Notes under the pieces: generated by a model | Seen by the model: the letters and a program-made list of their open reading frames with translations, nothing else | What the model was told of the DNA's origin: nothing | Database searches by the model: none | Made by a program: the position numbers and the translations under genes | Shown: positions 1-64,000 of the stretch, one piece after another | Layout of the letters: the number at the start of each line of letters is the position of its first letter | Position numbering within the stretch: position 1 is the first letter of the stretch | Source of the DNA: Candidatus Krumholzibacteriia bacterium | GTDB lineage: Bacteria > Krumholzibacteriota > Krumholzibacteriia > JAJRXK01 | Length of the DNA: 64,000 nucleotides | Direction of reading: 5' to 3' | Assembly (NCBI GenBank): GCA_041484665.1 | Contig: JBGPIA010000001.1 | Location: forward strand, 480,001 to 544,000

Positions 1-109
1 CCCGCCCTGCGCACCCGGCCAAGGCCCGCTGGAATTCGGTGGCGCGGGTGCGGTGGGCGCCGCGGGCGGGACAAGGTCGTCGGACGCAGACGGCTGCACG
101 CTCTGCACC

Positions 110-2032
110 CTAGAAATGGCTGGCCACGAAGCGCCGGCGCAGGCGCGCGCGCAGCTGGACCGCCCCCACGTTGAGCGCTGCGACCACGGCAATCAAGAGC
201 AGCGTTGTCGTGAACACCATCGGCTTGGCGGCCTCGCTGTTCTGGCTCTGGAATCCCAGGTCGAAGATGTGGAACCCCAGGTGCATGAAGCTGCGCTCCA
301 GGTGCACGAAGGGCAAGACCCCGTCGACCGGCAGCTCCGGCGCGAGCTTCACCGCACCCACCAGCATCAGCGGCGCGACCTCTCCGGCTCCGCGCGCCAT
401 CGCCAGGATCATGCCGGTCATGATCCCGGGCAGAGCCCGCGGCAGGATGATCCGGCGGATCGTCTGCCACTTGCTGGCGCCGCACGCGTAGGACCCCTCG
501 CGCATCGAGCCGGGCACCGCGGCGAGGGCCTCCTCGGTGGCGACGATCACCACCGGCAGGGTCAGCAGCGCCAGGGTCAGCGACGACCACAGCACGCCGC
601 CCTTGCCGAAGGTCGGATTGGGCAGGCGCGCGGCGAAGAAGAGCTGGTCGATATGCGCCCCGAGCGCGTAGCAGAAGAAGCCCAGGCCGAACACGCCGAA
701 CACGATGCTGGGGACGCCCGCCAGATTGTTCACGGCGATGCGAACCGCGCTCACCACCGGGCCGGCCTTGGCATACTCGCGCAGGTAGAGGGCGGCGAGC
801 ACACCGAAGGGCACCACGGCCAGCGTCATGACCAGCGTCATCACGACCGTGCCGAACAGGGCCGGGAACACGCCGCCTTCGCTGTTGGCCTCCCGCGGCT
901 CGCCGGCGAGGAATTCTCGCCAGCGGTCCAGGTAGACCGCGAGCCGCTGCGGCCAGGTCAGCCGGTTCGCGGGATACGCGCGGACGATGTCGGCCAGCGG
1001 GAGCGACTTGCGCTGGCCATCGCTGATGCCCAGCACGAGCGCGTAGCGGGCATTCTCGGCATCGAGGCGGGCGGCGCGCTCCTGCAAGCGCGTGAGCTCC
1101 TGGTCGGCGGACTGGCGGGCCCGCGCGTAGTCGGCGGCCGCTGCCTCGGCCGGCGCCGACGCGGCGCCCTGGTCCAGCTCGGCCTGGCGCACGCGCAGGC
1201 GCGCGCGCTCGCAAGCCCGGTTGATGCGTCCGACCTCAGCCTGCTCGAGGGTGTGGCGCCGGCGCCAGCGGGCGCGGACCTCACCGTGGTAACGACGGAA
1301 CTGCTCCCAGGCCTGCTCCGGCTGCACGGTGACGTCCTGCCCGTCGATCTGGAAGGCCACCACACTGCCGATGAATCGGCCCCAAGCCATCCGCTCGACC
1401 GTGACCGCCCAGGGGGGCCGCTCCTCCCGCGCGACATCTTCGTCGTCGACCCAGACGAAGTGGATACCGGTCAAGTCGAAGTTGCCCGTGCGCACGAGCC
1501 TGCGATGCGCAAGGGGCAAACCCGCCGGCTCAGCTGCGGTCGCCGGTCCACCGGCCGGCGGCGCGCCGGCACCGCCGACGCGAGCCCCACTGCGGCTGCC
1601 GGCCGCCGGCGAAGGCGGCGGCAGTTGCGAGGCCTGCGCCGGGTGCGGCACCTGCGGCGGTTGCGGGCGGTAGGACTCGTGCCGGGTGATCTCCCCCACG
1701 ATCCGGCCGCCCTCGCGCGTCTGCAGCTCCACCACGCGCGACGGCCAGAAGGTGGCCGTTCCGCGCAGGAGCACCAAGAAGAGCAAGCCGGAGATCATGG
1801 CCAGCGCCACGGCCAGCGCTCCGCCGGTCACCCAGATCATGGGCTCGCCGTGGGCCAGCAGCGAGGCGCGTGCGCGCGTGCGCAGCCGCGCACCGGCCGA
1901 GCGCCGCGGGGTGACCGCGGGCTGGCCACCGGGGGGGCCGTCGGCGGGGCCGCCCGGCACACCGCCGGCAGGGCGGCCGGGCAGGCCGCCGGGCGCGGGG
2001 CGCGCGGGCCGGAAGAGGGTCGCTCCGTTCAT
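110..2032 (-). CDS. pstA: Phosphate ABC transporter permease PstA (long form with periplasmic insertion)
   Basis: C-terminal motifs EPREANSEGGVFPALFGT, NNLAGVPSIVFGVFGLGFF, GSYACGASKWQTI, ARGAGEVAPL; start overlaps pstC stop (ATGA). Confidence 0.95.
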   Translation of the reverse strand: MNGATLFRPARPAPGGLPGRPAGGVPGGPADGPPGGQPAVTPRRSAGARLRTRARASLLAHGEPMIWVTGGALAVALAMISGLLFLVLLRGTATFWPSRVVELQTREGGRIVGEITRHESYRPQPPQVPHPAQASQLPPPSPAAGSRSGARVGGAGAPPAGGPATAAEPAGLPLAHRRLVRTGNFDLTGIHFVWVDDEDVAREERPPWAVTVERMAWGRFIGSVVAFQIDGQDVTVQPEQAWEQFRRYHGEVRARWRRRHTLEQAEVGRINRACERARLRVRQAELDQGAASAPAEAAAADYARARQSADQELTRLQERAARLDAENARYALVLGISDGQRKSLPLADIVRAYPANRLTWPQRLAVYLDRWREFLAGEPREANSEGGVFPALFGTVVMTLVMTLAVVPFGVLAALYLREYAKAGPVVSAVRIAVNNLAGVPSIVFGVFGLGFFCYALGAHIDQLFFAARLPNPTFGKGGVLWSSLTLALLTLPVVIVATEEALAAVPGSMREGSYACGASKWQTIRRIILPRALPGIMTGMILAMARGAGEVAPLMLVGAVKLAPELPVDGVLPFVHLERSFMHLGFHIFDLGFQSQNSEAAKPMVFTTTLLLIAVVAALNVGAVQLRARLRRRFVASHF

Positions 2033-4623
2033 AGCTCGAAGGCGCGCTTACGGTAACGCTGCCGCACGATCTCGGCCGCCGTGTTCAGCAGGAACGTCAT
2101 GGCGAACAAAGTCAGCGCAGCCAGGAACAGCGTGCGGAAGTGCGTGCTGCCCCGTACTGCTTCGGGCATCTCGACGGCGATGTTCGCCGAGAGCGTGCGG
2201 AAGCCATTGAACACGTTCCAGTCCATGATGGGCGTGTTGCCGGCCGCCATGAGCACGATCATCGTTTCCCCCACCGCGCGGCCCAGACCCACCATCACCG
2301 CGGAGAAGATCCCGCTCATGGCGGTGGGGATGACGATGCGATGCGCGGTCTGCCAGGGGGTGGCACCGGCGCCCAGCGACGCGGAGCGGAGGTGCTCGGG
2401 CACGGCCGCCAGCGCGTCCTCGGCGATCGTGTAGATGATGGGAATGATGGCGAAGCCCATCACGAAGCCGACGATCAGGGAGTTGCTCTGCACGTAGGTG
2501 CCCAGATAGGCGCCACGCGGGTCCAGTCCCAGGGCGGCCAGCGCACCGGAGATGCCCAGCGCCATCGCCAGGGTCAGGAGCACCCCCAGCGCGAAGCGCA
2601 GTGCGTCGGCCGCTGCCCAGCGCTGCCGGGACCAGCGTGGCCCCATCCGGCGCAGCCAGGGGCCGATCGTCCGATCGCCGAGTAGCGCCGCGGCCAGCGC
2701 GGAGATCGGCAATGTCAGCAGCGTCCATCCGCCCGCGGCCCCACCCACCTGCCCGTCGAGCCAGCGCATGATGTCGCCCGCGAAGAAGGCGCGCTCGACC
2801 GGCGGGCCGAGCAACGCCGCCCCCGCGATCCCGACCGGCAGCATGGCGCAGATGCAGGCAAAGCGTCCGCGCAGCAGCCGCAGGCTCGTGCCCTGCGGCA
2901 GCAGCTGCCACAGATAGGCGCCCGCAAGGAAGGCAAGCGGCACGGTTGCCAGCGCCGCGAGCACCGACGGCAGCACCGTGCGGACGAACGGCGCGATCAC
3001 CAGCGCGGCCAGGAAGCCGAGCACGACGCTGGGCAGGCTGGCCATCAGCTCGATCGCCGGCTTCACCCGCGCCCGCGCGCGCGGCGACAGGAACTCGCTG
3101 GTGAACACCGCCGCCAGGAGCGCGATGGGAACGCCCAAGAGCATGGAGTAGAGGGTTGCCTTCAGCGTGCCGAACACCAGCGGCATCACGCCCAGCTTGG
3201 GCTCGGCGTCATCGCTGCCGCCGGAAGACTGCCAGACGTGCAGCGGCTCCGGATAGCCCTCGTACCATACGGGCCGGAAGAGCCCCGCCAGCCCAGCCTC
3301 GGGATGCCGCGGATCCACGCGCCACAGCCCCGCGGCCGCGGCGCCCCATGCCAGCAGGCCGTCGTCCTTGGGCGCGAGCGCCACGGCGGCGATGGCTCCC
3401 AGTTGGGGCCGGCGCACGCTGGCAAGCTGGCGCCCGCTGGTCACGTGCAGCAGGCGCAGCTCGCCTCCCGCGTGACCGGCCGCCACCAGCCGCGTGCGCG
3501 ACGATGACGCCAGAGCGGTGACGGCACCCTGGCCCAGCCCCAGATCGTGGGCGAGCACCAGGCCCTGACCGTCGGCGCCGCCCGCGTGTGGGGAGGGTGC
3601 CACAAACCAAGCGCAGACCGACCCGCGGGAGTCGCCGGCGACCAGCGTGGTCCTGCCCAGCAGGAAGGCCAGCGCCGTGAGCCGGTCCCCCGGCGCAGCC
3701 ACCAGATCGGCCTGCTCCACGGGGCGCAGCGTCGCACCGTCGGACCGCAGCCGCAGCAGCTGGCCGTCCTCCCACGCCACGAAGACCTGATCGCCCTGCG
3801 CCGAGAGCAGCAGGAACGACGGGGCGCGCCCGTCGGCATGCGGCGGCAGCGGAGTCGTCGACGAGCGGGCGGTCCATGTCACCTGGCCGGTGAGCAGGTT
3901 CTTGCGTTGGCGCAGGCTGTGCAGCCGCAGCGTTCCATCCGCGCTGAGCGCGCAGACCACGGGCCCCGACGAGCGCCACGAGGCGTCGAGCAGCCGCACG
4001 GGCGAGCCCCCCGGCTCGGCGAGCGGCGCATCGAGCTGCGCCTCCACTCCGTGCACGCGCAGCTGCCCTTGCTGTGCGCGCACCGCCAGGCCGGCGCCCA
4101 GAGGAGCGGTCGCTCCCGCCGCCAGCGCGCGCACGGCTGGCGGGAGAGAATCGGCCGGGGGGAATCCCATTGTGAAGCGGATGTGCCCCAGCCGCACCGA
4201 GCCGTCGGCGAAGCCGAACACGGCGTCATCACCGCGCGCCGTGAACGCCGCGGCCGTCAGCGCCCCGGAGACGACCAGTGGCTCGCTGCGCAGCTGCTTG
4301 CCGTCGGCGAGGCTGAACACCGAGAGCGTTCCGTCGTCCCCCAGTGCATAGCCCAGGGTCTGGGTCTCGTCGACGGCGACATGGAGCGGGCGCGCCGGCG
4401 GACCGGCGCGCGGGATCTCCCGCCCGCGATCGAGCTTCGCGGGCAGGAAGAGAGGGACAACCACCCAGACCAGGAACACGCCGACCGTGGAGATCGCGAG
4501 AATCGTCCCAATGCCCCCGACGGTGATCAGGGCGCGCGCGACCTTGTCCACGACCCGGACGCTGCGCCGGGTCGTGCGGCGGCGGGAACGTCCCGTGAAC
4601 GTCTGGGTGTCCGGCGTGGCCAA
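2029..4623 (-). CDS. pstC: Phosphate ABC transporter permease PstC with N-terminal beta-propeller-like periplasmic domain
   Basis: VWYEGYPEP..WQSS, PLVFGTLKAT, ELMASLPSVVLGF, GATPWQTA, GRAVGETMIVLMAAGN, RTLSANIAVEMPEA; lies between pstS and pstA; TTG start. Confidence 0.95.
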   Translation of the reverse strand: MATPDTQTFTGRSRRRTTRRSVRVVDKVARALITVGGIGTILAISTVGVFLVWVVVPLFLPAKLDRGREIPRAGPPARPLHVAVDETQTLGYALGDDGTLSVFSLADGKQLRSEPLVVSGALTAAAFTARGDDAVFGFADGSVRLGHIRFTMGFPPADSLPPAVRALAAGATAPLGAGLAVRAQQGQLRVHGVEAQLDAPLAEPGGSPVRLLDASWRSSGPVVCALSADGTLRLHSLRQRKNLLTGQVTWTARSSTTPLPPHADGRAPSFLLLSAQGDQVFVAWEDGQLLRLRSDGATLRPVEQADLVAAPGDRLTALAFLLGRTTLVAGDSRGSVCAWFVAPSPHAGGADGQGLVLAHDLGLGQGAVTALASSSRTRLVAAGHAGGELRLLHVTSGRQLASVRRPQLGAIAAVALAPKDDGLLAWGAAAAGLWRVDPRHPEAGLAGLFRPVWYEGYPEPLHVWQSSGGSDDAEPKLGVMPLVFGTLKATLYSMLLGVPIALLAAVFTSEFLSPRARARVKPAIELMASLPSVVLGFLAALVIAPFVRTVLPSVLAALATVPLAFLAGAYLWQLLPQGTSLRLLRGRFACICAMLPVGIAGAALLGPPVERAFFAGDIMRWLDGQVGGAAGGWTLLTLPISALAAALLGDRTIGPWLRRMGPRWSRQRWAAADALRFALGVLLTLAMALGISGALAALGLDPRGAYLGTYVQSNSLIVGFVMGFAIIPIIYTIAEDALAAVPEHLRSASLGAGATPWQTAHRIVIPTAMSGIFSAVMVGLGRAVGETMIVLMAAGNTPIMDWNVFNGFRTLSANIAVEMPEAVRGSTHFRTLFLAALTLFAMTFLLNTAAEIVRQRYRKRAFEL

Positions 4624-4636
4624 GTAGTGTATTCGC

Positions 4637-5665
4637 CTAGATCCCCGGACGAACGCCCACGGACTGCAGCGCCTCCTGGGCCATGGCAGCGGTCACCGGG
4701 AAGAACCCATCCTTGATCACGTCCTGTTGCCCCTGCTTGCTCAATACGTAGCGGAGGAATTCCCGGCGGAGCGGATCCAGCTCGGTGTTGGGCTTGCAGT
4801 TCACGTAGATGAACAGGAAGCGCGCGAGGGAGTACTCGCCCGAGTAGGCGTGCTCGCCCACGGCCTCAACGAACTTGGCGCCCGCCGCCTCGGCCAACGG
4901 CACCGCGCGCACGTCGGCCGTCTTGTAGCCGATCCCGCTGTAGCCCATCGCGAAGCGATCGCTGGCCACGCCCTGCACCACCGAGGAACTGCCCGGCATC
5001 TCCTTGACGGTGTCCTTGTAGTCGCCCCCGAACAGCGCGTGCTCCTTGAAGTAGCCATACGTTCCCGAGGCCGCGTTGCGGCCGTAGAGGCTGATCGGCT
5101 TATCCGCCCACTCGCCGGTCAGGCCCAGTTCGCCCCAGGTGCGAATCTCCTTGCTGACCCCACTCTTGCGCGTGCGGGAGAAGATCGCGTCCAGCTGCTG
5201 CAGCGTGAGCCCCTTGATCGGATTGTCCTTGTGCACGTAGACCGCGAGCATATCGACACTGGTCGCCACCGCCGTGGGCTTGTAGCCGAACTGCTTCTGG
5301 AAGGCGTCGACCTCCGCGTCTTTCATCTCGCGGCTCATGGGCCCGAAGGTGGACGAGCCGGCGATCAGCGCCGGCGGAGCCGTGGACGAGCCCTTCCCCT
5401 CGATCTCGACCTGCACGTTGGGGTAGAGCTTGCGGAAGCTCTCGCTCCACAGGGTCATCAGGTTGTTCATCGTGTCGGAGCCGATGCTCTTGATCGTGCC
5501 GGAGGCGCCCTGCGCCGTGCGGTATTCCGGCAGCCCGTCATCGACCTTGACCTGCGCGCGGACGGCGAAGGGTACGGCGAGCGAAGCGGCGAGCGCTGCG
5601 CCGGCCAGCGCCGTGCGGGCCGTGCTGCATCGACTGCGGATCATCCTGGGACTCCTCTTTTCCAT
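4637..5665 (-). CDS. pstS: Phosphate ABC transporter substrate-binding protein PstS
   Basis: Signal peptide, GSDTM, GKGSSTAPPALIAG, GPMSR, YGRNAASGTYGYF, GYSGIGY. Confidence 0.95.
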   Translation of the reverse strand: MEKRSPRMIRSRCSTARTALAGAALAASLAVPFAVRAQVKVDDGLPEYRTAQGASGTIKSIGSDTMNNLMTLWSESFRKLYPNVQVEIEGKGSSTAPPALIAGSSTFGPMSREMKDAEVDAFQKQFGYKPTAVATSVDMLAVYVHKDNPIKGLTLQQLDAIFSRTRKSGVSKEIRTWGELGLTGEWADKPISLYGRNAASGTYGYFKEHALFGGDYKDTVKEMPGSSSVVQGVASDRFAMGYSGIGYKTADVRAVPLAEAAGAKFVEAVGEHAYSGEYSLARFLFIYVNCKPNTELDPLRREFLRYVLSKQGQQDVIKDGFFPVTAAMAQEALQSVGVRPGI

Positions 5666-5733
5666 GGGTGGTGCGCCCGAGACCGGGCCCGAACCAGCGC
5701 CGTCACGATAGCAGCCCCGTACGCTCGGTCACC

Positions 5734-5770
5734 GCGACAGACGGTGACGTTTGTGTGACGAACCGGTGAC
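5734..5770 (-). promoter_or_regulatory. Pho box-like array of direct repeats upstream of pstS
   Basis: Minus-strand GTCAC at 5770-5766, 5759-5755 and 5748-5744 (exact 11-bp period), plus GTCGC at 5738-5734; TGCTATCGT -10-like element near 5713-5705. An 11-bp period with a GTCA core is the PhoB/PhoP binding pattern. Confidence 0.75.
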
Positions 5771-5823
5771 CGGCTAGGCGGGTGCGCCTGTAATTCGACA
5801 AATCGTTGTTTGACAATGGATTA

Positions 5824-6819
5824 TCAGACGCACGGCGGGCCGGTCGTCGGGCGAGCGGGCGCGGAGCCCACTGCAATGACCCCTGCACTCGACCGCGCGT
5901 CGTACCCCTCCGCGCGCCGGTACCAGTCCTCGTGGAGCCAGAGACGCGCGGGGTCGCCCCGCGCGAGCGTGAGGAAATGCACCAGCACGCGGCGCGAATC
6001 CTCGACCACCAGCAGTCGCCAGTCCTGCGGGGCGGGCGCAAACCACGTCCAGGTGCCGCGAGCGCCACCAGGAGTCGCTGGCTGCGCCGGCTCGCCCGGC
6101 TCGGGCGGCTCGGGAGGCTCAGGCGGTTCGGGAGGCCGCAACGGGGCGCCGGGCTTGTTCGCCGCCCCGCTCTTGCGCGACTGCGCCTGGGCATCGAGCA
6201 GCTCGTGCTCGCGCCAAGACGCGCTGCCGGCGCCACCCTCGCTGCGATCGTCTGCCGCCCCGCCGTTGCCAGGCAGCCCCATGCCCTGCAACGCAAGCAG
6301 CTCGCGGCGCAGCACAGAGGCACAGAGGTACGACCATGGAGTGCTGTCACCGTCAACCGCGTGCATGGGGTCCGCGGGCGCGAAGCGCAGGCGGCCCGCC
6401 TGCGCCCCCAACCCCCGCACGCACCATCCGGAGCGCACGAACAACGGTGGAAAGGCCGTGACGACCCTCGCCAGGTCGATTGGGCCCACCCCCGGCGCGC
6501 CGCGCGGGCCCGTCAGGCGCGACGCCGCCTCTGCAGCCCGGGCGCGAAAGGAGCGCAGCTGCGCGGCATCGGTCCCGCAGAAGTAGTAGCGCAGGCTCAA
6601 TGGCTCAGTGCCCGCGGGCGCGCACGACGCCGGCGCGGGGACGGCCCAGTATGGTGTGGTCGGCCGGCGGGGGCAACCGCCCCCGCCGGCCTCGCGTGGC
6701 GCTCGTGCGGCAAGGCCCCGCGCGGCCTCGCCCACACTGACGGTGCCGCGGTGAGCGCCGCACCGCTCGGCACGAGCGCCGGTTGGAGAGCAGGGGCACG
6801 CCCTGGTCCCGGCAGGCAC
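5824..6819 (-). CDS. Hypothetical protein (start uncertain, possibly TTG at 6600)
   Basis: Fills the gap between the large secreted gene and pstS on the same strand; protein-like blocks (SLRYYFCGTD, WRLLVVEDSRRVLVHFLTL, LWLHEDWYRR) around a PEPPEPPEP linker. Confidence 0.5.
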   Translation of the reverse strand: MPAGTRACPCSPTGARAERCGAHRGTVSVGEAARGLAARAPREAGGGGCPRRPTTPYWAVPAPASCAPAGTEPLSLRYYFCGTDAAQLRSFRARAAEAASRLTGPRGAPGVGPIDLARVVTAFPPLFVRSGWCVRGLGAQAGRLRFAPADPMHAVDGDSTPWSYLCASVLRRELLALQGMGLPGNGGAADDRSEGGAGSASWREHELLDAQAQSRKSGAANKPGAPLRPPEPPEPPEPPEPGEPAQPATPGGARGTWTWFAPAPQDWRLLVVEDSRRVLVHFLTLARGDPARLWLHEDWYRRAEGYDARSSAGVIAVGSAPARPTTGPPCV

Positions 6820-6855
6820 CTCTGCGCCGGTGACCTGGACCGCCTCTGCTGAGGG

Positions 6856-9800
6856 CTATTTCACCAAGGCCATCTTACGAACCTCTTCCTGGCCGAATCC
6901 GGTGACCTGGTACAGGTAGATGCCACTTCCGACCGGTGCGCCCGTGGCGTCGGTCCCGTTCCAGAGCACCGCGTGGGCTCCGCGATCCACGTTGGCGTCG
7001 AGCAGGGTTGCCACCCGCTCGCCGCGCACGTTGTACACCCTCACGCTCACGTGCCCGCGGGCCGGCGCCATGAACTCGATGCTGGTGACGGGGTTGAAGG
7101 GATTGGGACGATTCTGGCCCACGACCAGCCGGCGGGTGGCCACGCGATCGGCCGCGACCACGTTGCCACCCCCGGCCGGGTGGCCGAAGCACTGCAGCAG
7201 GTCGCGCAGCAGGTTGGCGCGCGCGGAGCGCCCGCCGCCGGTGGCCGGTCCGCCGATCACGTCGTAGACGTAGACGAACCCGTAGGGGAACGTCACGTGC
7301 ACGCGGTCGTACGCCTGTGCTGCGATGGTGTCACGGCGCGCGTAGTAGACGCTGGCCGAGGGGGCGAAGGGGCCCGGGCTGAACGCGTGCGCCTTGACGG
7401 CGCCGACGGCGCCCGGCCCGATGTTGTCGAACGAGTTGATCCCGGGGCACCCGCCAAAGGCGACGTACCGCGTGCTGAAGCACGGCACGGCACCGGTGGG
7501 AGTGACCTGGGGCGCGGTCTGGCCGCCGATGGACGGCCGTGCGTCGTTCGCCACGCGCAGAACGCCCATGACGTTGGCCAGGTAGACCAGCCCGTTGCCA
7601 CCCAGGCCGCTGGCGATTTCATCGCCGAAATAGGCCGCGTAGCGATTGTGGGGCTGAGCGTTCCAGGCCGTGAGCACGCCCACGTCGTCGCTCTTGTCGT
7701 TGCTGCCCGTCCCGCTGCCGTCACTGATCAGGAATCGCTCGAGATCCTCGCAGACGTAGATGAGGCATTCGTAGCCCTCCAGCTGCTGCGCGTTGGCACC
7801 GTGGACCCCAGCCGAGCCGAGCCCATTGCTGACACCCGAGTCCGGCCCCTGGCCGGTGTAGGAGTCGTACTCGATCCCCTCCCTCAGGCCGTTCTGACCG
7901 AAGGCGAACAGGTACTCGTTCTCGCCGCCGCGGCGGCCGAAGTCATTCCACAGCAGGATCTTCGGTTGGGTGATGGTCGTCTCGCCAGTCGCCACCGTGA
8001 GCTTCGCGCTGGGGAGCCCGCGCACGACGTAGGTGCGGTTGTAGTCGGCGCCCCGCGCGAATCCGCTGGTGTCGGCCGGGAGCACCGCCGACTCCGCCGG
8101 GTTGAGCGTCGCGGCGCTGAAGCAGTAACGCAGGACGTCGCCCGGGAAGAACAGCCCGTGTTCCGGCGTCTCGTACGGCGCCAGGGTCGTCGGCCCGTCG
8201 GGAAGGTCGAAGAACCAGCGATTGGGCACGCGCGCCCCGCCCGCGGTGTTCGACGGCCGGCCGGCGACGAAGCCTCGCCACCTGTTCGGTCCGACCTGCG
8301 TCACGCCGGAGCCGGGCTGCGCGGCAAGGTCGGCCAGCGCCGCTGCTCGCGCCGCATTGAATGCCGGGTTGGCGTCGAGCGCCCAGAGCATCTTGATCGA
8401 CGACTCGTCCACGACCGCGCCCGGTTTGCGCGCCACGATGTCCACGATGATGGAGTCGCCGGGCACGTTGGCAGCTCCGATCGGCCGGATGTCCTGGGCC
8501 ATGTCCAGGCGGATCGCCAGGTCCGAGGCCTGGAATCCTCCGTGGGTCCCATCGGTGATCGGAGTGCCGGACTGGGGGAACGAATCGTTGAAGATATCCA
8601 GCTCGCGGGTGGCGAAGCCGGGCCCGACGGCGTTGTACTTCGCGAACGCGATGTTGTCGTACAGCGGCGCCGGCGTCGCGTCGTTACCGGGGAAGTTGAA
8701 GATGTCCGCGAGGTCGACGACCCCCATCGCGATCTGGACGCTGTCCGGCGCGTTGACCAGCAGGTCGGACACCTCCAGGCGGTTGGTGGTGTTCAGCGGG
8801 CTGTTGTTGATGTAGGCGCCCGGGCTGCCGTAGTACACGAAGTTGCGGTCGACCCAGGGCCCCCACGTGCCGCTGTTCGGATCGGGGTAGCTGCGGATGT
8901 GCCAGATGCTGAAGATCCCGTTGAGCAGCGGGAGATCCGACCAGACCAGGTAGTGCAGGAACGCGCCACCCACGGCCCCGTCATCCGCAGGGCCGGGCAG
9001 GTCGTAGGCGAATGGTGGCGACCACACCTCGTTGTTGAGCGCGGTGCCGCCGAGAGTGAGGCCGCCAGTGTAGTTGACGACCCAGCCGCCGGGGATCCCG
9101 TAGCCCGCGGTGCCGACGTTGCCCCCCGTGCTGCGCCCCAGCGCGTCGTTGTTGGGCGGCGTGCCGTCATCGATGAAGCCCATCTGGGGCGACAGGTTGT
9201 CCAGGCACGGGTCGGTGTCCTGGAAGCGCGTGAACAACTTGGAGAAATCGCCCACGAAATCGGCCGGCACCGGGGTCCAGCCCCCGTCGCTGCCGCCCTC
9301 GAAGGTTGCCTGGGAGATCACCGTTCCGTTGCGGCGCACCTGGATCTGGTCGACCTGCGCACCGCCGTCGGTGGGCCACAGGCCGTCCTCGTCGGAGGCT
9401 GCTCCGTCGGACCCCAGGCGGATCCGCAGATGGATCTGATTGTGCGCTGGGCCCGCATAGGTGCCGGGGCGGTAGCGGATCGTGCGATTGAACTCCGCCG
9501 GAGCGCTGAACACGCCGCTGGTGTCGCGGTTGGAGGCGCTGACCGACAGCAGTGTCAGCATCGTGCCAGCGGAGTCCCACAGGGTCTGGAAGAAGTCGTA
9601 CCCGGGCTCGGTGTCATAGTTGTAGAGGAACGCCAGCTGCATCGCGGAGCTGTCCGCAGCGCTCGGGACAAAGAACCGGTAATCGAGCCAGTCGTTCCAG
9701 TTGTTGCCGTAGCCGGGCGCCGTGGCGAACCCGGGCGTGCCCGCCGGCACCCCGGCCCACGTCGCGTGGTTGGTGGGCGGGACAGTGTAGGCCCCCTGCC

Positions 9801-10164
9801 ACCAGCTCGGCTTGGCAGCGGGCAGCTGCGGCGCGTTGAAGGTCGACACGTGCCAGTGCGGGGGCAGCTCGGTGAGGTCCCGGCCGATCCAGCCCTGGCG
9901 TGAGGGCACCGCGGGCGGGGCCGTCTCGAACTTTCCCTGCCGCGTGGCCGGACCGCCGAACAGGAAGAACGTGTCGGCGGCAGCCTTGGCCGCGTCGCCC
10001 ACCGGACCCCCGGTGAGCGTGCCCGCGCCGCCTGGCTGCGCGGGCTTGTAGGTGCTGTAATCTCTCGCCACGCTGTGGGTCGCCGGGCCGCCCCGGGCCG
10101 CGGCTGCCGCAGCCAAGGAGAGCGTGAGTGCAACTCCCGTCACGAGAGAGAGGATCTGTCTCAT
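6856..10164 (-). CDS. Large secreted protein (~1100 aa) with C-terminal FlgD-Ig / T9SS-like sorting domain
   Basis: GGGGGA RBS then MRQILSLVTGVALTLSLAAAAAA signal peptide; YDTEPGYDF beta-sandwich motif; C-terminus QNRPNPFNPVTSI...VYNVRGERVATL...WNGTD...GSGIYLY...RKMALVK. Confidence 0.9.
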   Translation of the reverse strand: MRQILSLVTGVALTLSLAAAAAARGGPATHSVARDYSTYKPAQPGGAGTLTGGPVGDAAKAAADTFFLFGGPATRQGKFETAPPAVPSRQGWIGRDLTELPPHWHVSTFNAPQLPAAKPSWWQGAYTVPPTNHATWAGVPAGTPGFATAPGYGNNWNDWLDYRFFVPSAADSSAMQLAFLYNYDTEPGYDFFQTLWDSAGTMLTLLSVSASNRDTSGVFSAPAEFNRTIRYRPGTYAGPAHNQIHLRIRLGSDGAASDEDGLWPTDGGAQVDQIQVRRNGTVISQATFEGGSDGGWTPVPADFVGDFSKLFTRFQDTDPCLDNLSPQMGFIDDGTPPNNDALGRSTGGNVGTAGYGIPGGWVVNYTGGLTLGGTALNNEVWSPPFAYDLPGPADDGAVGGAFLHYLVWSDLPLLNGIFSIWHIRSYPDPNSGTWGPWVDRNFVYYGSPGAYINNSPLNTTNRLEVSDLLVNAPDSVQIAMGVVDLADIFNFPGNDATPAPLYDNIAFAKYNAVGPGFATRELDIFNDSFPQSGTPITDGTHGGFQASDLAIRLDMAQDIRPIGAANVPGDSIIVDIVARKPGAVVDESSIKMLWALDANPAFNAARAAALADLAAQPGSGVTQVGPNRWRGFVAGRPSNTAGGARVPNRWFFDLPDGPTTLAPYETPEHGLFFPGDVLRYCFSAATLNPAESAVLPADTSGFARGADYNRTYVVRGLPSAKLTVATGETTITQPKILLWNDFGRRGGENEYLFAFGQNGLREGIEYDSYTGQGPDSGVSNGLGSAGVHGANAQQLEGYECLIYVCEDLERFLISDGSGTGSNDKSDDVGVLTAWNAQPHNRYAAYFGDEIASGLGGNGLVYLANVMGVLRVANDARPSIGGQTAPQVTPTGAVPCFSTRYVAFGGCPGINSFDNIGPGAVGAVKAHAFSPGPFAPSASVYYARRDTIAAQAYDRVHVTFPYGFVYVYDVIGGPATGGGRSARANLLRDLLQCFGHPAGGGNVVAADRVATRRLVVGQNRPNPFNPVTSIEFMAPARGHVSVRVYNVRGERVATLLDANVDRGAHAVLWNGTDATGAPVGSGIYLYQVTGFGQEEVRKMALVK

Positions 10165-10565
10165 ACTGTTTCCCCCATCGTTGGTTCGATCGCGAAGGCC
10201 GTACGATTCGGGGGACGCTGGCGCGCGCGCGCCGGCACCCTCCGCAGAATGGGGTGGCAAACAGCATGGGCCTCGCGGCTGGGGGAGCAGCCCAAGGCAG
10301 GGATTCGTGATCGGGATCGCTACCTGGAGCGAAAGACTCAGCGATCCCTCAGGTGCGTCGAGTCTTCACGAAAGAGTGGAGGGCCAGGTGGGGGAGCACG
10401 CGCGCGCAGGCTTGCGATGGGTGGGGGTGGCTCGCAAGACCACTGGACGGCGGTGGGGTGGCACAGACCCGCATGCTATCTGCCACACAGGTTGCGCCGG
10501 GGGATCTCAACCTATGGATACGGAGACTCCCTGTCCCGGGTTGCACCGGGAGACGTGACGCCGCT

Positions 10566-11585
10566 GTGAAACTCCAGAGCATCGTGGCGGAAGCCGATGC
10601 CGGGCGTCGCCTGGACCGCTTCGTCCAGGCGGCGCTGGGTAACGTGCCGCCGTCCCTGGTCCAGCGTCTCCTGCGCGAGGGGAAGGTGCGCCTCAACGCC
10701 GGGCGGGGTCGGCCGGGCGACCGCATCGTGGCCGGCGATGAAGTGGTGATCCATCACCAGCCCCGCCCGGCGGACGCGGTGCGCGCTGCCCGCCCCGGCC
10801 CGTCGCCGCCCCACAGCGGGCAACCCCCGCTGGACTCCGCCGCGCCGCTGCGGGGCCCCCTCCCCGCTGTGCTCTATGAAAACGCCCGCTTCCTGCTGGT
10901 GGACAAGCCGGCGGGGTTGCCGTGCCACGCGCCGGCCGGCGCTGGCCCGTCGGTCCTGGCGTGGGCCGCGCAACGGTACGCGCCGGGTATCGCGTCGGGC
11001 CGTGTGCGCCCGGCGCTGGCGAATCGCCTGGACAAGGATACGACGGGGATCGTGGTGATCGCGCTCAGCGCCGCGGCGGTCGCCGACTTCCAGCGGCTGT
11101 TGGCCCAGGGGCGTGTGACGAAGACCTACCTGGTGGCCGTCTGGGGGACGCCTCCTGCCGATGCCTGGCGGATCGAGCTGCCGCTGGTGCGACGTCCCCA
11201 TGGCCCTCGCACTGCGCCGAAGGTCGTGGCCGCTGCAGACGCGCCGGGGGCGCGCGCGTCGTGCACCGCGCTGCGCGTGCTGGCCCGGGGGACGCACGCC
11301 GCGCTGCTGGCGGCTACGCCCGTCACGGGCCGTACCCACCAGATCCGGGCGCATCTGAAGGCTGCCGGGCTGCCCATCGTCGGCGATCCCCGTTACGGCG
11401 ACCCGTCCCGCGACCGCACCCAAGGGGTCGCTGCGCTGCTCCGCCGGCAGCTGCTGCATGCGGCGCTGCTCGCCTTCACGGACGGTGACCGGCCCGTGCG
11501 CGCCGCCGCGCCGCTGCCCGGCGACGCCCGGGCGGCGCTGGCGCGGCTGGGTCTGCCTGCTGCGGATCCGGAGCTATTGGGTTGA
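10566..11585 (+). CDS. RluA-family (RluC/RluD-like) pseudouridine synthase
   Basis: S4 domain (AGRRLDRFV...LLREGKVRLN), VDKPAGLPCH, catalytic NRLDKDTTG, TGRTHQIRAHL, PIVGDPRYG, LLHA; GTG start at 10566 chosen. Confidence 0.93.
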   Translation: MKLQSIVAEADAGRRLDRFVQAALGNVPPSLVQRLLREGKVRLNAGRGRPGDRIVAGDEVVIHHQPRPADAVRAARPGPSPPHSGQPPLDSAAPLRGPLPAVLYENARFLLVDKPAGLPCHAPAGAGPSVLAWAAQRYAPGIASGRVRPALANRLDKDTTGIVVIALSAAAVADFQRLLAQGRVTKTYLVAVWGTPPADAWRIELPLVRRPHGPRTAPKVVAAADAPGARASCTALRVLARGTHAALLAATPVTGRTHQIRAHLKAAGLPIVGDPRYGDPSRDRTQGVAALLRRQLLHAALLAFTDGDRPVRAAAPLPGDARAALARLGLPAADPELLG

Positions 11586-13952
11586 GAGATGCCAGCGCTC
11601 GCGCAGGATCCACAGCAGTGCGCTGCGCAGATCGCCGAGGTCGAACGCCAGCGGGTGGAAGCCCCAGAGGTAGTCCTCCGCGCCGGGGAGTTGCTTGGTC
11701 TGCGCGTAAACCGTGCTGGCGATGGCGACCGGGGCGTGGTCGAGCGACGAGACGAGCCGGTGCTCCGGGAAGCAGAGTGAATCCGGTCGATCCACCCAGC
11801 CCTCCTCGCGGCGCGCCCGCAGCCGGTACATCGTCTGCTGACAGCTGCGTACGCTGAGGCTCACATCCCGGCGCGTGACGTTGGCGTTGTAGAACTCCTC
11901 GCGGTCGAACTGGTAGTAGGCGATCGTCTGCCCGAACTGCGCATCGCGCTCGGAGGTCGGGCGCAAGTCGTTCACCTCCCCGCGCGCGCTCGGGTACGCA
12001 TTGAGGAAGTCGTCATCGACCACGGCGCGCACCATCGCGTCACACTCCCTGGTCCGCAGCCGGCCGGCGCCGATGAGCTCACCAAAGATCTGACCGGGCG
12101 CGGGGCGAACCGAGTCGATTGCCTCGAGACACCAGGCGGTGTAGGGGTAGCGCAGCGTTCCCCGGTTGAAGGTTGAGCCGTCGACGGACAGGGCGGTACC
12201 AAAGCCCAGGTCACCGCCGTCCGGGACGTTGAACACCACGGGCAGGCGCCAGACGGGCGGATTGAACTCGATCGTCCCATTCATCGATTGCGGACCGCAG
12301 AACAGCACGTTGCCCACGCGCGCCTGGTAGACCTCGAACCAGTTGTAGCGCGTCGCCGTCGTGCTGAGGGGCGCCAGCAACTCGTGGAACTGGGTCTTGA
12401 AGTCGCTGCCCTTGTTGAAGTAGATGACGCCCTTGTAGTTGTTCAGCCGGCGGAAGGTGAAGCCCGTGGGGTCGTCGTGGGTGTCCAGCACGTCGGTGCC
12501 CCGGTCGAAGTTGGTCACCCGCCCCAGCAGTAGGGAGTTCCACCGGTCGTCCCACTTGCGCTCCAGGTTGCTCTCCAGCGCGGTGTTCCCCCGCGGCCAG
12601 TCCTGCACCAGCAGCAGATCACGCTGCTCATCGCGCCGCGCGACCTGGATGACATCGAACTGGAAGATGGCGCGCGTGACGGTCCCAGAGTTGTCCCGCA
12701 CCTGCACCACAAAATTCGGCGTGCCCTGCCCGAAGGACCTGGGGTTCGCCCGCCGATAGAGTTCTCCCAGGCCCCAGCCCACGGCCCAGCCCGGGTCGTT
12801 GGAATCGTTGTAGTCCTGCACCTCCCAGCCGTAGCGGAAGGCCTCGACGATCCCGGCGTAGGAGCTGGCGCCGGCGGTCCACGAGAACTGCAACGGCTGG
12901 CCGCTGACGATCTCGAAGGACTGGATCGTCCCCGGGCCGGAGAAATCGAAGGTCCCCAGGAACGGCTCGCTCACGGTCAGGAGCGGCCGGTTGCCGTCGG
13001 CGATCTGTACGTGGCGCACGTTCTCCCCCCACTCCAGCGTCGGGGTCACGGCGCCGGCGACGTCCTTCGCCTGGACGGCGAAGAAGAAGCTGCGCAGGAG
13101 GTCCTGGCGCCGCAGGGTTACGATCCGGCCGCTGTCCTGCGCTGCCCGGTACGGAATCCACGGGCTCCAGAGCGCGTCGGGCACGCTGGCCAGGGGATTC
13201 TCGCGCTCGTACTGCGTGCGCGTGTAGCAGCCTGGGACTTCATAGAGCAGGTAGCGCACCGACGCCGGCTCGAGGTTGGCGGCGTCGGGGTCCTGTCCGG
13301 TCCAGCCGAACGTGAGCACGCGGGCGGCGCTGACGCAGGACGTGGTCGTCTGCGCTGCAGGGATGTCGATGGCGATGATCGGGGTGAGCGTGGTGGCCGT
13401 GAAGCTCACCGTGGCCGGTGTAGGGTCGCCGACCCCATCGTTGTCCACCGCGCGCAGGAAGAAGGTGTGGGTCTGCCAGGCGCGGTAGCTGTGGGGATCC
13501 TGCCGGGGATCGGCGACGTCGATCGAGAAGGAGTCGAGGTCGGCCTGCACGACGAAGACCGAGTCGGTGACGGCCGTGCGGTGCCAGCGCAACCCCAGTG
13601 TGTCCGTTACGTCGACCTTGCCGTCGCGACCGTTGTTGCTGATGCGCCACTGGAAGTGGTCGATCCAGCCGTCGCGATCGGACCCGGTCCAGAAGAAGTG
13701 GACGGTGAATTCGGTCTGGGCCAGGACGGGCGGAGTGCCGGTCACGCGGCTGTCGGGGGCGGCATCGGGCACCACCGTCCCCATGAACGTGGAGTCGCCC
13801 CCGCATCCGGCGGCCAGCAGCGACGCCACGATTCCCAGCGCCAGGCAGAGCGCGGGCGTTGCGCCGGCTTTGCGGACGCAGGCGGTCGCTCCCTGGCGGT
13901 GCGAGTGTGCGGGGGAATGACTACAGGTCGCTCTTGCGCTCCCAGACCCCAT
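11574..13952 (-). CDS. Large hypothetical lipoprotein with Ig/fibronectin-like repeats (start uncertain)
   Basis: Lipobox LLAAGC; repeated W.G.D.D and F.V.A.D..G..DPTPA beta-sandwich motifs; coherent non-shadow composition. Confidence 0.85.
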   Translation of the reverse strand: MGSGSARATCSHSPAHSHRQGATACVRKAGATPALCLALGIVASLLAAGCGGDSTFMGTVVPDAAPDSRVTGTPPVLAQTEFTVHFFWTGSDRDGWIDHFQWRISNNGRDGKVDVTDTLGLRWHRTAVTDSVFVVQADLDSFSIDVADPRQDPHSYRAWQTHTFFLRAVDNDGVGDPTPATVSFTATTLTPIIAIDIPAAQTTTSCVSAARVLTFGWTGQDPDAANLEPASVRYLLYEVPGCYTRTQYERENPLASVPDALWSPWIPYRAAQDSGRIVTLRRQDLLRSFFFAVQAKDVAGAVTPTLEWGENVRHVQIADGNRPLLTVSEPFLGTFDFSGPGTIQSFEIVSGQPLQFSWTAGASSYAGIVEAFRYGWEVQDYNDSNDPGWAVGWGLGELYRRANPRSFGQGTPNFVVQVRDNSGTVTRAIFQFDVIQVARRDEQRDLLLVQDWPRGNTALESNLERKWDDRWNSLLLGRVTNFDRGTDVLDTHDDPTGFTFRRLNNYKGVIYFNKGSDFKTQFHELLAPLSTTATRYNWFEVYQARVGNVLFCGPQSMNGTIEFNPPVWRLPVVFNVPDGGDLGFGTALSVDGSTFNRGTLRYPYTAWCLEAIDSVRPAPGQIFGELIGAGRLRTRECDAMVRAVVDDDFLNAYPSARGEVNDLRPTSERDAQFGQTIAYYQFDREEFYNANVTRRDVSLSVRSCQQTMYRLRARREEGWVDRPDSLCFPEHRLVSSLDHAPVAIASTVYAQTKQLPGAEDYLWGFHPLAFDLGDLRSALLWILRERWHLSTQ

Positions 13953-14130
13953 TCGCGCTCTCGAAGTACTCGCCGCGCAACGCCTCCCAGGCGAGGGTCT
14001 CCGCTCGCGCGGTATCGCCACTCGTCTGCTGGAGCGCCCTGCGATAGGCTTCACGGAAGAGTTCTTGTCCCTGCAGGGGCACGTTGTCCAGCACGATCCT
14101 GGGAAGGTCGGAGAACATCCGGTGTACCAT
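13921..14130 (-). CDS. chaB: ChaB family protein
   Basis: GAGGAGG RBS; SDLP...VP..GQELFREAY..A...AETLAWEALRGEY....GVW matches the ChaB pattern. Confidence 0.85.
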   Translation of the reverse strand: MVHRMFSDLPRIVLDNVPLQGQELFREAYRRALQQTSGDTARAETLAWEALRGEYFESANGVWERKSDL

Positions 14131-14416
14131 CGCGCGCCTCCTCTGGTGACGGAATGCGCTCACGCGGCGGGCCGGAACACCCGAGAAACGGGAGTGGGGG
14201 CCCGCTTCCTCGTGCAATGAGTACGAAACCGGCCGCCGTCGCGCCAGCCTCCCGTTGTTGTGCCCGCACCGGTCGGGATGCTAGGGTCAGTTTTTCGCCG
14301 GCCCGGCCCGCCCCATCCTCCCGGGCAAACCCAGTTCCCCAGTGCCCGACCCCTGCCCCCGGCCGGGCGCGCGCGGTTGCGCGCGGGGTCAGAAGGGCTG
14401 CGCCGTGCTCTTCCGG

Positions 14417-15784
14417 ATGCTCCGTGGCGGCCGCGCGTCCGCCTTCTCCCCGGGCGTGATCGCACCCACCTTGCTGCTGGCCACCGCTCCCGTGGGAGCC
14501 GCTCCGTTCGAGGCGGGGAGCGTCCAGGAACACGCGCTCGCCAATGGGATGAAGGTGATCCTTTGCCCGGACCCCTCGATCCCCAATCTCGCGATCTACA
14601 CGTTCTGGCGGGTGGGGAGCCGCAACGAGGCTCCGGGGATCACGGGGTTGGCCCATTTCTTCGAGCACATGATGTTCAACGGGTCGCGCAACGTCCCGCC
14701 CGGCGAGTTCGATCGGCGGATGGAGGCGGCTGGCGGGTCGAACAACGCGTACACGAGCAACGACGTGACGGTGTACCAGGACTGGGTCCCCGCCTCCGCC
14801 CTGGATCTGACGCTGGACCTGGAGCGCGATCGCATCGGTTGGCTCTCGGTGGACCCGAAGCTGGTCGAGAGCGAGCGGGGCGTGGTCATGAGCGAGCGCC
14901 GCCGCACCGTGGAGGACGACAACTACAATCTCATGCACGAGCAGCTCCACGCCGCCGCGTTCATGGCGCACCCCTACCAGTGGCCCGTGATCGGCTGGCG
15001 CAGCGATATCCAGAGCTGGCGCCAGGAGGACGTCGAGGCATTCCACCGCAGCTGGTACGCCCCCAACAACGCCACACTGGTGCTCGTCGGCGCCTTCGAC
15101 CCCGGCAAGGCGCTGGCTCTGCTGCAGCAGAAGCTGGGATCGATCCCCGGACGGGAGCTGCCGCGGGGCGTCGTCACGGTGGAGCCGGAGCAACACGGGG
15201 AGCGGCGCGTCGAGCTGCGCAAGCAAGCCGGGCTGTGGAGCGTGCTGGCGGGCTTTCACGTGTCCGCGACCGTGGAGGCGGACACGCGCGTCCTGGAGCT
15301 GATCGACCTGATCCTGGCGAAAGGCGAGAGCAGCCGTCTGTACCGCAGGCTCGTGGACCACGACCAGCTCGCCCTGGAGGTCGACTGCGAGCTCGGCCTG
15401 AACTTCGATCCAGGGCTCTACACGATCCTGGTCGAGGGGCGCGAGGGCGTGCAGGGGACGCCGATGGAGGCGGCGCTCTACCAGGAGCTCGCGCGCCTGG
15501 GCAGCGAGGCGGTCTCCGACCGCGAGCTGCGCAAGGCCAAGAACATCCGCCTCGCGCACTTCTATGAGGGGATTGCCACGATCAGCGGCAAGGCAGAGGC
15601 GCTGGGCGTGTACGAGCTCTTCCACGGCGGGTGGCGGTCGCTATTCGGCGCAGCCGCCGAGTACGAGTCCGTGACCGCCGCGGACGTACTGCGCGTGGCG
15701 CGGGCGTACCTGCGCCCGGAGAACCGCACGGTGGTGACGCTGATTCCCACCGATCCGGCCAAGGGGGCGGAGGATGCGCGTTGA
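14417..15784 (+). CDS. M16 family zinc peptidase, catalytic subunit
   Basis: VGSRNEAPGITGLAHFFEHMMFNGS (HxxEH), NAYTSNDVT, ERGVVMSERR, HPYQWPVIGW, YAPNNATLVLVG. Confidence 0.95.
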   Translation: MLRGGRASAFSPGVIAPTLLLATAPVGAAPFEAGSVQEHALANGMKVILCPDPSIPNLAIYTFWRVGSRNEAPGITGLAHFFEHMMFNGSRNVPPGEFDRRMEAAGGSNNAYTSNDVTVYQDWVPASALDLTLDLERDRIGWLSVDPKLVESERGVVMSERRRTVEDDNYNLMHEQLHAAAFMAHPYQWPVIGWRSDIQSWRQEDVEAFHRSWYAPNNATLVLVGAFDPGKALALLQQKLGSIPGRELPRGVVTVEPEQHGERRVELRKQAGLWSVLAGFHVSATVEADTRVLELIDLILAKGESSRLYRRLVDHDQLALEVDCELGLNFDPGLYTILVEGREGVQGTPMEAALYQELARLGSEAVSDRELRKAKNIRLAHFYEGIATISGKAEALGVYELFHGGWRSLFGAAAEYESVTAADVLRVARAYLRPENRTVVTLIPTDPAKGAEDAR

Positions 15785-17300
15785 GGGAGCACGGAACGGC
15801 GGCAGGCCAGCCGGCGCGCCGTCGATCGGCCGGCAGTCCTGGAGCGCGGCGCTGGAGGGCGCGCAGTCGGGCCTGCGCGGATCCGGGGACCGGCGTCCGC
15901 ACCGCGCGCGGTGGGCCTGCGGGGCGCTGGCGCTGGGAGCGGCGATGCTGACCCAGGCGGCGCACGCCGCGGACGCCCCCGCGTTGCGGCTGCCCCCGTT
16001 CAAGGACGTCACGCTGCGCAACGGGCTGCGCCTGCTGGTGGCGGAGCGGCGCAACGTGCCGCTGGTCAGCCTGGAGCTGTGGATCGAGGCGGGCGCTGCG
16101 CTCGACCCCCCGGGGAAGGAGGGGCTGGCGTCGCTGACGGCGGACGCCCTGCGCAAGGGCGCCGGGTCCCATGACGCGGCGGCCTTCGCCGAGGCGCTGG
16201 ATTTCCTCGGCGCGAACCTCTCGACAACGGTGGATCACGTCAACGCCGTGCTGCAGTTGGAGCTCTTGTCGAAGGACTTCGACGCCGGCCTGGCGCTGCT
16301 CGGGGACGCTGTCGTGCGCCCGCAGCTGCCGGCCGACGAGATCGCCAAGCTCGCCGCGCAGATGGCCGACGCCGTGGTCCAGGCCAAGGACAATCCGCGG
16401 CTGATGATCAACGAGTACTTCCGGGCATTCTTGTACGGAGACCATCCGCTGGGCAATCCGGTGAACGGCACGGAGCACGGCGCGGCCTCGATCACGCGCG
16501 CGGACGCCGAGCGCTTCTACCGCGCGCACTACGGCAGCGACCGCGCGATCCTCGCGGTCGTGGGCGACGTGCGCGCCGACGAGGTGGCGGCCAAGGTGGA
16601 GGCGGCCTTCGCGGCCCTGCCCCGCGCCACCGCCGTGCGCCTCGCGCTGGAGCCGCCGGCACGCCCGGACCGATCGCGCGTGCTGCTGGTGAACAAACCG
16701 GACACTCCGCAGACCTGGTTCCAGATCGGCGGCCTGGGCCCCGCTTGGGGCGATCCGGACTATGCGGCCAGCGAGGTCGTCAGGACGGTACTGGGGGGTC
16801 GCTTCACGAGCTGGCTCAACACCGCGCTGCGCATTGAGAGCGGGCTGACGTATGGGGCGACCTGGGGCGTGCTGCGCAGCAAGGTGGCCGGCCCCTCACG
16901 ACTTTCGAGCTTCACGGCGACCGAACACACGCAGCAGGCCATCGATCTGGCCTTGGCGCAACTCGCGCGGCTGCACCGTGACGGCATCGACGAGCCGGCG
17001 TTGGCCGCGGCCAAGTCCTACCTGAAGGGACAGCTCCCCTACGACTACGAGACCGGGCGCGATCTTGCGTCGGCGCTGTGCCTGACCTCCTACTACGGCC
17101 TCGGCCGGCAGTTCGTGGACGGCCTGTTCGCCGGCATCGACGCGGTGGACACGGCCGCCTGCCGCGTAGCCATCGCGCGCGACTTCCCGGTGGAGAAGCT
17201 CGTATTCGCGACCATCGGGGTGGCGGACAAGGTGCGCGAGGTGCTGGCCCGCTACGGCGAGGTGACGGTGCGGGAGAACGCGGCCGAAGGCTTCCGCTGA
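15774..17300 (+). CDS. M16 family peptidase, non-catalytic partner subunit
   Basis: LRNGLRLLV, DPPGKEGLASLTA (no HxxEH), YGDHPLG, LGGRFTSWLNTALRIESGLTYG; overlaps the upstream M16 gene. Confidence 0.92.
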   Translation: MRVEGARNGGRPAGAPSIGRQSWSAALEGAQSGLRGSGDRRPHRARWACGALALGAAMLTQAAHAADAPALRLPPFKDVTLRNGLRLLVAERRNVPLVSLELWIEAGAALDPPGKEGLASLTADALRKGAGSHDAAAFAEALDFLGANLSTTVDHVNAVLQLELLSKDFDAGLALLGDAVVRPQLPADEIAKLAAQMADAVVQAKDNPRLMINEYFRAFLYGDHPLGNPVNGTEHGAASITRADAERFYRAHYGSDRAILAVVGDVRADEVAAKVEAAFAALPRATAVRLALEPPARPDRSRVLLVNKPDTPQTWFQIGGLGPAWGDPDYAASEVVRTVLGGRFTSWLNTALRIESGLTYGATWGVLRSKVAGPSRLSSFTATEHTQQAIDLALAQLARLHRDGIDEPALAAAKSYLKGQLPYDYETGRDLASALCLTSYYGLGRQFVDGLFAGIDAVDTAACRVAIARDFPVEKLVFATIGVADKVREVLARYGEVTVRENAAEGFR

Positions 17301-17361
17301 GCCGCCCGCTCTCCCGCCTCTGCTGAGTTGCTGCAGGACGTGCGGGCGAACCGTGCACGGC

Positions 17362-17410
17362 GGGCGGCATGGGCGGCATGGGCAGCGCGGGTGGCGCGGG
17401 TGGCGCGGGC
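17362..17410. repeat. Degenerate 9-bp tandem repeat (about 5 copies), intergenic
   Basis: GGGCGGCAT GGGCGGCAT GGGCAGCGC GGGTGGCGC GGGTGGCGC GGGC. Confidence 0.7.
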
Positions 17411-17436
17411 CGCTCGTGGCCGGAACGGGCCGCGCC

Positions 17437-17901
17437 TCAGGCGCTTCCGCCGCCCGGGCGCGGGATCGGGAGGGGATGGCCCCCCGGGTCCACGTTCACG
17501 TAGACCACGTCGGCCTGTGTTACCAGCACGCTGGCGTCGCTCTCGGTGCGACGCTCCGACTCCACGGTCACGCGCACCGTGAGCGAGGTGCGCCCGACGC
17601 GCAGGATTTCGGTGTAGAAGCTCACGAGGTCGCCCACGTAGACCGGATGGTGGAACTCCACCTTGTTCATCGCCGCCGTCACGACGCGGGTGCACCCCAG
17701 ACGGTGCGCCTCGACCGCGCCGGCCTGGTCGATGTGGCTGAGGATGATCCCGCCGAAGATCGTTCCCCAGGCGTTGGTGTCGCGGGGCATCATCAGCACC
17801 CGGATGGCGGGCATCCGCGGGGCCGGTGCACGTCCGGCGCCGGGCTCAGCGCGACCGCGCGCGCGACCGGAAGCGGAGGAGCCGGGGGTTCGACCGTCCA
17901 T
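17437..17901 (-). CDS. Acyl-CoA thioesterase (hotdog fold, YciA-like)
   Basis: MMPRDTNAWGTIFGGIILSHIDQAG, VVTAAMNKVEFHHPVYVGD, VGRTSLTV, YVNVD. Confidence 0.93.
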   Translation of the reverse strand: MDGRTPGSSASGRARGRAEPGAGRAPAPRMPAIRVLMMPRDTNAWGTIFGGIILSHIDQAGAVEAHRLGCTRVVTAAMNKVEFHHPVYVGDLVSFYTEILRVGRTSLTVRVTVESERRTESDASVLVTQADVVYVNVDPGGHPLPIPRPGGGSA

Positions 17902-18075
17902 GATCCGAGGTCCCTTCGGGGTCGGGCTACCCTAGAGCGGGGGCGCGGATCTGGCAAGCCGCCGCCGGACGGCCTACACTGTCCCGCCGCTCCCTTGGAA
18001 TCGCACCTCGCGCGGGATGGCACGCAACCCGCGGCCCGATCCGGTCTCCGGCGCGGCCGCAGCCAGGAGGCATCC

Positions 18076-18558
18076 GTGGCAAAGCTCGAGGCCGGCCTCA
18101 AGGCGCCGGCGTTCCGGCTCAAGGACGGCGGCGGCGCCTGGGTGAGCCTGAAGGATGACATCCTCGGCAGCCGCGCGGTGATCTACTTCTACCCGAAGGA
18201 CGACACGCCGGGCTGCACCAAGGAGGCGTGCAGCTTCCGCGACCACTCCGCGGAGCTGCGCAAGCGCAGGGTGAAGGTCTACGGCATCAGCGCGGATACG
18301 GAGGCGAGCCACCAGAAGTTCGCGGCGAAGTACACCCTGCGCTTCCCCCTGCTCTGCGACCCGGGACACGTGGTCGCCCGCGCCTACGGCGCGTACGGCG
18401 AGAAGACCATGTACGGCAAGAAGGTGACGGGGGTGATCCGCAGCACGATCCTGCTGGAGGGGGACGGCCGCATCGCGCACATCTGGCGTAAGGTGGACAC
18501 CGCGCGTCACGCGCAGGAGATCCTCACCAAGCTGGACGAGCTCGACGCGCGCGCCTAG
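18076..18558 (+). CDS. bcp: BCP-type peroxiredoxin (CxxxxC, 2-Cys)
   Basis: AGGAGG RBS, GTG start; YFYPKDDTPGCTKEACSFRD, GISAD..SHQKF..KY.L.FPLL.D, RST. Confidence 0.95.
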   Translation: MAKLEAGLKAPAFRLKDGGGAWVSLKDDILGSRAVIYFYPKDDTPGCTKEACSFRDHSAELRKRRVKVYGISADTEASHQKFAAKYTLRFPLLCDPGHVVARAYGAYGEKTMYGKKVTGVIRSTILLEGDGRIAHIWRKVDTARHAQEILTKLDELDARA

Positions 18559-19412
18559 GACCGGGGCGTCGGCGCGGCGGCGAGCTGCAGCAGCTCGTAG
18601 CAGCCCGTGATGAGCGCCTCGCGCAGGCAAGGCACCGACGCGAGCACGCCGGCGCCCACCACCGGGAGCCCGTAGCGCAGCCGGAACGTCGGGCGCAGCA
18701 GGTAGTGCTCGGCCGCGGCCACGCGCAATCCGTGGCGTAGCGCGCTCTCGCGCAGTGCGCGCAGCGTGAGGCGCGCGCGCCGGACCGACATGACCTCCTC
18801 CCACTGCGGATCGTCGGCTCCGTCGCGGCCAGCGGCCAGCGCGCGCAGCCACGGCTGCGGCAGCCAGTGCACGAACGGCAGCTTGGCCCAGCGCACGCCC
18901 AGCCGGCGCGGCGGGTGGAGCGTCTGCTGGTGCCCCCCGTAGGGCGAGAGGTACGGAGGGAAGTCCACGACGATGCTCCCGCCGGGCGCGAGGCGCGCGA
19001 CGGTCTCGTGCAGCGCGGCGTCCCGGTCGGGGACGTGCTCGAGCACGTCGCGGAACAGGACCAGGTCGTACGACAGCGGCAGCCCCTGCAGCGACTGCGG
19101 CCGCGTGATGTCGCCGGCGACCAAGGTCAGAGCCAACCCGCGGGCACGAGCGCGCTCACGAGCGCTCTCCAGCAAGCGAGGATCGAGCTCCACGCCAACC
19201 ACGTGTGCGCCGGCCTCGGCGAAGGCGCACGTTCCCCCGCCGTCGCCGCACCCCACGTCGAGCACCCGGCGGCCGGGCCCCCACACGCCCCAGCGCTCCA
19301 AGGTTGGGATCAGGTAGTCGCAGGCCAGGCGATGCTGGTACTCCCAGTAGTACTCCGTCCAGCTGGGGAAGTCGGCGGGCCGCAGCAGCGGGCGCAGCGG
19401 AGAGAGCGGCAT
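18555..19412 (-). CDS. Class I SAM-dependent methyltransferase
   Basis: VLDVGCGDGG, VVGVELD, YDLVLFRDVLEHVPD, LAPGG, FPPYLSPYGGHQQ. Confidence 0.92.
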   Translation of the reverse strand: MPLSPLRPLLRPADFPSWTEYYWEYQHRLACDYLIPTLERWGVWGPGRRVLDVGCGDGGGTCAFAEAGAHVVGVELDPRLLESARERARARGLALTLVAGDITRPQSLQGLPLSYDLVLFRDVLEHVPDRDAALHETVARLAPGGSIVVDFPPYLSPYGGHQQTLHPPRRLGVRWAKLPFVHWLPQPWLRALAAGRDGADDPQWEEVMSVRRARLTLRALRESALRHGLRVAAAEHYLLRPTFRLRYGLPVVGAGVLASVPCLREALITGCYELLQLAAAPTPRS

Positions 19413-19709
19413 GGGTGGGGGTCCTTCGTGCTCCGGGTCGGTCTGCGCGCCGCCGCGCGCTCTGGCCGGCCGGCGCCGCCCCCGCGTGCGAGCGAACGGG
19501 GCAGCATTCTAGCAGCGGCGAGCGGTGTCACGCCAATCGCGTACGCTCCACCCCGGGTGCCGCGCGCGGGGATTGCGCCGGGCGGGGGGAAGCCCGTTGC
19601 CTCCACTGCGCGCTGACGCTAGTCTGCTGGGCACAGCCGCGTGCCGGCCCGTCGCCAGGACGGCGCACGCCGTACGCTCCCACCGCAGTCGCACGCGAGG
19701 GCCGCGCCC

Positions 19710-20309
19710 ATGGACCGCCATCCGCCGTCGTCGGCGTTCGTACGCACCCGCATCGCGGAGAGCGTGGCGGTCAAGCAGGCGCTGCTCGAGCAGGCCGACG
19801 TGATCGCCGCAATGGCCGACGTCGTGGCCCAGGCGCTGCGGGCCGGGGGTAGCCTCCTGACGTTCGGAAACGGCGGAAGTGCCGCGGACGCCCAGCACAT
19901 CGCCGCCGAGCTGAGCGGGCGCTTCGCGCGCGACCGGGCGGCGCTGCCCGCCGAGGCGCTGACCGTCAACACCAGCGCGCTCACCGCGATCGCCAACGAC
20001 TTCGGCTACGACGAGGTCTTCCGGCGCCAGCTGCAAGGGCGTGCGCGCGAGGGTGACGTCGCCCTGGGAATCAGCACGAGCGGTAACAGCCGCAGCGTGC
20101 TGCTGGCGCTGGAGGAAGCGCGCGAGAGAGGGTTGTCGACGCTGGGCATGACCGGGGCGTCCGGCGGCGAGCTGCGCCGGCGCGCGCTGTGCGACCACCT
20201 GCTGACGGTCCCCAGCGACGACACCGCGCGCATCCAGGAATGCCACATCCTGGCCGGACACCTGATCTGCGAATGGGCCGAGCGGGAGCTCTTCGGCGCC
20301 GCCCCGTGA
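19710..20309 (+). CDS. gmhA: D-sedoheptulose-7-phosphate isomerase
   Basis: FGNGGSAADAQHIAAEL, TAIANDFGYDEVFRRQ, GISTSGNS, TARIQECH. Confidence 0.95.
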   Translation: MDRHPPSSAFVRTRIAESVAVKQALLEQADVIAAMADVVAQALRAGGSLLTFGNGGSAADAQHIAAELSGRFARDRAALPAEALTVNTSALTAIANDFGYDEVFRRQLQGRAREGDVALGISTSGNSRSVLLALEEARERGLSTLGMTGASGGELRRRALCDHLLTVPSDDTARIQECHILAGHLICEWAERELFGAAP

Positions 20310-20331
20310 GCGCCGCCGCGCGGGGGCCAGC

Positions 20332-21975
20332 CTACTCGGTTCCTACCTTCACCTCGAGCAGGCGTCCGTCGGCCACGCTGCGGACCCGGCCCGCCTTGCG
20401 CAGCCGCTCCTCGATCACGGCGCTGATCAGCCGGCCCGTGCGTTGCCGGTTGCGCGGCACCAGCCCCATGTAGGTCTCCGCCTGCGAGTACACGACGAAA
20501 TCGACGCTGGCTCCGCTGTACGTGCGCGCGGGGTCGAGGGGAGCGCCTCGGACGGTGGGGTCGACCAGCTCGATTCCGCGGGCGGTCCGTCTCCAACGCG
20601 AGGTGATGTGGCCCAGCTGGAGCACTCCCTTGTCCTCCTCCTTCGCGAGCCCGACGTTGTGCTCCAGGACCTGCCGGAGCTCGGCGCCGGTGACCTCGAA
20701 CGTCACGACTTCGTTGGCGAACGGCAGGAGCTCGACCACATCCAGGCGGGTGATCGGTCCCGGCTCGATGTTCTTGCGGATCCCGCCGCTGTTGAGCATG
20801 CCGAAGTCGGCCGACTCGGCGTCAGCGAGCTCATCGCACAACCAGTTACCGACGCTGCTGTCGCGGGCATGTTCCCGATGCCACGGTGTCTCAAGCTCTG
20901 CGATTTTCACTCCATATTCGCCTTTGATCTGCCTGTCGTACTGGTTAGTGAGTTCGAGGAGCTTCTGATCTTGGCGAATATTTGTCGAAAATAGTGTGAC
21001 GAGCTCTGCGTCTGCGGAAACTACGTGTCCGTCCTCGAACTCCAGCCGCACCAGACCGGCCTCCCTCAGGTCGCCGCCGGTTTGCACGATCATGGTCTTG
21101 CCGACATGGCGCGGCTTGGTCAGCCGTGTGTGACTGTGCCCCCCGACAATCACGTCCAGATCAGGGACAGCGCGGGCTAGCTCCTCGTCGGCGTCCACGC
21201 CCAGGTGCGTCAGGGCGACGAGTAGGTCCGGTCGGGGTTGCAGGCTGGCGATCCACTGCTGCGCGGCGGCGGCGGCCGACGTGACGCGCAGGGACTTCAG
21301 AGCCTCGCTGTTCAGCAGGCGCGGCAGATCCTCGGTGACCAGCCCCACCACTCCCACGCGCATTCCGCCGAGGGTGAAGACGTGCCCCGGCTCGGGAGCG
21401 TACGGCGAGCCGTCGGAATGGAAGAGGTTCGCGCAGAGCAGGCGCCGGTGGTGCGTGCGCGCGATCAGCCGGTCGAGCGTGGCCGCGCCGTGGTCGAACT
21501 CGTGATTGCCGATGGTCCCGGCGTCGTATCCCACGCGATCGAGCAGGTCCACGACGACGCCCCCCTCCACGCCGCCCAGCTTCAGCTCGCTCAGCGGCGT
21601 TCCGGTGAGGATGTCCCCGGCGTCCAGAACGAGCACCCGCTCCCAGCGCAAACGCTGGGTGCGCACGAACGACTCGAGCGCGACCACGCCCCCCACCACG
21701 GGATGGTCGTCGCGCCAGGGCGCGGGCTCGGGGAGCAGGTGCGAGTGGCTGTCGTTAGTGTGGACGATGACCAGCCCCTGCCGTTTGCCGCCCGCGCTGG
21801 CCGGGAGAGAGGCCGGTACGATCAGCGCCGCACTCAGCAGCACACGCGCAAGCGACGTCGTGCGACGGATGGCGCGTCTGACGCGCGGTTGCGCGGGAAC
21901 AGGCCACGGCGCTCGCGGGATCCGGGGGAAGCGGGGGGTCGGCGGGATCGGGGCCATGGCGATGCGGTGGATCAT
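20332..21975 (-). CDS. Secreted bifunctional metallophosphatase / 5'-nucleotidase
   Basis: AGGAGG RBS; HTNDSHS, DAGD, GNHEFD, LTHLG, GGHSH metal motifs; C-terminal NSGGIR and LPFAN. Confidence 0.94.
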   Translation of the reverse strand: MIHRIAMAPIPPTPRFPRIPRAPWPVPAQPRVRRAIRRTTSLARVLLSAALIVPASLPASAGGKRQGLVIVHTNDSHSHLLPEPAPWRDDHPVVGGVVALESFVRTQRLRWERVLVLDAGDILTGTPLSELKLGGVEGGVVVDLLDRVGYDAGTIGNHEFDHGAATLDRLIARTHHRRLLCANLFHSDGSPYAPEPGHVFTLGGMRVGVVGLVTEDLPRLLNSEALKSLRVTSAAAAAQQWIASLQPRPDLLVALTHLGVDADEELARAVPDLDVIVGGHSHTRLTKPRHVGKTMIVQTGGDLREAGLVRLEFEDGHVVSADAELVTLFSTNIRQDQKLLELTNQYDRQIKGEYGVKIAELETPWHREHARDSSVGNWLCDELADAESADFGMLNSGGIRKNIEPGPITRLDVVELLPFANEVVTFEVTGAELRQVLEHNVGLAKEEDKGVLQLGHITSRWRRTARGIELVDPTVRGAPLDPARTYSGASVDFVVYSQAETYMGLVPRNRQRTGRLISAVIEERLRKAGRVRSVADGRLLEVKVGTE

Positions 21976-22069
21976 GGACAACCTCCTGCCGGGAGCCTAG
22001 CCCAGGCGACAGCACGAGCGCCAGACTGGCGTTGCCAAGCACTCCCCCATCGAACAGACTCGCGCCGAG

Positions 22070-23380
22070 ATGCGCACCTCCCCGCGCTCGCTCCTGGGCC
22101 TGCCGCTCTACGCGTTCGCGCTCACCGCACCGGTCTCGGTCGCCATCGGCAGCGTCGCCGTCGCGATGGTGGGGGGGGTCGCTCTGCTGCGCCAGCTCTT
22201 CCCCGCGACGCGCAGCGTAGCGCTCCCGCCGCGCCCGGTGCTCGTCGCGCTGGCACTCTTCGTGGGAACCCACGCGCTTGCGACGGCCCTGGCGGCGCCG
22301 TTTCCCGCGCACTGGGCTACCTGGCGCGGCGAGATGTTCCTCAAGCTGCTGCTCTTGGCCGTACCCCTGCTCGCTGCCGACCGGCCGCGCGATGTGGAGC
22401 GGGCAGCGCAGCTGCTGGTGCTGGTCGGAGCCGCGGTCGCCGTGTACGGGATCTACCAGCACTTCGCCGGCTGGGACCTCTGGCGGGGGACGCGCACGTT
22501 CGACACGGGGCACGGCTATTTCGCGGTGGGGTTCTTCGACCATCATTTGAGCTACGGCGGCCACGTACTCCTGCTCTGGACGTTGGGGGCGGCCTGGGCC
22601 CTGCTTGCCGACCCCGGTCAGCGCCGCGCGCGCGGAAGCCTGCTCGCCGTGGCAGCCACGGCGCTGCTGACGGCGGCGCTGCTCTGGAGCTATGCGCGCA
22701 GCGCGCAGCTGGGCGCGGGGGCGTGCGCGGTCGCGCTGACTCTGATGCTCCGTGGGCGCCGGCGGCTGCTGGGGCTCGCCGTGCTGGGCGCCCTGGTGAC
22801 CGCCGTCATGGTGAGCCCGTTCCTCTTTGCGCGATTCAGCGCGATGAGCGCAGCCGGCAGCGAATCGACGCGCATCAATCTCTGGCGCAGCTCGCTGCAC
22901 GCGATCCACGCCCGGCCTTGGACCGGTTTCGGGGCGGGCAATTTCCAGGAGATGATGCGAGCCTACGGGCTGCCAGCCCAGTACGACACCATCGCCCACG
23001 CGCACAACGATTTCCTGATGCACGCCGTGAACGCGGGTCTGCCCGGACTGGCGGCGGCGCTGCTGATGCTGTGCTCCACGACGCTGGTGTTGTGGCTGGG
23101 GCGCGGGCGCGCGGGCCGTGCGCGCTGGGTTGTCCTGGCCGGCGTGTGCGCGCAGTTTGCCATCAGCGTGGCCGGCCTGTTCCAAGTTTACCAGACCGAC
23201 AACGAGGTGGAGATGGTCCTCTACTTCCTGCTGGGATGTGGTCTCGCCCTGATCAGCCGGGGAAGCCCCGCTGCAGCACTGCAGGAGGCCACGGTCAGCG
23301 GTACGACGTTCGCCGCCGCGCCACGCAGCGGCGCCGGCATCCGCCCAGCCTGCGCTGCCGCAGGTTCATCCTTTACATAG
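22070..23380 (+). CDS. O-antigen ligase / Wzy_C family membrane protein
   Basis: Multi-pass hydrophobic protein; SYARSA, RINLWR...PWTGFGAGNF, HAHNDFLMHAVNAGLPG. Confidence 0.9.
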   Translation: MRTSPRSLLGLPLYAFALTAPVSVAIGSVAVAMVGGVALLRQLFPATRSVALPPRPVLVALALFVGTHALATALAAPFPAHWATWRGEMFLKLLLLAVPLLAADRPRDVERAAQLLVLVGAAVAVYGIYQHFAGWDLWRGTRTFDTGHGYFAVGFFDHHLSYGGHVLLLWTLGAAWALLADPGQRRARGSLLAVAATALLTAALLWSYARSAQLGAGACAVALTLMLRGRRRLLGLAVLGALVTAVMVSPFLFARFSAMSAAGSESTRINLWRSSLHAIHARPWTGFGAGNFQEMMRAYGLPAQYDTIAHAHNDFLMHAVNAGLPGLAAALLMLCSTTLVLWLGRGRAGRARWVVLAGVCAQFAISVAGLFQVYQTDNEVEMVLYFLLGCGLALISRGSPAAALQEATVSGTTFAAAPRSGAGIRPACAAAGSSFT

Positions 23381-23558
23381 TATTTATCTCAATTAATCCA
23401 CCATCTCAGATACAACCCGATCCGGCACCTGCCTTGCTCGCTCGCGCAGTCGACGCGCCCGGGCCGCCCTCCGGCGGCGCCGTGAGCGCGAGCGGGATGG
23501 CGACCGCCGACGGCTTCGCGGTGCGCCTGCCCGCTCCACCGGGAGAGAGGCGGACGGG

Positions 23559-24347
23559 ATGCCACGACGCGTCAGTGCACGGCTGGACGGCATCGCCGAG
23601 CCGGTGGGCGCCCTCCAGCAGGGGACCGCGCGGCGACGCCCGCGGGTGGTCATCACCATCGGTCCGGGTACCCCGGTGCTGGAGCGGATCGACATGATCC
23701 GCGTGGACGCGGCCCATGGCACCCTGCACGAGCTGGCTGCGCTGCGCGCGAGCTACCCGTGTCCCGCCATCCTGGACATCCCGGGGATGGACACCACCGA
23801 ACGCACATCGTTGCTCACAGCCACCGAGCTCATGATCTTCGCGTGCACCGAGCGGTTCGAGTGGGTGAGCCTGCGTGGGATCGACCGCGCCGACTTGTTG
23901 TACCATGCACGCGAGGTCCTCGACCCGGCGGTCAGGGTGGCGGCCACCCTCTCGACCTCTGGCGTCACAGAACAGTCCCTGCGCGAGATCTGTGTTGCGG
24001 CCGACTGCCTGATCCTGAGCCGTGAAGACCTCGTTTCGACCGTGGGCACGCGCGGCCTGCGCCGCTGCGTTCAGCTCGGTGTCCTCGAGGCGGCTCACTT
24101 TGGCAAGCCGTGCCTCCTCGCAACGGGACTCCCTTCGACCGCCCCCCTGCCCGACGTGGAGTTGAGCGGGCTGGTGGCGTTGGCCCGCGACGGGTGCGCG
24201 GGCTTCATCCTCAGCGGCCCGATCACCGCGGCCGCAGAGCCGCAGATCAGCATCGACCGTCTGCAGATGGTGCTCGCGCCCGCCGAGGGCGGCCCCGGGC
24301 TGCGCCCGGCTGCCCAGCTCGCGGGGCCAGCCAGCCTCGTGCTCTAG
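23559..24347 (+). CDS. Pyruvate kinase-like TIM-barrel protein lacking lid and regulatory domains, degenerate active site
   Basis: Colinear PK blocks VVITIGPG, IRVDAAHG, AILDIPG, ADCLILSREDL, GKPCLLATG, DGCAGFILSG; only 262 aa. Confidence 0.8.
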   Translation: MPRRVSARLDGIAEPVGALQQGTARRRPRVVITIGPGTPVLERIDMIRVDAAHGTLHELAALRASYPCPAILDIPGMDTTERTSLLTATELMIFACTERFEWVSLRGIDRADLLYHAREVLDPAVRVAATLSTSGVTEQSLREICVAADCLILSREDLVSTVGTRGLRRCVQLGVLEAAHFGKPCLLATGLPSTAPLPDVELSGLVALARDGCAGFILSGPITAAAEPQISIDRLQMVLAPAEGGPGLRPAAQLAGPASLVL

Positions 24348-25387
24348 CCGGAAGCTCGAACAGCGCCGGTGCGCACGGCCTGCAGCGCGCTGGCGACGCG
24401 CGCCGCGGCCTGCCCGTCCACGGTTCCGCAGAGATGGCTGGCGGCGTCCATCCCACGCTCCAGCGTGGGCCGGGGGTTGCGCAGGATCCTCAAGGCGGCC
24501 GCGGCCAGATCCAACGGCTCGTCGACCCACTCCACCGCATCGGCTGCAGCGGCGACCGGATCGCAGAGGCACGTCGGCTCGCCGCCCGCGGCCGAGCCGG
24601 CGCGCGCGGGCGCCAGCGGCGCCGCCGTCGTGATTCCCAGCGCAGGGACGCCCAGCGCGAGCGCATCGAAGAGAGCCATCCCGCTCTCCGCGATCACCAG
24701 GTCCGCCGCCGCCAGCAGCTCCGCGCGCGTCGGGCGTCCGACAACCACCGAGACACCGGGGCCGTACAGCGCGTCGGGCACCGGACGGCGCCCGGACAGC
24801 CAGCGCAGCGAGGGGGGCGCCACGACGACGTCGGCGTCGGCACGCAGGGTGACGATCGCCCGGCCCATTTTCTCGAAGGCCACGCCGTCGGCAGACGGTA
24901 GCACCAAGACCAATGCGCGCTCGCCCGGCGCGCCGAGCCCCAGGTAGCCGCGCGCCCGCGCCGCCGCCCCCGGCTCGAGCGCGGCATCCAGGCGCGGATC
25001 TCCGGTGACCGCCAGGCGGGTTCCAAGAGCCCAGGCCTCGCCGGGTGCCAGCACCAGCGCGGCCAGCGGCAGCAGGGCGGCCAGCAGGTGCTCGGGAGTC
25101 TGCTCGTCGCGCCACAGCACGATGTCGCCGTCGGGCCGCAGCCACGCGCGCAGCCGCGCAGCGGGGACCTCCCCACAGGTGACGATGGCGCCCAGGTTTG
25201 CCGCCGGCCGTATCTGCGGTTGCCAGCCCCGCTCCCGCACGACGCGCGCGGTCCACTTGCGGGAGTCCATCCAGGCGGATGGCCACCGGCCACCGGTGAG
25301 CAGAAACCGGGCGCCGGCTAGACGCCGAGCGACCGGGTCGAAACGCTCGACGTGCTCGGGAAGTGAAACAAGGAAGCCGATGGACAT
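24344..25387 (-). CDS. CDP-glycerol glycerophosphotransferase-like GT-B protein (divergent)
   Basis: TGDPRLD (cf. GYPRND), LVLVLPS (cf. ILYAPT), LLAAADLVIAESGMALFDALALGVP (cf. DILITDYSSVFFDF), DGQAAARVASAL. Confidence 0.7.
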   Translation of the reverse strand: MSIGFLVSLPEHVERFDPVARRLAGARFLLTGGRWPSAWMDSRKWTARVVRERGWQPQIRPAANLGAIVTCGEVPAARLRAWLRPDGDIVLWRDEQTPEHLLAALLPLAALVLAPGEAWALGTRLAVTGDPRLDAALEPGAAARARGYLGLGAPGERALVLVLPSADGVAFEKMGRAIVTLRADADVVVAPPSLRWLSGRRPVPDALYGPGVSVVVGRPTRAELLAAADLVIAESGMALFDALALGVPALGITTAAPLAPARAGSAAGGEPTCLCDPVAAAADAVEWVDEPLDLAAAALRILRNPRPTLERGMDAASHLCGTVDGQAAARVASALQAVRTGAVRASG

Positions 25388-25520
25388 GGGATTGCGTGCG
25401 ACGGGCCTCCCTGGCCCGTACCGCACAGCAGCCGGCACCTCTCAAGAAGCGGGCCAAGCCCCGTACTCGACGGCGCACCCACCTGGACGGGCGCCCCGGC
25501 GCGGGCTAGGCTCTGCCCGC

Positions 25521-26831
25521 ATGGATGCGGTCACACCCTGCGACCCTTGGCGGCAGCGCACCCGATGGGTCGCGGCGGCGATCTTCTTGATGACTGCCTC
25601 CTTCATCCTCACCAAGACGGGGCGGGACGCGCTCTACTTCCAGGGCCGCGGCCTCTACGGACTCCCCACCGCCTACATTGCCATGGCCATGCTGGCTTTG
25701 CCGATGGCCGCCGCCGCGCTGAGCCTGATGCGCGTGGTCGGGGCACGCCGCGCGCGCGTGCTGGCGACCTCGGCCGTCGCCCTGGTGATCGGCGCGTTCG
25801 AGGGCCTGGCACGTCCGGGCAGCGGGCCGGTGATGACGGCGTTCTTCACGCTCGTCCTGCTGGCGTTCGGGATCCTGTTCTCGATGGGATGGCTGCTGGG
25901 CGCGGACCTGCTGGACCAGGCTCCACGCGCCAAGCTGGCGCACGCCTACAGCGTGATCGGGGCGGCTTCGATCGCCGGGGGAGTCGCGGCCGCGCTGCTG
26001 GCAAAGCTGCTGGCGCGCCACCTGGAGCCCCAACGGTTCTTGCTGCTGGGGGCCGTGGCGCTGGCGGGGTCCGCGTCGGTGATGGCCGCCACCCAAGGGC
26101 GTTTCCCGACCCGCATGAGCGCGGCCAGAGCGGATGCGGCGGCCCCCGGCTGCTCGGATCTGCGGCCGCTGCTGCGAACGCGTTATGTTGGATTGCTGCT
26201 GCTCACCGGGATGACGGCCGCGCTGGGTGGCTTGCTCATCGAGTTCCAGTTCTACGTCGCCGCGGCCACGTCGCGCAACGCGGTGCGCGCGAACACGAAC
26301 CTCTTCGCCAACTTCTACCTGTTGCTCAATCTGCTCGCGCTTTCCGCGCAGCTGTGGCTGATGCCCCGCTTCCAGCGCGCGCTGGGGGTGTACGGGAGCC
26401 TGTTCGTGCTCCCTGGCGCGTTGTTGGGCGGCTCGCTGGCGCTGTTGGCGGACGCATCCCTGCTCACACGCTCGCTACTGCGCGTGACCGAGGGCGGCCT
26501 CAAGGCGTCCATCCACCGCTCGAACTGGGAGCAGGCCTACGTGCCGCTGACGCGCGCGCAACGCTCACTGGCCAAGCTGCTGGTAGACGGCGCCGGCGCG
26601 CGCATTACCGAGGGGCTGGCAGCGGTAATGCTCTACGCGTGGCTGCGCTGGATCGTGGCCGGCCGCGCGCTGGTGGGCCAGAGCACGGCATGGGTCACCT
26701 GGTCGTTGCTGGCCAGCGCCCTGCTCTGGATCGCGCTCACGCGTGCGCTGCGGCGCAGCCTCGTCCCCGCCACCGTTGCCCATGGCGCGGACGCGGAGCT
26801 GCACCTGGACATCCCGCTGCCGGATACTTGA
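25521..26831 (+). CDS. NTT/TLC-like (Npt1-type) MFS transporter; possible UGA readthrough to 26894
   Basis: About 12 hydrophobic segments; ILTKTGRDALYF, LIEFQFY, GLKASIHRSNWEQAYVPL...AKLLVDG match the TLC-family pattern. Confidence 0.85.
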   Translation: MDAVTPCDPWRQRTRWVAAAIFLMTASFILTKTGRDALYFQGRGLYGLPTAYIAMAMLALPMAAAALSLMRVVGARRARVLATSAVALVIGAFEGLARPGSGPVMTAFFTLVLLAFGILFSMGWLLGADLLDQAPRAKLAHAYSVIGAASIAGGVAAALLAKLLARHLEPQRFLLLGAVALAGSASVMAATQGRFPTRMSAARADAAAPGCSDLRPLLRTRYVGLLLLTGMTAALGGLLIEFQFYVAAATSRNAVRANTNLFANFYLLLNLLALSAQLWLMPRFQRALGVYGSLFVLPGALLGGSLALLADASLLTRSLLRVTEGGLKASIHRSNWEQAYVPLTRAQRSLAKLLVDGAGARITEGLAAVMLYAWLRWIVAGRALVGQSTAWVTWSLLASALLWIALTRALRRSLVPATVAHGADAELHLDIPLPDT

Positions 26832-26840
26832 GTGACGACG

Positions 26841-26862
26841 GCGACCCTCGGAGAGGGCTTGC
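26841..26862 (+). other. Candidate bacterial SECIS hairpin downstream of the transporter UGA
   Basis: GCGA-CCCTC [GGA] GAGGG-C-TTGC; loop starts 18 nt after TGA (26829-26831) and begins with G. Confidence 0.4.
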
Positions 26863-26908
26863 AACGGCAGGAGTGCGCGAAACGGGCGTGGTAGCGGTCG
26901 GGGCAGGA

Positions 26909-27385
26909 TCAGCCGCGCTGCAGCAGCCGCGCCGGCACGCCGGCCACCGTCGCGCCCGGCGCCACGTCGCGCGTGACGACGGCGCCGGCGCCAACCATGG
27001 CCCCGTCGCCGACGGAAATCCCGCCCAACATCACCACTCCCGACCCGATGGAGACGCGCTGGCCGATGCGCGTGCGTACGAAGCGCGGCTGCCAGTCCGC
27101 CTCACTCTCCGGCTCGCCCTGCGCATTGACCGCGCGGGGGTGCTTGTCGTTGATGAACATGACGCCGTGGCCGATGAAGCAGCCATCGCCGATCTCCACA
27201 CCCTCGCAGATGAACGTATGGCTGCTGATCTTGCAGTTGCGCCCGATGACGGCGCCTTTCTGGATCTCCACGAAGGCGCCGATGCGCGTGTCATCGCCGA
27301 TGCTACAGCCGTACAGATTCACGAACTGGTAGAGCTTCACCCTCTCGCCGAGCTTCACGTCGGGGGCGATGCAGACGTACTCCAC
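26909..27385 (-). CDS. Hexapeptide-repeat sugar N-acetyltransferase (WbpD/WxcM-like)
   Basis: FVNLYGCSIGDDTRIGAFVEIQKG, SSHTFICEGV, GHGVMFIND, GAGAVVTRDV, GVPAR. Confidence 0.93.
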   Translation of the reverse strand: MEYVCIAPDVKLGERVKLYQFVNLYGCSIGDDTRIGAFVEIQKGAVIGRNCKISSHTFICEGVEIGDGCFIGHGVMFINDKHPRAVNAQGEPESEADWQPRFVRTRIGQRVSIGSGVVMLGGISVGDGAMVGAGAVVTRDVAPGATVAGVPARLLQRG

Positions 27386-27446
27386 GGCGGACCGGCTCCT
27401 TCCTGGTTGCGGCTGCAGTAAAGGGGGCGCACGTGCCGCGCCTGCG

Positions 27447-27899
27447 TCACGGGAGCTTCTTGACGGTCTCGAGCACTTCCTCGACGTGTCCGTCGGGCTT
27501 CACCCGGACGAAGCTGCGGACCACGCGGCCGTCCTCGTCGATCACGTAGGTGATCCGTTTGGTGTAGGCGTCGTCCGGCGAGGTGACCGCGCCGTATTCG
27601 GTGGTCATCACCCGGTCTAGATCCGACAGGAGGGGAAACGGCAGGGCATGCCTGCGGGCGAAGGCGGCGTTCTCGGCGAGCGGGTCGAGGCTGACGCCGA
27701 GGATGGCCACGTTGCTCCGCTGGAACTCGTCGTAATGCTGGGCAAAGGCGAGCCCCTCCGCCGCGCACGTCTGTGTGTCGGCCTTCGGGTAGAACCAGAG
27801 GACGACCTTTCTTCCCTCGTACTCGCTCAACCGCACATCGCGTCCCGCGTGATCGGGCAGGACGAAGTCGGGGGCGAGATCCCCGGGCTTCAGCACCAT
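27447..27899 (-). CDS. bcp: BCP-type peroxiredoxin (1-Cys form)
   Basis: AAGGAG RBS; LKPGDLAPDF, WFYPKADTQTCAAEG (PxxxTxxC, no second Cys), FPLLSD, RITYVIDEDG. Confidence 0.92.
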   Translation of the reverse strand: MVLKPGDLAPDFVLPDHAGRDVRLSEYEGRKVVLWFYPKADTQTCAAEGLAFAQHYDEFQRSNVAILGVSLDPLAENAAFARRHALPFPLLSDLDRVMTTEYGAVTSPDDAYTKRITYVIDEDGRVVRSFVRVKPDGHVEEVLETVKKLP

Positions 27900-28166
27900 G
27901 GCTCCTTTCGCATCTCTAAGAATACCCAAGCTCCCCCCGCTGGCGTCAACGTCCGAAGGCGCGTCCCCCGGGCCGGCCGCCCCCGACCTCCCGGTCCACG
28001 CCCGCGCCCGCGGATGCGGGGCGGACCCGCGGAGACCTCCCAGACCCGGGCCCTGTGGGTGGGCTCACGCCTCCCGAGCAGCCGGGCCGTCATCCTACAG
28101 GGCATCTGGGCGGCAGAAACGACCGGACTGGCCGGCGCGGAGGGGGCTGGGTAGCATAGGGAGACC

Positions 28167-29342
28167 ATGGATGAGAGAGCGCGCCAGGAGCTGTTCCGCG
28201 GCAAGGTGATCCTCGCCCCCATGACCAAGGGCGGCAACCTGCCATTTCGGCAGCTCGCCGTCGAGCTGGGTGCCGAGGTCACCATGGGCGAGATGGCGAT
28301 GGCCGACAAGGTCGTTCGCCGAGCGCGCGGCGAGCTCGCCCTTTTGCGGCGCGCCCCCCAGGAGGGCTGCTTCGGGGCCCAACTGGCAGGCCGGCGGCCA
28401 GAGGAGCTCGCGCAGGCAGCCCACATCGCCCAGGAGCGCGGCGCCTCCTTCGTCGACCTCAACCTGGGCTGCCCCATCGACCTGTTCTGCAGGCGCGGCA
28501 TCGGGGCCGCGCTCCTGGAGAGGCCGGCCAAGGTGGGGACGCTGGTGGCCGCCATCCGCCGGGCAGTCGACATCCCCGTCACGGTGAAGCTACGCACGGG
28601 ATACGACGAGGAGCGGCCGCGCTATCTGGAGGTGGCCCGTGCCGCCCAGGAGGCCGGCGCCGACGCGGTCACGCTGCACGGGCGCAGCCGCACGCAGCGG
28701 TACCGGCGAGCGGCCGACTGGAATCTCGTGGGCGAGCTGACGGCGGCCCTCTCGATCCCGGTGATCGGCAACGGTGACCTGCTGACCTGGCGTGAGGTGG
28801 AGCAGCGGTGGCGGTCCACGGGTTGCGCGAGCGTCATGATCGCCCGCGGCGCACTGATCAAACCGTGGATCTTCCGCGAGATCCGCGAGCGGCGCGACCT
28901 CCTCCTCTCACCGGCGGAGCGGGCCGATCTACTGCGCCGCTGGGTCGCCCTGGCCCTTTTGCACTTTGGCGCCGACGAGCACGGCCGCACCCGTGTGCGG
29001 GACTTCCTCTGCTTCCATCTGGATTTCTTCAATCGCTACCGGCCGGTCGAGAGCGAGGCGGTCACGCCGGACGACCACCCGCTGATCCAGACGCGCGCCG
29101 ACTCACGGCCGCCCGCCGATGGCTGGCACGCCTTGCTCTACCGGACCGACCCCGAGGCGATCGCAGAGCTCGCCGACCGACTCATGGGCGAGACGCCCCG
29201 CGCCGACTGCGCGCAAGAGTCACCGGCGGCGAGAGCCCCTACCGACGAGGCGATCCTGGCGGTGACGGCCCGCGCGGCGACAGCCGCGGCGCCGGACCAC
29301 CCAACCGCTCCAGCGCCGCCTGCAGCCGCGCCAACTTCGTGA
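28167..29342 (+). CDS. tRNA-dihydrouridine synthase (Dus3-like)
   Basis: LAPMTKGGNLPFR, VDLNLGCP, VTVKLRTG, TLHGRSRTQRY, IGNGD, MIARGALIKPWIF. Confidence 0.93.
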   Translation: MDERARQELFRGKVILAPMTKGGNLPFRQLAVELGAEVTMGEMAMADKVVRRARGELALLRRAPQEGCFGAQLAGRRPEELAQAAHIAQERGASFVDLNLGCPIDLFCRRGIGAALLERPAKVGTLVAAIRRAVDIPVTVKLRTGYDEERPRYLEVARAAQEAGADAVTLHGRSRTQRYRRAADWNLVGELTAALSIPVIGNGDLLTWREVEQRWRSTGCASVMIARGALIKPWIFREIRERRDLLLSPAERADLLRRWVALALLHFGADEHGRTRVRDFLCFHLDFFNRYRPVESEAVTPDDHPLIQTRADSRPPADGWHALLYRTDPEAIAELADRLMGETPRADCAQESPAARAPTDEAILAVTARAATAAAPDHPTAPAPPAAAPTS

Positions 29343-29943
29343 TGGTCGAGGGACGCCAGGGGACGCGCGCGAGGCCGAACACCTCGCGCAGCCGCTGCTG
29401 CGCGTCCTGCTGCGCCTTGGGCCCGGCGACGGGGTCCACCTCGAGCTCCAGCTCCCGACCCACCGTTCCGTCCGGATAGTGCGTCTCGTCGAGCTCCGCC
29501 CACAGCGGCGCTCCCGGACCGGGAAGCCGCGCGGTCACGCGCACGTTCGTCAGCGCGCCCAGCGGCTGCAGGGACGCCGGATCCAGCTGCGGCGGCAACG
29601 GGGTTGCCCCGGCGGATTCCAGCAGCTGCGCAACTGCGGACCCCAGCGACGCACCGCCAGTGCCGAGCCGCTCCCACTCGCCCGCGGCGAGGGGGCGCTC
29701 CCACTCCCCACGCGTGACGAAGGCGGTGCCGGACGTCTGGGGCGCCGGCCCCTTGATCGTGAGCAGCCCATCGTTGCGTGTGCGTCGCAGACGCACGGCC
29801 CAACCCTCGGCCGCGAAGCGGTGCTGCGGGTCCTCGAAGTACAGGTTCTCCTGGCGGGTGGGCGGTCCTACGTCCTGCAGCACGGCGGCGAGCGCGCGCG
29901 CCTCGGTCTCGTTCTCCAGGATCAGCTTGATCTCGACTTCCAC
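29239..29943 (-). CDS. CYTH-domain (triphosphate tunnel) protein
   Basis: EVEIKL (ExExK), QENLYFE, AVRLRR, LTIKG, ELDETHY, ELELE, TKLARL. Confidence 0.9.
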   Translation of the reverse strand: MEVEIKLILENETEARALAAVLQDVGPPTRQENLYFEDPQHRFAAEGWAVRLRRTRNDGLLTIKGPAPQTSGTAFVTRGEWERPLAAGEWERLGTGGASLGSAVAQLLESAGATPLPPQLDPASLQPLGALTNVRVTARLPGPGAPLWAELDETHYPDGTVGRELELEVDPVAGPKAQQDAQQRLREVFGLARVPWRPSTITKLARLQAALERLGGPAPRLSPRGPSPPGSPRR

Positions 29944-30042
29944 AGCGTGAAGGGGATGGACCGCACCCCGAGCGTGAAAGGCCATGAGCGAGAGATCGGA
30001 TGCCGACAGGGATGACCGGCGGCGGAAACAAGAACGGGCTGA

Positions 30043-30206
30043 GAGGGAGCGCGGCCGATCACCAGCGGTTGGTTGAGGTCGGTCAGGTTGGTCCCATCAC
30101 CCGACCGACGACCGTTGGGTCGCGAACTCGCTGCGGAATCCCCGCCACGCCCAGCGGAAGATCCCATGAGGGGTGCTAGCGGCGCCCGTGTGCTAGTCAC
30201 TCCCCC
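30043..30206 (-). ncRNA. Candidate structured non-coding RNA, family unassigned
   Basis: Minus-strand ends GGGGGAGTG and CGCTCCCTC can pair; internal hairpins; no credible ORF in the interval. Confidence 0.3.
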
Positions 30207-30422
30207 GTAAGAATGCGAGCTCAGCGTATCGTGCCCGCGCTCCCTCCCAGCCCGTGCCCGCCTGTGGCAACAAGCAAGGAGAAGGCCTTGCTACCGTCAA
30301 GGCGTCGCATACATAACGTCACGGCCACCTGTCGCGCAAGCACCAATTCTGTGACTTAGGCGGCGGCGGCGCGAGCCTTTGCAACTCGTTGACATCTAAG
30401 GGACACCCACGCGGTCCAGGCA

Positions 30423-30477
30423 TTGACTTGTTCCGCCCGCAGCGCGCACACTGGGTGTACTCGCCCACTGCATGCAG
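30423..30477 (+). promoter_or_regulatory. Putative sigma70 promoter and palindromic operator of the MarR gene
   Basis: TTGACT (30423-30428), 18 bp, CACACT (30447-30452); perfect palindrome CTGCATGCAG at 30468-30477. Confidence 0.35.
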
Positions 30478-30514
30478 CGCCCTGCATCCAAAAGCACCCG
30501 CCCTGCCCGGACCC

Positions 30515-31042
30515 GTGCGCGCCGACCTTTCGCGCCAACCCGGCTACTGGCTGGACCGCGCACATCGGCGCTCCGTGAAGCGACTGTCCCGGTGTCTCCA
30601 CGATGCTGGGCTTCCGCAGCTCTCGCCCGGGTTTATCGGCGCGTTGCTGGCGCTGGCTGAGGCGCAAACTTGCGGCTCGCGTGGACTGAGCATGACGGAG
30701 TTGGCGCAGCGTCTGGGGCTGGAACGTGGCAGCGTGACCGGGTTGGTGGACCGGATGTCCCGCGACGCGCTGGTGGAGCGCGGGCCAGATCCGCAGAACC
30801 GCCGCTTCCAGCGCGTGCGCCTCACCGCACACGCGTCGCGCCTGTTGCAGCACGTCAGGGAGGCGGTGCGCTCCCACGGAGCCCGTACGCTGCAAGGCAT
30901 GCGTGACGGCGAGCAGCGGACGTTGCTGACGAGCCTGCGGCGGCTGGTGACGCGGTTCGAAGGCGAGATCGCCCGGCCAGGCGCACCGCGCGCCCAGGCC
31001 ACGGTCAGCGGCGCAGGATCGGCCCGAGCAAGAACGCGTTGA
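30515..31042 (+). CDS. MarR family transcriptional regulator (start uncertain)
   Basis: LSMTELAQRLGLERGSVTGLVDRMSRDALVERGPDPQNRRFQRVRLT winged-helix signature. Confidence 0.9.
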   Translation: MRADLSRQPGYWLDRAHRRSVKRLSRCLHDAGLPQLSPGFIGALLALAEAQTCGSRGLSMTELAQRLGLERGSVTGLVDRMSRDALVERGPDPQNRRFQRVRLTAHASRLLQHVREAVRSHGARTLQGMRDGEQRTLLTSLRRLVTRFEGEIARPGAPRAQATVSGAGSARARTR

Positions 31043-32041
31043 GCAACAACCGGCTCGGTCCTTCCCACGCGCCGCGGAACGCCAGGTCCTCTGCGAACAG
31101 GATCACGTGGCCCTTACCGCGTGGCTCGTCGACCACGTAGGCCATCCCGCGCAATGCCTCCTCCATCGCCGGCCAGATGAAGCCGGCCGCGCGCAGCCCC
31201 TCGCGCGCGTAGAGTCCGACGTTCCAGCCCGCCACCGACGGCCGCAGGATGCGGTCGCTCAGCATGGACGCGTAGAGCACCGTGTCGGACTGCCCGAACG
31301 TGAGGAAATGGGTCGGGTCGAAGTGGACGCGGACGATTGCGCCCGGTACGCGGCCGGGCCGGTCGCGCAGCGGGATGGGGGGATCCTTCCCACGCTCGGA
31401 TAAGCCGCCTGCCGCGGGCGTCGCCGGCCGCAGCGCCGGCGCGCCGAGCGCTGCGCCAACCGCAGCGGAGGTGGCGCGCGGCGCGCGCTCCGCGCGCGGC
31501 ACGGGCTTGGCTGCGACGTGTGCTGACGTCCGGGTGGGCGGCTCCGTGGACGGCTGCGCAGGAAGGCCGCCCCTTTCGCCCGCGTCTCGGCGTGCGTCAA
31601 CTACATCCAGCTGTTCCCGGTTCAGATCGAACCGGTAGTGGTTGCGCCGCCCACCGGGCCACAGCTGCGTATGCTCCAGGGCCTCGGGCGTGTCATCCGC
31701 GCCCGGCTCCTGGCGTCCGAAGGCGCGCACATGGGCCAGGAAACGGCGCCGCCCGTCGGGATTCTGGCAGGGGTCGATCAGCTCGATGGTGTGCTGCAGC
31801 ACCTGCAGCGTCGCGGGGTCGGTGCCGGCAGCGAGCTGGTAGGTCAGCGCGAGGCCTGCGTCGGAGCCGCTGGCCTCGTCGCCGTGCACGCTGCACGCGA
31901 TCGAGGTGGCCGGCAGGCAGCGCTGGCGCGCCTGTTGCCGCAGCGCCTCGTCCCCGCGGCGCGCGCGTACGCAAGAACGCAGGTGACCGGACAGGGGAAC
32001 GCGCCCATGAGTACGACGCGGTCCAGTGCGCCACGTTTCAT
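31005..32041 (-). pseudogene. Internally deleted, frameshifted M14 zinc carboxypeptidase remnant
   Basis: Signal-peptide start at 32041 (ATGA overlap) is out of frame with the SVHGDEASG...NPDG...NHYRFDLNR block. That block runs through a low-complexity stretch into the family C-terminal domain (PGAIVRV..D.THFLTFG...GKGHVILFAED..FR). The middle of the protein is missing. Confidence 0.75.
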
Positions 32042-34644
32042 CGCGCGGCCTCCTGCTCGACGTGCGCGGGCGCCAGCACCAGCCGGCGGCTGCCGGCGGT
32101 TGCATCCGCCAGCAGGGGGCGGTACTCCCCGCGCGCCCACAGCGTGAATTGGTCCCCGAACCAGCGGCTCAGCGGATGCTCCGACTGTCCGGTGCTGAGG
32201 ATGAAGCGGCTGCGGCGCACGTCCCCCAGATCGACGATCACGCGCATCACGGGGATCGTATCCACCTCCAGGTCGCCCTCGTCCTGGGCAGCGTTCGCGC
32301 ACGGGGCGTCCCGGTCGCCCGGCACGGCGAGTGGCCCCAGCTGCAGCCAGCGCCCCAGCCCCGGAATCCGCGCTAGGGGGTGCGCGATGGTAACCGTGTG
32401 CACGCGGTCCCAGCGCCAGCGCTCCGCGCGCTCGCCGTAGCGCGCCCGCACGGCGCGCAACGCCCACTCCATCGCGCGCGCGAGGATATCGGCCAACGAC
32501 TCCACCTGTGGCGTGCGCCGGTCGTCGATCCAGGCCCTCGCGTCGAGGCTGTCGTCGGGCGCGGCCAGGGGATGCTCCCCGAGGAGCCCCAGCACGCGCA
32601 GCACGGCCCGCTCCAACGGGAGCGGATCGGCATCGAGGGCCCAACGCTCTGGCGGCCGCGCGGGCAGGGCATCGGGCCAGTCATCGCCGAAGATCTCCTC
32701 TTGCAGCCGATCGATCAGGGCGCGGTAGAGGGTGGGCCGCGCGTCGCCCGCCATCGCGCCGTCCCAGCGCGCAAGCTGCTCCCACCACGAGCGGACCTCG
32801 GGCGAGGCCGTTGCCGGCGCCGCCGTGCGCGCGAGCAGCTGGGCGAGCCGGCGCGCCGGCACGACGACCGGATCCAGCTGCACGGCAGCCATGCTCGGGA
32901 CCTCCAACGGGCGCTGGGCGCGCAAGCGCTCTTCGATGCGCTCCGCGCGCCAAGGCAGCGGCCAGAAGGGCGCGATCCGGCGGCCGTCCTCCCCAAAGGC
33001 GACGCGGTGGTTCGCCGACACGACCGCTCCATCGGGAGACGGCAGTAAAAGCGGCCGCTCGGAGAACGGGGCCAACTCGGGCACCCCCCCCGGTCGGACG
33101 GCTCCGGCTACGGGCCAGGCGCCGCCTTCAGAGCGGGCGCGGCGCGGCCAGCGTCCCGCTGGCACGTAGCCCACGCGCCCGTCTGTGCCGAGCGTGTCGG
33201 CCAGGACGAAGCTCTGCCCAGGTCCGGCATAGCCGGAGAGCGCCGCGCGGGCCTGCTCCAGGGAGGTGGCTTCCTGCAGCCGCAGCATCGCCGCCAGCGT
33301 TCCGCCCCCGGCCTCCCGTACCCACCGCCGCGCGCAGGGCCTTTCGTAGCCGGGCAGTCGCAGCAGCGGCCCATTGGCGGTGCGGCGGACGCGCAGGGTG
33401 TCGGGGCGTTCGCGCCCACGCGCCGCGATGAGCTCCACGCGCTCCTGCACCGGCTCGAAGCCGTCGGGTCGCACGACGCGCGTCGAGTCGCCCGGGACGA
33501 ACTCCTCCTCCACATAGTCGATGGCATCGTCGTAGAGCGTGGTCAGGCCCCAGGCGAGCGCTCCGTTGGTGCCCACCACCATCAGCGGAGTACCGGGGAT
33601 GGCGAGGCCCGCGAGCGTGCGGTCCGGCAGTCGAAGCTCGAAGGCGTGGAACAGCACCGGCAGGGCGTGCGCCAGGTGCGTGTCGTTGCACAGCAGCGGG
33701 CGTCCGCTGCGGGTCCAGCGGCCGTCGACCGCCCAGGAGTTGCTGCCCACGGAGTGCTCGCGCGCCTCGCCTTCGAGGGCACCGATGCCGAGGGGACCCA
33801 CGCCGACCCGGGCCGTGCCGAGCCCGTCCACGCCGAGTCCGCCCGGGCCGACTCCGTGCACGCCGAGTCCTTCCGGGCCGACCCGGGCCGCGCCGACCCG
33901 CCCCACGCCCGGTCCAGCGGGCCGTGGGGCGGCGCGGGCCCCTGGCACCGCGCCGGCAGCGGATGAGGGTGCGGCGGGGTGCTCCTCGCGCACCACGATC
34001 GCGGGCGAGTCCTGCGGCTCGACATCCCGCATCCAGTCCGCGGCGCGGCGCCCCACCCGCGCGGCGGTGGCCACGCGCAGCCGCTCGTCGCCGTCGAGGC
34101 TGAGGCGATCGTCCATATAGATCACCAGCGCCGCCGAGTCGATCGGCCGCCAGGGCTGTGGCGCGCCCGCGCGCAGCAGCCGCAGCGCCCAGGGGGCGCC
34201 GCCCGCGCGCAGCTGCGCGTTGACGCCCTCGGCGTAGGCCGAGAGCAGAGACCGCTCATGGTCGTTGAGGGCCTCGATCTCGGACTGGCGGAAGCCGGCG
34301 AAGCCGAGCGTGCGCGAACGCCGGTCCAACGGCAGCAGCGCTGGGCCCAGCAGCTCCGCCAGGCGGCCCTCCACCAGGCGGCGCGCGAGGTCCATCTGGA
34401 AGAAGCGATCTTGGGCGTGGATGTAACCCATGGCGAAGGCTCCATCCTCCAGCGTCTCCGCCTGGATGCGCGGAACCCCGCCGGCATCGGTGACGATCGT
34501 CACGGGATGCTGCAGGCCGGCGACGGTGATGGTGCCCTGCTTGCGAGGGAGCGTCGAGCGCAGCCACAAGAGCGCTGCCGCCGCCGCGCCCGCGATGAGA
34601 AGCACGAGGACCAGCAGGGCGCGCAGCACCCGACGCCGGGTCAC
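32038..34644 (-). CDS. Penicillin acylase family (S45) Ntn-hydrolase
   Basis: N-terminal TM helix; DAGGVPRI, GYIHAQDRFFQMDL.RR..GRLAELLG, GSNSWAV...SGRPLLCNDTHL, GQSEHPLS.WF.DQ; GTGA overlap with the aminotransferase stop. Confidence 0.95.
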   Translation of the reverse strand: MTRRRVLRALLVLVLLIAGAAAAALLWLRSTLPRKQGTITVAGLQHPVTIVTDAGGVPRIQAETLEDGAFAMGYIHAQDRFFQMDLARRLVEGRLAELLGPALLPLDRRSRTLGFAGFRQSEIEALNDHERSLLSAYAEGVNAQLRAGGAPWALRLLRAGAPQPWRPIDSAALVIYMDDRLSLDGDERLRVATAARVGRRAADWMRDVEPQDSPAIVVREEHPAAPSSAAGAVPGARAAPRPAGPGVGRVGAARVGPEGLGVHGVGPGGLGVDGLGTARVGVGPLGIGALEGEAREHSVGSNSWAVDGRWTRSGRPLLCNDTHLAHALPVLFHAFELRLPDRTLAGLAIPGTPLMVVGTNGALAWGLTTLYDDAIDYVEEEFVPGDSTRVVRPDGFEPVQERVELIAARGRERPDTLRVRRTANGPLLRLPGYERPCARRWVREAGGGTLAAMLRLQEATSLEQARAALSGYAGPGQSFVLADTLGTDGRVGYVPAGRWPRRARSEGGAWPVAGAVRPGGVPELAPFSERPLLLPSPDGAVVSANHRVAFGEDGRRIAPFWPLPWRAERIEERLRAQRPLEVPSMAAVQLDPVVVPARRLAQLLARTAAPATASPEVRSWWEQLARWDGAMAGDARPTLYRALIDRLQEEIFGDDWPDALPARPPERWALDADPLPLERAVLRVLGLLGEHPLAAPDDSLDARAWIDDRRTPQVESLADILARAMEWALRAVRARYGERAERWRWDRVHTVTIAHPLARIPGLGRWLQLGPLAVPGDRDAPCANAAQDEGDLEVDTIPVMRVIVDLGDVRRSRFILSTGQSEHPLSRWFGDQFTLWARGEYRPLLADATAGSRRLVLAPAHVEQEAAR

Positions 34645-35774
34645 GCTCCTGCGGCCGCCCGCGCCAGCTCGGCCCACGAGAGCACGCTGGCGATGACCCG
34701 CTCCTGATCGTGCTGTGCCATGTAGGCGGAGAACGGCAGGGACACCACCGTCTGGCACAGCTCCTCCACGACTGGCGTCGGGGGGATGCGGCGCAGCACG
34801 CCCACGAGCGAGGGCTGCGTGTGGAGGGGACGGGGGTAGTGGATGGCTGTGGGCACGCCACTGGCTGTCAGGTGCTCCACCAGCCGGTCGCGCCGGCCCT
34901 TCGGCACGCGCACCGTGTACTGCGCGTACGTGCAGAAGCGTCCCGGGCGGATGCGCGGGGTGCTCACCGCACAGGCGAGCGCCGCGTCGTAGCGCTGCGC
35001 CGCCTCGCGGCGCAACTCGACCTCCTGCTCGAAGGACTCCAGCTTGACGAGCAGCGCCGCGGCCTGCAGGGCGTCGAGCCGGCTGTTGACCCCCAGGTGC
35101 AGATGGTAGTGGTGACCCGCCTGTCCGTGCTCGCGGTAGGAGCGCAGGCGTGCTGCCAGCTCGCCATCGCGCGTGAAGATCATGCCACCGTCGCCCAGCC
35201 CGCCCAGCGGCTTGCTGGGATAGAACGATGTGAATCCAGCCAGGCCGAAGGAGCAGCTCGGGCGGCCGTCCAGCTGGGCTCCGAAGGACTGGCAGGCATC
35301 CTCCAGCAACGCGACGCCGTAGTCGGAGGCGATGGCCTCGAGCGCGTGGAGGTCGGCGGGTTGGCCGAACAGGCTCACCGGGATGATCGCGCGCACGCGC
35401 GGTCCCATGGCGGCGCGCACGGCCTCCGGGCTCAGCGTGAAGGTCTCCGGATCGACGTCGACGCAGACCGGCGTGGCCCCGACCATGGTGACAGCCTCGG
35501 CGGTCGCCATGAAGGTGAAGTCGGGCAGCAGGACCTCGTCACCGGGCCCGATGCCCAGGGCCATCAGTAGGAGCTCTTCGGCGTCCGTCCCCGAGCCGCA
35601 TGCCACCGCGTGCTCGACCCCCACCAGGGCGGCCAGGCGGGACTGGAGCTCCTCCACCTTGGGACCGCCGATGAAGCGGCCGGACCGCACGACCTCGGCC
35701 AGGGCCGCCTCCAGCGCGGGCCCGTGCACGCGCATCTGCGCCTCGACGTCGACGAAGGGTACGGTTCGGCTCAA
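34641..35774 (-). CDS. DegT/DnrJ/EryC1/StrS sugar aminotransferase
   Basis: SGRFIGGP, SGTDA, FTFMATAEAV, EDACQSFGA, SFYPSKPLGGLGDGG, NSRLDALQAA, IHYP.PLH.Q; AGGAG RBS with TTG start. Confidence 0.95.
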   Translation of the reverse strand: MSRTVPFVDVEAQMRVHGPALEAALAEVVRSGRFIGGPKVEELQSRLAALVGVEHAVACGSGTDAEELLLMALGIGPGDEVLLPDFTFMATAEAVTMVGATPVCVDVDPETFTLSPEAVRAAMGPRVRAIIPVSLFGQPADLHALEAIASDYGVALLEDACQSFGAQLDGRPSCSFGLAGFTSFYPSKPLGGLGDGGMIFTRDGELAARLRSYREHGQAGHHYHLHLGVNSRLDALQAAALLVKLESFEQEVELRREAAQRYDAALACAVSTPRIRPGRFCTYAQYTVRVPKGRRDRLVEHLTASGVPTAIHYPRPLHTQPSLVGVLRRIPPTPVVEELCQTVVSLPFSAYMAQHDQERVIASVLSWAELARAAAGA

Positions 35775-35994
35775 CGCTGGCTCCTGGGGAATGCGCCCGG
35801 CCCGCTGGCAGGTCTCTAGGTGCGCGGGGCTGGCTGTGGTAGTGTTGAGGTGCGCCTTCCGGCCCCCTCGCCGGCAGACACGGCCGCCAGGGTAGCACGA
35901 CCGAATCCTTTGAGCCAGCCATGCCCTCCCGGGAGAGGGGGCAGTGTGCTGGAACGCTCCACCGTCTCCCACACAGCATCGGGGTTCGGCAGCG

Positions 35995-36456
35995 ATGGAT
36001 CCGCATCCGGCAGGATACTGGACGACGAATCTCTACCGGGAAAAAGAGCACGCACCAAGGCCCGACGCGCCCTATTACGACCTCCGGCCGGACGATGCGC
36101 GGCGTTTCCGGGTCCTACGCGAGGCGCTCCTCGCGCTGGACGGGCTGCAGGAGAAAGTGCTCTACCTGGGAGCGGCGTGGAAGTGGGTGTGGGAGTATTC
36201 GGCGGACGGCCAGCCGCTGGTCTACCTCCATCCAATGCGTGGCAGTGTGAGCGCGACCCTGACCATCGGCCCCGAGGAGGAGTCCCAGCTGACAGGCAAC
36301 GGGCACGTGAGCTCGTACGTGCTGGCGGCGATCCGCCGCGGCGTCGTGGCGGGCCCGATGCGCTGGTGCTGGCTGGACCTCCCCGCCGACGGCGAGATCG
36401 ACGAGGTCATCACCGCGCTGCACTATCGCCGCGGATTCGCTCGCCGGGCGCGATAG
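35995..36456 (+). CDS. DUF3788-like hypothetical protein
   Basis: YLGAAWKWVWEY...LVYLHP...G..E and RWCWLDL...DEV pattern recalled from DUF3788. Confidence 0.65.
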   Translation: MDPHPAGYWTTNLYREKEHAPRPDAPYYDLRPDDARRFRVLREALLALDGLQEKVLYLGAAWKWVWEYSADGQPLVYLHPMRGSVSATLTIGPEEESQLTGNGHVSSYVLAAIRRGVVAGPMRWCWLDLPADGEIDEVITALHYRRGFARRAR

Positions 36457-36477
36457 GTTCCGCGCTGCGCGCAGGCC

Positions 36478-37035
36478 TCACGCGCGATAACGCCCGGGCT
36501 CCCACAGGACGTCCCGACGCCCCTGTTCGTTGGCCGCGCGCGCCATCACGAACAGCAGATCGCTCAGGCGGTTCAGGTAGCGCAGGACGTCATCACTCAC
36601 GACCTGGCCGCCGGAGAGCGCCACCGCGCGCCGCTCGGCACGGCGGCAGACAGCGCGCGCCAGGTGCAGCCAGCAGGCGAGCAAACTGCCGCCGGGCAAC
36701 ACGAAGCTGGAGAGCGACTGCAGCGGCGCGTTGATCTCCTCGATTGCCGCGTCCAGCGCAGCCACCTGCGCGGCCACGATGCGCAGCCCGCCGTCGGCGC
36801 CGGGCGTGGCAAGGTCGGCGCCGACATCGAAGAGATCGTTCTGGACGCGTCGCAGCAGCGCTTGCAGCGCAGCTGGCGGTCCCGCCTGCACCACCATCCC
36901 CAGCACGCAATTGAGCTCGTCCACCGCGCCGCAGACCTCGATGCGCGGGTCGTCCTTGCGCACGCGCGTGCCGTCTGCCAGCCCCGTGGTCCCGTCGTCG
37001 CCGGTGCGCGTCGTGATGCGGTTGAGCTTGACCAT
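36478..37035 (-). CDS. pduO: ATP:cob(I)alamin adenosyltransferase, PduO type
   Basis: ITTRTGDDGTTGL, GAVDELN, QNDLFDVGADLATP, FVLPGG, RAVCRRAER, YLNRLSDLLF. Confidence 0.95.
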   Translation of the reverse strand: MVKLNRITTRTGDDGTTGLADGTRVRKDDPRIEVCGAVDELNCVLGMVVQAGPPAALQALLRRVQNDLFDVGADLATPGADGGLRIVAAQVAALDAAIEEINAPLQSLSSFVLPGGSLLACWLHLARAVCRRAERRAVALSGGQVVSDDVLRYLNRLSDLLFVMARAANEQGRRDVLWEPGRYRA

Positions 37036-37120
37036 GGGTCCAGGGTAGCGCGGGGGCGGCCCGGTGGCTACCGCGCTGGCTTGCACCGTTGATCGGGGTC
37101 GCGGCGGCGCCCGGCGCGGT

Positions 37121-38191
37121 TCACGGCGCGCGGCGCGCGCGCAGCAGCAGCCCCAGGAACAGCGGCGCTCCGACCATCGCGGTGAGGATTCCCACGGGCA
37201 ACTCTGCACCGCGGCCAGCGATGGTCAGCTCGCGGGCCACGGCATCCATCAACACGAGAAATGCGCCGCCGGCCAGGAACGCGCACGGCAGCAGCCAGCG
37301 GTGGTCGGGGCCGGTGAAGCGGCGCACCGCGTGCGGTGCGATCAAGCCGACGAATCCGATCGGCCCAGTCACTCCCACGACGGCCGCTGTGACCATCGAG
37401 CCTGCGAAGAGCGCGATCTGCTGCGTGCGCGCGACCTCCACGCCGCGCGCGGCGGCGAGCTCCTCGCCAAAGGCGAGCTGGTTGAGCGCGCGTGCCTGCA
37501 GCAACAGCAGCGCCGCTCCGGGCAAGAGCAGCGCGGGCACCGGCACGAGCTCCCCCCACCCGCTCACCTGCAGCCCGCCCATCATCCAATGGTCCATCGC
37601 CCGCAGCCGCTGCGGGTCGGTGAGGAAGCGCGTCAGCAGGATGCAGGCGCCGAAAAAGAAATTTAGGGTCACCCCTGCCAGCAGCAGCTCGTGGGTGTCC
37701 AGGTGGTCTGGACGGCGCGCCAGCGCGTACAGGGCGGCGACGTCCAACGCACTGAAGACCCAGGCGAACAGCGCCACCGATCCGACGGGTCCCAGCGAGA
37801 ACGAGAGCGCAGGCACGCTCAACGCCAGGAACGCCCCGAATGCGCCGGCGAATGAGACACCCAGTGTATAGGGAGTCGCGAGCGCGTTGCGCAGCAGGGT
37901 CTGGAAGGTCGCTCCGGCCAGCGCCAAGCCGCCGCCCGCGAGCATTCCCAGAACGATGCGCGGCAGCCGCAGGGCGAGGATGCGCTCGGAAGTGCTCGTC
38001 TCCCCGCGCAGCAGCGCCGCCGCGGCGGCCGGCACGTCGATCCGCTCGCTGCCACACCACGGCGCCGCGGCCAGCGCAAGCACCGCCAGCAGCAAGCAAC
38101 CGGCCAACGCCAGGGGTCCGGAGGTCTTGCGCTGCGAGCGGCCCGCCGTCGTCTGCGCCGCTGTACCGGTCGAGCGCGTCGCGGCGGTCAC
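37121..38191 (-). CDS. BtuC/FecCD-family ABC permease (probably cobalamin)
   Basis: LRLPRIV, QTLLRNALATPYTLGVS, GEELAAARGV, GPIGFVGLIAPH, ELPVGILTAMVGAPLF; GTGA overlap with the ATPase stop. Confidence 0.93.
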   Translation of the reverse strand: MTAATRSTGTAAQTTAGRSQRKTSGPLALAGCLLLAVLALAAAPWCGSERIDVPAAAAALLRGETSTSERILALRLPRIVLGMLAGGGLALAGATFQTLLRNALATPYTLGVSFAGAFGAFLALSVPALSFSLGPVGSVALFAWVFSALDVAALYALARRPDHLDTHELLLAGVTLNFFFGACILLTRFLTDPQRLRAMDHWMMGGLQVSGWGELVPVPALLLPGAALLLLQARALNQLAFGEELAAARGVEVARTQQIALFAGSMVTAAVVGVTGPIGFVGLIAPHAVRRFTGPDHRWLLPCAFLAGGAFLVLMDAVARELTIAGRGAELPVGILTAMVGAPLFLGLLLRARRAP

Positions 38192-38994
38192 GGATGGGCG
38201 CTCCTCGCTGCAGCCGCGGGTGACGGCAGGACGGCCATCCCGCCGCCCTGCGGATGCTCGCCCACCCAGATGCCCGCGCCGTAGACGCGAGCCACGCGCG
38301 CGGCGCTGAGCACCTCCGCGGCCGATCCCGTGCACTCGACGCGGCCACGGTCCAACATCACGAGCCGCTGCGCGTAGGCCGCCGCGAGGTTGAGATCGTG
38401 GGTCGCGCACAGCACCGCGCGCCCGGCAAGGGCCAGCTCGCGCAACAGGCGCATCACAGCGACCTGGTGGTGCAGGTCGAGGGAGATGGTGGGCTCGTCC
38501 AGCAGGAACAGCCGGCCGCCCTGCGCCAGCGCTGCCGCGATCAGCACCCGCTGGCGCTCGCCTCCGCTGAGTTCGTCGAAGGAGCGCGTGGCCAGCGCGT
38601 CGACCTCGGTGCGCTCCATGGCAAGGGCGATGGCGGCGCGGTCGGCGGCAGAGAACGGGCTGAACGGACCGCGCAGGTGGGGATGGCGGCCCAGGGCGAT
38701 CACGTCGCGCACGCTGTGCCGGTAGAGCACCGGAACGCTCTGGGGCAGGAAGGCGACTGCGCGAGCCCGCTGCAGCCGCGGAAGCGCCTGCAAGCTGCGC
38801 CCGTCCCAGGTGGCCTGACCCGCCGTGGGATCGAGCAGCCCCGCCGCGATCCGCAGCAGCGTGCTCTTCCCCGAGCCGTTGGGGCCCAGCACGGCCACAA
38901 GCTCGCCTTGCTCCACGCGCAGCTCGACCTGATCCAGCACCGGATCGCCCGCGCGGTAGGCGAAGGAGACCGCGGAGAGCGCCAGACCGCTCAC
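38188..38994 (-). CDS. BtuD/FecE-family ABC ATPase
   Basis: GPNGSGKST, LSGGERQR, LLDEPT, THDLNLA. Confidence 0.95.
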   Translation of the reverse strand: MSGLALSAVSFAYRAGDPVLDQVELRVEQGELVAVLGPNGSGKSTLLRIAAGLLDPTAGQATWDGRSLQALPRLQRARAVAFLPQSVPVLYRHSVRDVIALGRHPHLRGPFSPFSAADRAAIALAMERTEVDALATRSFDELSGGERQRVLIAAALAQGGRLFLLDEPTISLDLHHQVAVMRLLRELALAGRAVLCATHDLNLAAAYAQRLVMLDRGRVECTGSAAEVLSAARVARVYGAGIWVGEHPQGGGMAVLPSPAAAARSAHP

Positions 38995-40118
38995 GGCGTC
39001 CTCCCGCGGGCTGGCGTGGTGGCAGCCGCGCCGGCAGCCGCGCCAGCCGCTTCGCTCTCGGCCGTGTCGGGGACCGCGCTCGCCCCCCCGCTCGCAGGCC
39101 CACTTGGTGCGCCACCCGCGCAGTCACCCCCCACCTCAGACGAGAGGGGCGGCAGCACGGCCTGCGGGTGCAGCAGCTGGAAAAGGCGTGCCGCCGCGCA
39201 AGCCACGCGCGGTCCCGGGATCTCCGCGCCATCGAACGTGCAGATCTCGACACGTGCCGCGGGCAGCCCGCCGGCGCGCCAGATGCGCCGTGCGCGGGCG
39301 AGCGCCTGCTCATCCACGCGCTCGCCGGGCCGCAGCTCGATCACGACCTCCGGCGGGTCGGCAATCAGCCGCTCGAGCCCCAGCTCCAGGTAGCCGTGCG
39401 TCTGCTCCGCGCTGACGCTCGCACCGCCAGCGATGGCGACCAGATCGGTCAGGAACGCTCCCTTGCCCGCCGTCCAGATCGACGCCAGCCGTTGCGGATC
39501 GCGCCCGAGCACCAGGAGCGTGCGCGGGTGCGGCAGACCCATGGCAGCCCGGCCGATGGCGTCGAGATCGCCGCGGATGCGAGCGACCACCGCCGGAGCG
39601 TGCGGCGCCGCGCCGCCGCTCAGCAGCGAGTCGAGCGCTGCGAAGCCCGCGAGCACCGTCGCCAGGTCGGTGTCCATGGTGACCACGCCCAGACGAATCC
39701 CGTTGGCGCGCGCCAGGTCGCGCAGCTGGGGGCTCTCACCCTGCACCACCAGCAGGCCGGGCCGCAGCGCCAGGATCCGCTCGAGGTTGGGATCGACCAT
39801 CCCTCCCACGCGCGGGCGGCTCAGCAGGGAAGGCGGCCACACGGTGTAGTCGTCGATGGCGACGATGTTCGCTTCGAAGCCCAACGCCCAGGCCGCCTCG
39901 TTCAGATTGGGAGCGAAGAGGATGACGCGGGACGGCGCGCCCGCGGGTGCGCTGCGCTGTCCGCGTGCCGCGAGCCGGTGCATCCCCAGCGACGCGAGCA
40001 CGCCGGCCAACGCGATGGCCAGCACGGCCAGCGGGCCCGTCAGGCGGGTGATGGAGGCGCGTGGATGCATCACCGTGCGGGTGCGGGCGGGCGGCGGGCG
40101 GCGGGGCGTCGTCCGCAA
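38991..40118 (-). CDS. BtuF-like helical-backbone substrate-binding protein
   Basis: APNLNEAAWALG, IVAIDDYTVWP, VGGMVDPNLERILALRP, PGPR; first gene of the operon ending in pduO; alternative ATG at 40070. Confidence 0.9.
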   Translation of the reverse strand: MRTTPRRPPPARTRTVMHPRASITRLTGPLAVLAIALAGVLASLGMHRLAARGQRSAPAGAPSRVILFAPNLNEAAWALGFEANIVAIDDYTVWPPSLLSRPRVGGMVDPNLERILALRPGLLVVQGESPQLRDLARANGIRLGVVTMDTDLATVLAGFAALDSLLSGGAAPHAPAVVARIRGDLDAIGRAAMGLPHPRTLLVLGRDPQRLASIWTAGKGAFLTDLVAIAGGASVSAEQTHGYLELGLERLIADPPEVVIELRPGERVDEQALARARRIWRAGGLPAARVEICTFDGAEIPGPRVACAAARLFQLLHPQAVLPPLSSEVGGDCAGGAPSGPASGGASAVPDTAESEAAGAAAGAAATTPARGRTP

Positions 40119-40291
40119 CCCGTGCCTACGCTACCATGGATGTGGCGGCCTGCCCATCGGGGGCCGCCGGTGGGCGCGCGCCCGGGGGCGGGCCGCCCAC
40201 GATCGCGCTACCATGCTGGAGTCGCGTCCGTCCGCCCGTGCAGTCGCGCCGAGCGGACGCACTGCGCTCCACGCCAGGAGGTCGGCACGCT

Positions 40292-41488
40292 ATGCGTTGG
40301 GTCTCGGTGGTCAGTGATCGCCCGGAGCTCGCGGATTCGTTGGCGGAGGCCACCGCCGCCATTGCGAGGCAGCTGGGACCCGGCTCCCCCGACCTGCTGG
40401 TGGTGTTCGTGAGCCAGGAGCACCTGTTCCACTACGGCCAGGTGGTCCCGACCCTGCAGAAGAGCCTCGCGCCGGGCACGCTGATCGGCTGCTCGGCAGG
40501 CGGCGTGATCGGCGGCGGGCGGGAACTGGAGCGGACCCCGGGGATCACGCTGACGGCTGCAATGCTTCCCGGCGTGCAGCGGCGCCTGGTCCACCTCACG
40601 AATGAGGACCTGCCTCCCCTCGACGGCAGCCCGCGCGCCTGGGTCGATACGCTGGGGGTCGAACCCGGGGACAACCCCAGCTTCATCGTGCTGGCGGACC
40701 CGTTCTCGTGCGACGCGCGCACGTTGCTGTCGGGGCTCGACTTCGCCTACGGCCAGGCGGTGAAGGTCGGCGGGTTGGCCAGTGGAGCGCAATCTCCGGG
40801 TGGCAACGCGTTGTTCGCCGACCAGCGCACGCTACGCCAGGGGGCGCTGGTACTGGTGCTGACGGGCGACGTCGTCGTGGACGCCATCGTGGCGCAGGGG
40901 TGCAAGGCCATCGGCAGGTTGGGCCGCGTGACGCGCTGCGAGGGCCATGTGCTCCACGAGCTCGACGGTCGCCCGCCGCTCCTGGTGCTCCAGGAGACCT
41001 ACGAGCAGCTCGACGGACGTGACCAGGAGCTGGCGCGCACTGCTCTGTTCCTGGGGCTCTCGATGGACGAGTTGCGCGAGCACCCCGGGCCGGGCGACTT
41101 CCTGATCCGCAACGTCCTTGGCCTCGACCCGCAGACCGGCACGATCGCCGTCGCCGCCGAGTTGCGCCAGGGGCAGACCGTCCAGTTCCACGTGCGTGAC
41201 GGCGTGGCGGCGGCGCAAGACCTCAACGCCGTTCTCGGCCGCTATCGCGAGCGGCTACCCGATGTCAGTCCCCACGGTGCGCTGCTCTTCTCGTGCCTGG
41301 GGCGTGGCGAGCATCTTTACGGGGAGCCCGACCACGACAGCCGCGCGTTCGCACGTCGCATCGGCGACGTCGCCCTGGGCGGATTCTTCTGCAACGGCGA
41401 GATCGGACCCGTGGGAGAGACGACCTACCTGCACGGCTACACGAGCGCATTCGGTCTCTTCCGGCCGCGTTCGGGATCGCGCGCCTAG
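40292..41488 (+). CDS. Stand-alone FIST N/C sensory protein
   Basis: AGGAGG RBS; LIGCSAGGVIG, VGGLASG, VAQGC, FLIRNVLG, LLFSCLGRG, GFFCNGEIGP, LHGYT. Confidence 0.93.
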   Translation: MRWVSVVSDRPELADSLAEATAAIARQLGPGSPDLLVVFVSQEHLFHYGQVVPTLQKSLAPGTLIGCSAGGVIGGGRELERTPGITLTAAMLPGVQRRLVHLTNEDLPPLDGSPRAWVDTLGVEPGDNPSFIVLADPFSCDARTLLSGLDFAYGQAVKVGGLASGAQSPGGNALFADQRTLRQGALVLVLTGDVVVDAIVAQGCKAIGRLGRVTRCEGHVLHELDGRPPLLVLQETYEQLDGRDQELARTALFLGLSMDELREHPGPGDFLIRNVLGLDPQTGTIAVAAELRQGQTVQFHVRDGVAAAQDLNAVLGRYRERLPDVSPHGALLFSCLGRGEHLYGEPDHDSRAFARRIGDVALGGFFCNGEIGPVGETTYLHGYTSAFGLFRPRSGSRA

Positions 41489-41551
41489 CAGCGCGTGGTC
41501 CGCAGCGCGTGGTCCGCAGCGCGTGGTCCGCAGCGCGTGGTCCGCAGCGCG
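41488..41551. repeat. Perfect 14-bp tandem repeat, about 4.5 copies
   Basis: GCAGCGCGTGGTCC at 41488, 41502, 41516 and 41530, plus partial GCAGCGCG at 41544. Confidence 0.95.
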
Positions 41552-41592
41552 CGTGGCAGCCCCCGACCGTCGAAGCGACGGGCAGCCCGCCG

Positions 41593-43434
41593 CTAGGGGT
41601 TCGCGGCCAGGACCAGCTTGCGCGTCAGCTCACGGCCGCTGAAGCGCAGCCGAGCCAGGTACACACCCTGCGCCGCAGGCGCGCCCGCCCTATCGCGGCC
41701 GTCCCAGATCACTGCATGCGCCCCGGCCGACAGCGCCCCGTCGACGAGCGTGGCGACCGTGCGCCCGCGCGTGTCGTGCACGGTGAGCAGCACGTCGCCT
41801 CCCCGGGGCAACCCGAAGCGGATCGACGTCTGGGCGTCGAATGGGTTCGGCGTGCCCGGCAGCAGCGCCAACTCCCCCGCGTCCCACGCACCAGCCAGGT
41901 CGGACTCCAGAACCGCAGGGCCGTGCCAGCGCGAGGCGCCGCCGTCGACCTGCTCGAGGAAGTACTCGGTGCGCGACAACGGCGCTGAAGGGTCCGTGAA
42001 CTCCATGTGCGCGGCGCCGAGCAGCGGCCGCGGTGTGATGCGCTCCAGCGTGGCGCCGGACGTCGCGGCGTCGCGCCGGTGAACGTGGAAGATCGCGTGC
42101 GGCCCGTCGCCCGCGAGCTCCCAGCGCAAGAGCGCGCGGCCTTCCTCCCGCCTCGCCGAGAACGCGCTCAGCAGTACGGGCACCGCTCTCCCGTCCCAGC
42201 GGGCGATTCCCGGTGATGGCAGCCCACCGGCCACGCTGAAATCGCCGCCGACGTACAGATGGCGATCGAGGACGACCAGCGTGCGCGCCCAGTCGTCGGC
42301 GCCCTCACCCAGCGGCGTCCAGCCCGTTCCGTCCCAGCTGGCGAGGTAGTTGACGAATTGCCCGTCCGCGCGAACGAAGTTGCCCGCGGCGATCAGCTCC
42401 CCTCCGTATTCGGCGAGCCCGAAGACCCATGTGGAGTCCTGGCCCCGGATTCCCACTCCCATCCGCTGCCAGGCCGTGCCGTCCCAGCGCGCGATCCCCA
42501 GCACCGAATTCCCGTCGGCCTGCGTGAACGCCCCGCCAGCGATGAGGTCGCCGCGGTAGACGGCCAGCGCGAACACCCAGGAGATGGGATGGCCGCCGGA
42601 CAGCCCGCTCCCGATTGTCTCCCACCATGCGCCGTTCCACAGTCCCACGCCCCCGGCGAGCTGGCGTTCGACGCGAGTGAAATACCCGCCCACCGCGAGT
42701 GCCTCCCCGTAGACCGCCAGCGCGCTGGCGCCGCCGTTGATTCCGCCACCCAGCGTGTGGAAGTCAACGCCCGTCCAGCGCGCGATGAACGGCAGGCTCT
42801 GCTCGTTCACCTGGGTGAAGCGGCCGGCGACGATGAGCTCCCCCTGGAAGGAGATCGCGGCGAGCAGGATGCCATTGAAGACCGCGTCAAAGGTCGTCCA
42901 CGAGTCGCCGTTCCAACGCGCGACGCTGCTCGCCGCCGCGCCCCCCGCGCGGGTGAACTGTCCCACGGCGATGAGGTCGTCGTTGTGGACGGTCAGCCCG
43001 GCCACGTAGGGGGTGAATCCCGGGGCATCGGCCCCGTTGGAAATCCCCTCGCCCAGCGGCGCCCAGGCCGCGCCGTCCCAGCGGGCGATGTTGTTCGCCT
43101 CGACCGGACCGGCGTGGCTGAACGCCCCGCCGGCGATGAGCTGCCCGTGGTAGACGGTCAGCGCGAAGACCGTGCCGTCGAATCCTTGCGCCTGGAACCC
43201 ATCCCACCACTGGCCCGGGGTGGCAGGCGCGGGCGCGGGCGCCAGCAGCACGACCGCCGTCGTCCAGACGCACAACGAACGGGCCAGCGCGGATTGCAGC
43301 CGACCTGGCCACCAGCGGATCGGGGTCGGAATCATGGGCATCACCCTCGGGGCAGCGGGTTCTGCGATCGAGCGCGCGTCTCGGCCGGTGAGGGAGCGGC
43401 CGACCGGACGGCGAGCAAAGGGCCCCACGGACAT
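41593..43434 (-). CDS. Secreted repeat (beta-propeller-like) protein with C-terminal FlgD-Ig domain; start probably near 43341
   Basis: About 7 repeats of ALxVY.G.LIAGG.F..A.....IARWDG..W..LG.G; C-terminus TPNPF...VHDTRGRTVATL...WDGRD...GVYL...RKLVL. Confidence 0.9.
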   Translation of the reverse strand: MSVGPFARRPVGRSLTGRDARSIAEPAAPRVMPMIPTPIRWWPGRLQSALARSLCVWTTAVVLLAPAPAPATPGQWWDGFQAQGFDGTVFALTVYHGQLIAGGAFSHAGPVEANNIARWDGAAWAPLGEGISNGADAPGFTPYVAGLTVHNDDLIAVGQFTRAGGAAASSVARWNGDSWTTFDAVFNGILLAAISFQGELIVAGRFTQVNEQSLPFIARWTGVDFHTLGGGINGGASALAVYGEALAVGGYFTRVERQLAGGVGLWNGAWWETIGSGLSGGHPISWVFALAVYRGDLIAGGAFTQADGNSVLGIARWDGTAWQRMGVGIRGQDSTWVFGLAEYGGELIAAGNFVRADGQFVNYLASWDGTGWTPLGEGADDWARTLVVLDRHLYVGGDFSVAGGLPSPGIARWDGRAVPVLLSAFSARREEGRALLRWELAGDGPHAIFHVHRRDAATSGATLERITPRPLLGAAHMEFTDPSAPLSRTEYFLEQVDGGASRWHGPAVLESDLAGAWDAGELALLPGTPNPFDAQTSIRFGLPRGGDVLLTVHDTRGRTVATLVDGALSAGAHAVIWDGRDRAGAPAAQGVYLARLRFSGRELTRKLVLAANP

Positions 43435-43798
43435 GTCGCGGCGGATCGTGGCGCAGGGTGCCGCGGCGTGTCGCGTTCTGCACGGACCGCGCCGACGCTA
43501 TCCCGCACGTCCCGCCAGGAGTGTGGCGTTGCACCGCCCCCGCCGCCCGCGGGACAGCGGAGTGGGCGGAAGCATACTCCCCGAATGGGAATCGGGGGGA
43601 GTTTCCTTACGCTGGGCGAGCGCTTGCCGCAAGCGACCCCGGGCCGTGCCCGCCCGCGCAAACGCGGGGCGTGAAGGCATCCCCCGGCCGGTCCCGGGGC
43701 ATCCCTCTTGCCCTGGTGGAGCCCGGGAGGGGTCGCGGGGCGCGCCCCGCCGCCGCTGCCTGCCACCGCGCACCACCGCAGCCCGAAAGCACGGCACC

Positions 43799-44212
43799 AT
43801 GAGCGCCGAGGCACCCAGCGTGTTGATCGTGGAGGACGACCCGGGAATCCGCACCCTGCTGTCGCGCCTGGTCGCACGCCTGGGACTGACCTGCCGCGTC
43901 GCGCAAGACGGCGAGGAGGCGCTGCTCGCCGTCGCCGAAGGCACGCCCGATCTGATCATCCTCGATCTCATGATGCCCGGGATGAACGGGTTCCAGTTCC
44001 TGCGCGCCTACCGGGAGGGCGGCGCGCTGGAGACGCCGGTCATCGTGGTGACGGCCAAGGACGACGCGTTCGACCAGTTCTGGGCCCACAAGCTCGGTGT
44101 ACGCCACTTCCTGGTGAAGCCCTTCGCACCGCAGGCCATCCTCGGGGCGATCGAGGAGGCGCTGAGCAGCACCCCCCACGACGCCAACAGCCCGCCCTCC
44201 TCCCCACCGTGA
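43799..44212 (+). CDS. Single-domain response regulator (receiver)
   Basis: VLIVEDD, DLIILDLMMPGMNG, VVTAK, FLVKPF. Confidence 0.95.
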   Translation: MSAEAPSVLIVEDDPGIRTLLSRLVARLGLTCRVAQDGEEALLAVAEGTPDLIILDLMMPGMNGFQFLRAYREGGALETPVIVVTAKDDAFDQFWAHKLGVRHFLVKPFAPQAILGAIEEALSSTPHDANSPPSSPP

Positions 44213-47200
44213 TCCCCACGGTCTGGTTGCTGGCGGCGGCGGGCGTGCTGCTGCTGGGCCAGATCCTCCTGATCGCCGTTCTAATCGCGCGCAACGGGCT
44301 CGTAGAGTGGAGGCTGCGCCGCCGCTGCGGACACTCGACGCTGCTGGCCTCCCTCTGCGAAAGCCTCGACGCGGGTGGAAGCGCCCACGTACGCGCCGAG
44401 CTCTCGCGCCGCGAGCTACTCGTCGACGTCTCGGCGTTGGAGGCCTGGCTCGACCTGGTGGCGTCGCGGGGCGAGGATCCGGCGCTGCTCCCCCCGGAGG
44501 AGTACGAGCGCGTCGGGCTCGTGGATCGCTATCTCCGCCAGCTCCAGCGAGCGCGCGGGTGGTCGGCACGCGCCGCCGCCGCCGAGGTCCTGGGATGGAC
44601 GCACAGCCCCCGCGCCGTGCCCGCGTTGCTGGAGGCGGCGCTCGACGAGCGCGGCGAGGAGCCGGCCGTGCGCGCGGTGGCGCTGCGCGCGCTGGGCCGC
44701 ATCCGGCACCCACGCGCGGTCGAGCCGTTGATCAGCGCGCTCGCCAGCAGCGATACCTGGTTCCCGCCGCGCGCGGCCGAGATGCTCGCCCGCATCGGGG
44801 CGCCGGCGGTGGAGCCCCTCGCGCGTCTGGTGGGGGACGCTTGCGCCCCCCTCACCACGCGCCGCTGGGCGGCCCAGGTGTTGGGTGAGGTGCGCGACCG
44901 CCGCGCGCTGCACGCGTTGCACGCAGCGCTCGGCGACCTGGACGCCGAGCTGCGGGCCAAGGCGGCGCGGGCCCTGGGCAACCTGGGACAGGAGCGCTCG
45001 ATCGGGCCCCTGCTGGACCGCTTGCTGGCCGACCCGATCCCGTTCGTGCGCTCCTGCGTCGCGCGCGCGCTGGGGCAGCTCTCCACCGGACGCACGGTGG
45101 GGTTCCTGGTGGAGGCCCTGGCCGATCCCGAGTGGTGGGTGCGCCTGCGCGCGGTCGAGGCGCTGGCGCAACTGGGAGAGCCAGCGCGGCAGGTGCTGCA
45201 CGGAGCGCTGCACGACAGCGACCCGCAAGTAGCCCGCGAGGCGGGGCGCGCGCTGGAGGGGCTGGGCGTCGTCGCCGAGCTGCTGGACAGCCTGCGGCGC
45301 GAGGGCTACTCGCCGGAGCTCACCGAGCTGTTGGTGGACATCGGCAGGGCGGGCAACATCGACGCGCTGCTGGACGCCCTCGACTCCGACGACGTGGAGT
45401 TCCTCACCTCGGTCACGCGCATCATCGCCCGCGTGGGCGACGCGCGCGCCGCCCCGGGCCTGGTGCGGCTCCTTCGCACGCGCTCGGAGCCGGGCTTGCA
45501 GGCTCGCGTGATCGACGCGCTGCGGCGGGCCGGGGCCGCGGACCTGGTCGGGGAGATCCTCCCGCTGCTTGCCTCGCCCAACGAGTGGGTCCGCAAGACC
45601 AGCCTCGACTACCTCGAGCGGTTCGCGGACACCGACGTGCTGCCGCGGGTGGCTCCGCTCCTGCAGGATCCCAACCCATGGGCGCGCGAGGCAGCGCTCA
45701 AGCTCATGGAGCGCCTGCCACCGCCGCCCGCGCTGGCGTGGCAGATCGAGTCCGCGCTCGGGGACCCTTACGTCTTCGTGCGCGCGCAGGCCGTGCGCAC
45801 CCTCTGCGCGTGCGACCGTCTCGAGCTGCTGTTCCAAGATGGCACCCCGGTGATCGAGGAGGCCCCCGAGGTGCGCGAAGCGGCGCTGCAGGGCCTCGCC
45901 CGCTCGGCCAGCCCAAAGGTGCTGCCCGTCGCGCTGGCGCTGTTTCCCAAGGCCGACACGGACGCCCTCGACCAGCTGACGCAGCTCGTGCGCGAGGCGG
46001 CGCGGCGCGACCCGGTGGTGAGCCTCGTGCAGGTGCGCGAGGGCGGCGACGTCGCCCATCGCTGGGCGCTGGCGACCATCGCCCCCGAGCTCGGCGACGC
46101 CCCCCTGCCCGTGGCGCTGCTCGCGTTGGCGGGCGACGAGGATCCGCGCGTGCGCGCCGCGGCCGTCGCATCGCTGCTGCGGCGGCCTGGGGCGGGCGAG
46201 ACGGAGCGTGCCTGTGTCGTGGACGCCCTGGCCGATCCGCACCCGCTGGTGGCGCGCGGGGCCCTGCGTGCGCTGGCTCTGCTGCCTCGAGGCGAGCTTG
46301 ACCGTCATCTGCGCCGTGGCCTCAGCCACGCCGAGGCCTCGGTGGCGGTCGATGCCGCGCTCGCCATTGCGCTGCGCCTCGGGCGGCAGAGCGTGCGGGC
46401 GCTGATGGCCGCCGTCAGCGACCGGCGCCCGTCGGTGCGGCTGGCGGCGCTGATCGGGCTGGTCTACCAGGGCGAGCGTACCGCGCTACCGAGCTGGCTG
46501 GCGGAGCTGCGCGCGCCGGCCAGCCTGCAGTTGCTGCACCGCTGGCGCGAGACGCAGCATCCGCTGCTGTCGCGCATCCTGGGCACCAGCCGCGAGGCCC
46601 GCGCGACCCTCGAGCAGCGCCTGCTCACGGCACGCTCGCCGCAGGAGGCCGAGGACCAGCTGCTGCGGGAGCTGGAGAGCAACCCCGACGCTGAGATCCG
46701 CAAGCTGGCAGCCGAGGGTCTCTCCACGCTGCAATCGCGCCGGGCCGTCAGCCTGATGCTGCCCACCAGCCAGCGCGATCCCGCCCCGGAGGTGCGCATC
46801 GCTGCGCTGCGGTTCCTCGTGCGCGAGAACGCCTTCGGTCACCGCCGCCGCTATCTCGAGACGGGGCTGCGCGACCCTGTGGCGGCCGTGCAAGTGGCCG
46901 CGGCGCACCTCAGCGTGGTGCTGCCCGACCACGAGGCGATTCCGCTGTTGGTGGAGCATCTGGAGACGCGGCTGCCGGCGCTGCGCGCCGCGCTCACCGA
47001 CATGCTCGCCGGCCGCGCCGAGGAGGGCGTCGAGGCGATCCTCGACGCGGTGATGGGCCGGCCCATGACCGTCGAGTTGATGCTCGGCCTGGTGGCGGTG
47101 CTGCGCCAGGTACCGTTGCCGCTGTCCGACGAGGTGCTGGAGGTCCTGCTGCGACATCGCTGGGCTGAGGTGCGCGCCGAGGCGCTCGCCGCGCTCATCC

Positions 47201-47610
47201 CGCGCCAGGGCGGCGCGGGCGCCGACTGGGTGATCGAGGCCCTGGGCGACCCGGCGGTGCGCGTGCGCAAGGAAGCCGTGCGCCTGTCCACCGCCGCGGG
47301 CGTCGATTTCGGCGGCCACGAGCGCGCGCGAGAGGAGACGTTGCTGCAGGCACTGGACGATCCCGCCCCCGCGGTACGCGCCCGGACGGCGCTGGCGGTG
47401 GCACGCCTGGGCCTTGCGCGCGCGCGACGAGCGCTGACCGCCATGGAGCGGGACCCCGACGCGCGCGTCGCGCGGGCGGCCCGCCGGGCACTCGCGGCGC
47501 TGGCGGCCGCGGTGGCCGGGACAGCGCCGGCGGCGGCGCCCCGGTCGTCGGTGTCTGCGGCGGCGCCGCCCGCGGTGACCGCGCCGGAGCAGGAGGTGAC
47601 GGCGCCATGA
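44209..47610 (+). CDS. Membrane-anchored HEAT/PBS-lyase repeat protein (~1130 aa)
   Basis: GTGA overlap with the receiver stop; N-terminal TM helix; many L.D.D..VR..A..ALG repeats; ATGA overlap with the GT2 gene. Confidence 0.92.
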   Translation: MIPTVWLLAAAGVLLLGQILLIAVLIARNGLVEWRLRRRCGHSTLLASLCESLDAGGSAHVRAELSRRELLVDVSALEAWLDLVASRGEDPALLPPEEYERVGLVDRYLRQLQRARGWSARAAAAEVLGWTHSPRAVPALLEAALDERGEEPAVRAVALRALGRIRHPRAVEPLISALASSDTWFPPRAAEMLARIGAPAVEPLARLVGDACAPLTTRRWAAQVLGEVRDRRALHALHAALGDLDAELRAKAARALGNLGQERSIGPLLDRLLADPIPFVRSCVARALGQLSTGRTVGFLVEALADPEWWVRLRAVEALAQLGEPARQVLHGALHDSDPQVAREAGRALEGLGVVAELLDSLRREGYSPELTELLVDIGRAGNIDALLDALDSDDVEFLTSVTRIIARVGDARAAPGLVRLLRTRSEPGLQARVIDALRRAGAADLVGEILPLLASPNEWVRKTSLDYLERFADTDVLPRVAPLLQDPNPWAREAALKLMERLPPPPALAWQIESALGDPYVFVRAQAVRTLCACDRLELLFQDGTPVIEEAPEVREAALQGLARSASPKVLPVALALFPKADTDALDQLTQLVREAARRDPVVSLVQVREGGDVAHRWALATIAPELGDAPLPVALLALAGDEDPRVRAAAVASLLRRPGAGETERACVVDALADPHPLVARGALRALALLPRGELDRHLRRGLSHAEASVAVDAALAIALRLGRQSVRALMAAVSDRRPSVRLAALIGLVYQGERTALPSWLAELRAPASLQLLHRWRETQHPLLSRILGTSREARATLEQRLLTARSPQEAEDQLLRELESNPDAEIRKLAAEGLSTLQSRRAVSLMLPTSQRDPAPEVRIAALRFLVRENAFGHRRRYLETGLRDPVAAVQVAAAHLSVVLPDHEAIPLLVEHLETRLPALRAALTDMLAGRAEEGVEAILDAVMGRPMTVELMLGLVAVLRQVPLPLSDEVLEVLLRHRWAEVRAEALAALIPRQGGAGADWVIEALGDPAVRVRKEAVRLSTAAGVDFGGHERAREETLLQALDDPAPAVRARTALAVARLGLARARRALTAMERDPDARVARAARRALAALAAAVAGTAPAAAPRSSVSAAAPPAVTAPEQEVTAP

Positions 47611-50057
47611 CCTGGCAGCTGTGGCTGGTCCGTAGCATCGAGCTGTTAGTCGTCACCTACACGGTCACCTACGCGCTGGCGAACATCGTCCTGATGGTCG
47701 TGGGCTTCAATCCGGTGCGCGAACAGGTGCGCGGCATCGCCTTCGAAGACCTGGACATGCTGGACGGCAACGGCAACGTGCCGTCGGTCGCCGTGCTCGT
47801 GCCCGCCTACAACGAATCGCTGATGATCGTCGAGGCCGTGCGGGCTCTGACCGAGCTCGACTATCCCCAGATCGAAATCATCATCGCCAACGACGGCTCG
47901 ACCGACGACACGCTGCAGCGCCTGCGCGAGGCCTTCGCGATGCGGCGGCGCGACGTGTCGATGCGCAGCGAGCTCCAGACAGCACAGGTGCGGGGCGTGT
48001 ACGAGGCCACCTACCCGTTCCCGAAGACCGTGCTGCGCCTGCTGGTCGTGGACAAGGAGAACGGCGGCCGCGCGGATGCGCTGAACGCCGCGCTCGACGC
48101 CGCCGTATCGCCCTACTTCATCACCGTGGACGCCGATTCGATCCTCGACGCGCAGGCCCTCAAGCAGGTGATGCGCATCTTCCAGGACCGGCCCGACGTC
48201 CTGGCCGCGGGCGGGCAGGTCGGCATCGTCAACGACTGCACCGTGGAGCGGGGCCGGATCGTGCGCAAGGCGCTGACGCACCGCTACGTGCCCCTTTGCC
48301 AGACGCTGGAATACCTGCGCTCGTTCACCACCATGCGCACCGGATGGACCCGGCTGGACAGCCTGGTGATCCTCAGCGGCGCGTTCCTGGTCATGTCGCG
48401 GGCTGCGGCGATCCGCGTCGGCGGATTCCTCACCGGCCGCGTGCGCTACCGTCTGCTTGACGAGTACGTCGGCCCCGAGGGGGCCACCATTTGCGAGGAC
48501 ATGGAGATGATCGTGCGACTGCACCGCTACGAGCGGGAGCACGGCCGCAAAGCCCGCATCGTCCACACGCCCGTGCCCGTATGCTGGACGGAGGTGCCCG
48601 CCACCCTGTCCAGCCTGGCCAAGCAGCGGCGCCGTTGGCATCGCGGCCTCATCGAGATCCTGCTGCACCACCGCCGCATGGTGCTCAACCCCTGTTACGG
48701 CTCCGTCGGGCTGTTCGCGCTGCCCTACTTCGTCCTCTTCGAGCTGGCCGGCCCTTACGTCGAGGCGGCCGGCTACGTGCTACTGCCCCTGTTTGCGCTG
48801 TGGGGCATCCTCGACCCGCTGCGCTGCATCCTGATCACCGCCGTCGCGCTGGCGTTCGGCGTGCTGCAATCGATGGTGGCGGTGTTGTGCGCCACGTGGC
48901 TCGAGCCGGTCAGCCCGGCCGGCACCCAGGTGCGGTCGCTCACCGGGATGGACCGCTGGCGCGACCGGCTGCTGTTGTTGGCAGCGTGCTTCCTGGGCGA
49001 GCTGGGCTTCCGCCAGCTCACTGTCTGGTGGCGGCTGCGCGGCACGTGGGACTTCCTGCGCGGCCGCACCGACTGGGACAAGTTCGAGCGGGCCGGCTTC
49101 CGCCAGGCGGCAGGAGCGGCGGGGGCAGCGTTGTTGGCCGCGTGGGTGCTGGCAGCGCCGCACCCAACGCGTGCGCAGCAGGCAAGCCCGGTGGTGCTGG
49201 TCGGGGCGAACGTCGCGACACCCGCAAAGGCCGGCGCGCCGATACCCGCAAAGGCCGGCGCGGCAATAACTGCGCAAGCCAGCGCAGCGGCGCGTACGGA
49301 GACCACCCCCGCGGCAGCCGGCGCCGAGCAGCCGCGCCGCCCGGACCACGCGCTCCAGGAGCGCGAGGTCACCGTCAACGGCGGCAGTGAGCATCGGATC
49401 AGTCTGGGCACCGGATGGTGGATGGAGGCCACCTCACGTTGGAAGTGGGACGACGGGCAGGTGCGTTGGGTGGGCCTCTCACGAATCGAGCGCCGAGGCC
49501 TCGCCGATGAGGGCCTGCTGGCCGGGATCGCGCTGAAGCCGTGGAAGCGCGCCGGATTCGCCGTCGAGCTGCGCGCCGCGCCGGGCGCAGAGGTCTCGCC
49601 GCGCTGGTTCCTGTCGGCGGAGGCGGAGGCCGCCTTCCACGAGCGCATCAGCAGCACGACGATCGCGCGCCTCTCCGCCTACCGCGACGTGACGGTGCTC
49701 GATCTGGCCACCGGTACGGTGCTCTACCTGCGCAAGGAGCGATGGCTCGCAACGCGTGCGCACCTGTTCAGTACATGGTTCGACAGCGGCGCACGCGCTG
49801 CGCTCTTGGGCGTGTCGGGCGTCTTCTCCACGCCGCTGGGCGCGAGCGAGCTGCGCCTGCAGGCGAGCTACGGCGGGGAAAGCTACCTCGCGGGCTACCA
49901 GGCGGAGGTGCGGGAGCTGCGCGCCTGGTCGCTGGGCGGGTCGCTGCGACGGCCGGTCGGCGACCGCTGGACGCTGGAGCTCGGAGCGGCCTACCGCCGG
50001 CCCGAGCTGGGCGCGCGGGAGATCGACGTGAGCGGTGGCGTGCGATGCCGCTGGTAA
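47607..50057 (+). CDS. Processive GT2 glycosyltransferase (PgaC/IcaA-like) fused to a YaiO-like outer-membrane beta-barrel
   Basis: VPAYNE, NDGSTD, DKENGG, VDAD, CEDME, QRRRW, TM helices, end motif WDKFERAGF; then a hydrophobic segment, an Ala/Pro linker and ~235 aa of amphipathic beta strands ending in W. Confidence 0.88.
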   Translation: MTWQLWLVRSIELLVVTYTVTYALANIVLMVVGFNPVREQVRGIAFEDLDMLDGNGNVPSVAVLVPAYNESLMIVEAVRALTELDYPQIEIIIANDGSTDDTLQRLREAFAMRRRDVSMRSELQTAQVRGVYEATYPFPKTVLRLLVVDKENGGRADALNAALDAAVSPYFITVDADSILDAQALKQVMRIFQDRPDVLAAGGQVGIVNDCTVERGRIVRKALTHRYVPLCQTLEYLRSFTTMRTGWTRLDSLVILSGAFLVMSRAAAIRVGGFLTGRVRYRLLDEYVGPEGATICEDMEMIVRLHRYEREHGRKARIVHTPVPVCWTEVPATLSSLAKQRRRWHRGLIEILLHHRRMVLNPCYGSVGLFALPYFVLFELAGPYVEAAGYVLLPLFALWGILDPLRCILITAVALAFGVLQSMVAVLCATWLEPVSPAGTQVRSLTGMDRWRDRLLLLAACFLGELGFRQLTVWWRLRGTWDFLRGRTDWDKFERAGFRQAAGAAGAALLAAWVLAAPHPTRAQQASPVVLVGANVATPAKAGAPIPAKAGAAITAQASAAARTETTPAAAGAEQPRRPDHALQEREVTVNGGSEHRISLGTGWWMEATSRWKWDDGQVRWVGLSRIERRGLADEGLLAGIALKPWKRAGFAVELRAAPGAEVSPRWFLSAEAEAAFHERISSTTIARLSAYRDVTVLDLATGTVLYLRKERWLATRAHLFSTWFDSGARAALLGVSGVFSTPLGASELRLQASYGGESYLAGYQAEVRELRAWSLGGSLRRPVGDRWTLELGAAYRRPELGAREIDVSGGVRCRW

Positions 50058-50088
50058 TCGCGCACCCCAAGCGACGCGGCGCGCCGGA

Positions 50089-50442
50089 CTAGGCCTTGGC
50101 CTGTCCCACGAAGCTGCGCAGCGCCGCGTCCACGTCGTCGTACTCCTCGAACAGGTCGAGGATCCGGGTGACGTAGGCCACCTTGCGATTGCGCTCGCTG
50201 AGGCCGGCCAGCTTGAGCAGGGCCCCTTCGCGGCTGCAGGTGCTGTAGGCGCTCACCAGCGTGCCGAGGCCGATGCTGGCGATCAGCGGTACGCCACTCA
50301 GGTCGAAGACGAAGTGCCGCTCCCCCGTGCCGAGCCACTGGCGGAGGTCCGTGCGCAAGCGCTCGTTGGAAGGATCGCCCGTCCAGTTGCCCGTGACGCG
50401 CACGATCCGCACCCCGCCCGATTGGTCGCTCGTATAGATCAT
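50089..50442 (-). CDS. STAS-domain anti-sigma factor antagonist
   Basis: AAGGA RBS; VRVTG, FVFDLSGVPLIASIGLGTLV, LKLAGL, TRILDLFE...AL.SF. Confidence 0.92.
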   Translation of the reverse strand: MIYTSDQSGGVRIVRVTGNWTGDPSNERLRTDLRQWLGTGERHFVFDLSGVPLIASIGLGTLVSAYSTCSREGALLKLAGLSERNRKVAYVTRILDLFEEYDDVDAALRSFVGQAKA

Positions 50443-50727
50443 GGCCGTCCTTTCGGGGATGGGCCCTCGGGTCTTTGGACTGGATTCTAGGGGAAAGCGG
50501 GGGGGGGGCGCCAGCGGGGCGGTGGGTCGGGGCGGCGGGTCCCGCCGGCCAAAGCGGTTCCGGCCAACCGGGGGTGCCGCGGTCGCCGGGCGGGAACCGG
50601 TTGCGCCGCGGAGGCTGCCCAACCCGGTCCGATCGAGGGCGCACACCGGGCACGGGGCGGATACGCCCCGGCGCCCGCAACCGGCTGCCGCTTTGAGGCG
50701 GCGGTGGCCGCGCGGTGACGCACCGGG

Positions 50728-51933
50728 TTATTCGTACCTTATGGCGTCGATCACGTCGATGTGAGCTGCCTTCAGCGCCGGGTACAGCCCCGCCACGATC
50801 CCCACGCCGGCGCAGATCAGGAAGCTGTATCCCACCCATTGGTAGGGGAAGGCCGCGAGCTGGGGAAGCGTGAAGCGCCCGGCCAGCGCCCCGCCGGCGA
50901 CGCCGATCACCCCACCCAGGATCCCCAGCACCGCCGACTCGATGAGGAACTGCCGCAGGATGTCGCCGCGCTTGGCGCCGATGGCGCGGCGCACGCCGAT
51001 CTCCCGGGTGCGCTCCACGATCGTCACCAGCATGACGTTGGCGATGCCAATGCCCCCTACCACCAGCGACACGAATGCGATGAACAGGATCAGGCGGGCG
51101 ACCTCCTGGTTGGTGTCGCGCATCGCAGCCAGGAACGTGTCTTGCTTGCGGATCCCGAAATCGTTGGGCTGATCGTCGCGCAGGCGGTGATTGGAGCGCA
51201 GCGTGCTCTCGATGTCGAAGAAGGCCTCCTGGATCGCGCCTGGGTTCTTCACCTGCGCCCAGAGCATCGACACGTAGTCGGCGCCGAACAGGCGCTGCTG
51301 CGCCGTGGCCAGCGGCACGAACACCTGCTCGTCGGGATTGCGGAAACCGCTGCCCTTCGGCGGCAACGTGCCGACCACCGTGAAGCGCAGGTCCTTGATC
51401 GTGATCGTGCTGCCCACGGCGCCGCCGTTGGGGAACAGCTCCTTCACGACGTCGGAGCCGAGCACGGCAAGGCGCTGGCCACGCATCGCCTCCTCCTCGG
51501 TGAACCAGCGTCCCTCGGCCGTGATGTACTTGTTGACCTGCTCGTAATCGGGCAGCGTGCCGGTGATGCGCGTATTCTGGTTGAGATCCTGGAACTGGAC
51601 CTGCGCGTTGCCGGAGTACTCGGGTACGACCGCCGCGATGACCTTGCTGCGCGCCAGGATGTCGCGCCCATCTTTTTCGGTGAGGTTCTGCCAGCTCACC
51701 CCCGCGCTGACTCCGCCGTGCATGTGCGCGCCGCCGGGGAAGACCAGCAGGACGTTGGCGCCCAGCGACTCCAGCTGTGCACGGATGCGGGCCTGGGCCA
51801 CATCGCCGAGCATGACCACGTAGAGCACCGCGGTGATGCCCACGGCGATGCCCAGCAGCGTCAGCACGCTGCGCAGGACGTTGTGTCGCAGACTGTCGAC
51901 GGCGACGGGTAGGTCGCGCCAGAACGTCCTCAT
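50728..51933 (-). CDS. MacB/FtsX-type ABC permease (no fused ATPase)
   Basis: RSVLTLLGIAVGI, SLVVGGIGIANVMLVTIVERTREIGVRRAIGA, QFLIES, GLYPA. Confidence 0.94.
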   Translation of the reverse strand: MRTFWRDLPVAVDSLRHNVLRSVLTLLGIAVGITAVLYVVMLGDVAQARIRAQLESLGANVLLVFPGGAHMHGGVSAGVSWQNLTEKDGRDILARSKVIAAVVPEYSGNAQVQFQDLNQNTRITGTLPDYEQVNKYITAEGRWFTEEEAMRGQRLAVLGSDVVKELFPNGGAVGSTITIKDLRFTVVGTLPPKGSGFRNPDEQVFVPLATAQQRLFGADYVSMLWAQVKNPGAIQEAFFDIESTLRSNHRLRDDQPNDFGIRKQDTFLAAMRDTNQEVARLILFIAFVSLVVGGIGIANVMLVTIVERTREIGVRRAIGAKRGDILRQFLIESAVLGILGGVIGVAGGALAGRFTLPQLAAFPYQWVGYSFLICAGVGIVAGLYPALKAAHIDVIDAIRYE

Positions 51934-53141
51934 CGCGGTCCGCCCCCGGGCGGGCGCGCGCCCCCGCTGCTGCCGCTTCCGGTGACGTTGAACGGGCGGT
52001 TCTGCCGCATGCGGTCTTGCATCTGTTGCTGATCCGCGAACGCGCGGCTGGCCAGCGCCACCTTGAGCTGGTCGCCCTCCTTGATCCCGTCCAGCACCTC
52101 GACGTCGGAGCCACTGTGGATGCCGACTTTGATCGCGCGCTCCTCGAAGCCCGCGGGGGTCTTCACCAGCACCGTGCGCTCTTCGGTTGGGCCGCGCGTG
52201 CCGGGCGGCAGCGCCTGCAGCGCCTCGGCGGGCGCCAGTAGCGCCTCGTCCTTGCGCAGGAGTTGGACCGTGACATTGCAGTTCATCCCGCTGCTCAGGA
52301 TCCCCTCGGGGTTCTCCACCTCGATCAGGGCGTCGAACTGCGTCACGTTCTGCACGACCTTCGCCTCGGGCGCGATACGCACCACCATGCCGGTGAACTG
52401 GCGCTGTGGATAGGCGTCGGCCAGGATATCGGCCTTCATGCCCACGCGGATGCGGCCGATGTCGATCTCGTTCACGGCCGCGGTCACCTGCACGCGGGAC
52501 ATGTCGGCGATGGCCGCGATGAGGGTGCCCCCGCTGACCGAGCTGGTGGCGGAGCTGATGATCTGCCCCTTCTCCACCGCCTTCTGCAGCACGATCCCGC
52601 CCTGGGGAGCGCGCACGGTGGTGTCATCGAAGCGCTCTTGCGTGCGCTCGGCCTCGGTCTGCGCCCGCAGCAGGCTGGCGCGGGCGCGGGCCGTGGCCAA
52701 CGCCGAGTTGTCCAGGTCCACCTCGCTCACGATCTTCTTGTCGAACAGCTCGCGCTGGCGCTGCTCCTCGCGTTCGGTCTGGCGCAGCTCGATCTGGGCG
52801 ATCTCGAGGTCGGCCTTGGCCCGCGCCAGGTCGGCGCGGGCATCGGTGGCGTCCAGCCGCGCGATCAGCTCACCGCGACTGATGTGCTGTCCCTCGACGA
52901 TGGGCAGCTCCAGCACCTCGCCGGAGGCCTTGCTCTTGATCTCGACGCGGTTGACGGGCTCCACCACACCGGTCGCGTTGACGGACAGCTCGAGCGGGCC
53001 GCGCCGCACCGTTACCAGCCGGTACGAGTCGTCACCACCGGAGTTGTCATCCCCCTTGGCTCCCGTATCCTGCGCCCGCCAGACGCCGATGCCTCCGCCC
53101 ACCACCACCAGCGCTCCGGCCAGGATCCACCATCGTTTCAT
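51930..53141 (-). CDS. MacA/HlyD-family periplasmic adaptor subunit
   Basis: N-terminal TM helix; VNATGVVEP..RVEIKSKASG, coiled-coil hairpin, VRAPQGG, VNEIDIGRI..G, DAYP, SGM. Confidence 0.94.
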   Translation of the reverse strand: MKRWWILAGALVVVGGGIGVWRAQDTGAKGDDNSGGDDSYRLVTVRRGPLELSVNATGVVEPVNRVEIKSKASGEVLELPIVEGQHISRGELIARLDATDARADLARAKADLEIAQIELRQTEREEQRQRELFDKKIVSEVDLDNSALATARARASLLRAQTEAERTQERFDDTTVRAPQGGIVLQKAVEKGQIISSATSSVSGGTLIAAIADMSRVQVTAAVNEIDIGRIRVGMKADILADAYPQRQFTGMVVRIAPEAKVVQNVTQFDALIEVENPEGILSSGMNCNVTVQLLRKDEALLAPAEALQALPPGTRGPTEERTVLVKTPAGFEERAIKVGIHSGSDVEVLDGIKEGDQLKVALASRAFADQQQMQDRMRQNRPFNVTGSGSSGGARPPGGGPR

Positions 53142-53287
53142 GTCGTCGTCCCCCGTGGCTCGAAGGTTCGGCGCCTGGACCCGAGCCGGCGCGCAGCCAA
53201 ATCAGGAGGGTGCAGGCTTTGGGTCAGGCCAGCGCGCGGCTGCGTCGTGCCTCCGCGCGCCCCGTATCAGCTTGCGCACGGCCCGTG

Positions 53288-54586
53288 TCAAACCGGCGCG
53301 CCGGGCTCCCAGCGCAGATCCAGCGGCCCGAACACCTTCGCCGGAAAGACGCACGGAACCACTCCCAGCAGGAACTGCCGGCGCTTGTATTCATGATGGT
53401 TGCGGTAGTCGCGGCTGTGCACCGTGGCCAGGAAGCTCTCCATGGTGAAGATTTGCAGCTCGACCCCGAACAGATATGGCTGCGCTCCCTCCCCGTTGTC
53501 ACCCGGATAAAGGATGTCCACGTCCTCCTTGAAGACGTGGAAACCTTCGGCGCTGAACCGGTTGAGCTGGGAGCGGTCCTGGGGATGGCGGAACGTGTCC
53601 ACCTGGTTGCGGAAGGAAAATGGTCCGCCCAGGACCTGGTGGAGGAGGTCGGCCAGCCGGTAGACCTCCGGCTCGCTGCGCACGATGAACTTCGCGCCAA
53701 GGATGTCGGTGATATCCACGGGATTGTTGATCCCCTTGCGCAGCATCTTGGACAGGATCGAAGCGGAGCGGTGGCGCTCCATCCCCGGGTAGCGCTGCCG
53801 CTCGTCCACTTCGTAGTCGTGGCGCCCGGTGTCGTAGTCGTACCCGGCGCTCTCCTTCTTGAAACGCGTATCGAAGTGGTAGATCTCCAGATCGTAGGTG
53901 CCGCCGGGCAGATCGCGCACGATGCGCTGCACGTGGAAGTGCCAGCACTCGACGCCGTTGCGCAGCGCGCGGACGTCTTCCACCAGGCGCAGATCTCCGC
54001 CGGAGAGGTCGTAGCAGAGCTCGTTGTCGTGCTGCTCGACGACGTGGCGCCATAGCTCGCGGTCCAGCAGCTCCAGCAGGTAGCGCCGGTGCCGCGGGCC
54101 GTCCTGGATGACGCGCGTGTGGTCGATCTGGATGAGCAGCTTGGCCAGGTAGAGCTTGCGCTGCACCTCGAAAACGCGGCGGTGGTCGCGGGTGGCGAAC
54201 AGCATCTCCACCAGGCGGCGCAGGTCGTTGGACGCCTCGACCTCCGGATCGGGCCGGCAGTGGTCGCGGTATTCGGGCGGCAAGAGCGTCACCAGATCGC
54301 GCACGTAAGCGCTGGCGTCGTGGAGGTAGCTGGCCAGGATGCGCTCGTTGACCTCCGGCGGATGCTCCCGTCCCAGCGGATGGAGCAGGCGGTTGAGCAT
54401 CTGCTGGTAACGCCAGCCGTGTCGGATGTACTCGCGGAATAGCCGGGCGTACGAGCGCAGGGCCGCGCGGTCGTTGCGTGGCAGGTCGGGGTCCAGGAAT
54501 GGGTGCGCGGAGTAGTCGGGTGCGGTTGCAGCGACCGGCTGCGGCGGCCGCACGGGTGCGGAAGCCGTCGTGATGCGGTCGGCCAT
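53288..54586 (-). CDS. Protein with a divergent RelA/SpoT-type nucleotidyltransferase domain
   Basis: RHRSASILSKMLRK, ITDILGAKFIV, NRFS..GF, VELQIFT, HHEYK, in the same order as the RelA/SpoT synthetase motifs; GGAGG RBS. Confidence 0.7.
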   Translation of the reverse strand: MADRITTASAPVRPPQPVAATAPDYSAHPFLDPDLPRNDRAALRSYARLFREYIRHGWRYQQMLNRLLHPLGREHPPEVNERILASYLHDASAYVRDLVTLLPPEYRDHCRPDPEVEASNDLRRLVEMLFATRDHRRVFEVQRKLYLAKLLIQIDHTRVIQDGPRHRRYLLELLDRELWRHVVEQHDNELCYDLSGGDLRLVEDVRALRNGVECWHFHVQRIVRDLPGGTYDLEIYHFDTRFKKESAGYDYDTGRHDYEVDERQRYPGMERHRSASILSKMLRKGINNPVDITDILGAKFIVRSEPEVYRLADLLHQVLGGPFSFRNQVDTFRHPQDRSQLNRFSAEGFHVFKEDVDILYPGDNGEGAQPYLFGVELQIFTMESFLATVHSRDYRNHHEYKRRQFLLGVVPCVFPAKVFGPLDLRWEPGAPV

Positions 54587-54643
54587 GCGCGTGCAGCCCT
54601 CCCGGGCGGGAACCGTCGGGACCTCTAGCGGATCAACACCCGT

Positions 54644-56974
54644 CTAGCGGGTCAACACCAGACGGCGGGAGCTGGTTCCGTCGGGGGTCACCAGTGCATA
54701 GAAATAGGCACCGCTGCCGACCGCAAGTCCATTCTGGTCGCGGCCGTCCCAGTGGGCCTGATGCTCGCCAGCCGGGAGCTCTCCGTCCACGAGCACCCGC
54801 ACCAGTCGGCCCTGCGGGTCGTAGAGCGAAAGCCGCACCCGGGCTGGGTGGGGGAGGTCGAAGAGAATGGTGGTGCTGGGGTTGAACGGATTGGGGAAGT
54901 TCTGGCCCAGCGCCGGCCGCTGCCGGGGAGCCGGCCCGCCGCCCGCGACGGCATAGACCGTGGCGCTGGCCAGGGCGTCGCCGCCCTGGACTGGCACGAG
55001 CAGCTGGTAGGCGTAGGTGCGACCGGGCTGGACGGCGCGGTCGAGCGCGCTGCCACTGCCGCCGCGATCGTCGATGGGCAGCGCCAGCGGCACCAGGCGC
55101 GCAACATCGCCCACGGCCTGCACCACGGCGCGCTGGACCCGGACCGCCGAGGCAGCGAGGTCGCCGGACACGCGCCACTCCAGCCGGATGCCGTCCGATT
55201 GCGGCTGTGCCGTGAAGCTCTCCAGGGCAACCGGAAGGGGCAGTGCGCTGCCCCGGCCCTCGATCAGCCGGTAGAAGTGATCCGCCGACACGCCCGAGAA
55301 CACCTCTTCCGCCCCGCACGGCCAGCGCACTCGCACCTCCGTGATCGCGGTCACCTGACCCAGCCCGAACTCCACATCCAGGCTGTTCTGGCTGAGGTAG
55401 CTGCTGCCGGCCTCGATCTCGCGCATCTGCGTCGTGCCGCCGGCCGTGAGGTAGACGCGCGCACCGATCGCGCAGCGGTTGCAGCCCAGGCCCGGCTGGT
55501 GCTCGCCGCCGCCGATGAGCTTGAATTCAGCCCAGTGGTTGCCGCTGTCTTGATCGTTGCGGTAGAGCTGGCAATGCCCTTCGTAGAGCGCGGCCCACGG
55601 AGCGACGAGCGGATCGAAGAAGCTGTTGTTCGTGACAGCCACGTCGAGATCGCCGTCGCGGTCGAAGTCGGCGGTGGCGAGTCCTCGCCCCATGTTGGTG
55701 TCGGCAAACGCGGCCGCGAGGCTCACGTCGGTGAAGGTCCAGTCGGGCGCCCCGCTGTTCAGGTAGACCTTGTTGGGGATGCCGGTCGGCTGGTTGTTTG
55801 TATAACCGTTGACGAAGCCGCTGGCGAAGATCAGGTCGAGGTCACCGTCGTTGTCGAGGTCGCAGAAGTCCGCCCCCCAGCAGTTGAGCCCCCACTTGAC
55901 GCCCTTCTCCACGGCGCGATTGGTGAACCGCCACCCGCCGCCGACCTGGGGGCCCTGGTTCTCGTAGAAAGCGTTGCCGTTGTAGATCGTGGTGTAGATG
56001 TCGAGGTAACCGTCGTTGTTGTAATCGCCGACCGCCACGCCCATGTCCATGCTGTACGGGTCGGCGCTGGAGGCACCGCCGGCGACCTTGTACGTTCTGG
56101 CCACCTCCACGAACGTGAACCCCGCAGCCCGCCCCTGGTTCTCGAAGAGATAGTTGGGCCCGAAGTCGTTGGTGACGTAGATGTCCAAGTCGCCGTCGTT
56201 GTCGAAGTCGAGGAATACGGGCTGGAACCCGAATTCCTGGTGGCCGACGGGCAGGTCGCCCGTGCGCTCGAAGAAGTCGCCCGAGAGGTTATGGAACAGC
56301 TGGTCGGGTTGGTCGAGGTAGTTCGCGACGTAGAGGTCGACGTAGCCGTCCTGGTCGTAGTCGCCGAACGCCACGCCCATCGACTCCGGCTGGATCGGCT
56401 GGCCGGCCGGCAGCAGCGGGTCCAGCCCGAAGTGCACCGATTGCTCCGACAAGACGTTGCCTCCGCCAACGAAGAACTGGGGTTCGGCGAAGAAGTTCGC
56501 GATGGCGAGGTCGAGCGTCCCGTCGTTGTTCACGTCAGCCAGCGCCAGCCCGTCGGCGACGCGACTGGTGGCCACGCCCCAGGCCTGCGAGACGTCGGTG
56601 AACGTCCCATCGCCGTTGTTGAGCATCAGGTAGTTGTGCGCCGGCGTGCCCGCCCGATTCTTGATGCTCCCGTTGACGACGATCATGTCCGGCCAGCCAT
56701 CGTCGTTGACATCGGCCCAGGCCACGCCGGGCCCGAAGGCGTCCGGCCATTCCTGCGGGTCGCAGGGGTCGGGGGAGCAGGGCAGGAGGAATCCGCGGGA
56801 GTCATGGGTCAGCGTCATGGGCTGGCCCTGGCCGTCCTTCAAGGCGCTAGCGGAGATCTCACTGAAATGGAGCGATGCCGCAGCCGGTGGCGACGCCAGA
56901 AGAAAGCAGACCACCACGCTGAGCACGGGCGCCACTCGAGCGGCGCGCGGGGCGAGCAACTTCAGCATGTGCAC
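54644..56974 (-). CDS. CRTAC1-like FG-GAP repeat protein with ASPIC/UnbV and FlgD-Ig domains
   Basis: Signal peptide; repeated D.NNDG..D; AIGARV...QMREIEAGSSYLSQNS..VEFGLG...VRWP; QNFPNPFNPST tail. Confidence 0.94.
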   Translation of the reverse strand: MHMLKLLAPRAARVAPVLSVVVCFLLASPPAAASLHFSEISASALKDGQGQPMTLTHDSRGFLLPCSPDPCDPQEWPDAFGPGVAWADVNDDGWPDMIVVNGSIKNRAGTPAHNYLMLNNGDGTFTDVSQAWGVATSRVADGLALADVNNDGTLDLAIANFFAEPQFFVGGGNVLSEQSVHFGLDPLLPAGQPIQPESMGVAFGDYDQDGYVDLYVANYLDQPDQLFHNLSGDFFERTGDLPVGHQEFGFQPVFLDFDNDGDLDIYVTNDFGPNYLFENQGRAAGFTFVEVARTYKVAGGASSADPYSMDMGVAVGDYNNDGYLDIYTTIYNGNAFYENQGPQVGGGWRFTNRAVEKGVKWGLNCWGADFCDLDNDGDLDLIFASGFVNGYTNNQPTGIPNKVYLNSGAPDWTFTDVSLAAAFADTNMGRGLATADFDRDGDLDVAVTNNSFFDPLVAPWAALYEGHCQLYRNDQDSGNHWAEFKLIGGGEHQPGLGCNRCAIGARVYLTAGGTTQMREIEAGSSYLSQNSLDVEFGLGQVTAITEVRVRWPCGAEEVFSGVSADHFYRLIEGRGSALPLPVALESFTAQPQSDGIRLEWRVSGDLAASAVRVQRAVVQAVGDVARLVPLALPIDDRGGSGSALDRAVQPGRTYAYQLLVPVQGGDALASATVYAVAGGGPAPRQRPALGQNFPNPFNPSTTILFDLPHPARVRLSLYDPQGRLVRVLVDGELPAGEHQAHWDGRDQNGLAVGSGAYFYALVTPDGTSSRRLVLTR

Positions 56975-57362
56975 CCTTCCGTCGCGGCGAGGTCAGACGG
57001 GGAACCGAGGGCGCCTCGTCCGGGGGTGCGGGGCCCGGAAACCAACCGTCGAGACTGAGGGAGGATACCACGTTCGTGCAGCCGCCCACAAGGCGGGTGG
57101 GAAGTCGGTGTGCGACGGCGCGCGGCAGCGGCAGGCAGTCGGGGAGAATGGTGGGGGCGGCCCGCCTCGGCATGCGACCACCCGGTCTCGCCTTCTGTGG
57201 TTGCGGTGGTGCTGCTCGTCGCGGCCGGGCCCTGCCCCCTCTGCTGCAGGTATCGGCTGCGGATGATCGGAACTTGACCGGTGGACGACGGTAGCGTGCT
57301 GGGTCCCGGTTCGGGCGCGGCCGCACCATCGTGGAGCGGCGTGCCGAGCGCCCCGGCCACGC

Positions 57363-58043
57363 TCAGGGCAGCGTCTCGCGCTGGAAGCGCGCGCAACCCT
57401 CCCCCCGCAGCTCGACGGTCCACAGCCCGTCGAAGCCTTGGATGCCGTCGCCCCATGATTCCTTGACGATGCCAAGCTGCTCGTCGCACGCGTGCGTCGC
57501 CCCCAGGGCGCGCAGCATCATCGGGATCGTGTTCGCGTGGCCAACGACGAGCACCGCGCGCGCGGGGCCCGCATGCTGAGCCAGCAGCCCGCTCAGGAAG
57601 CTGCTCACCGCGGCGGTGTCGGTGGTGGCTGCCGAAGCACTCAGCGGACAGCCCACCTGGAGCGAAAGCGGCAGCCCAGTGGCGAGCGCCCGCGTCGTGG
57701 GGCTGGCGTACACGGCGACGATGCCCTTGTCGGCAAGCCGTTGCGCCAGCCGCTGCGCGCGCTCCGTTCCCGCCACACTGAGCGGCCAGTACGCGTCGAG
57801 CTCCTGCTGCTGCGGCCAACCGTCGAGTTTCTCGGCGTGGCGAACCAGGTAGATGCGCTCGAGGGCCAGGGCGGGCAGGGGGATCGCAACGGCCGTGAGC
57901 GCCAGCACAGTCAGCGAGGTCAGGATGGCCCGGTCCGGCTGGACCGCTGCGAGCGGCCCTGCGACGCAACGACTGCGCGCGATCACGGCGCGCCAGACGT
58001 CCCGCAGACGCGTCCCGGGGCTCGCGCATCTTCGCGCCTTCAT
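57363..58043 (-). CDS. Exported histidine phosphatase (SixA/PGM-like)
   Basis: IYLVRHAEK, LS..G..RA..LA, VYASP..RA..T, LVVGHANTIP; ATGA overlap with the DPP IV stop. Confidence 0.9.
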   Translation of the reverse strand: MKARRCASPGTRLRDVWRAVIARSRCVAGPLAAVQPDRAILTSLTVLALTAVAIPLPALALERIYLVRHAEKLDGWPQQQELDAYWPLSVAGTERAQRLAQRLADKGIVAVYASPTTRALATGLPLSLQVGCPLSASAATTDTAAVSSFLSGLLAQHAGPARAVLVVGHANTIPMMLRALGATHACDEQLGIVKESWGDGIQGFDGLWTVELRGEGCARFQRETLP

Positions 58044-60523
58044 GGCTTGCCCTCCGTTCCTGCAGCCTGCGCGCCCGCGGGTGCGAGCACCCGATTGAAG
58101 AAGTCGCGCAGCAACGTGTAGACGTGCTCCTGGGCGTCCTTGCCCTCGATTCCGTGGGTCTTGTCGGGATACATCATTAGCTCGAATTGCTTGCCCGCCT
58201 GCTGCAGTGCACCGGCCATGCGCAGGGTGTTCTGCACGTGCACATTGTCGTCGCCCGTACCGTGGACCAGCAACAGCTTGCCGTACAGGTCCTTGGCGTA
58301 GGTCAGCAGCGCTCCGGCGTCGTAGCCGGCGGCGTTGTCCTGCGGCTGGCCCATGTAGCGCTCGGTGTACACCGTGTCGTAGAAGCGCCAGTCCACAACC
58401 GGCGCCACGCTCGCCGCCGCCGCGATCGCCCCCTTCGACCGCAACAGCGTCAGCGCGCTCAGATAGCCGCCGTAGCTCCAGCCCCAGATCGCGATGCGCT
58501 GCGGGTCGACGTACGGCAGGCTGGCAAGGTAGTGCGCGCCGGCGAGCTGGTCCTCCACCTCGAGCTGGCCCAGCCGTTTGTAGACCTGCTGCATGAACTC
58601 GCGCCCGCGGCCGCCCGTGCCCCGGTTGTCCAGCAGGAAGACGATGATCCCGTCTGTGGCGAGCGCTCGGTGGAACAGGTAGCGCTTGCCGCCCCACCTG
58701 TCGCCGACGATCTGCGAACCGGGACCGCCGTAGCAGTAGATCAGCGCGGGGTAACGCTTCGTCGCATCAAAAGCCGGCGGAAGGATGATCTGCGCGTTCA
58801 GTTCCGAGCTTCCTCCCGCACTTCCGACGCCGTCGTCCCCGACGGTGGCAGCGCCCCCTGCGGGCACGGTGAGAAAGCGCGTCTCGCCCACGGCAATGCT
58901 GTCCAGATCGGCCATCGAGTTGGGCTCGATCACGCGCACCAGCGAGCCGTCGATCCGGCGCAGCAGCATGCGGGGGCGTTGCGCGACGCTGCTGACGGTC
59001 TCGATGAAGTATCGGCCATCGGGCGCGACATCGGCCTCGTGCCAGCCGCCCGGATCACAGATGCGCTTGGGCTCACCCCCCTCCAGTGGAACCAGATCGA
59101 GCTCGCGCGTCAGCGGCCCGCCGCGGGTGGATTGGATCAGGACGGCGCCGGCCTTTTCGTCGACCTGGTAGATCGCGGTGACCTCCCAGGAGCCTGAGCT
59201 GCGGTGTGGAGGACCCAACGTCCCACAGTGGACGTAGAGTCGCCGCAAGCCGTCGCCGTCGCTCGTCCCTACCCAGCATCTCCCGCCGTGGAGGAACTTG
59301 AGGTTCTCCGCGATATCGATCCAGGCGACCGAAGAGTCGGCCCGCACAGTGACCCGGAATGTGGCTGGGGCGGCTTCGCGCGGCGCCGGGTTGGCCAGCT
59401 CGACCAATTCCAGCCGGGCTTGCCGCCGATCAAGCCGCTGCCAGATGAGTGATCGGCCCTCGCCGGTGAACTGCACGCGCGGAATGTAGCCATCCGCACT
59501 CGAGACATGATCGACGCGGTGCAGCTGCGTGCCCGATTCCGTGTCGACGACCAACAAATCGACCGATGCGTTTGCGGTCCCAGGCTTCGGATAGGGCAGA
59601 TCCTCGCGCTCAGGGTATGGCCCGTCCCGCACGCGGACCAGGGGGTAGGTCTGCTCGGCCGACGTATCGAAGCGCAGGTACGCGATCGAGCTGCCGTCTG
59701 GCGACCACCACCATGCCTCCTCCATCTCGAACTCTTCCTCGTAGACCCAGTCCGGGTCGCCGTTGCGCACGTGCTCGGCGCCGTCGGTCGTCAACGCCCG
59801 CGCCTCGCCCCCGCAAGACGGTGCGACGTAGAGGTTGTTTGCGACGACGAACCCAACTTGCGATCCATCGAGCGAGAATTTTGCGTGGAGCGCAGGCGAG
59901 CGCTTCGGCTGCGCGAGGGGGTGGAGCGTATGGTTCTTGAGGTCGTACACGTAATACACCGCCGTGTGCGAGCGGCGCCAGCGCTTCCTGCGCAGGGTCT
60001 CCAACAGCACGAAGCGGGCGTCCGAAGACACTTCGTACCCGTCGACGTTCAGCGATCCGTCCACATCGAGCGCCGTGCTGTCGGTGCGCGCGGGGCCCGT
60101 GACTGCCGGCGCCGCCGTACAGGCCGTGGCGGCCGTGGAGCTCGTCGCAGCGGTCGATTGCGTGGCGGTCCCGGCCCACGCGAGCGCGAGGTCCGCCGCA
60201 CGCAGCCACGTTGCCGTCTTGCCGGTCCGGACGTCGGTGCGGATCCAGTTGCCCTCTCGTCCGGCCACCTTCTCGCGAGTGAGATAGGCCTTGCCCCCCT
60301 CGATCCAGGTGATCTTGGGCAGCGACGCTCCGTCGTGGCGCTCAGTGCCGAAGAGGTCGTGCAGGGTCAGCTGGCCCGACGGCGACTCCGTCGACGTCGT
60401 CCCTGCGGATGCCGCAGCGTCAATGCTGCGGGCGCCCGCCAGGACGGCCGTCCGATCTGGGGCGGCAAGCAGCGCCACGGGCGGGACCAGTGCGAGCACG
60501 AGGATCGAGCGTAGGATGTTCAC
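58040..60523 (-). CDS. S9B dipeptidyl peptidase IV family
   Basis: NGDPDWVYEEE, WWSPDG, YPKPG, YGGPGSQ, DNRGTG, GWSYGG (Ser), HGTGDDNVH (Asp), YPDKTHGI (His). Confidence 0.96.
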   Translation of the reverse strand: MNILRSILVLALVPPVALLAAPDRTAVLAGARSIDAAASAGTTSTESPSGQLTLHDLFGTERHDGASLPKITWIEGGKAYLTREKVAGREGNWIRTDVRTGKTATWLRAADLALAWAGTATQSTAATSSTAATACTAAPAVTGPARTDSTALDVDGSLNVDGYEVSSDARFVLLETLRRKRWRRSHTAVYYVYDLKNHTLHPLAQPKRSPALHAKFSLDGSQVGFVVANNLYVAPSCGGEARALTTDGAEHVRNGDPDWVYEEEFEMEEAWWWSPDGSSIAYLRFDTSAEQTYPLVRVRDGPYPEREDLPYPKPGTANASVDLLVVDTESGTQLHRVDHVSSADGYIPRVQFTGEGRSLIWQRLDRRQARLELVELANPAPREAAPATFRVTVRADSSVAWIDIAENLKFLHGGRCWVGTSDGDGLRRLYVHCGTLGPPHRSSGSWEVTAIYQVDEKAGAVLIQSTRGGPLTRELDLVPLEGGEPKRICDPGGWHEADVAPDGRYFIETVSSVAQRPRMLLRRIDGSLVRVIEPNSMADLDSIAVGETRFLTVPAGGAATVGDDGVGSAGGSSELNAQIILPPAFDATKRYPALIYCYGGPGSQIVGDRWGGKRYLFHRALATDGIIVFLLDNRGTGGRGREFMQQVYKRLGQLEVEDQLAGAHYLASLPYVDPQRIAIWGWSYGGYLSALTLLRSKGAIAAAASVAPVVDWRFYDTVYTERYMGQPQDNAAGYDAGALLTYAKDLYGKLLLVHGTGDDNVHVQNTLRMAGALQQAGKQFELMMYPDKTHGIEGKDAQEHVYTLLRDFFNRVLAPAGAQAAGTEGKP

Positions 60524-60630
60524 AGCGAGCTCTCCCGCCCAGTGGCCGCGCCAGCTCGGACGGCCGGCCACGCGGCCCGGCGTGGCATCCCGGGCGTGCC
60601 CTCCCGGGGGCAAGCCACGCGGCGGCCGAG

Positions 60631-60679
60631 CGGTTGACCCGGGTAAACCGTCAGCATCTTGACGCGCGTACCCGGGTGC
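60631..60679. promoter_or_regulatory. Pair of ACCCGGGT-core palindromes upstream of the DPP IV gene
   Basis: CGGTTGACCCGGGTAAACCG (60631-60650) and GTACCCGGGTGC (60668-60679); centres 33 bp apart; adjacent AT-rich tract. Confidence 0.4.
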
Positions 60680-60845
60680 ACATTGCTTCATAAATATTTT
60701 CTGGACAATCGGTTATCGGTCCCGAATCCACGGGACGCTTCCGGCGCGCGCCCGCCGGCCGACGCGCTGGCGGCTGCGAGTCTGCTGCTGCGCGGGCGCC
60801 ACTGGCAAGCGCCGGCATCGTCGACAGCGCCGGCAATCGCCGGCG

Positions 60846-61904
60846 TCACCCGGTCGCGGGTTGCTGCTCCCACGCGGCCAGCTCGTGACGCACCAGTCCG
60901 GCCAGCGCCTCGATCCACGCTGGATGGTCGTTGAGGCATGGCACGAGCCGGAGCCTTCCGCCGCCGGCCTCCTGGAAGCGGCGCGCGGAGATTTCGCCGA
61001 TCTCGTCGATCGTCTCGAGACAGTCAGCGACGAAGCCGGGACACACGGCGTACACGGTGCCGACGCCCATCCGACCCAGCTCCATCAAGACCTCGTCGGT
61101 GTACGGCCGCAGCCAGGGCTCGGGGCCGAAGCGGCTCTGGTAGCAGAGGTGCCAGCGGTCCGCGCGCAGCCCGAGCGCCGCCGCCAGGGCGCGCGCCGTC
61201 GCGGCGCATTGCAACGGGTACATGTCGCCCTTGCGCGCGTAGCGCTGGGGAATGCCGTGAAAGCTGAACACCCAGCGGTCGGGCCGGCCGTGCGTGGCTA
61301 CGACTTCGCGTGCGCGGGCCGCCAGCGCCCCGATGTAGAGCGGGTCGGCGCAGAACGCCGGCAACGCGCGCAGCTCGGGCACGCGTCGCGCCGACGACGC
61401 GCGCACGGCGCGCTCGGTGGCGCTGCCAGTCCGCCGCAGCCGCCCCAGCGCCACCTCCACCCCGTCGATCACGCTGGCCACGGTCGTCGCCGAGGACTGC
61501 GGGAACATCGGCGCTACGAGCACCCGTTGCGCCCCGCGCTCGATCAGTCGCTCGAGCGCCAACGCCAGGGACGGCTCGCCGTAGCGCATCCCCATCTCGA
61601 CCTGAAGCTGCGGACCAAGGCGCTCCTGCAGCAGATCAGCCTGCCGGCGCGTGTTCAGCAGGAGCGGTGAACCCTGCGGCGTCCAGACACGCCGGTACAG
61701 CGCAGCGGAACGTCTTGGGCGAAACGCGAGAATCGGTCCGTACAGGATCGGCAGCCACAGCCAGCGCGGCAGGTCGATCACGCGCCGGTCGGACAGGAAC
61801 TCACGCAGGTAGCGCCGAAGCGCCGCCGCTGTGGGCGCGTCGGGCGTGCCGAGCTGGGCGAGCAGGATGCCGGTTGTGCTTCCGCTGTTGCTCATGGAGG
61901 CCAT
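60846..61904 (-). CDS. hemH: Ferrochelatase
   Basis: LGTPDAP, YLREFLSDRRV, GSPL, GMRYGEP, FSFHGIP, YQSRFGPEPWLRPYT, PGFVADCLETIDEI, PCLNDHP. Confidence 0.96.
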   Translation of the reverse strand: MASMSNSGSTTGILLAQLGTPDAPTAAALRRYLREFLSDRRVIDLPRWLWLPILYGPILAFRPRRSAALYRRVWTPQGSPLLLNTRRQADLLQERLGPQLQVEMGMRYGEPSLALALERLIERGAQRVLVAPMFPQSSATTVASVIDGVEVALGRLRRTGSATERAVRASSARRVPELRALPAFCADPLYIGALAARAREVVATHGRPDRWVFSFHGIPQRYARKGDMYPLQCAATARALAAALGLRADRWHLCYQSRFGPEPWLRPYTDEVLMELGRMGVGTVYAVCPGFVADCLETIDEIGEISARRFQEAGGGRLRLVPCLNDHPAWIEALAGLVRHELAAWEQQPATG

Positions 61905-61968
61905 CGCGCCCGCAGGCTAACGGAGCGCTCGTTGACGGGCTAGTCACTTTCGTCCCAAGGCCGCGGCG

Positions 61969-62403
61969 CTAGTCGCCCTCGTCCCCCGGCCGCCGCCGCA
62001 CCTTCTTCAACGCTGCGCGCCGGCGCTTCTGGTTGCGCCTGCGGGCGCGGCTGGCCGTCGACGGCGCGGTGGCCACGCGCGTCTTGCGTGGCCGCATCGC
62101 CATGGCCAGCAGGGCACGAAAGCGGCGCACGGCCTCCTCGCGGTTGGCCGCCTGGCTGCGCTGTGTCTGGCTGACCAGCCGCAGGACGCCTTCCGAATCG
62201 ATCCGCGTTCGCAGCGCCTCCATCACGCGCTGCCGCTGCGAATCGGTCAGAGACGGCGAGCGCGCGACGTCGAACAGCAGCTCGACGCGGGTGCTGGAGG
62301 TATTGACATGCTGGCCGCCGGGGCCGCCGCTGCGAGAGGTGCGGAAGCGCAGCTCGGCGGGGTGGATGCTGACGCGTGCGCTGATGACGATGGGATCGTC
62401 CAC
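61969..62403 (-). CDS. arfB: Alternative ribosome rescue peptidyl-tRNA hydrolase ArfB
   Basis: SRSGGPGGQHVN (GGQ), RSQAANR, basic C-terminal tail. Confidence 0.95.
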   Translation of the reverse strand: MDDPIVISARVSIHPAELRFRTSRSGGPGGQHVNTSSTRVELLFDVARSPSLTDSQRQRVMEALRTRIDSEGVLRLVSQTQRSQAANREEAVRRFRALLAMAMRPRKTRVATAPSTASRARRRNQKRRRAALKKVRRRPGDEGD

Positions 62404-62567
62404 GTGATGGCCTCCGCGGCCGGTGCCGGTGCGTGTGGGGTGTGCGGTCTCTGCCGCGCGCCCGACTCCGGCCGCGAAGGTTGCAGGTTGGGAGCGCCCG
62501 CTGCAAGAGGGCTCCCCCGGGTGATCTCAGCGCTCAGCGCCTCCCACCAAGGGGGTTCTGCTCCAGA

Positions 62568-62813
62568 CTAGGGCTGGCTCCAGTGACCGGGGACCCATTG
62601 ATAGCGGCCGCGGTGGTAGACGTAGTGCCCCTGCAACCACACGGCATAGGGATGCGGCTTGGGCGGTCGCACGACGACCACGGTCGTCTCGGTGGGTGGC
62701 GGAGGAGGCGTCGCGCTCGAGCAACCGGCCGCGGCCAACGCCGTGGCGGCGGCAGCCGCCAGGACGAAGACGCGGGCGGCGCGGACACAGGACGGCGTTG
62801 GCGGGTTCTTCAC
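62568..62813 (-). CDS. Small lipoprotein with YXWGXW/WXXGXW repeats
   Basis: GAGGAGG RBS, GTG start; lipobox LAAAGC, Pro-rich linker, VWLQGHY..YQWVPGHW. Confidence 0.85.
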   Translation of the reverse strand: MKNPPTPSCVRAARVFVLAAAAATALAAAGCSSATPPPPPTETTVVVVRPPKPHPYAVWLQGHYVYHRGRYQWVPGHWSQP

Positions 62814-63176
62814 GGATGTCCCTCCTCGAAGATGCCTGCGCCTTTCTGAGGCAAGATGCCGGCCAGGCCCGCTCCACCCAGGCGGGGAAGGGCGCGCGCT
62901 GCCCCCAGGGGAGCCGTGCGGGAGGGTCGCGGTGCGTTGCGGCCCGGCGGAAGCCGGCGGGTCGGTGCGGCGTCCGGCCTGGCCCCACGCGGAATGCGTT
63001 CGGCGGTAGCTTCTGTGTGTACCAATGGGTACACTCGCCCGCGGCTGAAGCGCCAGACCCGCAGCGCCCCCAGCGTTGCAGGGTTCTACCCCATGCCGTA
63101 GCCTACGGCCGCCCTCTGACAGGGCGCCCCCGGCCGACAACCTTTAGAACCTGTTGAACACCGAGGATGGCAATCG

Positions 63177-63992
63177 ATGCAGCGGAACCGCTTCCTGATC
63201 GCGTTTGCGTGGATTCCGGGCGCAGCCCTAGCAGCAGTCGCAGTGGCGCAGGCCCAGACCCAGGCCTCGACTGTGACCCGCTCCTCCGGCCCGACCCGCA
63301 CGGCCATGGACGAAGTGCGGCCCTTCTACTCGTGGGTGGAGGACGCCACGCTGGCCGACGGGCTGCGCATGGAGCCCGTGATGACGTGGGGCGACTTCGG
63401 CCACGGCAATGAGTTCACCCTCGGCCTGCAGGCCGGCGGCGAGGTCGTCACGGGTCTGGAGGTCGGCGGCGATCTCCATTTCATCTCCCTGGACCCTGAC
63501 GTGGGCGACGGCGAGACGGGCGTGAGCGACCTGGGTCTGTACGGTCGCTATTCGGTCTACGACCAGGAATTTCGCATCTTCCTGGGCGGTGGGCTGGACC
63601 TGCCGATCGGTAGCGAGAAGGTCGGAGCGAGCACTTTCGACTTCAAAATCTTCGGCGCCGGCCGCTACACCCTGCAGAACGACATGGTGATCTTCACCAA
63701 CATCGGCATCGAGAGCCTGGAGATCCCAAGCGCACCTGCCAACACCGATAGCCGCGAGAATGGTCTGCTGCTGGGCGGTGGCGTGCTGTGGCCCGCGACG
63801 ACGGAGCTGGGCATCATCGGCGAGCTCGATATTCGGGCCAACAACTACGCCATCTTCGGCGGCGGGGTGGACTACACGCTGCTGGGTGGCGGGCATCTGC
63901 GCGCCGGCATCGGCCTGGGCCTGGACGACCGTGCCCCGGACCTGCAGCTCAACCTGAGCTTCGCCACGTTACTGGGCGGCAGCGGGCGCTAG
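63177..63992 (+). CDS. Exported hypothetical protein, probable outer-membrane beta-barrel
   Basis: Signal peptide (AVAQA), alternating hydrophobic strands with Gly/Asp turns, GVSDLGLYGRY and LDLPIG motifs. Confidence 0.75.
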   Translation: MQRNRFLIAFAWIPGAALAAVAVAQAQTQASTVTRSSGPTRTAMDEVRPFYSWVEDATLADGLRMEPVMTWGDFGHGNEFTLGLQAGGEVVTGLEVGGDLHFISLDPDVGDGETGVSDLGLYGRYSVYDQEFRIFLGGGLDLPIGSEKVGASTFDFKIFGAGRYTLQNDMVIFTNIGIESLEIPSAPANTDSRENGLLLGGGVLWPATTELGIIGELDIRANNYAIFGGGVDYTLLGGGHLRAGIGLGLDDRAPDLQLNLSFATLLGGSGR

Positions 63993-64000
63993 CCGGGTAC

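Follow-up and report, generated by a model that had tools for sequence, protein, structure and literature searches.

A Krumholzibacteriia gene encoding a processive GT2 synthase, a predicted internal signal peptide and a YaiO-family barrel in one open reading frame

RESULTS

Organization of the locus

The window, that is, the whole 64,000-nucleotide stretch of DNA analysed here (contig JBGPIA010000001.1 of a Candidatus Krumholzibacteriia bacterium), contains a predicted operon of three genes (Table 1). The stop codon of the receiver gene overlaps the GTG start of the HEAT-repeat gene (GTGA), the stop of which in turn overlaps the start of the synthase (ATGA), and the fusion gene is the last of this coupled trio. 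A homologue of the HEAT-repeat protein was present in 22 of the 24 loci tested, and it lies directly upstream in all four fused loci with DNA. No deacetylase or acyltransferase gene was identified adjoining the fusion gene.

Table 1. Coordinates of the fusion gene, its parts and the two preceding genes
Feature	Position	Strand	Remarks
Stand-alone receiver (REC) protein	43799..44212	+	137 aa, first gene of the predicted operon; response-regulator models match ~6-125
Large HEAT-repeat protein	44209..47610	+	1133 aa, hydrophobic N-terminus; PF13646, 13 stretches, E 5e-77
Fused gene: GT2 synthase, internal signal peptide (predicted), YaiO barrel	47607..50057	+	816 aa, no stop; junction bridged in contigs from 4 runs; at least 20 full-length fused relatives
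Processive membrane GT2 synthase (predicted)	47607..49100	+	Residues 1-498; D,D,D,QRRRW; PF13641/PF00535/PF13632
Gating-loop motif W490-DKFE-R495-AGF	49074..49100	+	R495 invariant in 94 rows; W..R spacing as in XlHAS1
Internal Sec-type signal peptide (predicted)	49101..49175	+	Residues 499-523; predicted cut between TRA and QQ (523/524); passes signal-peptidase rule; low-confidence helix 502-515
Ala/Pro-rich disordered linker	49176..49352	+	Residues 524-582; duplication 49220-49262, 24-base period; pLDDT <50 over 515-578
YaiO-family outer-membrane beta-barrel (predicted)	49353..50057	+	Residues 583-816, 14 strands, C-terminal Trp, no TPR domain

Continuity of the reading frame

Translation of 47607-50057 (+) gives a single open frame with zero stops, which bears out the initial annotation in that the GT2 part runs past its WDKFERAGF motif without a stop codon. 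The junction (49074-49175) is covered by one contig in each of four runs (X4-X7), with 0 differing letters and 0 gaps. This support comes from contigs, not raw reads, and from 4 of the 24 runs listed, none of which is marked as a possible source; all four are sediment metagenomes, perhaps of a single campaign, and the whole 1401 bases were never found in one piece. Within the interval that had been proposed for checking (49080-49180), the contigs of all four runs agree as far as the covered junction goes, to 49175, and there is no indel or stop near 49100. One 151-base contig of run X5 (depth 2.3), linking 49338 to 49559, has foreign letters between its 20-letter flanks and was assigned to another organism. 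Our observations confirm that the fusion is a real gene and not an assembly slip.

The synthase and its gating loop

By its D,D,D,QxxRW motifs, predicted helices and gating loop, the N-terminal part qualifies as a processive membrane GT2 synthase. The motifs lie at residues 95 (NDGS), 175 (DAD), 296 (CED) and 340 (QRRRW), followed by WDKFERAGF at 490-498, and all four are present by pattern in 19 of the 21 full-length fused members. The top NCBIfam model for the synthase is PgaC_IcaA (TIGR03937), at 106.3 bits under a cut-off of 422.3, and a search of solved structures by sequence returned short GT2 matches only. The structural model was obtained with AlphaFold2 from a 94-row alignment, 12 rows of which include the barrel, after 14 distant barrels misaligned to GT2 columns had been dropped; an earlier fold from 4 rows, with a mean pLDDT of 46.9, was set aside. 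The overall mean pLDDT is 87.2, and the GT2 part is confident, with a helix at 451-484. Its top Foldseek matches are hyaluronan, chitin and cellulose synthases. Compared with hyaluronan synthases, the GT2 model gave a Z of 26.7 for 8snc (rmsd 3.5, 396 aligned) and of 24.0 for 8smm, with model residues 4-483 on chain residues 50-486.

In XlHAS1, as outlined in PMC11750622, the last interface helix ends at T485, the cytosolic gating loop carries W491..R496, and TMH5 runs from Y503. In the model of the window's synthase, the helix ends at 484, W490..R495 follows, and a hydrophobic helix begins near 502. W490..R495 matches W491..R496 of XlHAS1 both in spacing and in its place after the last interface helix.

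The predicted signal peptide

The residues behind the gating loop, 499-523, read RQAAGAAGAALLAAWVLAAPHPTRA, and QQ follows at 49176. A signal segment had been annotated at exactly this place, and it passes our signal-peptidase-I rule. The rule is our own, not that of SignalP, and comprises a basic n-region, a short hydrophobic core, a helix breaker and small residues at -3 and -1. It was written after the first 12 junctions had been seen and was applied unchanged to 12 junctions found later, all 12 of which passed, against 1.71 expected by shuffling each linker; the earlier junctions passed in 8 of 11 cases, against 1.19 expected, and the shuffle P values are overstated because the hold-out members are kin. 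Strictly, 20 of the 23 family junctions pass, including that of the window, in a tally that omits P0012, a 78-residue fragment without a barrel. The exceptions are P0008, which is without any site, and P0003 and P0007, which pass only without the proline term. As for specificity and sensitivity, the rule gave 6 hits within the bodies of 4 out of 12 GT2 proteins, while true N-terminal barrel signals passed it in 4 of 13 cases in its strict form and in 10 of 13 in its loose form.

The junctions hardly align, yet they share one plan, in which the basic end of the motif is followed by 8-14 hydrophobic residues, a proline and a small-x-small site. The h-region of the window is rich in Ala and weak, its best 11-residue stretch having a hydropathy of 2.3, and its helix has low confidence in the AlphaFold2 model. 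Since the segment comes after the cytosolic gating loop, it would begin in the cytosol and carry the barrel outward, to the side where signal peptidase I works. Equivalence with the gating loop of hyaluronan synthase thus suggests an N-in, C-out orientation, and the signal may draw its n-region from the basic residues of the loop. BamA and two genes for signal peptidase I are present in the genome.

Linker and barrel

The 24-base-period duplication previously noted in the Ala/Pro linker is borne out by an exact 19-base repeat at 49220 and 49244, and the GC3 of the linker is 0.72, against about 0.9. Among the 23 members, the distance from motif to barrel ranges from 21 to 87 residues (median 29), the window having the longest. 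From the predicted site to the barrel, 17 of the 22 members with a site have at most 9 residues, some having 1-2, and the window has about 60.

The AlphaFold2 model shows 14 strands over residues 583-814, with a pLDDT mostly of 85-96. Compared with OmpG over 583-816, it gave a Z of 16.8 (rmsd 3.1, 213 aligned), and the values were 14.9 for 4y25 and 14.2 for PelB. The C-terminal part is thus predicted to fold as an OmpG-like barrel, as the initial annotation had proposed. Of the YaiO models, TIGR04390 (YaiO barrel) matches residues 598-800 above its cut-off of 32, with 35.5 bits for the whole protein and 38.6 for the C-terminal part, whereas Pfam PF19413 (YaiO) matched neither the window's barrel nor P0057 nor P0068. 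In two relatives, TIGR04390 scored 38.3 (G003) and 29.8, under the cut-off (G002). The barrel family here is divergent. The C-terminal residue is W or F in 22 of 23 members.

Fused relatives and split loci

A query with the GT2 part only (residues 40-500, lengths 448-1428, so that split forms were eligible) gave 376 matches among the 8000 candidates scored. In the best 120 of these 376 matches, the 20 that come next after the window's own cluster (56-74% identity) are all fused, with 751-789 aa, and the other 99 (46-50% identity) are all of unfused length, 501-532 aa. No split member of the fused clade was found among the matches listed. We collected 23 fused sequences, including two fragments; the barrels of the fused members are intact and 30-67% identical to that of the window, and the whole fused-protein family comes from metagenome assemblies. 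The same fusion is therefore present in at least 20 full-length relatives, and the nearest homologues are not split. Hence all three points on which the initial annotation would have given way, namely an indel or stop at the junction, close homologues in two genes, or a C-terminal part without a barrel fold, came out in its favour. Most fused proteins are annotated with a glycosyltransferase label only.

In quick LG+G4 trees, the GT2 parts of the fused proteins cluster together (11 of 51 rows, SH-aLRT 100), as do the fused barrels (23 of 40 rows, SH-aLRT 99). A survey of 208 genomes of the class found the fused form in 3, representing three genera of one family; 12 others match the GT2 end but have no barrel in frame with it, and in 5 of these a separate barrel match lies beside it. 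Candidatus Krumholzibacteriota is the label of two fused relatives that belong to the window's family. At six split loci (L114, L115, L117, L121, L168 and L169), the GT2 stops 13 residues past the motif, and the barrel is a gene of its own, with its own ATG and a hydrophobic N-terminus, overlapping the GT2 end in another frame. At L118, a TPR-bearing barrel lies just downstream of the GT2. These six split loci are distant cousins, not the direct ancestor of the fusion.

A second fusion of a membrane protein to a YaiO barrel lies in the same genome, at C5:218484-220418 (-). Its junction has a basic stretch, a hydrophobic core and a candidate cut between ARA and TD, and passes the loose rule only. 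In several relatives, among them G003, G005 and G007, both halves lie in a single open frame, and in others they are split. Because this barrel falls outside the fused clade, the C5 fusion looks independent in origin.

DISCUSSION

One gene encodes a synthase, a signal-like segment and a barrel, and it does so across the whole clade. The model and the comparison with hyaluronan synthase place the end of the synthase in a cytosolic gating loop, and the next hydrophobic segment is predicted to enter the inner membrane in the place of TMH5. We consider it likely, from sequence and model, that the product is a polyprotein cut by signal peptidase I. Sec would thread the C-terminal ~290 residues into the periplasm, and signal peptidase I would cut between TRA and QQ, the signal helix staying behind as the last helix of the synthase. 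On the usual barrel route, as sketched in PMC13067283, signal peptidase I cuts at AXA and BAM reads a C-terminal signal. Here, BAM would insert the freed barrel into the outer membrane via its terminal aromatic residue, and the barrel would export the polysaccharide made by the synthase, with the upstream receiver and HEAT-repeat proteins in a putative controlling role.

A single old origin is the simplest reading of the sequences, and no reversion to the split state was seen among them. The overlapping arrangement of the split loci suggests that a single frameshift or deletion would suffice to create the fusion, which most likely arose once, through such a merger of two overlapping genes.

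The initial annotation had left two options, the cut polyprotein and an uncut trans-envelope tether. Conservation, topology and the hold-out test all speak for the former. In the latter, the segment would be a permanent membrane anchor, with the linker spanning the periplasm and the pore held above the synthase. The periplasm is about 20 nm wide, a figure that may differ in this phylum. With 87 residues between motif and barrel, ~60 of them behind the site, the window exceeds all other members in linker length; its linker is disordered, and the fused barrels are without the TPR bridge present on several separate barrels. Seven disordered residues are predicted to reach 2-3 nm in the system treated in PMC5736177, so that 60 could reach about 20 nm. 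However, in 18 of the 23 members motif and barrel are at most 35 residues apart, a count that includes the hydrophobic segment, the 17 members with at most 9 residues behind the site cannot stay anchored in the inner membrane and still reach across the periplasm, and the cleavage-site pattern would not persist if it were never used. The tether thus fails for most members and is improbable as a general explanation, while the ~60-residue linker makes it possible for the window's own member alone. Translation of the barrel precursor from an internal in-frame start, the full-length product being a by-product that is trimmed or degraded, would fit the 11 of 23 members whose gating motif contains a Met (WGxMER), since a start there would yield a textbook N-terminal signal peptide; in the window itself, AGGAG occurs at 49112-49116, and TTG codons stand at 49131 and 49134. 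Against this, the other 12 members, the window included, have Phe there, and Met is common at this position in unfused outgroups. The TTG codons of the window sit inside the h-region and would leave no n-region, and G003 is without ATG, GTG or TTG from motif to site. Since the synthase has no stop, the fused product must in any case be made, and we regard an internal start as very unlikely.

A cut by another protease, periplasmic or intramembrane, in the linker or the helix, would account for P0008, which does not fit the rule, and AcsAB is described in PMC4877109 just as proteolytically processed. However, a small-x-small site after a proline and behind a short hydrophobic core, found in 20 of 23 members, is the pattern of signal peptidase I, and in several members hardly any linker is left on which a different enzyme could act, so that we give this reading little credence. 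That the members are all metagenome-assembled and that the GC3 of the linker is lower could suggest an error of assembly, or a barrel that is decaying after a recent read-through. The agreement of four runs, at least 20 diverged full-length relatives, the lack of a split clade member among the matches listed and barrels intact at 30-67% identity render either of these next to impossible.

Cleavage by signal peptidase I, our preferred reading, has a broader and more speculative extension, which we think unlikely as a whole. The fusion might represent a recurrent, undescribed route to the outer membrane, in which a barrel travels as cargo at the C-terminal end of an inner-membrane protein with several passes. 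The catalytic gating loop of the synthase would then provide the n-region, and the helix that remains of the signal would become a working one, pinning the loop as TMH5 does in hyaluronan synthase. In its boldest form, cleavage would come late, and BAM would fold a pore that is still attached to the synthase below it, replacing the TPR bridge. Such a route would be used twice in this genome, in two unrelated inner-membrane proteins.

Synthase-dependent polysaccharide export normally needs parts in two membranes, which come from separate genes with separate targeting. If our reading is true, Sec inserts a multi-pass protein and then exports a ~290-residue barrel precursor of the same chain, and synthesis of the two parts is fixed at 1:1. 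Compared with gene neighbourhood, the fusion makes a tighter link between the little-studied YaiO family and GT2 export, and it offers a one-gene construct for finding the polymer. It is also a warning that annotation tools miss such pores.

Comparison with known systems

The synthase shares its GT2 fold and gating loop with hyaluronan synthase and PgaC/IcaA in our model, although it scores far under the PgaC/IcaA family cut-off. Unlike the export barrels PgaA, BcsC and PelB, the barrel of the window has no TPR extension. In E. coli K-12, a GT2 gene and a YaiO barrel lie in one cluster, in the order yaiS-yaiP-yaiX-yaiO. The initial annotation had cited yaiP and yaiO as neighbours; they are indeed separate genes of the same cluster, but yaiX lies between them. 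The window, in contrast, has one open reading frame, preceded by the receiver and HEAT-repeat genes.

FbcH, which is split by means of an internal signal sequence, differs in that both of its products remain in the inner membrane, that no substrate of BAM is involved and that the proteins are unrelated. In Bradyrhizobium japonicum, according to a title cited in PMC6976685, this one gene gives rise to cytochromes b and c1. A precedent is AcsAB of Gluconacetobacter (Komagataeibacter) hansenii, a fused synthase that is proteolytically processed into two proteins, as summarized in PMC4877109. In both cases, a processive GT2 synthase is fused to a partner in one polypeptide, the cut in our protein being predicted from its sequence. 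AcsB, the released partner, is a periplasmic subunit anchored in the inner membrane, and AcsC, the pore, has a gene of its own, whereas the released part here is a predicted outer-membrane barrel; moreover, the window's synthase is PgaC/HAS-like and without a PilZ match. No polyprotein of a synthase and an outer-membrane barrel was found in the open-access literature searched, the coverage of which is limited. The earlier statement that there is no described case therefore holds for a gene of this composition within that literature, but not for the principle, in which AcsAB precedes it. One open reading frame processed into two proteins is thus already known, and the new part, within the literature searched, would be the release of a barrel into the outer membrane.

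A second fusion, a possible further fusion and gene overlaps beyond the window's fusion gene

The genome from which the window derives encodes a second YaiO barrel fusion, in which a multi-helix membrane protein is followed in frame by the barrel, with a signal-like segment ending ARA|TD between the two. As judged by frame length, the membrane protein and barrel also share one open frame in six related genomes (G003, G005, G007, G129, G133 and G150); in other relatives they are split. In P0016, a protein fragment from a GT2 subfamily distinct from that of the window's synthase, the WGxMxRRGF motif is followed without a break by a signal-like stretch that ends in VSA|QT. The fragment does not include a barrel portion, and its sequence possibly represents a further independent fusion.

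At loci from other phyla (from L155:7424, L171:7415 and L156:7395 onward), the gene that overlaps the end of GT2 encodes another kind of exported protein, which carries an N-terminal signal of its own; the gene overlap that favors fusion is therefore general in this GT2 family.

Genomic context

The 1133-aa HEAT-repeat protein (window 44209-47610) occurs alongside the window's GT2 family in fused and split forms alike, and its gene lies upstream of GT2 at most loci and downstream at the three Myxococcota-type loci tested. No barrel was detected in the family f3 relatives (L025:13933-16283 and L027:13691-14935), where TPR proteins lie upstream of the REC-HEAT-GT2 trio. The three window genes in the table follow the fusion gene on the opposite strand, in a gene order matched in the related genome G002. 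Elsewhere in the window, a short duplication flanked by two convergent genes (41488-41560) has AARGPQRVVRSAWS read twice in overlapping ORFs.

Coordinates of features in the window and on contig C5 of the source genome (G000)
Feature	Position	Strand	TIGR04390 score
Second YaiO barrel fusion	G000:C5:218484-220418 (L195:2985-4919)	-	62 bits
GT2 gene upstream of second fusion	G000:C5:221374-223578		
Small gene, presumably anti-sigma-antagonist-like	window 50089-50646	-	
432-aa protein without label	window 53288-54586	-	
Large FG-GAP-like secreted protein	window 54644-56974	-
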